A stretch of DNA of 27,595 nt from Desulfohalobiaceae bacterium (GTDB lineage: Bacteria > Desulfobacterota > Desulfovibrionia > Desulfovibrionales > Desulfothermaceae). The notes below the pieces were generated by a model. It saw only the letters and a list, made by a program, of their open reading frames with translations, was not told where the DNA came from and ran no database searches. The DNA lies in contig JAIPER010000001.1 in assembly GCA_021737115.1 (NCBI GenBank), positions 1 to 27,595 of the forward strand. The letters run 5' to 3'. Positions 1-27,595 of this stretch are shown piece after piece. The stretch's first letter is position 1. Each line of letters begins with the position of its first letter. The translations under genes and the position numbers were made by a program.

Positions 1-944
1 TTGAGCATGGCCTTGTTGGTCTGGGTGTAGTCCTCGCCCTTGTAGTTGGTGGCCTTGGCCTTGAAGAGCAGGAACCAGGCACCGACAGGGCCGTAGCCGT
101 CCTTGAACCGGGCCGGGACGAACCTGTTTTCCATCATGGTCATTTCCGCGCCGACCTGGGCGCACATGGTGTAGGTGGAACCGGCGTTCCAGACCGGATA
201 CCAGGCCCGGCCCATGCCTTCGCCGGTGGAGCGGGGCCTGAAGACGTTGACCGCACCGCCGCAGGCCACGATCATGCCCTTGGCCTTGAAGGTGTAGACC
301 TTGTTTTCCCGGACCGAGAAGCCGACTGCTCCGGCCACTCGGTTAGGTTCGTTGGCGTCCAGGAGCAGCTTGACCACGAAGACCCTTTCCAGATAGCGGT
401 CTTCGCCCAGGGCGTTCTTGGCGGCCTCGGCCACGATGACCTTGTAGGATTCACCGTTGATCATGCACTGCCAGCGACCGGAGCGGACCACATCGGCCCC
501 TTCCCGGACCTTCAGGCCTTCGGACTGGGCCTTGGCCCCGTCCAGGTTCTTGCCGTCCTTGCTGACCCAGATGGGCAGTCCCCACTCTTCGAAGAGGTGG
601 ACGGAGTCGTCCACGTGCCGGCCCAGGTCGAAGATCAGATCTTCCCGGACGACGTGCATCAGGTCGGTGCGGACCATGCGCACGTAGTCGTCGGGCTCGT
701 TCTTGCCGAGATAGGTGTTGATGGCCGAAAGTCCCGGAGCCACGGCGCCGGAGCGTTCCAGGGCGGCTTTGTCCACGAGCAGAACCTTGACGCCGTACTT
801 GTCTCCCCAGCGAACCGCTTCCACCGCGGCGCCGGTGCAGCCCATGCCACCGCCGATAAGCAGGGCGTCGGTTTCCACTTCCACGACTTCCGGTTCAGCC
901 AGAGGCAGACCTGTGGTTACGTTCTTAGTTGGTATCTGAGGCAT
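1..944 (-). CDS. aprA: Adenylylsulfate (APS) reductase alpha subunit, N-terminal ~314 codons; gene continues beyond the left edge
   Basis: Own translation from ATG at 944 (RBS GGAG upstream): MPQIPTKN...LLIGGGMG...ERSGAVAPGLSAINTY...REDLIFDLGRHVDDSVHLFEEWGLP...RSGRWQCMINGESYK...GRAWYPVWNAGS...MMENRFVPARFKDGYGPVGAWFLLFKAK. These are hallmark AprA motifs. Absent from the ORF track because there is no stop in the window. Confidence 0.98.
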   Translation of the reverse strand, partial: MPQIPTKNVTTGLPLAEPEVVEVETDALLIGGGMGCTGAAVEAVRWGDKYGVKVLLVDKAALERSGAVAPGLSAINTYLGKNEPDDYVRMVRTDLMHVVREDLIFDLGRHVDDSVHLFEEWGLPIWVSKDGKNLDGAKAQSEGLKVREGADVVRSGRWQCMINGESYKVIVAEAAKNALGEDRYLERVFVVKLLLDANEPNRVAGAVGFSVRENKVYTFKAKGMIVACGGAVNVFRPRSTGEGMGRAWYPVWNAGSTYTMCAQVGAEMTMMENRFVPARFKDGYGPVGAWFLLFKAKATNYKGEDYTQTNKAML

Positions 945-1014
945 ATATCACTCCTTTTCAAAGTTGTTCCATCGGTTCAGGTGTTCGCAACCAGCAAAAA
1001 TAAAGCGGTCAGGC

Positions 1015-1488
1015 TTAGATGACTTCGGTATAATCCGCATCCTGGATGTCCACTTTTTTGTTCAGGACTTCCTTGGGGGGCTTCAATTCCTTCTCATTGA
1101 AAAACAGTCCGCTTTCCAGATCATCGGCTTCGGGTTTGCCCTCAAAAGGCTGGATGGATCCCTCCGGAGTGGTCCGGATGGGGAATTTGAAGCGTTTGAC
1201 TTCACCGGACCGGAACTGGATGGTCCACATGATGTCCTCGGCGCTGCGCAGGGGAATGCTGGTCCCGCCCATGGGGGCGAAGTCGGCATAGGGCCTGGCG
1301 GTGATAGCGCCCTGGGGGCAGATCTTGATGCAGGAGTAGCACTCCCAGCACTGATCCGGTTCCAGGTTGTAGGCCTTCATCTCTTTTTCATCCAGGATCA
1401 TGAGGTCATTGGGGCAGATGTACAAGCAGGCTGTTTTTTCTCCGCCTTTGCAACCGTCACATTTTTCCGGATTAACATAACTAGGCAT
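1015..1488 (-). CDS. aprB: APS reductase beta subunit (2x[4Fe-4S])
   Basis: CDGCKGGEKTAC-YICP and CWECYSCIKICP cluster motifs, plus RPYADFAP and RFKFPIRTTPEGSI; RBS GAAGGAGG; directly upstream of aprA. Confidence 0.98.
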   Translation of the reverse strand: MPSYVNPEKCDGCKGGEKTACLYICPNDLMILDEKEMKAYNLEPDQCWECYSCIKICPQGAITARPYADFAPMGGTSIPLRSAEDIMWTIQFRSGEVKRFKFPIRTTPEGSIQPFEGKPEADDLESGLFFNEKELKPPKEVLNKKVDIQDADYTEVI

Positions 1489-1543
1489 TGTGAATCCTCC
1501 TTCAAACAGGTTTGTTGGAATTGGGTTTTACAGTGATATATTC

Positions 1544-1567
1544 AAAAAGCGGCAGAAAAACCGCTTG
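1544..1567 (-). terminator. Weak candidate intrinsic terminator or attenuator between the small ORF and aprB
   Basis: AAGCGG-N8-CCGCTT stem followed on the minus strand by a short T run; only a 6-bp stem. Confidence 0.25.
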
Positions 1568-1620
1568 TTAACGAATGGACCGCTCCAACCGGAGGCAGGC
1601 CCCCGCGGTGGTTGTAGCCC

Positions 1621-1917
1621 TTACGAGAACTCCTTCAACACATCCGAGACAACGTCCAGACTCTGTTTTTCCACCACCTTATCGTAGAGCCTGTGCTTGA
1701 CCTCCTTGGGAAGGAGTTCGATGCTTCCGGTGGTGGAAGTATCGTGCTTGGCTCCGAATTTGTCGACAAAGGTCTTGGCCTGTTCGTCGTCGGCGTAGAC
1801 AACCAGAACCTTCAATCCGGCCAGCCGTTCCTCGGTGTGATGAGCCAGGCCGGCCTTTTCCAGCTCTGCGTATCGTTCCTGATTGACCCAGACATAAATC
1901 GGGTTTTTCCCTGCCAT
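1621..1917 (-). CDS. Hypothetical 98-aa protein between sat and aprB
   Basis: Strong RBS (GGAGG, 8-nt spacing), GC3-rich codon usage like its neighbours, co-oriented inside the operon; family not recognised. Confidence 0.88.
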   Translation of the reverse strand: MAGKNPIYVWVNQERYAELEKAGLAHHTEERLAGLKVLVVYADDEQAKTFVDKFGAKHDTSTTGSIELLPKEVKHRLYDKVVEKQSLDVVSDVLKEFS

Positions 1918-2027
1918 ACGTGTTACCTCCTCATTGGGACTCTGGAAAATGCATGATCATTTCCCTGAATCTGTTTTCCTTGTGTGCTCTTTTCGACCCG
2001 GGCCGCCATCTGCTCATCTGATATGAG

Positions 2028-3281
2028 TTAGAGGGGTTCGATATTAAAGACCGGGGTTCTCTTTTCCAGGTATTCCTCGGTGACAAAGGGCGAGCCCTCG
2101 CCGTACTTTTCGGCACACGCCATGATCTGATCGAAGACTTCCGGCCTGATGATCAACCTGGGCGGCTTGACCCCGTCGGTGACGATGCTCCTGATCAGGG
2201 TGCCGCTGAACTTCTGTTGCTCGTCCTTGTGGTTGCAGAGACCCTCGCTGGTGATTTCGGCACAGACCGGGCAGTAGAGCCAGTTCATGGAATAGACCGG
2301 AGTGATGTCCAGCTCTTTGCCGACAGTATCCAGGAGATGGTGGGCCTCGTAGGCGCCGTAGTAGTCCCCGACCCCGGCATGGTCCCGTCCGTACATGTGG
2401 TGGGTGATGCCCAGGTTGGCCCGCAATATGGCATGGAAAATGGCTTCCTTGGGTCCGGCATAGCGCATGTCCCAGAAGGTCAGAGAGGTCAGGTGGTTGT
2501 GCGGACCGAAGTAGCCTGCCTTTTCCAGTTCGTCCTGGCAGAGGATAATGGCTTCGTCAATGTAGTCCTTGACCCGCTTTTCGCCGATGATCGCGTTGAC
2601 CACCACGCCCACTTCGGGTTTTTCAATGGGCAGATCGCCGTACGTCTGGAAAAAGGCGCCCTTCATCAGCCATTCGTGACCGGTGTGGGGCACGTTTCTG
2701 GTCTGATGGGCCACGGTCCGGTTCCAGCCCTTTTCCTTGATGATGGACCGCATCTTTAGCGGGGGCAGAAAATAGGGTCCAAAGGGCTCGTTGATTTTGG
2801 GTTCCTTGAGCAGAGTGATCTTTCCGGCCACGAACTTGTCTTTGTAACTGTAGGTCCGGGCGCAGCCGGGGTGCTTCTCCTCGGTGGTTCCCAGCACGGC
2901 CTGGCAGATGGCTGCCTTGTCGTACTCGAAGACTTCGCTGACCTCGAAGAGGGCCATGGGGTTGTCCTGGTAGTTGAGCACTACCGATGTTCCCGGTTTG
3001 ACACCGTAGTTTTGTACTTCCTCTTGGGAAAGATCAAAGAGAATGGGGATGGGCCAGATGGTGCCGTCGGCAAGACGCATGTTCTTGACCACGGCTTCGA
3101 CATCTTCCTTGCCCATGAATCCTTCCAGGGGGCTGAACCAGCCGTAGGCAAGATTGATGATTTCATTGGCGATCTGTTTGCGGACCGGAACCTGGGTCAA
3201 CCCCTTGATCTTTTCCTTGGCCTCAGCCGGCTTCATGATTCTTTCCTGGATCTCTTTCCCGCCATGTCCTATCTCAGCCAT
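2028..3281 (-). CDS. sat: Sulfate adenylyltransferase (ATP sulfurylase), Archaeoglobus-like type
   Basis: HGG N-terminus, FSPLEGFM, AHQTRNVPHTGHE (QxRN/HxxH), DMRYAGPKEAIFHAILR, GRDHAGVG, YCPVC...CNH Zn site, FSGT; RBS GGAG. Confidence 0.97.
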   Translation of the reverse strand: MAEIGHGGKEIQERIMKPAEAKEKIKGLTQVPVRKQIANEIINLAYGWFSPLEGFMGKEDVEAVVKNMRLADGTIWPIPILFDLSQEEVQNYGVKPGTSVVLNYQDNPMALFEVSEVFEYDKAAICQAVLGTTEEKHPGCARTYSYKDKFVAGKITLLKEPKINEPFGPYFLPPLKMRSIIKEKGWNRTVAHQTRNVPHTGHEWLMKGAFFQTYGDLPIEKPEVGVVVNAIIGEKRVKDYIDEAIILCQDELEKAGYFGPHNHLTSLTFWDMRYAGPKEAIFHAILRANLGITHHMYGRDHAGVGDYYGAYEAHHLLDTVGKELDITPVYSMNWLYCPVCAEITSEGLCNHKDEQQKFSGTLIRSIVTDGVKPPRLIIRPEVFDQIMACAEKYGEGSPFVTEEYLEKRTPVFNIEPL

Positions 3282-3457
3282 GTGCAGTCTCCTTTGGGTT
3301 ATACGTTTGTACCTGCTTCCACAATTTTCGAAAAAAAAGCATTGCCGTTACAGTCTTCAGGGTCTTTGCTGTTTTAAAGCATGTAGTCTTTTGAAAATAA
3401 TGTATAAACAATAACAAAAGAGTTGTTACGTTTGGCTGCCGTCAGAAGGTGAAAAAC

Positions 3458-3486
3458 ACTTTGTGAAATTTTTATCAAGTTGTCAA
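3458..3486 (-). promoter_or_regulatory. Candidate sigma70 promoter of sat with a Rex-type operator in the spacer
   Basis: Minus-strand TTGACA (3486-3481), 17 nt, then CAAAGT (weak -10). TTGTGAAATTTTTATCAA (3461-3478) matches the Rex palindrome TTGTGAA-N4-TTCACAA at 12/14. Rex control of sat is established in Desulfovibrio. Confidence 0.55.
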
Positions 3487-3711
3487 GAAAAAAGATCAAA
3501 CTTCCTGCAGCCGGGGTCATCAGGGCGATTTCCTGCTCCTTTTGAACCCTGTCTGCCTTTGCCTGTCTTGCCTTGAGGCTCCTGTTTACGATACTTTTAT
3601 TTTCCCGTAAACAGATATTCGGTTTGTGACCACGGTCTGGCAAAGCAAAGGCTCAAATCGGATACCGAGCCGGGAATCCCTTTCATTTATAGTACAAAGA
3701 GAAACAAACAC

Positions 3712-5346
3712 ATGTCGGAAAAAAAACACGGTCCTGATAAAGGCAGGTCCCTGACCTCGGAAATCGAGGAAATGGATGGGGCGTTGATACGGCTTCTTGG
3801 AAAGCGGAGTAGACTGCTCAGCAAGGCAGCGGGGTCCAGGAAACAGAAAAAGAAGTCTCTGGTGGATCCTGCACAGGAAAAACAGCTCTGGCAGAACTGG
3901 CGCACCCAGGCCGAAACCCAGGGCCTGGATGAACGGATGATGCACAGCCTGTTTCATCTGGTCAACGGGCTCGGCTATGAACGTCTTGAGAAAAAACAGG
4001 ACTGGGAGCTCGAGTTGCGGCCAAGCCCGGAACCGGTCCGGATGGACCTTCCCGGTCCCACAGACATTCTGCTTTCCAGAATGTGGGTTTTCCTGGGGGC
4101 GGCTGCCGGGGCGCCGCTTATGCTCTCCGAAGTGGTTCTGAACGATCCTCTCTTCGAGCTTATCAAGGGGTTGAATCAGGCCGGTGGTACCTTTTTCTGG
4201 GAAAAAGACCGGGTTTCCTGCCGGGGCGACCAGGATCTCGATTTTGATCGGAAAACCGTTTTTGTTGGGCAAGATCCGTTCAACCTCTACCTCTTGATCT
4301 TCCTGGCGGCGATGAAGCCCGGGGTTTGCCGCTTTTCAGGGGGAAGCCGACTCAAGTTGATCGACGTCAGACCGGTGGAGGGGATCGTCCGGGCCCTGGG
4401 GGGGAGGATGATCAGCCTCGTCCCCGGGAGCCGAGGCCTGCCTGTCCGCCTGGAGTCGAGCGGCAGGATCGATGCACGTCTGGACCTCCCCCCTGATGCC
4501 TCCGCAGATATGGTCAAGGCACTGGTTTTGACCCTGGGGGCGACCCTAAAACCGGGAGCCGAGGTCTTGTTGAATCAAAAAGAGGCCGGGGGTCTGCCTT
4601 TGGATTTGTCCAGGGTCTTCAGGGTCCTCACGGCTTGGGGGGGACGATTCCGGCAACAGGAGCAGGGTTGGATGATCACGGGTGGGCCCCTGAGCATCCC
4701 CGAGCGTCCCTCGCTTCCGCTGGATCCTGTCTTTTGCGGATACCTGCTGGCCATGGCCTTTGTGAGCCGGGGCAAGGCCGCTATCCAGGGGGAGTTTCCC
4801 CTGGACCTGCCGGAAAGCGGGCCGGTTTTGGAGCTTTTTGAAAAACTGGGCCTGGAGGTCACGGTTGAGGCCACGGGGATCAAGGGGAAGTTCTCCAGGG
4901 AGGAGGCGATTTCACTGTCCATCGATACCAGAGGAAATCCCTGGCTTTTGCCCCTCGCCCTGGCCCAGGCTCTTAGCAGGCAGGGAGAAGCTGAGCTCGT
5001 GGTTTTTCCTGGAGAGGATCTGGATTTTGCCCTCGTCCTCCTGGACAGTCTGGGGGCTGCCTACAGCCTGAGCGAGGACCGGCTTTTGATCCAAAACGGA
5101 CTCGACCTGCACAACTGTCCGCAGTTGAAAATGTCGACGCTTCATCCCTGGTGGAGCATGGCTCTGGCGGTCATGGCCCTGAAGCGGCCCGGGCTGGCGG
5201 TCAAGAATCCCGGGGAATTGACCCGGCTCTGGCCTCAGTTCTGGTCTCTTTTCAAGGGATTGCCGGATCCAGGGAGAGTCCGGGAAACAAATGGCTCCAG
5301 GGCGGACAGTCAGGGAAGAAGGAAAATGAGAAAGAAGGTATCCTGA
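3712..5346 (+). CDS. Chorismate mutase (AroQ)-like N-terminal domain fused to an EPSP synthase (AroA)-like domain with degenerate catalytic motifs
   Basis: EIEEMDGALIRLLGKRSRLL resembles AroQ helix 1. The remainder follows AroA motif order (RP..G..RALG, LP.D, MALA, KNP...TRLWPQFW) but lacks SKS, GNSGT, SSQ and DHR. Confidence 0.8.
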   Translation: MSEKKHGPDKGRSLTSEIEEMDGALIRLLGKRSRLLSKAAGSRKQKKKSLVDPAQEKQLWQNWRTQAETQGLDERMMHSLFHLVNGLGYERLEKKQDWELELRPSPEPVRMDLPGPTDILLSRMWVFLGAAAGAPLMLSEVVLNDPLFELIKGLNQAGGTFFWEKDRVSCRGDQDLDFDRKTVFVGQDPFNLYLLIFLAAMKPGVCRFSGGSRLKLIDVRPVEGIVRALGGRMISLVPGSRGLPVRLESSGRIDARLDLPPDASADMVKALVLTLGATLKPGAEVLLNQKEAGGLPLDLSRVFRVLTAWGGRFRQQEQGWMITGGPLSIPERPSLPLDPVFCGYLLAMAFVSRGKAAIQGEFPLDLPESGPVLELFEKLGLEVTVEATGIKGKFSREEAISLSIDTRGNPWLLPLALAQALSRQGEAELVVFPGEDLDFALVLLDSLGAAYSLSEDRLLIQNGLDLHNCPQLKMSTLHPWWSMALAVMALKRPGLAVKNPGELTRLWPQFWSLFKGLPDPGRVRETNGSRADSQGRRKMRKKVS

Positions 5347-5401
5347 TACCGGCCGTTTCTAAAATTTGGAACATTATTTGGACAAGTGTCTCTTTTTGGT
5401 T

Positions 5402-5437
5402 AAATTCGAAGCACGAAATTCGAAATTCGATTTCGAG
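5402..5437. repeat. AAATTCG heptamer intergenic repeat module
   Basis: aaattcgaagcacgaaattcgaaattcgatttcg. Confidence 0.5.
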
Positions 5438-5541
5438 ATTGTGTCCAATTTTAAAGTCATTAAAAATATATGCAATCATTGTAAACCTTTAAGCTTAAAT
5501 ATCAAAACGTTGATACAAAGTCTGTAATCAGGGACAACCCC

Positions 5542-5574
5542 CTGGATTCCGGCCTCCGCCGAAATGACGGACAA
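5542..5574 (+). repeat. Half copy of a CTGGATTCCGGC-N-GCCGGAATGAC (dRS3/REP-like) repeat
   Basis: ctggattccggcctccgccgaaatgacggacaa; near-identical to 25993-26025. Confidence 0.7.
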
Positions 5575-5660
5575 GAGACTGAGGCATCTGAAGAACTGAA
5601 ATTACGTAAAACCCGGATGAACCAATTTTTGGACACTTTTATTTTGAATCACAAAAAATT

Positions 5661-8249
5661 ATGACTGATAACAATCACCAAGAAGTCCAGTCCCGGCCTG
5701 TTTTGAGCGTGCTGCCCAATGGAATGCAGGTCCTGGTTCAGGAGGACCGGCGTTTTCCCCTGGTGGTCATGCGGCTCTATGTTCGGGCCGGATCGAGCCA
5801 TGAACGTCCCGACGAGGCCGGCATCAGCCATGTGCTTGAACATATGGCCTTCAAGAAAGGGCTGGGAGAGAATCCGGGACAGGCTGCCGGTCAGATCGAA
5901 AAAAGGGGAGGGAGCCTGAATGCCGCCACCGGATTCGACCAGACCGTATACATGGTGGATCTCCCGGCGGAAAGCTGGGCCGTGGGTCTGGAGAGCCTGT
6001 ACGATCTCTGCCTCGGGCCCCCGGCCGGAGAAGAGGAACTGGAGCTCGAAAAGGAGGTGATCCTGGCCGAACTGGAGAAAAACGAAGACAACCCCAGACA
6101 TCGCTTGTTTGAGCAGATCCAGAAAATGGTCTGGTCCGGAACCGGTTACGCCCGGCCGATCATCGGCTACCGGGAGACAATCAAGGCCCTGAACCTCCAG
6201 AAGATCAAGGATTATTTCCAGAGGGTGTATCTCCCCCAGGCAATGCTCCTGGTGGTCTGCGGACAGGTGAACCGGAACAAGGTCCTGGACAAGGCCGAGA
6301 GGCTCTTTGGAAATTTTTATCCGGAGAAGACCCTGCTCTCCAGGCAGCGTCCCTTCGAACCGGCGGCAAAGCCGGGCAAAACCGTCTCAGTGGTCAAGAC
6401 CTCCTGGAAGAAAGGCTACCTGGGACTTTGCTTTCCGGCTCCTTCTTCTTCAGCCCTGGTTTCTCCTTTTCTGGAGCTGGCTTCCTACATCCTGGGCGGG
6501 GATACCTCCTCCAGATATCCAAGCCGGTACAAGTATGACCAGAAACTGGTGGACGAGCTGGGCATCAGTCCGGTGCTGCTTGAGGGGCAGGGTATGATCT
6601 ATTGCCAGGTTCAGCTCGATCCGCATCAGGTCAAACCGTTTTGGAAAACGTGGCTTCAGGATATCGCTGAACTTGCAGCCACGCCTGTAACCAGGGAGGA
6701 ACTGGAGCGGGCCAAGCTGAATCTGGAACACGGTCTGTTGCAGGCCAGAGAAACCCTGGCCGGTATGGCTTCCAAAATGGGCCATTTTCAGTTCTTTGAA
6801 CAGACCCTGGCTGCGGAGGATTGCTACCTGCAGCAGATCAGAAAGGCGGGTCTGGAAGAGGTCCAGCAGGCCATGCTGGATACGTTCAGCCTGCAGCAGA
6901 TGCAGGGGTGCTTTTTCCTGCCGAGGGAGTCCGGGATTGAGGTCGCGGATCTCGAGAGTGAGCCCTCTTTTCGCCAAAGATCGACCCCGATGAACAGGAG
7001 GAAGAAAGAGGCCTTGCCTGCGGATGGACAGGCCAGGGTCAAAGAACTGGACCGGGGATGCCGTCTCGTTTTGCTTCCCGACCCGACGCTTCCCTATTTC
7101 GGGATCGACCTGACCTGGCTCGGGGGCGACCAACTCCTTCAGAAAACAGAACAGGGCCTGGCCGCTCTGACCGCCAGGACTTTGACCAAAGGGGCCTGGC
7201 AAAAAGACGCCGCCGCTATACGGGATTTTCTTTCCAACAGGGCGGCCTCTCTGGAAGGAATGGCCAACCGGGATCAGGTTTCCATCTTGGCAAAGTCTCC
7301 TTCCAGGTTCAGTTCGGACCTGCTTGGTCTTTTGCAGGATGTAGTCCTTGAGCCGCGGTTCGATCCGGATGAAGTAGCCAGATCCGCTTTTGAGCAGGCC
7401 AGTCGGGTGATCGAAAGGACGGACCACCCCCTGGGTCTGTTTTCCAGGGAGATCTTCCCCTTCCTTTTCCCGGGACATCCTTACGGGTTCTATCACCTTG
7501 GAGATCCCGCAGGGCTTGATGCCTTTGAGCACAAGGACCTCAAAGGCTTTTGGCAGCAACAGTCGACTCAACCCTGGGTGCTCAGCGTCTGTGGGGATTT
7601 CGACCAGACCGAGATTGAGGAAACGGCCCGGAAACTCCAAGAAAGGTCCTTGCGCAAGGGGCCGGCCCTGTCGATCCCCGACTGGTCGCGGCAGAAGGAA
7701 CTCGAGCTCGAAATCGAGGAGAGAAACCAGGCCCATATCCTTCTGGTTTTTCCGGTTCCAGGGCTTGATGACCCCCTCAATGTCTGCACCTCATTGGTCA
7801 AAAAATTACTGGCCGGACAGGACGGGATCCTGTTCAAGGAACTCAGGGACCGGCAGGGTCTCGGATACTCGGTCGCACCCATGCTTTGGACAAATCCCGG
7901 GATAGGTTTTCTGGGATTTTATATCGGGACCTGTGCAGACAAAGTAGAACAGGCGGTTTCCGGTTTTTTCAAGGTGATTGAAAATTTGCAGCAGGAAAGG
8001 GTTGACCCGGAGCGTCTCGACCGGGCCTGCAACATGCTAAAGGCGGAGTATTTCCGGGACAGGCAGGGCCTGCTTCCCCGCTGCAGCGAGGCCTCGGACC
8101 TTTTGTCCTACGGTTTGCCGCTCGCCCACCACCGGAATATGATAGACAAGACCCGGGACATCGGTCCCGGAGAAATCCAGGGCTTTGTCCGGGAGTATCT
8201 GCACTGGGACAGGAAATACACCATGATCCTCAGGACCAGGGGATTTTGA
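5661..8249 (+). CDS. M16 family (insulinase/pitrilysin-like) zinc peptidase, 862 aa
   Basis: Inverted Zn motif GISHVLEHMAFK (HxxEH), GGSLNAAT, EKEVILAE, PIIG; second half has the typical inactive repeat (LFKELRDRQGLGYSV). Confidence 0.93.
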   Translation: MTDNNHQEVQSRPVLSVLPNGMQVLVQEDRRFPLVVMRLYVRAGSSHERPDEAGISHVLEHMAFKKGLGENPGQAAGQIEKRGGSLNAATGFDQTVYMVDLPAESWAVGLESLYDLCLGPPAGEEELELEKEVILAELEKNEDNPRHRLFEQIQKMVWSGTGYARPIIGYRETIKALNLQKIKDYFQRVYLPQAMLLVVCGQVNRNKVLDKAERLFGNFYPEKTLLSRQRPFEPAAKPGKTVSVVKTSWKKGYLGLCFPAPSSSALVSPFLELASYILGGDTSSRYPSRYKYDQKLVDELGISPVLLEGQGMIYCQVQLDPHQVKPFWKTWLQDIAELAATPVTREELERAKLNLEHGLLQARETLAGMASKMGHFQFFEQTLAAEDCYLQQIRKAGLEEVQQAMLDTFSLQQMQGCFFLPRESGIEVADLESEPSFRQRSTPMNRRKKEALPADGQARVKELDRGCRLVLLPDPTLPYFGIDLTWLGGDQLLQKTEQGLAALTARTLTKGAWQKDAAAIRDFLSNRAASLEGMANRDQVSILAKSPSRFSSDLLGLLQDVVLEPRFDPDEVARSAFEQASRVIERTDHPLGLFSREIFPFLFPGHPYGFYHLGDPAGLDAFEHKDLKGFWQQQSTQPWVLSVCGDFDQTEIEETARKLQERSLRKGPALSIPDWSRQKELELEIEERNQAHILLVFPVPGLDDPLNVCTSLVKKLLAGQDGILFKELRDRQGLGYSVAPMLWTNPGIGFLGFYIGTCADKVEQAVSGFFKVIENLQQERVDPERLDRACNMLKAEYFRDRQGLLPRCSEASDLLSYGLPLAHHRNMIDKTRDIGPGEIQGFVREYLHWDRKYTMILRTRGF

Positions 8250-8264
8250 AGAAAGAAGAGCTTT

Positions 8265-8293
8265 GCCCGCGAATCACGAGAATAAAGAGTATT
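8265..8293 (+). repeat. Truncated copy of the CCCGCGAATCACGCGAAT composite intergenic repeat
   Basis: gcccgcgaatcacgagaataaagagtatt matches the start of 17939-18039. Confidence 0.55.
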
Positions 8294-8386
8294 TAGCTTA
8301 CTTGATTTTTCAAAAGGAAGGCTTTAAACTCTATTTGATAACAACCTCAATTTAGGACGAGCGTAAGTATAAGGGAGCGATCCAAA

Positions 8387-8794
8387 ATGCCTCTTGGACA
8401 AGAAGATTATCAAGCCATTGGCCAGTATGTCCGTGAACATCTGTGCGAATGGCTGGCAGACCAGAGTCTGGCCAAACCCCCTCATGTCTATGAGATCGAG
8501 CTTCGAGAGCGAATGGTTCGGGTGGAAGAAGAACTGAAGAATCAGCGGGAATTGATGAAGCAGGGCTTCGACCTCATCGAAAAGCGCTTCGAGCAGGTAG
8601 AAAAGCGCTTCGAGCAGGTAGACAAACGCTTCGAGCAGGTAGACAAACGCTTCGAGCAGATGGACAAGCGCTTCGAGCAGATGGATCAACGATTTGAAAG
8701 TATTGCCAAGCGGATAGATCGATTCATGATCTGGTCTTTTGGCCTGACGGTGAGTATGGCCGGGATCATTATTGCGGTGTTGAAGCTGACTTGA
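8387..8794 (+). CDS. Heptad-repeat coiled-coil protein with a C-terminal membrane anchor (DUF3782/DUF1640-like)
   Basis: (KRFEQ[V/M][D/E]) x5-6; C-terminal hydrophobic FMIWSFGLTVSMAGIIIAVL. Confidence 0.85.
   Translation: MPLGQEDYQAIGQYVREHLCEWLADQSLAKPPHVYEIELRERMVRVEEELKNQRELMKQGFDLIEKRFEQVEKRFEQVDKRFEQVDKRFEQMDKRFEQMDQRFESIAKRIDRFMIWSFGLTVSMAGIIIAVLKLT
8582..8698 (+). repeat. In-frame 21-bp tandem repeat, 5.5 units
   Basis: Consensus aa(g/a)cgcttcgagcag(g/a)t(a/g)ga(a/c/t); units start at 8582, 8603, 8624, 8645, 8666, with a partial unit at 8687. Confidence 0.95.
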
Positions 8795-8851
8795 ACCGTT
8801 TTTGTCAAGAAAGTAAAAGTATGGTCCACGAAGGCTCACCCAGGAAAGTTT

Positions 8852-11209
8852 CTATTCTCCGATGCGGCTTTCAACCCACAGGAACCGAGCCTGGTCCCCT
8901 TTGCCCTGTTGGACAAGGATGGTGTCCAGGAGTTCCACGAAATCAAAGCGTTCCGGCCGCAGGGCCGCGCTTTTTCTGGCCAGGGATTCCGCAATTTCCA
9001 GATCTTCGCCGTCATCCAGGTAGAGTTTGGCCAAATGGTGCATGGCTTCGGCGTCCTGCGGGTTGTGGGTCAGGGCCTTCTGCAGGTTTGTCCGGGCTTG
9101 TTCCGGATCTCCCTCCGTGATGTCCAGTTTTCCCAGGAGCCGGTAGGCATGTTTTTTCCCATCAGGGATGGCTAAGGCCTGGCGATAGTATGTTCTGGCC
9201 TGTTGCCGGTTGTGCTCTCCTTCGGCCAGCAGACCCAGCCGGAGCAGGCTGAAAAGGTGATCCGGATCCAGTTCCAGGCATTTTTGAAAGCTTTCGATGC
9301 CCTCCTTCCGGTCTCCGGTCTTCAGGCTGACATAGCCCAGATTGTACCTGGCCAGACAGTTCTCCGGTTCCAGGCGCAGGACCTCCTGAAATTCGGCAAC
9401 GGCCCGGTGGATCCGGCCCAGTCTGGCCAGGCAGATCCCGAGAGAGTTCCGGGCCGTGTTGTTTTCCGGATCCATAACCAGGGCCAGATCGTATTCTGTG
9501 CAGGCGCCGGGCAGGTCGTTGAGGGCATAGAACCTGTCTCCGCTGATGGTCAGGGTCTGGGAGTCGAAGCAGGCAATTTGCGGTGGGGGCAGCATCTGGG
9601 CATGAACAAGGGCCTTGCGGCAATTGTTCAGGATTTCGGCCCGGGTCGAGTCGAGGCAGGGATAGCAGCCGATACCGATGGCCAGTGAAGAGGGCCGTTT
9701 GCCTGGAGCGAGTTCACTCAATTTTTCAGCCGTGGTCCGGGACTCTTCTGGACCGAGATCAGGGAGGTAGACCATCAGGCTTTTTGAGCCGTATTCACCG
9801 ATGATTGCCTGAGCCCCGTGCAGTTTTTTGATCTTCTCCCGGATCAGGAGGAGGGGGTCGTCATCATTTTTTTCAGAAGGTCCCGATTCTGCAGTGCCCT
9901 GCAGCCGGATAAGGAGCAGGGAAAACAACGTCCTCTGGTCCTTGTCTTTTTGCCAGTTCCAGAGGAAGTTCTGAAAAGACAGTAGCGGAGAATGCCCCTT
10001 TTCCGAGGTTTCAGAGGGCGGGTTTCTGATTCCGGATCTGGTCAGGGTCAAAACATCCCCCGGGGTTATTTCCCTTTTGGGCTCCTGGATGTAGAGCACT
10101 TCGGCCAGGGATTCGTCCGGACCAACCTCGACGAGCATGATCTCCCCCTTGGGAAGAGGCTTGCCATCTCTGAGAACCGGCCGGCCGTGATCGGGATCTG
10201 ATTTCTCGTGGACGTTAAAACGCTGACCCTCAACCGCCTGGTGCAGATAGCCGAGATCGACCCTGACTCGATCCAGGGAGGTCTTTCGGATGATTGCCCC
10301 GCCATGGGTCAGGATCCTGGAAAAGGCAAAGGGATGTTCCGGGTGGCCTGTCCGCCCTCTGTCCAGGGCGTGGAGCGCGTTTTTGAGCAGGGCCCTGGCC
10401 TTTTCAAAGGAATGGGCCCTGAGTTGAGAACCGTGCAGGTCCTGGGGATAGTTGGTTGAGCCGATCCCCACTCTGATTTTCAGTTGTTCTCCGGTGACGG
10501 GAGTCCTGAAAATGAGAGCGGCCAACCCCTGCTGCAGCTTGACGGCTGTTTTTTTTGATTGTAAAGGTCCTAAACCAGGGATTAAGATAGCAAAGACCTG
10601 CTCCCTGTATCGGGACAGGAGGCTCTGCTCGGGACAGAGCTCTCGAAGTTCACGGGCCAGGGAACACAAGACCGAATCCCCGAAGCGGTAGCCATGATCT
10701 TTGTTGATCTGATCCAGGCCGCGGACGGATACGGCCAGGAGGCTGAAATCCGGTCTGGACTCGGAAGTGGTCAGTTCGAAAGAAGGACCGCCCGGCTGAA
10801 GAAACCGGGCGGCCAGGTCGATGGACTGTTCAATGCGGGAAATGAAGGCTGTCCGGTTCAAGAGTCCGGTCAGGGGGTCGTGTTGCTTTTCCTTGGCCAA
10901 CAGGAGGTTTTGGAGGCAAAGAGCGGCCAGGTGGGCCAGGATGAGTCCGTGGCTGTTGAACCCGTGCGTCTCGATGCCTTTGATCAAAAAGACCCCGAGC
11001 AGTTCGTCTTCGAGGGTCAAAGGGATCAGGGTCTTGTCTTCTTCCGGCAGAAAACAGACCTGATATCCGGATTGTCCCGATATGATTCCCCGGGGAGGGA
11101 CCCGGGGACAGTAGACCGTTCCGGAAGATCCGGGGAATAATTCCCTGAATGTCTTGTTCAGGCTCTCTTCCAGGTGGATAAGCTCTTCAGGGTTGAGTCG
11201 CTTCTGCAT
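8852..11209 (-). CDS. Degenerate tandem GGDEF-like domains plus C-terminal TPR protein, 785 aa
   Basis: HDPLTGLLNR and INKDHGYRFGD are GGDEF-domain landmarks, but the active-site loops read SRYREQVF and GEYGSKSL; TPR helices (ARNSLGICLARLG, ARYNLGYV, AMHHLAKLY). Confidence 0.85.
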   Translation of the reverse strand: MQKRLNPEELIHLEESLNKTFRELFPGSSGTVYCPRVPPRGIISGQSGYQVCFLPEEDKTLIPLTLEDELLGVFLIKGIETHGFNSHGLILAHLAALCLQNLLLAKEKQHDPLTGLLNRTAFISRIEQSIDLAARFLQPGGPSFELTTSESRPDFSLLAVSVRGLDQINKDHGYRFGDSVLCSLARELRELCPEQSLLSRYREQVFAILIPGLGPLQSKKTAVKLQQGLAALIFRTPVTGEQLKIRVGIGSTNYPQDLHGSQLRAHSFEKARALLKNALHALDRGRTGHPEHPFAFSRILTHGGAIIRKTSLDRVRVDLGYLHQAVEGQRFNVHEKSDPDHGRPVLRDGKPLPKGEIMLVEVGPDESLAEVLYIQEPKREITPGDVLTLTRSGIRNPPSETSEKGHSPLLSFQNFLWNWQKDKDQRTLFSLLLIRLQGTAESGPSEKNDDDPLLLIREKIKKLHGAQAIIGEYGSKSLMVYLPDLGPEESRTTAEKLSELAPGKRPSSLAIGIGCYPCLDSTRAEILNNCRKALVHAQMLPPPQIACFDSQTLTISGDRFYALNDLPGACTEYDLALVMDPENNTARNSLGICLARLGRIHRAVAEFQEVLRLEPENCLARYNLGYVSLKTGDRKEGIESFQKCLELDPDHLFSLLRLGLLAEGEHNRQQARTYYRQALAIPDGKKHAYRLLGKLDITEGDPEQARTNLQKALTHNPQDAEAMHHLAKLYLDDGEDLEIAESLARKSAALRPERFDFVELLDTILVQQGKGDQARFLWVESRIGE

Positions 11210-11240
11210 AAAATTTTTGTTTTTGGAGGGTTGTCGTCAC

Positions 11241-11876
11241 ATGTTAGAAGTACAGTGTTTTCCATTGGGGCCATTGCAGACCAATTGTTTTCTTGTCTCT
11301 TACAATACCAGGGCAATCGTTGTCGACCCCGGGGGAGACCCAAAAGAACTGGTTGATTTTATAAAGAAAAACAATCTCACCCTCGAACGTATCCTAAATA
11401 CCCATTTCCATTTTGATCATATCCTGGGCAATACTCCCCTGCAAAAGGCCAGTGGGGCCGTGATTCTGGCCAGCAAAGAGGATGATTTCCTGCTGCAGTC
11501 CCAGGTCGGCGCAGGGGGAGGAACCTTCGGCTTTCCCAAGGTGGAACCCTTTTCCTATGAAGACATTTCCCCGGGGGAGCAGGAGTTTCTCGGTCAAACC
11601 TGCAGGGTGCTCTCGACTCCCGGCCATACCCCGGGAAGCCTGTCCTTCCACTTCCCGGATTCAGGGATGCTCTTTTCCGGTGATGTCCTGTTTCAGCGGT
11701 CCATCGGGAGAACGGATTTTCCCAGGGGAGACACACAGACCCTGCTTACGTCCATTAAGGAAAAGATCTTTACCCTGCCAGGTGAAACGAGGGTTTTTTC
11801 GGGACACGGGCCCGAGACCAGCGTGGGGGATGAGAAGCAGTTCAATCCCTTTTTTCAGAAGGGCTTTCCGTTCTGA
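11241..11876 (+). CDS. Metallo-beta-lactamase-fold hydrolase (glyoxalase II/YcbL-like)
   Basis: THFHFDH (HxHxDH), TPGHTPG, FSGDVLF, SGHG; start moved to ATG 11241 after the GGAGG RBS. Confidence 0.93.
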   Translation: MLEVQCFPLGPLQTNCFLVSYNTRAIVVDPGGDPKELVDFIKKNNLTLERILNTHFHFDHILGNTPLQKASGAVILASKEDDFLLQSQVGAGGGTFGFPKVEPFSYEDISPGEQEFLGQTCRVLSTPGHTPGSLSFHFPDSGMLFSGDVLFQRSIGRTDFPRGDTQTLLTSIKEKIFTLPGETRVFSGHGPETSVGDEKQFNPFFQKGFPF

Positions 11877-11926
11877 TATCCAGTTTGCATCCCCGGGCTG
11901 AAGAGCCCGGGGATGCAAACTGGATA
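11877..11926. repeat. Perfect 23-bp inverted repeat with a GAAG loop (REP-like hairpin or possible terminator)
   Basis: TATCCAGTTTGCATCCCCGGGCT-GAAG-AGCCCGGGGATGCAAACTGGATA. Confidence 0.9.
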
Positions 11927-11939
11927 AGGAGCCTGCCGT

Positions 11940-12677
11940 ATGCTAACGGGAGTGGGCAAAGCTATGGCCGCTTTCCTGGCTCAAATTTTTCCGGCCCGTT
12001 GCCTGCTCTGTGGGCGGGAGGTGCCCGGCAGCCGGCAGGAAAACGGGTGTTGCCCTGCCTGCAGTCAGGACTTGCGGCCTTACCGGGGCGGCCACTGCCC
12101 GGGCTGCGGTCTGCTGTTCGCCCCGGATGATCCGGTTTCCCTCTGCCTGGAATGCAGGCTGAAGTCCAGGCCCTGGAAAGAGTTCGGCTTTTTCGGTCCC
12201 TACCAGGGAGTGCTCAGGGACGTTATTCTCAAGTATAAATTTCAGGGTGGATTCGGGTACGCCCATCTCCTGCAGACTCTTTTGCTCCAGGCCTATGCCC
12301 TTCATCTCAGTCCGTTCGCGCCGGATCTTATTCTGCCGGTGCCCATACATCCAGCCAGGCTGGCTGCCAGGGGTTTCAACCAAAGCCTTGAGCTGGGCCG
12401 GGGGGCGGCCAAATACCTGGGGGTGGACATCTCCTCTCGGGGCGTGGTTCGGTGTCGGCACACCCCGGCCCAGGCCGGGCTGCCGAGGAAAGAGAGGCTG
12501 AAAAACGTGCAGGGGGTATTTGCCGCGGATAAGAGCCTGGTGCAGGATAAAAGGATTCTGGTGGTGGATGACATTTACACCACCGGGGCGACCATGGCCG
12601 CCTGCACCCGGGTCCTGCAGAAGTCCGGGGCTAAAGAGGTGCGGGTCCTGGTCCTGGCCAGGGCTGTGGAAGCCTGA
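11940..12677 (+). CDS. comF: ComF family protein (double zinc ribbon plus phosphoribosyltransferase domain)
   Basis: CxxC x4, PVP.H..RL..RGFNQS, ILVVDDIYTTGAT, VLVLARA. Confidence 0.92.
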   Translation: MLTGVGKAMAAFLAQIFPARCLLCGREVPGSRQENGCCPACSQDLRPYRGGHCPGCGLLFAPDDPVSLCLECRLKSRPWKEFGFFGPYQGVLRDVILKYKFQGGFGYAHLLQTLLLQAYALHLSPFAPDLILPVPIHPARLAARGFNQSLELGRGAAKYLGVDISSRGVVRCRHTPAQAGLPRKERLKNVQGVFAADKSLVQDKRILVVDDIYTTGATMAACTRVLQKSGAKEVRVLVLARAVEA

Positions 12678-12789
12678 TTGGGGTCTCTTTCATCCTCTCA
12701 GGGCTGTTCGAGGATATCAAAACAGGGCAGCCGTATACAACAGCCCTGGATGTTGCCTGAATTCCTGTTTCACTAGCGGAAGGATTGCC

Positions 12790-14286
12790 ATGGATGTCTT
12801 AGACAACCTCACGAAAAAGATCGATCACCTGGAAGAGTTTCCGGCCCTTCCCGGAGTGGCCCTCAAGATACTGGAAAAAATCAAGGATCCGAATGCTCCC
12901 TTGTGTCAACTGGCCGAGATCCTGGCAACCGACCCCCCTCTTTCAGCCAAAGTGCTCATGCTCGTCAATTCTCCGTATTTCGGTTTGCGCAGAAAGATCA
13001 CGAACCTGCCCCATGCGGTAAACTTACTGGGTGAAGAATCCCTCAAGTATATCGCCTTGAGTTTTTCCTTGATCAATCTTTTGGGGACCGACAAAAAGTT
13101 TTTCAACTACTCCCTTTTCTGGAAAGAGTCCCTGACCTGCGCCGTCATCTGCAGGCTCATGGCTAAAGATTTAGACCTGCCTGATGCGGAAGATTACTAT
13201 TTTTTAGGGCTGATCCATAACATCGGCAAGCTGGCCCTGGTCCGGAGCTACCCCAGACAGTACGCCCTGGTCATGGACAAGGTCAAAAAAGAGGGGGCGG
13301 AATTTCATGTGGCTGAAAACGAGGTCCTTGGCTGCAATCATATGGAGGCCGGGGCCTGTCTGGTCAACTCCTGGGGGTTGCCGGAGGACTTTTCTCTGCC
13401 GATTTTGTATCACCATTATCCGCACAAGGTTCCTGATGAACATGTATCCAGTCTATTCAGGGCCAGGATCGTCTCTCTCTCTTTTGAGATCTGCCTCTTC
13501 CTGTATGCAGACGACAAGGTCCTGCGTCTGTCCATGATCAAGGATATGCTCCAGGAGTACGAACTGGCGGAGAGCATCCGCCTGGAGAGCCTGCTACAAA
13601 GGGCAATGGACCAGATTACCCCCCTGGTCCCTCTTTTTGACTTGAAGTTGAACACTGAACTTGATTACCTCCAGATCCTCGAGGACAGCAAGAAAGAGCT
13701 GGTCAAACTCTCCTCCAGCCTGACCAGGAAGGTCAAAGAGCAGCGGGAGCAGATCGCGACCTTGAGTACCCTGGCCACCCAGGACGGACTGACCGGCCTG
13801 AGGAACTATCAGAGTTTTCAGGATGCCCTGGACAGGGAGCTTGCCGGCTGCCAGCGGTATGCTCACTCCAGCGTCCTGGCCCTGGCTGATCTGGATGCCT
13901 TCAAATCCGTCAACGACGGCTACGGCCATCTGGCCGGAGACCGAGTCTTGCAGGAGATTGCCCGTTTTTTTTCCGAAAATATCAGGAAGTCCGATATCGT
14001 AGCCAGATACGGGGGAGAAGAGTTTGTCTTCATTCTTTCCAGGACCTCGGTCAATGCGGGGCTGAAGATCCTGGACCGGCTGCGTGAGAGTCTGTCCAGG
14101 TTTCAGGTGGAATATCGAGGACAGAGAATATCGGTGAGCATGAGTGTCGGGGTGACCTCCTTCTCCTCGGACGCGACCTCGAAGGACGAGTTGCTCAGGC
14201 AGGCGGACGCAGCCATGTACCAGGCAAAAAACAAAGGCGGCAATCGCACCCGGCTCTTTCGCCCTTTTCCCACGGACGGACCTTGA
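12790..14286 (+). CDS. HDOD-domain diguanylate cyclase
   Basis: PALP...DPPLSAKVLMLVNS (HDOD), GLIHNIGKL, DGLTGLRN, RYGGEEF intact; RxxD (RKSD) I-site upstream of the motif; start moved to ATG 12790 (RBS GGAAGGA). Confidence 0.93.
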   Translation: MDVLDNLTKKIDHLEEFPALPGVALKILEKIKDPNAPLCQLAEILATDPPLSAKVLMLVNSPYFGLRRKITNLPHAVNLLGEESLKYIALSFSLINLLGTDKKFFNYSLFWKESLTCAVICRLMAKDLDLPDAEDYYFLGLIHNIGKLALVRSYPRQYALVMDKVKKEGAEFHVAENEVLGCNHMEAGACLVNSWGLPEDFSLPILYHHYPHKVPDEHVSSLFRARIVSLSFEICLFLYADDKVLRLSMIKDMLQEYELAESIRLESLLQRAMDQITPLVPLFDLKLNTELDYLQILEDSKKELVKLSSSLTRKVKEQREQIATLSTLATQDGLTGLRNYQSFQDALDRELAGCQRYAHSSVLALADLDAFKSVNDGYGHLAGDRVLQEIARFFSENIRKSDIVARYGGEEFVFILSRTSVNAGLKILDRLRESLSRFQVEYRGQRISVSMSVGVTSFSSDATSKDELLRQADAAMYQAKNKGGNRTRLFRPFPTDGP

Positions 14287-14359
14287 TTTTTCGGACAGAT
14301 CCGGTGTAGACTCGAGGCTGATTCATAAGAGGTTGAAACTCTTTTGCGGGAGGCCAGCC

Positions 14360-15091
14360 ATGCGGATCATCGTTTGTGTCCTCGGCCTGGTGCTGCTGTG
14401 GCCTGCTCAGGCCTTGGCCGGTTCGGGCCGGGACTATGCAAGGCAGAGGGCCGAACTCATTCAAGAAATTGAAGAGGAGGTCCGCCTGACCAGCGAATCC
14501 ATCGGTCGGGATCAATTTGATCCCAGAGTGCTGCAGGCCATGGCAGCGGTTGAAAGACACCGGTTCGTCCCCAGGAAGCACCGGGATCAGGCCTACGAAA
14601 ACCGGCCATTGCCCATCGGCTTCGGCCAGACCATCTCCCAGCCTTATATCGTGGCCCTGATGACCGATCTTTTGGACCCGGTCCCGGGAGATACGGTCCT
14701 GGAGGTGGGTACCGGTTCCGGGTATCAGGCAGCGGTTCTGGCCAGGCTGGTCAAAAAGGTGGTCACAATCGAGATCATTCCGGACTTGGCCAGGCAGGCT
14801 CGAGACCGTTTCCAGCGGCTCGGCCTCGAGAAGATCAAAGCCGTGACCGGGGACGGGTATTTCGGCTACCCGGAAGCGGCTCCCTATGAGGCCATCGTGG
14901 TCACAGCGGCCGGGGACCATATCCCGCCTCCTCTGATTGAACAGCTCAAGCCTGGAGGACGGATGATCCTTCCGGTGGGAGGGCCGTTTTCGGTGCAGCA
15001 GCTGACCCTGGTCAGCAAGGCCGGGGACGGAACGGTCAGGACCGAACATCTGCTCCCGGTCCGCTTTGTGCCCTTGACCGGCGGCCATTGA
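14360..15091 (+). CDS. pcm: Protein-L-isoaspartate O-methyltransferase with an N-terminal signal-peptide-like segment
   Basis: IGFGQTISQPYIV, VLEVGTGSGYQAA, PYEAIVVTAA, LIEQLKPGGRMILPVG, VRFVPL; RBS GGGAGG before ATG 14360. Confidence 0.92.
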   Translation: MRIIVCVLGLVLLWPAQALAGSGRDYARQRAELIQEIEEEVRLTSESIGRDQFDPRVLQAMAAVERHRFVPRKHRDQAYENRPLPIGFGQTISQPYIVALMTDLLDPVPGDTVLEVGTGSGYQAAVLARLVKKVVTIEIIPDLARQARDRFQRLGLEKIKAVTGDGYFGYPEAAPYEAIVVTAAGDHIPPPLIEQLKPGGRMILPVGGPFSVQQLTLVSKAGDGTVRTEHLLPVRFVPLTGGH

Positions 15092-17505
15092 CAGCCATGT
15101 CCGGAAAGGCTCCTCCTCCCCCGGGCCTCTTCCTGGCCGTGTCCCTTCTGTCGGGCTCCCTCCTTGGGTTTGAGGTCCTGCTCCTGCGTCTGTTTACCCT
15201 GATATACGGGCACCATTTCGCCTCTATGGTCATCAGCCTGGCCCTGCTCGGCCTCGGGGCCGGGGGCAGTTTTCTCCGTCTTTTCCGGACCCTGCTTCTG
15301 CCCAGATTCTCCTGGTCCTTTTTCCTGTGCTGTGTTCTGTTCGCTGCGTCCCTGCCCCTCTGCCTGAGCCTGGCCGGCACAATCAGCTTCAATCCCCTGC
15401 AGGTCGTCTGGGACAAGGGGCAGTGGCTGTCTCTTCTGGGACTGTACCTGGTCTTCGCCCTGCCCTTTTTCCTGGGCGGGACCGGGATCGGTCTGGCCCT
15501 GACCTTCGGCCGCTACCGGATCAGCCGGATCTACGCGGCCGACCTCTTCGGGGCTGCCGCCGGAGGCGGGCTGATGCTGGGCATCCTCTTTCTGCTGAGC
15601 CCGGTCCAGGCCCTGGCCGTACTGTCGGGATGCGGCCTCCTGGCCGCTTTGTTGTCAGGCCCGGCCCTGTTTTCCGGCAGAGGGCTTCTGCTGCCGGGGG
15701 GTATCCTGCTGGCTGCGGCCCTGCTCTCGGTCTGGCCCGGCCTCTGGCCGGAACCGGAGCCGTCCGAGTACAAGGGCTTGTCCCGAACCCTGCTCTTGCC
15801 GGAGGCGGAAAAGATCATTGAAAAGGACACTCCCTTTGGTCGGGTCAGTGTCGTTGAGTCGCCCAGGGTCCCCTTCAGGTACGCCCCCGGGCTCAGCCAT
15901 CGCTGTTCGGCCGACTTGCCGGAGCAGCTCGGGCTCTTTGTGGACGGAAAGATGGCCGGGGTCATCAACCCGGGGAAAATCGAAAAGGCCTCGTACGGGG
16001 GCACGGATTGCCTCCCGACTGCAGCGGCCTACCATCTCCTGGACAGTCCAAAGGTGCTCTGCAACCAGGCCGGACAGGGGCTCTGCATCCTGGAGGGGCT
16101 TCAGCATTCGGCCGGCTCCATTGCCGGTGTTCAGGACAATCCGGCCCTGGTCTCCCTCTTGAAACAGACATTGGGGGCTAAGGCGGCCCTGTACGGCAGC
16201 CCGGAGGTCGATCTTTTTTCCGGGACCCTGCGGGGTTTCCTGGCGTCCGAGCCCGGCCCTTACGACCTCATCCGACTCTGGAGCCCGGGTGGCAGGGGGA
16301 TCTCCCTGCGCGGCCAGCCCCTGCAGGAGGAGTTCGATTTCACGGTCCAGGCCTTTATGGCCTATCTGGACCATCTCAGGGGCGGGGGGTTCCTCCTGGT
16401 CTCCCACTGGCTGAGCCCCCTGTGGTCCGAAACCGTCAAGCTGGCGGCCACGGCCAGAAAGGCTCTTCTGGTCCGGGGGGTGAGCGAACCGAACCAAAAT
16501 ATGGGATTGCTCCTGAGTCAGAGCACGGCCCTGTTGCTGGTCAAAAAGGGCCGCTTTCAGGCCGGCCAGCGGGAGGCGCTCGGGTCATTCGCAGATAAGC
16601 GGGGCTTTCGGGTCCTTTTTTTTGATGAGCTTCAGGCCGCTGACAAGTCAGAAAAAAGAGCGGGTCAAGCCGCTGAGTTGCTGACCAGGATGCAGGCCCT
16701 CCTGGGAAAAGAGGGCAGCGGTGGCTTCAAGTTCCATGTCCGGCCGGCCACGGACGCTTCCCCCTATTTCAACCGTTTCTTCACCTGGAGATCCCTGCCG
16801 GAACTCTGGCAACTACGGACCCGGGGTGGGGGATTTCTGCAGTGGGGCTACCTGGTGCTCATCCTGACCCTGGTCCAGGCGGTCGCGGCCGGGACCCTGC
16901 TCATCCTGCTGCCGATCGGCTTGGTCAGGACCGGGTCCGGGGGAGGCGCCAGGCTGGGAGCGCTGGTCTACTTCACCTGCCTGGGCCTGGCCTTTCTGTT
17001 CGTGGAGATCGGGCTCATGCAGAAAATGACCCTGCTCCTGGGACAGCCCCTGTTGGCCGTGACCCTGGCCCTGGTCTCGGTCCTGTTCTTTGCCGGACTG
17101 GGCAGCAGCCGGGCCGAAAAGATCGGGCTCTTTCCGGCTGTTGTCGCCATCAGCGGTCTCTGTCTCGTCTACCTGCTCTTTCTTCCCCATCTTCTTGCCG
17201 CTTGTCTGGGCTGGCCTCTTGGGGCGCGGCTGGCCCTGGGCCTGGCCGTGAGCGGCCTGCCGGCTTTTTTCATGGGCATTCCCTTTCCGGCCGGGCTAAG
17301 CGCCCTGCAGGACAGCGCCCCTGCCTGGCCCCCCTGGGCCTTTGCCGTGAACGGCTGCGCCTCGGTGGTCAGCCCGCTCCTGGCGGTCCTTATTTGCGTG
17401 CACCTGGGCTTTGCCTGGCTCATGGGGGCGGCCGTGCTGCTCTATGTCCTGACTCTGGTGATCTATCCGAGACTGTCGGCCGGTTCTTCAGGGCCTTATG
17501 CCTGA
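15088..17505 (+). CDS. Polytopic membrane protein with a central spermidine-synthase-like (class I SAM-binding) domain
   Basis: About 7 N-terminal and about 7 C-terminal hydrophobic helices, RIYAADLFGAAAG, PATDASPYF, YFTCLGLAFLFVEI, WAFAVNGCASV; overlaps the pcm stop codon by 4 nt. Confidence 0.85.
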   Translation: MTAMSGKAPPPPGLFLAVSLLSGSLLGFEVLLLRLFTLIYGHHFASMVISLALLGLGAGGSFLRLFRTLLLPRFSWSFFLCCVLFAASLPLCLSLAGTISFNPLQVVWDKGQWLSLLGLYLVFALPFFLGGTGIGLALTFGRYRISRIYAADLFGAAAGGGLMLGILFLLSPVQALAVLSGCGLLAALLSGPALFSGRGLLLPGGILLAAALLSVWPGLWPEPEPSEYKGLSRTLLLPEAEKIIEKDTPFGRVSVVESPRVPFRYAPGLSHRCSADLPEQLGLFVDGKMAGVINPGKIEKASYGGTDCLPTAAAYHLLDSPKVLCNQAGQGLCILEGLQHSAGSIAGVQDNPALVSLLKQTLGAKAALYGSPEVDLFSGTLRGFLASEPGPYDLIRLWSPGGRGISLRGQPLQEEFDFTVQAFMAYLDHLRGGGFLLVSHWLSPLWSETVKLAATARKALLVRGVSEPNQNMGLLLSQSTALLLVKKGRFQAGQREALGSFADKRGFRVLFFDELQAADKSEKRAGQAAELLTRMQALLGKEGSGGFKFHVRPATDASPYFNRFFTWRSLPELWQLRTRGGGFLQWGYLVLILTLVQAVAAGTLLILLPIGLVRTGSGGGARLGALVYFTCLGLAFLFVEIGLMQKMTLLLGQPLLAVTLALVSVLFFAGLGSSRAEKIGLFPAVVAISGLCLVYLLFLPHLLAACLGWPLGARLALGLAVSGLPAFFMGIPFPAGLSALQDSAPAWPPWAFAVNGCASVVSPLLAVLICVHLGFAWLMGAAVLLYVLTLVIYPRLSAGSSGPYA

Positions 17506-17530
17506 AGCCATCAAAAAAAACAAGAGATTT

Positions 17531-17665
17531 TATTTATTTTATAAACTAGAGCGACCACAACGATGGACTTGCGCAGTTGCAAGACGTCTTAATGGTGACG
17601 GCTTTTTAATCACAACTTATCCAACAGATGCCATTAAAGAAGGAGAACGAATATGGCCCAAGTGA
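17531..17665 (+). pseudogene. 5'-truncated remnant of the small toxin-like partner (DUF4258-like) of DUF2283
   Basis: Own translation YLFYKLERPQRWTCAVARRLNGDGFLITTYPTDAIKEGERIWPK*, with no start; overlaps the DUF2283 start as usual for these pairs. Confidence 0.7.
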
Positions 17666-17865
17666 AAGTATATTACGACAAAGAGGGCAATACGCTTACA
17701 GTTTGGTTTGACGACCCCCAAGAAGAGTATATTTGCGAAGAAACAGGAGATGAAGTAATTTTAATGAAGTCAAAATCAGGAAGAGTAATCGGATTTGAAA
17801 AGTTGAATTACTCCCTTTCTAAAGCGGAGCCACTAAATGTTGCTTTTGAGACTCTGGCAATTTAA
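17653..17865 (+). CDS. DUF2283 domain protein (putative antitoxin)
   Basis: KVYYDKEGNTLTVWF...ILMKSKSGRVIGFE; RBS AAGGAG. Confidence 0.85.
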   Translation: MAQVKVYYDKEGNTLTVWFDDPQEEYICEETGDEVILMKSKSGRVIGFEKLNYSLSKAEPLNVAFETLAI

Positions 17866-17938
17866 TTGAACTGCTTGTTTTGCCCTAACAAGTCATCTGG
17901 GTAGTTCTCCACGGATAATAATGAAAAAAAATCTGACT

Positions 17939-18039
17939 GCCCGCGAATCACGCGAATAGACGCGAATGAAGAGAGTATATTTTTTTATCTGCCAGGGATA
18001 AGAACCCGGCAGATAAAAGCGTCATCGCCTGTCCGGCGA
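17939..18039 (+). repeat. Composite intergenic repeat (9-mer CACGCGAAT units, a T-run and two hairpins)
   Basis: Related copies at 8265, 20018-20077 (minus) and 27475-27570. Confidence 0.75.
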
Positions 18040-18479
18040 ACTACAGACTGAACTGAAGGGAATGCAGAGGTTTTTATCCACTAATCTCCACGAATTTTCA
18101 CTAATTTCTACAGGCCTGATCGGCCTGAAGAAAGGTTACTCACCTGCGGTGAAGCTCTTTCCCCGCACAGCGGGATGACGCCTTCCTGCCTGCGATCAGC
18201 AGGTTCCCGGTGCAGTGAATCAGTAAATCTGTGAATCGGTTACTCAGTAGGAGTAAGAACGCAGATCCTTTTCTCTGAATCCCCGATATACCGATGCACC
18301 GTCTTACTGACCTCTGATCGCTGACCTCTGGTTAATAGTCATTCGTGCCAATTCGCCTGCCCTGATAACCGGAGCCCATTTATGGGAGTTAACTGGGGTG
18401 AGCATTCGTGGACAACATTCTTTTTTCTTGATTTTTTTTATGAGCAATTCTCAAAGTATTAACGGAGGACTACCGGGAA

Positions 18480-18721
18480 TTGGCTGCGCCGGAAAAATCC
18501 GGAAAGCAGTCTCGGATTTTCCCTCTTGATGATCTGATGGCCGCCTTTCCACTTTCCTGGTCCCATTATGTCCTTCTTACTCGACGTTGCCGCTCGGATG
18601 AGGCCAGGCTACTCTACCATGCCGAGGCCTTGGGCGGAGGCTGGTCGGTGCGGCAGTTGCAGCGGCAGATCGACAGCCAGTTTTCTGAGCGCATGTCTCT
18701 GTCAAGAGACATGGCCGCCTT
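18480..18721 (+). pseudogene. DUF1016/YhcG-family (PD-(D/E)XK nuclease-associated) N-terminal fragment
   Basis: FPLSWSHYVLL...EARLLYHAEALGGGWSVRQLQRQIDSQFSER; interrupted at the group II intron remnant. Confidence 0.75.
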
Positions 18722-18796
18722 GAGCCGTATGACAGGAAACTGTCACGCACGGTTCTGAGGGGGGGAAGGGGCCGAACGGCCTCTGACCTACCCGGT
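18722..18796 (+). mobile_element. Group II intron 3' end (domains V and VI) remnant
   Basis: GAGCCGTATG-ACAG-GAAA-CTGT-CACGCACGGTTC (AGC triad, GAAA tetraloop), then GGGGGG..GGGGCC-GAAC-GGCCTCTGACCTACCCGGT with a bulged A. Confidence 0.88.
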
Positions 18797-18808
18797 GTAA
18801 AAAAAGCA

Positions 18809-18847
18809 TTGACATTCCATAGCTTTTGTATTACATTACGTATTACG
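18809..18847 (+). promoter_or_regulatory. Sigma70 promoter of the antitoxin-vapC operon with GTATTAC direct-repeat operator
   Basis: TTGACA (18809-14), 17 nt, TACATT (18832-37); GTATTAC-attac-GTATTAC overlaps the -10 element. Confidence 0.7.
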
Positions 18848-18858
18848 GAGGTGAGGTT

Positions 18859-19101
18859 ATGATTACATTAAGACTTGACCCAAAGCTTGAGCAACAAGTT
18901 AATAACACAGCAAAGTATCTTGGCCTGTCAAAATCTGAACTTATCCGCCAAAGCCTTGTTGATTATATTGAGAAACTTGGGAAACAAAATGCGTGGGAAT
19001 TAGGCCAAGATTTGTTCGGCAAATACTCCAGTGGTCGAAACGATTTGTCTTCAAACAGAAAAGAACTTCTTAAAGATAAAATTCGGGCAAAAAGTAAATG
19101 A
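18859..19101 (+). CDS. Ribbon-helix-helix (CopG-like) antitoxin
   Basis: MITLRLDPKLEQQV...GLSKSELIRQSL; RBS GGAGGTG; overlaps the vapC start (ATGA-type 4-nt overlap). Confidence 0.88.
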   Translation: MITLRLDPKLEQQVNNTAKYLGLSKSELIRQSLVDYIEKLGKQNAWELGQDLFGKYSSGRNDLSSNRKELLKDKIRAKSK

Positions 19102-19508
19102 ATAAAATTCTTATTGATAGTGGCCCATTAATCGCGCTTTTCGACTCATCCGATAAATATCATCAAAAAACTGTGAAATTTATCAAATCTAACCAGTTTT
19201 TACTGATCACCACCATCGCATCAATAACAGAAACCCTGCATTTACTTGATTTTAATCGAAATGCTCAATTGGATTTTATCGAATGGATTTACAGAGGTGG
19301 GGTTGAGATCGCAAATATCACCAATCCCGACTTTGAAATAATTAAAAAATTAACTGAAAAGTATAGTGACCTGCCAATGGATTTTGCAGTCTCATGTCTC
19401 GTCTTACTGGCCGAAAAAATGGATATAAATACAATTGCAACTATTGACCGAGATTTTTCCATTTATCGAATAAAAGGTAAAAAGGCATTCAAAACAATAT
19501 TATTATAA
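19098..19508 (+). CDS. vapC: PIN-domain VapC-type toxin, likely attenuated
   Basis: ILIDSGPLIALFD, ITETLH, TIDRDF; MDFAVS in place of the usual MDFAD. Confidence 0.88.
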   Translation: MNKILIDSGPLIALFDSSDKYHQKTVKFIKSNQFLLITTIASITETLHLLDFNRNAQLDFIEWIYRGGVEIANITNPDFEIIKKLTEKYSDLPMDFAVSCLVLLAEKMDINTIATIDRDFSIYRIKGKKAFKTILL

Positions 19509-19514
19509 AAGCTC

Positions 19515-19572
19515 ATACAACCAATAAGGATTCAGTCGATCCTTCTGAGATCGACTGAATCCTTTGTTCAAC
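19515..19572 (+). mobile_element. attC-like site or 16-bp perfect hairpin downstream of vapC
   Basis: ATACAAC...AAGGATTCAGTCGATC-N7-GATCGACTGAATCCTT-T-GTTCAAC; no clear extrahelical base. Confidence 0.45.
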
Positions 19573-19634
19573 AACGGGCTGGACGAGGATGCGCGGAAAA
19601 AGCGGCCGCGCACCTGTCAGCCCGAACTTTTAAA
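19566..19634 (+). mobile_element. attC site with a mutated R' core
   Basis: GTTCAAC-AACGG-GCTG(G)ACGAGG(A)TGCGCGG-loop-CCGCGCACCTGTCAGC-CCGAAC-TTTTAAA; two extrahelical bases and correct spacing, but TTT where GTT is expected. Confidence 0.7.
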
Positions 19635-20017
19635 TATGGTTAAGGCAAGACGTTCAGGAAAATCGTCTCAGGAAATGGCATGGACAGAAGTATTGACTAT
19701 TTGCTGTCTTCAGGTCATGGAGGCGGTAAAGAAACAGCTTGGAGTCAGGGGCCACATACCGTAGCATCAATGAGAATTCCTCTGGATCTGCATGTATCCT
19801 TCAAGAACAGATTGCTGCTTACAACCCCCATTTCGGGCATGAAATCGCTGATCTAAGCCTTACCACATGAAATTGAGCGAAAGCGAACCTACTGGGGCAG
19901 AATTTCATTGAGGGCTGAAAGCAGGCTTACATTGCATTATTTTTTCAATATGTGAACAACTAACGCGGGTCTGACCCCGTTAACACCGAGAAAAGAATAT
20001 GTTACGAGTTGAGTTAA

Positions 20018-20077
20018 CTGGGGATTTTATCCCCGGCAGCTGAAAAAAAAGTTCTCTTCATTCGCGCCTATTCACGC
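20018..20077 (-). repeat. Inverted copy of the composite intergenic repeat
   Basis: Reverse complement gcgtgaataggcgcgaatgaagagaac-T8-cagctgccggggataaaatccccag aligns with 17948-18010. Confidence 0.75.
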
Positions 20078-20247
20078 ATGTCCCGTAGCTCAGCCTTGTG
20101 ATGATACTGGGATGACTCGCGGGCAGTCAGCTTTTTCCTTTTCATTTTATCTGCCATATTTTTCTTCAAAAATACCCTTCTTGAATTCCATAGGTTCGAG
20201 TGGTAGGGTTCAACCAATTTCAATTCTGCTCAAAAACCAGAAAACGA

Positions 20248-20470
20248 ATGTTCGAACAAACCTTCAAGAATATTGACGACGTCCTTTGGAAATAGGCCGG
20301 GTGTGAAACGGAGTTGGACTACACCGGGCAGATTTCCTGGATGCTCCTTCTCAAATATCTGGACGATCTGGAACAGGAACAGGCCATGGAAGCCGAATAG
20401 GCGGGGAAATCCTACGATTTCATCATCGATGGAGAATTCCGCTGGACGAGCTGGGCCGCTCCCAAAAAAA
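20248..20470 (+). pseudogene. hsdM: Type I restriction-modification methyltransferase (HsdM) N-terminal fragment
   Basis: MFEQTFKNIDDVLWK*AGCETELDYTGQISWMLLLKYLDDLEQEQAMEAE*AGKSYDFIIDGEFRWTSWAAPK; in-frame TAG at 20293 and 20398; truncated. Confidence 0.8.
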
Positions 20471-20523
20471 ATCCACGGCTTTTGATTATGATCAGACGCA
20501 TCTGCAAACTTCTTAACTGTGCA

Positions 20524-21087
20524 ATGAAGTTTCTTTTTTGTATTTCACTCCTGTTTCTGATGTCTGGATGTGCGATGTACCAACAGGAGGCGGTCCCAGA
20601 GATTGGGACCAGCTTATGGATGGAGCGAATCAACTGTTTGGCTGGCTTGCATTTGAAAACCGATCGACGGTTGGCCATTGGTTCTGACGAATGGATGACA
20701 TTGGTGAGCCGCATGCTGGGAGTTTATGACGCGCAGAGACATGGTCCAGACCTTGGATCGAAGGAATGGAAACGTGCGATACATCGCAAGGCGTTTGACA
20801 ACGGACCACAATGCATCAGGGGAATCACGTATATGTCGGATACGGGTGAGCGATTACATGCAACATATGATCAATGTAGGAACAGCACTACTCTGGTTGT
20901 GAATGGCAGGACTGTGACCCTTTACAGGATTGTTTCAGCATCGGGTGCAAAATATAGCTCCAACGAAGATGAAGTATTCTGGAACAAGGGTGGATCGGCA
21001 ACCTACTGGAAAAATGGCAATATCATCTTTCAAGGGATTGAAGAGATTGACTGCCGAAAAAATAGAATCAGAGGACGAGAAAAGTAG
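20524..21087 (+). CDS. Lipoprotein with C-terminal MliC/PliC lysozyme-inhibitor domain
   Basis: Lipobox LMSGC; SASGAKY...FWNKGGSAT is the MliC signature; start moved to ATG 20524. Confidence 0.8.
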   Translation: MKFLFCISLLFLMSGCAMYQQEAVPEIGTSLWMERINCLAGLHLKTDRRLAIGSDEWMTLVSRMLGVYDAQRHGPDLGSKEWKRAIHRKAFDNGPQCIRGITYMSDTGERLHATYDQCRNSTTLVVNGRTVTLYRIVSASGAKYSSNEDEVFWNKGGSATYWKNGNIIFQGIEEIDCRKNRIRGREK

Positions 21088-21110
21088 CGCCACTGATTAT
21101 ACTGTTAATC
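21053..21110 (+). mobile_element. attC-like site overlapping the 3' end of the lipoprotein gene
   Basis: GCCGAAA(for AAC)...AATCAGAGGACG-loop-CGCCACTGATT-ATACT-GTTAATC; arms pair with a bulge. Confidence 0.55.
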
Positions 21111-21292
21111 GACTGACCTTCGGCTATCGAATTATAGTAGTCCATCTTTGAATTTTAGAAGAATACCAGCAGAATGGCGCGAAACTATTGTTAGCTGGGT
21201 CTACCATTGAGACTCGCACGACTGATGCATTAGATTCTTTTGAGATTTTAGCTCGGAAAACACTTTTTCTCATTGTTGAAGGTCGAAATATC

Positions 21293-22000
21293 ATGTCGAG
21301 TGTATTTTCTGCTGGTCTAATGGGCTCTTTAGAACTCCCAAATCGCTTGATTCATTCTGCAACATTAGTGACTTATCCCTGAATCTCTGCAATAAAAAAC
21401 AAGAAAATGTATTGCCCCAAAGGCTTTTTCTTTTTCTTAACCGTGAACGGTGAACCTGGAACCTTCTGGGTTGCGGGCGAAGCCCGCTTTGTAATGCATG
21501 GCAGCCGAAGACTGTACAATAACTGACCCCCTTGTGAAACGCTATGTGAGCTTAGCCAAAGGTGAAGTCGGTCTTATCATACCCGGTTTTATGTATGTGG
21601 AGTCTTACGAAAAAGCATACCAAAAACGGACTGGGATAAGCGATGACAAACATTTGACCGTTTTGACCCGTTTGGTTGATGCTGTGCATGAGGCAGGTGG
21701 GCTTATTGCCTTTCAACTTGTCCATGGAGAAGTGGACAAAGATTTTCCTTTGCTCGTCAAGCTCAATTGATATTAGTAGGAGGCGTCAGGCGTTTAGCAG
21801 AAATGGATAAGGTTTTGTCAGAAGGGAAAGTTGACTTTTTCTCTATGAGTCGGCCATTTATCAGAGAGCCTTTTTTGGTATCTCGTTTAAAGAGTGGCAA
21901 AGTTACGGAAGCCTCATGTATTTCCTGTAATCGCTGTTTTGCTGCGATTTGCAATGGGCTGCCACTTCGTTGTTATTTTGATGGGCTTCCAGCAAAATGA
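21293..22000 (+). pseudogene. NADH:flavin oxidoreductase (old yellow enzyme family), interrupted by a MITE-like insertion and internal deletions
   Basis: MSSVF...LELPNRLIHSAT | insert | CMAAED...LAKGEVGLII.G..YV...FQLVHG | FPLLVKLN* | ILVGGVR...DFFSMSRPFIREP...CISCNRC. Confidence 0.85.
21364..21490 (-). mobile_element. MITE-like element, short copy (127 bp)
   Basis: Reverse complement aligns end to end with 26083-26277; sits exactly at the break in the OYE reading frame. Confidence 0.8.
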
Positions 22001-22149
22001 GATTCCCATAGGTGAAAAGGGCAGGAATTTCTGTTTTAAATGTTTATGAGTACCCCATGGTCCGGTAGATCTGAGAGGGGGATGATGAGAAAAAACAGCT
22101 CTGCAAACGCAGGCGGACAGCAAGAAACCGGCAAGGCCATCTATTCCTT

Positions 22150-22365
22150 TTGGTTTACTATCACGAATCCATGAGGATTCTGAGAGAAGGCGGGCTTATT
22201 CTTGCTGACAATGCCCTGTGGTACGGCAGTATCTTTGACCCCAAAGATGACGACAGCAAAGCCATGGCCCTTTTTAACGAAGAGGTGAGTGGTGACAACA
22301 GGGCGGAGAAACTATTTCTCACCCTCCGCGACGGCATCTACCTGATCAGGAAAAAAATAACCTGA
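22150..22365 (+). pseudogene. C-terminal fragment of a caffeoyl-CoA-type O-methyltransferase
   Basis: LREGGLILADNALWYG...FNEEVSGDNR...LTLRDGIYLIRK; the SAM-binding N-terminal half is absent. Confidence 0.75.
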
Positions 22366-22478
22366 TTGAAATGCTTATCCTGTTGCACCTCGTATTCTTT
22401 CAGTTTCCGGATCAGGGGACTCCGTGAGAACGTCGGAGGTGATGACGCGGCAAAGCCGGCAATGTCGAGGCGAGAGAT

Positions 22479-22943
22479 ATGAAGCGTTCTGCAGTTGGTC
22501 TGATCTGTTGGATAGCTGTATGCATGGCCTCCGGCTGGATCGGCTCCCGGTTCACGCCAGGGGAGTGGTACGCATCCTTGGCAAAGCCTGCCTGGAATCC
22601 ACCGGACTCCGTGTTCGGCCCTGTCTGGTCAGTGTTGTACGTACTCATGGGCGTTGCGGCTTGGCTGGTCTGGCGCAAGGCGGGCTTCGCCGGTGCGCGT
22701 GTGGCAATCGGGTTATTCATCATCCAGTTGTTTCTCAATTCACTGTGGTCGTTTCTCTTTTTCGGAGTGCATCAGCCCGGGCTCGCATTCATCGAGATGC
22801 TCGTACTCTGGCTGGTGATCCTGGCAACAACGACAGGATTCTGGCGCGTATCCGTTCCTGCGGGAATTCTGCTGCTGCCATACCTGTGCTGGGTGGGATT
22901 CGCTATTGCGCTCAATTTTGAGCTTTGGCGACTTAATTCGTGA
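22479..22943 (+). CDS. tspO: TspO/MBR family tryptophan-rich sensory protein
   Basis: WYASLAKPAWNPPDSVFGPVWSVLY, QLFLNSLWSFLFFG, LLPYLCWVGFA..LN. Confidence 0.95.
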   Translation: MKRSAVGLICWIAVCMASGWIGSRFTPGEWYASLAKPAWNPPDSVFGPVWSVLYVLMGVAAWLVWRKAGFAGARVAIGLFIIQLFLNSLWSFLFFGVHQPGLAFIEMLVLWLVILATTTGFWRVSVPAGILLLPYLCWVGFAIALNFELWRLNS

Positions 22944-23013
22944 GGACTGACGTTATACCAGGTCTGGAAAAGTATTCTCAAGGATCGTGAATTCGGAGGG
23001 GCGTGATACGTAA

Positions 23014-23076
23014 TTCTAACCAATTAGGCTACAGACGACCTGCGGGGATACCAACTCTTGAGCCAGGCCGTTCATC
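23014..23076 (+). mobile_element. attC-like site downstream of tspO
   Basis: TTCTAAC-CAATTAG-GCT(A)CAG...TTGAGC-CAGGCC-GTTCATC; intact AAC/GTT cores, imperfect arms. Confidence 0.55.
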
Positions 23077-23418
23077 TCGACTGGCCTTCGGCTATCGACA
23101 TGGAGTAGTCTCTTTTAATATTTGTGAGAAATATCAGACCCATGATCCACTGTATCCCTGCTTGAACTCGACCATAAGTATTTCATTTTACTGCTATTTG
23201 ACATTCATAGAGATCATTTGCAAATATGGGAACAGACTACCATTCGAATGGTTCAAGAGATTAAAATGATTGGACTATCCTATGTCTTGGTACGAAAGCT
23301 TCAACGCTTACCATTTCGATAGAAGCGGATGAGCCAAAAATTAAATCTCATTTGACCATGGTATATTCCGGATTTATTAAGGTGCCAAATCAAGTGATGA
23401 TGGATGAGGGGAGGAAGC

Positions 23419-24126
23419 GTGGCTAAAAGGAAAAAGGCAAAACAACCAACCGCTCTGCAATCGCAGGATGATTTGAAGACTGTCTGGCTTGAATACGAAA
23501 TTACATCAGAACCGATCCGAGACAAACAGTATAAACGTTTGCCAGGTCGGGTAAAGGATGCCATTGAGCAACTTTACCAGAATGCTCAAAGACGCCCTCG
23601 TCAGGCGATTCCCGAATTAGTTGATTTGCTCAAAAAATATCCTAATTTGCCGATGCTATACAACTACCTCAGTGTCGCTTATGCCAAGACGGGTCAACGA
23701 GAGAAGGCGGAGGAAGTTGTTCGTGAGAATTACCGGCGTAATCCTGATTATCTATTTGCCCGTTTGAACTATGCGGAACTTTGTCGTGCGCAGGGGGAAT
23801 ATGAAAAAATAGCAGAAATATTCGAACATAAATTCGAATTGAAATTATTGTATCCGAAACGGAAACGATTTCATTTCTCGGAAGTTACGAATTTTATGGG
23901 ACTGATGGGTATCTACTTTGTGGAGACGGGTGAACGAGAAGGAGCTGAGAGGTATTATGAGATTCTGAAAGAGATTGCTCCAAGCAATCCTAGGACAAAG
24001 ATGCTCCGGAGGAAATTATATCCAAGTTTTTTGAAGCGACTCTTGTGCCGTAGGGCCGGTCAATGGTCAATAGAAAAGGATAAAGAGCCAGAATTTAATA
24101 AAGTCAAAGATAAGTTAATAAAATAA
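23419..24126 (+). CDS. TPR-like hypothetical protein
   Basis: PMLYNYLSVAY, PDYLFARLNYAELC helical repeats; probable GTG start after GGAGG. Confidence 0.8.
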   Translation: MAKRKKAKQPTALQSQDDLKTVWLEYEITSEPIRDKQYKRLPGRVKDAIEQLYQNAQRRPRQAIPELVDLLKKYPNLPMLYNYLSVAYAKTGQREKAEEVVRENYRRNPDYLFARLNYAELCRAQGEYEKIAEIFEHKFELKLLYPKRKRFHFSEVTNFMGLMGIYFVETGEREGAERYYEILKEIAPSNPRTKMLRRKLYPSFLKRLLCRRAGQWSIEKDKEPEFNKVKDKLIK

Positions 24127-24160
24127 ATTGTCGGCAACGGACATGATGAAGGGAGGCAGC

Positions 24161-24361
24161 ATGATCATCAATTTCAAATGCAAGGGCTGCAATCAGGAGT
24201 TTGATTGTGAGATGGGCAAGATCGGAATAAATGACCAGACGTTCCGCCCAGACTTTGAGAAACCTAACTTTTGTCCGCGTTGTGGGGAAAGAGGACTTGA
24301 CGATGTTCTCCTGACTGAACTTGGTCAAAGCCAAATGACCGAAGCAACCAAGGATGCATGA
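24161..24361 (+). CDS. Small zinc-ribbon hypothetical protein
   Basis: CKGC...CPRC; RBS GGGAGG before ATG 24161. Confidence 0.75.
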   Translation: MIINFKCKGCNQEFDCEMGKIGINDQTFRPDFEKPNFCPRCGERGLDDVLLTELGQSQMTEATKDA

Positions 24362-24384
24362 GCAAGCCCGGGATCGCCAACAAG

Positions 24385-24606
24385 CCTGAATTTGTGAATT
24401 ATTTCTATCACCGTAGAAATCGTAAGGAGAGCAAACTCCTGCCGGCATTGTCCGCAGGTGAGTTCCGGGGAATGATTGCATAGGAAGTAACACAGCCGGG
24501 CCGCCCCATAAGGGCTGTCTTAAAGATGCTTGAGCCGTGTGCCGGGAAACTGTCACGCATGGTTCTTAGGGGGAAAAGGGGCCGAGAAGCCCCTGACCTA
24601 CCCGGT
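24385..24606 (+). mobile_element. 5'-truncated group II intron: probable intron-encoded-protein C-terminus plus domains V and VI
   Basis: PEFVNYFYHRRNRKESKLLPALSAGEFRGMIA* (to 24483; IEP assignment tentative); D5/D6 at 24532-24606 GAGCCGTGTGCCGGGAAACTGTCACGCATGGTTC...CCCCTGACCTACCCGGT. Confidence 0.85.
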
Positions 24607-24620
24607 ATTAAAGGAACAAG

Positions 24621-24971
24621 GTGAGTCCTTTGGAGTTATATGATATAAAGCATGCTGTTTTTGATCTCACGAACAAGGACTTCGTTGAATTCGAGGAGTG
24701 GTTCTTTGAATTAGGCGGTAAACGATTGACCAAAGGAATCAAACTCAATGAACTAAGGCGCGCTGTTTTGAATCTATCAAAGAAGGATCTTGAACTTTTT
24801 GAGACCTGGTTTGAGGATTTATGCGATGAACGATGGGCAGAAGAAGTCAAAAACGACCCAATGGCTCAAGACGCAATAAAACTTGGGAATCTGATCATGA
24901 GCAAGCCTGATCCTGGAAAATATTTGGCTGACTTGCTGAGTGGCAGAAATGAAGCCAATGGCGATGAATAA
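24621..24971 (+). CDS. Hypothetical protein with a duplicated antitoxin-like helical module
   Basis: LYDIKHAVFDLTNKDFVEFEEWF and LNELRRAVLNLSKKDLELFETWF repeats. Confidence 0.7.
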   Translation: MSPLELYDIKHAVFDLTNKDFVEFEEWFFELGGKRLTKGIKLNELRRAVLNLSKKDLELFETWFEDLCDERWAEEVKNDPMAQDAIKLGNLIMSKPDPGKYLADLLSGRNEANGDE

Positions 24972-25113
24972 GATAACTATCGGCTATCTCTTCCAGCGGA
25001 TCGCAAAAGCAAAAGAGCCGCGGCCGCTGAAGAGTTCGTTTTGGCAGTAAGAAAATTCAAAAAGAAAACGCATTTCATTTCCCGCACGTAAGCCCAAATC
25101 AGAAAGAAATGTT

Positions 25114-25186
25114 GCCTAACCCGCCGGTGCATCGGCTTGCCATTCCACTGTCGCTCCATGGCAACCAATGATTGGCAATTTTGAGA
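25114..25186 (+). mobile_element. attC site, decayed
   Basis: GCCTAAC-CCGCC-GGT(G)CATCGG(C)TTGCCAT-loop-ATGGCAACC-AATGATT-GGCAAT-TTTGAGA; TTT where GTT is expected. Confidence 0.7.
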
Positions 25187-25207
25187 TTTTATACGAAAGG
25201 AGTTAAT

Positions 25208-25430
25208 ATGATTAAAAAAATATATCAAAACTGCAATGGAGCATGCCAAATACGAAATTCTCCAAGATGATGGGACATATTATGGCGAGATAAAAGAATG
25301 CCCTGGTGTCTATTCAAATGCTCCGACTCTGGAGAAGTGTAGGGATGAACTGGAGGAAGTGCTTGAGGAATGGATTCTTATTCGTGTGTATATGAATCTG
25401 GAAATTCCTTCCCACATCGAAAAGATATAG
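25208..25430 (+). pseudogene. hicB: HicB-family antitoxin, +1 frameshift in an A7 run near the start and C-terminus lost
   Basis: M-I-K-K-[+A]-YIKTAMEHAKYEILQDDGTYYGEIKECPGVYSNAPTLEKCRDELEEVLEEWI; RBS AAGGAG before ATG 25208. Confidence 0.8.
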
Positions 25431-25498
25431 GAAAGGAGTTCTTGAGCAGAATTCTTCGCCAGGCTGGAATTTCTAATGAGGAATGGGAAAGGCTTTAG
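25412..25498 (+). pseudogene. hicA: HicA toxin C-terminal remnant
   Basis: Own translation PHRKDIGKEFLSRILRQAGISNEEWERL*. Confidence 0.75.
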
Positions 25499-25562
25499 CC
25501 CAACCTGTCATTAGCCAAGGATGTGACAACAATGACCTGAACTCGTTGCGTTTAGGAGTAGA

Positions 25563-25871
25563 ATGATGAAGAAAGCAAAAAATTCAAAATCGATGCTTGG
25601 TGTCGGATGGTATCGACCCGAGCAATGGGAACTGTTGCTCGCGGAATCAGTTGATCGTGATGAACTTGAATCGACCCATGCAGAGTGGCTGGCCCAAGCG
25701 GAGAGGTCGCTGGCCAGAATCCGAGCCGCAGGCCACAAACCCATCAAAATCGACATCGATGTTGAGGACCTGATTGCTTGGTGTGCGAACCAGGAGATCC
25801 CCCTTGACGGCAATGCCCGAAGCCAATACATCGCAGAGCAGACAAGACTCAGAAGTCAGCTTTGCCTCTGA
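25563..25871 (+). CDS. Hypothetical protein (GVGWYRPEQW motif)
   Basis: RBS AGGAG, 102 aa, coherent composition; no function recognised. Confidence 0.78.
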   Translation: MMKKAKNSKSMLGVGWYRPEQWELLLAESVDRDELESTHAEWLAQAERSLARIRAAGHKPIKIDIDVEDLIAWCANQEIPLDGNARSQYIAEQTRLRSQLCL

Positions 25872-25920
25872 CCTGCAGACGCCCAGTTTGATCAATGAAG
25901 AAACTTTGAGTCAACTCCTC

Positions 25921-26025
25921 CGTCATTCCGGTAAAAGAACGTCATCCCGGACCCCGATCCGGGAGCCGGAATCCAGACTGAAAAAGCAAGAGCTGGACCC
26001 CGGCCTCCGCCGGGGTGACGGACAA
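25921..26025. repeat. dRS3/REP-like inverted-repeat element (GTCATTCCGG...GGAATCCAG / CTGGACCCCGG...GGGGTGAC)
   Basis: Two left-arm starts (25921, 25940) and a right arm at 25993-26025 shared with 5542-5574. Confidence 0.75.
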
Positions 26026-26082
26026 AGAAAAATCAAGTTTCATACGAGCCCTGCCTCAGGCAGTCCTGACATATAAATTTTT

Positions 26083-26277
26083 AAAGCGGGCTTCGCCCGC
26101 AACCCAAAGGTTCCAGGTTCACGGTTCACGGCCTCCGGCTCGTAGAGAGCGAGCCTACGCCTCGGAGAGTTCACGGTTAAGAAAAAGACAATAGCCCTCT
26201 GATTTAGGGCTTCAACTCCTTCGGGGCAACACACTTTCTTGTTTTTTATTGCAAAGATTCAGGTATAAGTCACTAAT
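26083..26277 (+). mobile_element. MITE-like element, long copy (195 bp)
   Basis: Starts with a GCGGGC-TTC-GCCCGC hairpin and ends TAAGTCACTAAT; homologous to 21364-21490. Confidence 0.8.
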
Positions 26278-26296
26278 TTTATGGGAACAATTTAAC

Positions 26297-26380
26297 GGTT
26301 TATAACCCCGGCTGATCGCCATTTATGGCAAAGAGGAAGCCATTTTGAGCAAACGTCAGCTGGTTTATGAAAAAGCCCAC
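26297..26380 (+). pseudogene. Possible IS3-family transposase C-terminal fragment
   Basis: With two frame corrections reads G.ITPADRHYGKEEAILSKRQLVYEKA. Confidence 0.4.
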
Positions 26381-26382
26381 TG

Positions 26383-26526
26383 ATTGACAACCAGAGTTAC
26401 GAAAAATCCCTACTGGGCCAGACCCATTTCGACCAGTCGCTGACGCCGGAGCTGCGCGCCCAGGCCAAACTGGCGGTGAAGGACGAGTACCTCTTTGATT
26501 TTCTGGAAATGGGTGAAGAGCATTGA
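26383..26526 (+). pseudogene. DUF1016/YhcG-family internal fragment
   Basis: IDNQSYEKSLLGQTHFDQSLTPELRAQAKLAVKDEYLFDFLEMGEEH*. Confidence 0.75.
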
Positions 26527-26777
26527 AATTACCAAACGCAGATATGGCAATCATTGATCCCGAAAAAATGAAAATTAAATTGTTGGATGTTGTAGCCTTA
26601 ACGGGGGACATTGAAAAACGTGGCTTGGTAAAAGGGCAAGTCGGCACCATCGTTGAAATCCTTGATGATGGAGTATATGAAGTCGAGTTTTGTGATAACG
26701 ACGGACGAACATACGCAACATTGGCATTGCGCGATGACCAGCTAATGGTACTTTACTATTCCCCTGTTGCCGCTTAA
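26523..26777 (+). CDS. DUF4926 domain protein (likely start ATG 26568), preceded in frame by a 15-codon DUF6883-like N-terminal stub
   Basis: IKLLDVVAL...GLVKGQVGTIVEIL...YEVEFCDNDGRTYA; stub KLPNADMAIIDPEK. Confidence 0.8.
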   Translation: MKLPNADMAIIDPEKMKIKLLDVVALTGDIEKRGLVKGQVGTIVEILDDGVYEVEFCDNDGRTYATLALRDDQLMVLYYSPVAA

Positions 26778-26889
26778 CCAATATTGTTCGTGACAGAAAC
26801 TTTCAACTTAGCTTTTTGTGAAATTTGGGCCTGGACCCTTGGGGTCGCCAGTCTTTGTTGTAAAAACCAAAATTGGATCAGTCAAAGTA

Positions 26890-27348
26890 TCAATCCTGGG
26901 CGATGCTGCAGACCTGTCCTCCGGTGATCTCCACCAGCTGATCGAAACGGATCGGGACTCCCGAGGCGTCGTTTCCAGCGGCTGGATAGATCATATCGAA
27001 CTCTTGCAGCCCCTGATCGATATAGACTTCGAGTCCCTCGACGCCAAAGGGGCAGACCCCGCCGACTCGAAAGCCGGTTTGCTCCAGGGTCTCCTCTTCA
27101 CTGGCCATTCTGTGCTTCACCCCCGTGATCTTTTTGAATCTGGCCGAGGAAATTTTCCGATCGCCCGGCATCACGGCCAGTCTGAACTGCTTGTCCTTGC
27201 CGCACAGCAGGATGGATTTGGCGATCTGGCCCACCCGAACCCCAATTCTGGCTGCAGCTGACTCTGAAGTCGGGGTGCTGCCGGCTTCGAACTCCAGGGG
27301 GGTCAACCCGTGCCGGTCAAGGACCTGCCTGACTTTTTCAGGGATCAT
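26890..27348 (-). CDS. YbaK/EbsC family aminoacyl-tRNA deacylase-like protein
   Basis: AARIGV..GQIAKSILL, LAVMPGDRKI, TGF.VGGVCPFG, AAGN. Confidence 0.9.
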   Translation of the reverse strand: MIPEKVRQVLDRHGLTPLEFEAGSTPTSESAAARIGVRVGQIAKSILLCGKDKQFRLAVMPGDRKISSARFKKITGVKHRMASEEETLEQTGFRVGGVCPFGVEGLEVYIDQGLQEFDMIYPAAGNDASGVPIRFDQLVEITGGQVCSIAQD

Positions 27349-27474
27349 GGCTTCTCTCTTTTCATTTCTTTGCTGAATATTCTCAAATTCTACAACACTA
27401 GAGGTGACCGGTGCTCCTCCGCTTATACTTTGCTTTCATTGGGCTACGAATCAAGATCATGAAGGAAGAATTTA

Positions 27475-27570
27475 GCCCACGGATCACACGGATTGACACG
27501 GATAATGAAAATACTTTTTTGCTGCTGGAATAAGACCCAGCAGCAAAAGGAGTCATCGCCTTATGGCGAC
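27475..27570 (+). repeat. Diverged copy of the composite intergenic repeat
   Basis: cccacggatcacacggattgacacggat, T-run, gctgctgg-aataaga-cccagcagc hairpin, then gtcatcgcc-ttat-ggcgac. Confidence 0.7.
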
Positions 27571-27595
27571 ACCTCCAAACGAATAGGCTTTTTGC

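What the first reader, a model, noticed from the sequence alone, without database searches (positions are those of the whole stretch)
1..3281. Mosaic sulfate-activation operon: Archaeoglobus-type Sat, a small unknown gene and divergent Desulfovibrio-type AprBA
Seen: order sat-ORF98-aprB-aprA, co-oriented. Sat has AHQTRNVPHxGHE, VNAIIGEKR, DEAI, WDMRY, HHMYGRDHA and QKFSG. Established knowledge (from memory): these motifs characterise Archaeoglobus fulgidus Sat, whereas canonical Desulfovibrio Sat has ALQLRNPMHRSHE, and A. fulgidus also has a small ORF between sat and aprB. AprA carries the NLDGAKA insertion and AprB the GGEKTAC motif of Desulfovibrio-like enzymes. Inference: a chimeric, possibly second or specialised APS module, for example for reverse flux during sulfite/thiosulfate disproportionation or a different oxyanion, assembled by lateral transfer. 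This is my best candidate for an undescribed system in the window.
Basis: partly seen in the sequence, partly recalled or inferred. Interest (0 to 1): 0.75.

Follow-up and report, generated by a model that had tools for sequence, protein, structure and literature searches.

The report
Routine sulfate-respiration operon with swapped sat module
This is the ordinary, single sulfate-respiration operon of a salt-loving Desulfohalobiaceae bacterium; its only unusual point is that the sulfate-activating gene and a small unstudied partner gene have a different ancestry from the APS reductase genes beside them.

Summary

The reading is only partly right. The ORF is not unknown: it belongs to Pfam DUF6955. 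The locus is not a second or special module. The same sat-DUF6955-aprB-aprA order, followed by qmoA-qmoB, is seen across the Desulfohalobiaceae genomes and loci examined. The only other Sat in this genome is a Sat/APS-kinase fusion next to cysQ.

The mosaic is real at order level. AprA and AprB of all Desulfovibrionales group together. Sat does not (AU p = 3e-56). The seven other families sampled carry an LQLRNPMHRSHE-type Sat without DUF6955. This family carries the HQTRNVPHxGHE type with DUF6955.

The window's Sat is 73-89% identical to Desulfobacterales, Syntrophobacterales and Nitrospirota enzymes but only 37% identical to the Archaeoglobus fulgidus enzyme.

DUF6955 lies directly after this Sat type wherever the contig allows a check (78 of 78 named loci, 34 of 34 in the phylum sample). 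A complex prediction gave weak support for binding.

Earlier work in this scan had already noted the DUF6955-Sat link on other DNA (e1-2409827, e1-2506244).

The parts
2028..3281 (-). sat: homo-oligomeric, zinc-site-type ATP sulfurylase (417 aa), Sat clade A
   Evidence: PF14306 and PF01747, NF003166 at 462 bits. The Cys337/Cys340/Cys349/His351 site is invariant in the 44-row alignment A2. The best solved relatives are 8A8D and 1V47.
1621..1917 (-). DUF6955 small protein (98 aa, no Cys), the constant downstream neighbour of clade A and A' sat
   Evidence: PF22271 at 81.7 bits against a cut-off of 27. It is adjacent to sat in 78 of 78 checkable named loci, next to 34 of 34 Sat hits of the phylum sample and in 23 of 24 family genomes. 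The model has pLDDT 94.4 and no solved fold relative. The complex prediction with Sat gave weak support.
1015..1488 (-). aprB: APS reductase iron-sulfur subunit (157 aa)
   Evidence: TIGR02060 at 231.8 bits against a cut-off of 135.65. It matches D. gigas 3GYX_B at 274.8 bits. In the AprB tree all Desulfovibrionales rows lie on one side of a branch, support 93.8.
3..944 (-). aprA: N-terminal 314 residues of the APS reductase flavoprotein, cut by the contig end
   Evidence: It matches TIGR02061 positions 1-275 at 480 bits and 3GYX_A at 539.6 bits. It is 98% identical to the full 665-aa gene of a same-genus genome, which scores 1057.6 bits. The C-terminal half is not in this assembly.

Best explanation
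The stretch is the promoter-proximal part of the one dissimilatory sulfate-reduction operon of an uncultured Desulfohalobiaceae bacterium (order Desulfovibrionales). The operon is sat-DUF6955-aprB-aprA, and in relatives it continues with qmoA-qmoB. Sat makes APS from sulfate and ATP. AprBA reduces APS to sulfite with electrons from Qmo. This is the canonical pathway, inferred here from family membership and not assayed. The operon is a phylogenetic mosaic. aprBA is inherited vertically within Desulfovibrionales. sat travels as a fixed two-gene unit with DUF6955 and belongs to the Sat clade shared with Desulfobacteria, Syntrophobacteria, Desulfarculaceae, Desulfomonilaceae, Nitrospirota and, more distantly, Thermodesulfobacteria and Archaeoglobaceae. 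The seven other Desulfovibrionales families sampled have an unrelated Sat clade, without DUF6955, at the same position upstream of aprB. The most parsimonious history is that the Desulfohalobiaceae lineage replaced its sat in place with a sat-DUF6955 unit. That unit was later exchanged among hypersaline-habitat lineages. This history is inference. DUF6955 is most likely a small accessory protein that binds Sat beside its active site, at the zinc loop and helix 12. This rests on gene linkage plus a weak structural prediction and is not shown.
For: Identity and order of the genes. The nearest relatives are Desulfohalobiaceae MAGs at 94-96% Sat identity. Routine in the family: 23 of 24 family genomes have sat directly followed by DUF6955, with aprB-aprA next wherever the contig allows. 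qmoA-qmoB follow aprA in 10 Desulfohalobiaceae loci with enough flank. Sole locus: the only other Sat is a 589-aa Sat/APS kinase (NF004040, 811 bits) beside cysQ, and no second aprA was found in this genome. Mosaic: the Sat tree has two deep clades, each with support 100. Holding Desulfovibrionales Sat together as one clade is rejected (lnL difference 1560, p-AU 3e-56). In the AprA tree all 57 Desulfovibrionales rows form one clade (support 100) and the main copies of the family form another (support 98). AprB agrees. Genomes whose Sat is 73-77% identical to the window's have AprA only 62-65% identical, whereas same-order genomes with 34-39% Sat have AprA 74-84% identical. The other families of the order have sat-aprB-aprA with no DUF6955. 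DUF6955 as a unit with Sat. The short and long DUF6955 subtypes track Sat subclades A and A'. Complex prediction: weak support, score 0.44 against a best control of 0.00. In the tool's calibration the mark was reached by 58 of 80 solved complexes and 2 of 110 mismatched pairs. Scores of 0.60 or under were reached by only 7 of those 80 solved complexes and by both mismatches. The interface includes invariant DUF6955 residues R15 and G34.
Against: The genome is an 86%-complete MAG. The aprA 3' half, a true qmoA and dsrA are absent from the assembly, so a second aprBA cannot be excluded. Seven other genomes of the family, two of them same-genus, do have an aprBA paralog. The direction of the sat replacement is not established, because the trees are unrooted and I used AprA as a stand-in for a species tree. 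The binding prediction is weak by the tool's own calibration and used my own alignments. A third DUF6955 subgroup is not next to sat; two of the three examples examined lie near dsrAB-like genes, so DUF6955 may not be exclusively a Sat partner. No Sat-DUF6955 fusion protein was found: 77 family clusters, the longest 173 aa. No expression data were available.
Confidence: 0.75

Rival explanations
1. Ancestral retention. The sat-DUF6955-aprBA arrangement is the ancestral state of Desulfovibrionales, and the other families replaced it with the LQLRNPMHRSHE-type Sat. On this view the window carries the original operon, not an acquired piece.
For: The sat-DUF6955 pair is very widespread. It occurs in several classes of the phylum, in Nitrospirota, Bacillota (Desulfofundulus, Ammonifex) and Archaeoglobaceae. 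The trees are unrooted.
Against: All seven other families of the order carry clade B Sat. In the AprA tree the family is nested among them, sister to family f7. Clade B Sat of the order groups with clade B Sat of families f20, f51, f69, f88, f44, f59 and f75, and the AprA of those same families is sister to Desulfovibrionales AprA. This suggests that clade B Sat and AprBA were co-inherited there. The family itself holds two different Sat subclades, A and A', and holding them together as one clade is rejected (p-AU 1.5e-4). At least one transfer is therefore needed in any case.
Confidence: 0.2
2. This is a second or specialised APS module, for example for reverse flux during sulfite or thiosulfate disproportionation, or for another oxyanion.
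For: The long (A') version of the module occurs in some named disproportionators, Thermosulfurimonas dismutans and Caldimicrobium thiodismutans. Some relatives have a second aprBA.
Against: It is the only dissimilatory-type sat and the only apr found in the genome. It is the family-wide arrangement and has qmoAB downstream. The same Sat clade serves classical sulfate reducers such as Desulfacinum, Thermodesulforhabdus, Desulfomonile, Desulfatibacillum and Desulfovermiculus. The catalytic motifs are the usual ones.
Confidence: 0.04
3. DUF6955 is a Sat-to-AprBA adaptor or APS-channelling factor and not a Sat-only accessory protein.
For: In this family and in Archaeoglobus it lies exactly between sat and aprB (PMC3949148 lists sat and aprAB as the four loci AF1667-AF1670). 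In some Syntrophobacterales loci the sat-DUF6955 pair lies between aprBA and qmoABC.
Against: It stays directly after sat in most named loci where aprBA is not adjacent. The control genome Sulfolobus acidocaldarius has both Sat and DUF6955 but no AprA hit above the family cut-off. I did not test binding to AprBA.
Confidence: 0.15
4. Assembly or binning artefact. On this view the contig wrongly joins a Desulfobacterales-like sat to a Desulfovibrionales aprBA.
For: The source is a fragmented MAG of 310 contigs.
Against: The same junction sat-DUF6955-aprB-aprA is assembled independently in more than 20 genomes of the family from different studies. Sat, DUF6955, AprB and AprA identities fall off together across them.
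Confidence: 0.01

Closest known systems
sat-ORF2-aprBA operon of Archaeoglobus fulgidus (AF1667-AF1670; PMC3949148)
   Same: The gene order is the same: sat, small ORF, aprB, aprA. An Archaeoglobaceae homologue of the small ORF is annotated as DUF6955. Sat has the same HQTRNVPHxGHE and zinc-site character.
   Different: Sat is only 37% identical to A. fulgidus O28606. The Archaeoglobaceae DUF6955 is of the long subtype, about 115 aa with a C-terminal extension. A. fulgidus AprA lacks the 19-residue insertion. In A. fulgidus qmoABC (AF0661-0663) lies elsewhere, whereas in this family it follows aprA.
sat-aprBA-qmoABC locus of Desulfovibrio and the other Desulfovibrionales families (AprBA structure: D. 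gigas 3GYX)
   Same: AprA and AprB are close relatives (539.6 and 274.8 bits to 3GYX) and lie in the same order-level clade. The position of sat upstream of aprB is the same, and qmo is downstream.
   Different: Sat belongs to a different deep clade, at 34-39% identity, with LQLRNPMHRSHE in place of HQTRNVPHTGHE. The Desulfovibrio-type locus has no DUF6955 gene.
sat-DUF6955 pairs of Desulfobacterales, Syntrophobacterales, Desulfomonilaceae and Nitrospirota (for example Thermodesulforhabdus norvegica and Desulfacinum infernum)
   Same: Sat is 73-89% identical and DUF6955 48-83% identical. DUF6955 starts within about 100 nt after sat.
   Different: In most of these loci aprBA does not follow. 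The pair stands alone, lies after qmoABC, or lies between aprBA and qmoABC. Where AprA was sampled in genomes with this Sat type it is only 62-65% identical to the window's.
Zinc-binding ATP sulfurylases with solved structures: Methanothermococcus thermolithotrophicus 8A8D and Thermus thermophilus 1V47
   Same: These are the best solved matches (294 and 221 bits). They share the QTRNVPH or QTRNAPH motif, GRDHAG, and a Cys/His zinc site in domain III.
   Different: The solved chains are Sat alone. Whether those organisms encode a DUF6955 partner was not examined here.
DsrD, the small protein encoded beside dsrAB (an analogy only, from my own knowledge)
   Same: Both are small, cofactor-free proteins encoded next to a core enzyme of sulfate respiration.
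   Different: There is no sequence or fold relation. The DUF6955 model matches no solved fold. No biochemical data exist for DUF6955.

Membership tests
Canonical dissimilatory sat-aprBA-qmo locus | Sat with a PUA-like domain, an ATP-sulfurylase domain and the catalytic HxxH and GRDHAG motifs | tested here: met
   PF14306 and PF01747; NF003166 at 462 bits against a cut-off of 387. The motifs are present.
Canonical dissimilatory sat-aprBA-qmo locus | AprB equivalog | tested here: met
   TIGR02060 at 231.8 bits against a cut-off of 135.65.
Canonical dissimilatory sat-aprBA-qmo locus | Full-length AprA equivalog | tested here: inconclusive
   Only 314 residues lie in the window. They score 480 bits against a cut-off of 641.75 because of the truncation. 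The same-genus ortholog, 98% identical, scores 1057.6 bits. The rest of the gene is not in this assembly.
Canonical dissimilatory sat-aprBA-qmo locus | qmoABC as the electron-donor module, adjacent or elsewhere in the genome | tested here: inconclusive
   The contig ends inside aprA, and no true qmoA is in this assembly; the best hits are HdrA-like at 34-35%. qmoA-qmoB follow aprA in 10 Desulfohalobiaceae loci.
Canonical dissimilatory sat-aprBA-qmo locus | dsrAB present in the same genome | tested here: inconclusive
   TIGR02064 was not found in this genome, which is 86% complete in 310 contigs. Absence from an incomplete MAG does not show absence from the organism.
Pfam DUF6955 (PF22271) | Score above the Pfam gathering threshold over the whole model | tested here: met
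   81.7 bits against a cut-off of 27, covering model positions 2-91 of 91. The source databases name the homologues 'DUF6955 family protein'.
Archaeoglobus-type Sat module in the narrow sense | Sat and the small ORF are closest to the Archaeoglobus versions | tested here: not met
   Sat is 37% identical to O28606 but 73-89% identical to bacterial clade A Sat. The window's DUF6955 is 18-32% identical to the long subtype, and the Archaeoglobaceae protein was recovered with a long-subtype query at 50% identity.
Desulfovibrio-type Sat (clade B) | The LQLRNPMHRSHE motif and placement in clade B | tested here: not met
   The window has VAHQTRNVPHTGHE and lies in the opposite deep clade. The AU test rejects one Desulfovibrionales Sat clade.
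Zinc-site ATP sulfurylase subgroup | A three-Cys, one-His site in domain III | tested here: met
   C337, C340, C349 and H351 are invariant in the 44 clade A and A' sequences. Metal binding itself was not tested.

The most novel reading that the evidence does not exclude
DUF6955 is an obligatory small subunit or allosteric partner of the zinc-type ATP sulfurylase. It docks on the zinc loop and helix 12 beside the ATP/APS site and tunes the thermodynamically difficult sulfate-activation step. If so, the textbook sulfate-respiration pathway of most non-Desulfovibrio sulfate reducers, and of Archaeoglobus, contains an unrecognised protein component. Swapping the sat-DUF6955 unit as a whole would then explain why the two genes always move together.
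Probability: 0.35. Interest if true: 0.7.

Novelty: new member of a known kind. Interest (0 to 1): 0.33.

Why it matters
As first framed, an undescribed chimeric APS system, the finding does not hold. This is the standard sulfate-respiration operon of its family, so it should not be taken forward as a new system.

Two smaller points remain.

First, within one order the sulfate-activating enzyme has been replaced in place, upstream of a vertically inherited aprBA, and more than once:
- clade A Sat in the halophilic genera;
- clade A' Sat in genera g3 and g8, whose small ORFs are most like those of Desulfothermus and other thermophiles;
- a secondary transfer into Desulfonatronovibrionaceae-like MAGs.

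Because of this, sat is an unreliable taxonomic marker for sulfate reducers in metagenomes, whereas aprBA behaves well.

Second, DUF6955 has been visible since the Archaeoglobus operon was sequenced, and I found no paper that uses the family name. It is welded to one of the two major Sat clades across bacteria and archaea. It is therefore a cheap and well-defined target for biochemistry on how sulfate activation is controlled.

Tried and rejected
- Fold assignment for DUF6955. The model is confident (pLDDT 94.4). Foldseek against the PDB gave nothing below E = 1. VIA-align over 48,161 chains gave a best Z of 2.9. AlphaFold DB clusters returned only its own uncharacterised family. The ESM Atlas feature search scored 0.81 or less and gave no lead.
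- Search for a Sat-DUF6955 fusion. A profile search of 1.84 billion representative proteins found only 77 clusters, all 36-173 aa, and no fusion.
- Literature. No paper contains 'DUF6955'. The evolution papers I read treat Sat phylogeny as unclear and do not mention the small ORF. The A. vinosum Sat paper describes the zinc site and helix 12 but no partner protein.
- Expression. Only DNA runs hold this stretch, so co-transcription could not be checked, and I did not use read laying.
- Completing the operon in the window's own genome. The aprA 3' half, a true qmoA and dsrA are not in the assembly.
- A partner for the second aprBA paralog seen in relatives. In one genome it is followed by genes for an iron-sulfur protein, an NrfD-like membrane protein and a multihaem cytochrome. 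In a same-genus genome the neighbours are unrelated. I therefore dropped the idea of a conserved alternative electron module.
- Promoter and terminator scan of 1-3800. It found no terminator-like site on the minus strand between the four genes. The only promoter-like site on that strand lies inside the DUF6955 gene, so nothing can be concluded.
- Misassembly was considered and rejected, because the junction recurs in many independent assemblies.


Full report
**What is in the window.** The window is an entire 27,595-base contig (C218) of a 310-contig, 86%-complete MAG. Four ORFs lie on the minus strand at its left end: sat at 2028-3281 (417 aa), a 98-aa ORF at 1621-1917, aprB at 1015-1488 (157 aa), and the first 314 codons of aprA at 3-944, cut by the contig end. 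The gaps between them are 110, 132 and 70 nt.

Family scans agree with these names.
- Sat has PUA_2 and ATP-sulfurylase domains and scores 462 bits on NF003166.
- AprB scores 231.8 bits on TIGR02060.
- AprA covers positions 1-275 of TIGR02061 at 480 bits.
- The 98-aa ORF is a full-length member of Pfam DUF6955 (PF22271, 81.7 bits against a cut-off of 27). It belongs to a named family whose function is unknown.

NLDGAKA lies in a 19-residue stretch that D. gigas AprA has and A. fulgidus AprA lacks. GGEKTAC is identical in D. gigas AprB.

**Whose genome it is.** The closest loci are Desulfohalobiaceae MAGs, with Sat 94-96% identical. In a same-genus contig (L031) all four proteins are 96-98% identical. 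There aprA is complete at 665 aa (TIGR02061, 1057.6 bits) and is followed by two HdrA-like genes that I read as qmoA and qmoB.

**Is it a second or special module? No.**
- The only other Sat-like gene in the genome (contig C133) is a 589-aa bifunctional Sat/APS kinase (NF004040, 811 bits) next to cysQ. That is a PAPS-making pair, not a dissimilatory enzyme.
- No second aprA was found in the genome.
- In the window's own family, 23 of 24 other genomes have sat directly followed by DUF6955. The exception also lacks that sat.
- aprB-aprA come next wherever contigs permit.
- qmoA-qmoB follow aprA in all 10 Desulfohalobiaceae loci with enough flank.

One caveat applies. The aprA 3' half, a true qmoA and dsrA are missing from this assembly. 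These are assembly gaps, so absence of a further locus is not proven.

**Is it a mosaic? Yes, at the level of the order.** A Sat tree of 130 rows splits into two deep clades, each with support 100.
- Clade B holds every sampled genome of the seven other families of the order, plus many other families of the phylum. None of those genomes has DUF6955. Most of them have sat-aprB-aprA, with sat at the same place upstream of aprB.
- Clade A holds the window. It sits in a 38-row subclade (support 100) made of Desulfohalobiaceae genera g1, g2, g5, g6, g7 and g9, Desulfosalsimonas-like Desulfobacterales, and two MAGs labelled Desulfonatronovibrionaceae or Desulfovibrionales.

Forcing all Desulfovibrionales Sat into one clade costs 1560 log-likelihood units (p-AU 3e-56). 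Forcing the family's own Sat into one clade is also rejected (p-AU 1.5e-4). The reason is that two genera of the family (g3 and g8) carry a different subclade, A'.

AprA behaves differently. All 57 Desulfovibrionales rows form one clade (support 100). The main copies of the family, including g3 and g8, form another (support 98). AprB agrees: the order lies on one side of a branch, with support 93.8.

Identities tell the same story.
- Genomes whose Sat is 73-77% identical to the window's have AprA only 62-65% identical.
- Same-order genomes whose Sat is 34-39% identical have AprA 74-84% identical.

The two Desulfonatronovibrionaceae-labelled MAGs (L046, L052) have AprA grouping with family f2 but Sat and DUF6955 from the Desulfohalobiaceae subclade, again at the same locus. 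The sat unit has therefore been swapped in place more than once.

**How 'Archaeoglobus-type' is it?** Only loosely.
- A structure-based comparison with Swiss-Prot gives 37% identity to A. fulgidus Sat (O28606, 456 aa, TM 0.92). That is no closer than to other archaeal Sats.
- DUF6955 comes in a short form of about 97-105 aa, found with Sat clade A, and a long form of 115-134 aa with a C-terminal extension, found with clade A'.
- The long form is the one found in Desulfothermus, Thermodesulfobacteria, Thermosulfurimonas, Caldimicrobium, Ammonifex and an Archaeoglobaceae MAG.
- The literature lists A. fulgidus sat and aprAB as the four loci AF1667-AF1670, highly expressed (PMC3949148).

The Archaeoglobus-like version is therefore the A' module of the genera g3 and g8 of this family, not the window's.

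**DUF6955.** Its linkage to Sat is very tight.
- In 80 named loci found with the window's Sat, 78 have DUF6955 starting within about 100 nt downstream. The other two end at the contig edge.
- In an even sample of 200 further genomes of the phylum, all 34 Sat hits at 42% identity or more have DUF6955 adjacent. No hit at 38% or less does.
- The pair keeps together while its surroundings change. It is followed by aprBA in this family, stands alone in most Desulfobacterales loci, lies after qmoABC in L085 and L100, and lies between aprBA and qmoABC in L086 and L104.
- The control genome Sulfolobus acidocaldarius has Sat and DUF6955 but no AprA hit above the cut-off. This argues that the partner is Sat and not AprBA.

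The family is small and always free-standing: 77 clusters at 50% identity among 1.84 billion representatives, the longest 173 aa. The invariant residues are R15, G34, D59 and P70. The window's protein has no cysteine.

The AlphaFold model is confident (pLDDT 94.4, pTM 0.86, with an alternating strand and helix topology). It has no match among solved structures.

A complex prediction of Sat with DUF6955 gave weak support.
- The score was 0.44 against 0.00 for the best of three controls.
- In the tool's calibration the mark was reached by 58 of 80 solved complexes and 2 of 110 mismatched pairs.
- Scores of 0.60 or under were reached by only 7 of those 80 solved complexes and by both mismatches.
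- I supplied my own alignments, so these counts hold only roughly.

The predicted interface joins DUF6955 residues 8-15, 30-35, 68, 71 and 74-75 to Sat residue 200, residues 336 and 338, and positions scattered over 356-377. Residue 200 lies inside the HxGH motif. Residues 336 and 338 flank Cys337 of the zinc site. The 356-377 stretch covers the segment and helix that the A. vinosum Sat paper calls helix 12. That paper says it takes part in PPi binding and is contacted by the APS-kinase-like domain in fungal enzymes (PMC3779200).

My working model is that DUF6955 is a small accessory protein that binds beside the Sat active site and modulates or stabilises it. This is inference, and I put it at about 35-45%.

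A third DUF6955 subgroup is not next to sat. Two of the three examples examined lie within about 1.5 kb of dsrAB-like genes. The family may therefore have a wider role in this pathway.

**History.** All seven other families of the order have clade B Sat, and the family is nested among them in the AprA tree. Clade B Sat of the order also groups with clade B Sat of the same outside families whose AprA is sister to that of the order. The most parsimonious reading is that clade B was ancestral in Desulfovibrionales. On that reading the Desulfohalobiaceae lineage replaced it with a sat-DUF6955 unit, with at least one further replacement inside the family. The halophile subclade shared with Desulfosalsimonas-like organisms suggests exchange within hypersaline habitats. 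The trees are unrooted, so I give this about 65% and ancestral retention about 20%.

**Earlier notes of this scan.** Two followed-up findings on other DNA (e1-2409827 and e1-2506244) had already described DUF6955 as a conserved small partner of ATP sulfurylase. My counts confirm the linkage independently. They add the subtype-to-Sat-clade correspondence, the fold searches, the absence of fusions and the weak complex prediction.

**Verdict.** The locus is a new member of a known kind: the routine sat-DUF6955-aprBA-qmo operon of Desulfohalobiaceae. Its sat unit has a different ancestry from its aprBA. The only real unknown is the function of DUF6955.

Noticed in passing
L257-L263 (for example L258:5304-7858); not found in the window's genome: Seven Desulfohalobiaceae genomes, two of them same-genus, carry a second aprB-aprA pair. 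Its AprA is 69-71% identical to the window's and forms its own clade (support 100, long stem) inside the Desulfovibrionales AprA clade. In one genome it is followed by genes for an iron-sulfur protein, an NrfD-like membrane protein and a multihaem cytochrome c. In a same-genus genome the neighbours are unrelated.
   Followed up: partly
L267:4343-4666, L271:3601-3924, L268:3719-4051: A third DUF6955 subgroup (phylum families f49, f87, f59 and others) is not next to sat. In two loci it lies within about 1.5 kb of dsrAB-like sulfite reductase genes. In a third it lies between a YcaO gene and a DHDPS-family gene.
   Followed up: partly
L046, L052 and L034-L044: The window's Sat subclade unites Desulfohalobiaceae with Desulfosalsimonas-like Desulfobacterales and with two MAGs whose AprA groups with another Desulfovibrionales family (f2). 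This suggests exchange of the sat-DUF6955 unit among inhabitants of hypersaline sites.
   Followed up: partly
L019-L025 (family genera g3 and g8): Two genera of the same family carry the other module: clade A' Sat (42-44% identical to the window's, 450-480 aa as called) with the long DUF6955. The long DUF6955 of g3 is closest to that of Desulfothermus naphthae, Thermodesulfobacteria and Ca. Desulfofervidaceae. Their AprBA is nevertheless the family's own.
   Followed up: yes
L086, L104, L085, L100: In Syntrophobacterales-like and Desulfatibacillum-like loci the sat-DUF6955 pair lies between aprBA and qmoAB, or after qmoAB. The pair moves as a unit within the sulfate-reduction cluster.
   Followed up: partly
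G000 contig C133 (L002:69-2715): cysQ is followed by a 589-aa bifunctional Sat/APS kinase (NF004040, 811 bits). A second, weaker Sat-like hit in a 540-760-aa open frame is seen in nearly all relatives searched. The pair presumably makes PAPS for sulfation or assimilation.
   Followed up: yes
G000 as a whole: The assembly lacks the 3' half of aprA, a true qmoA and any dsrA hit, so core sulfate-respiration contigs are missing from this 86%-complete bin.
   Followed up: yes
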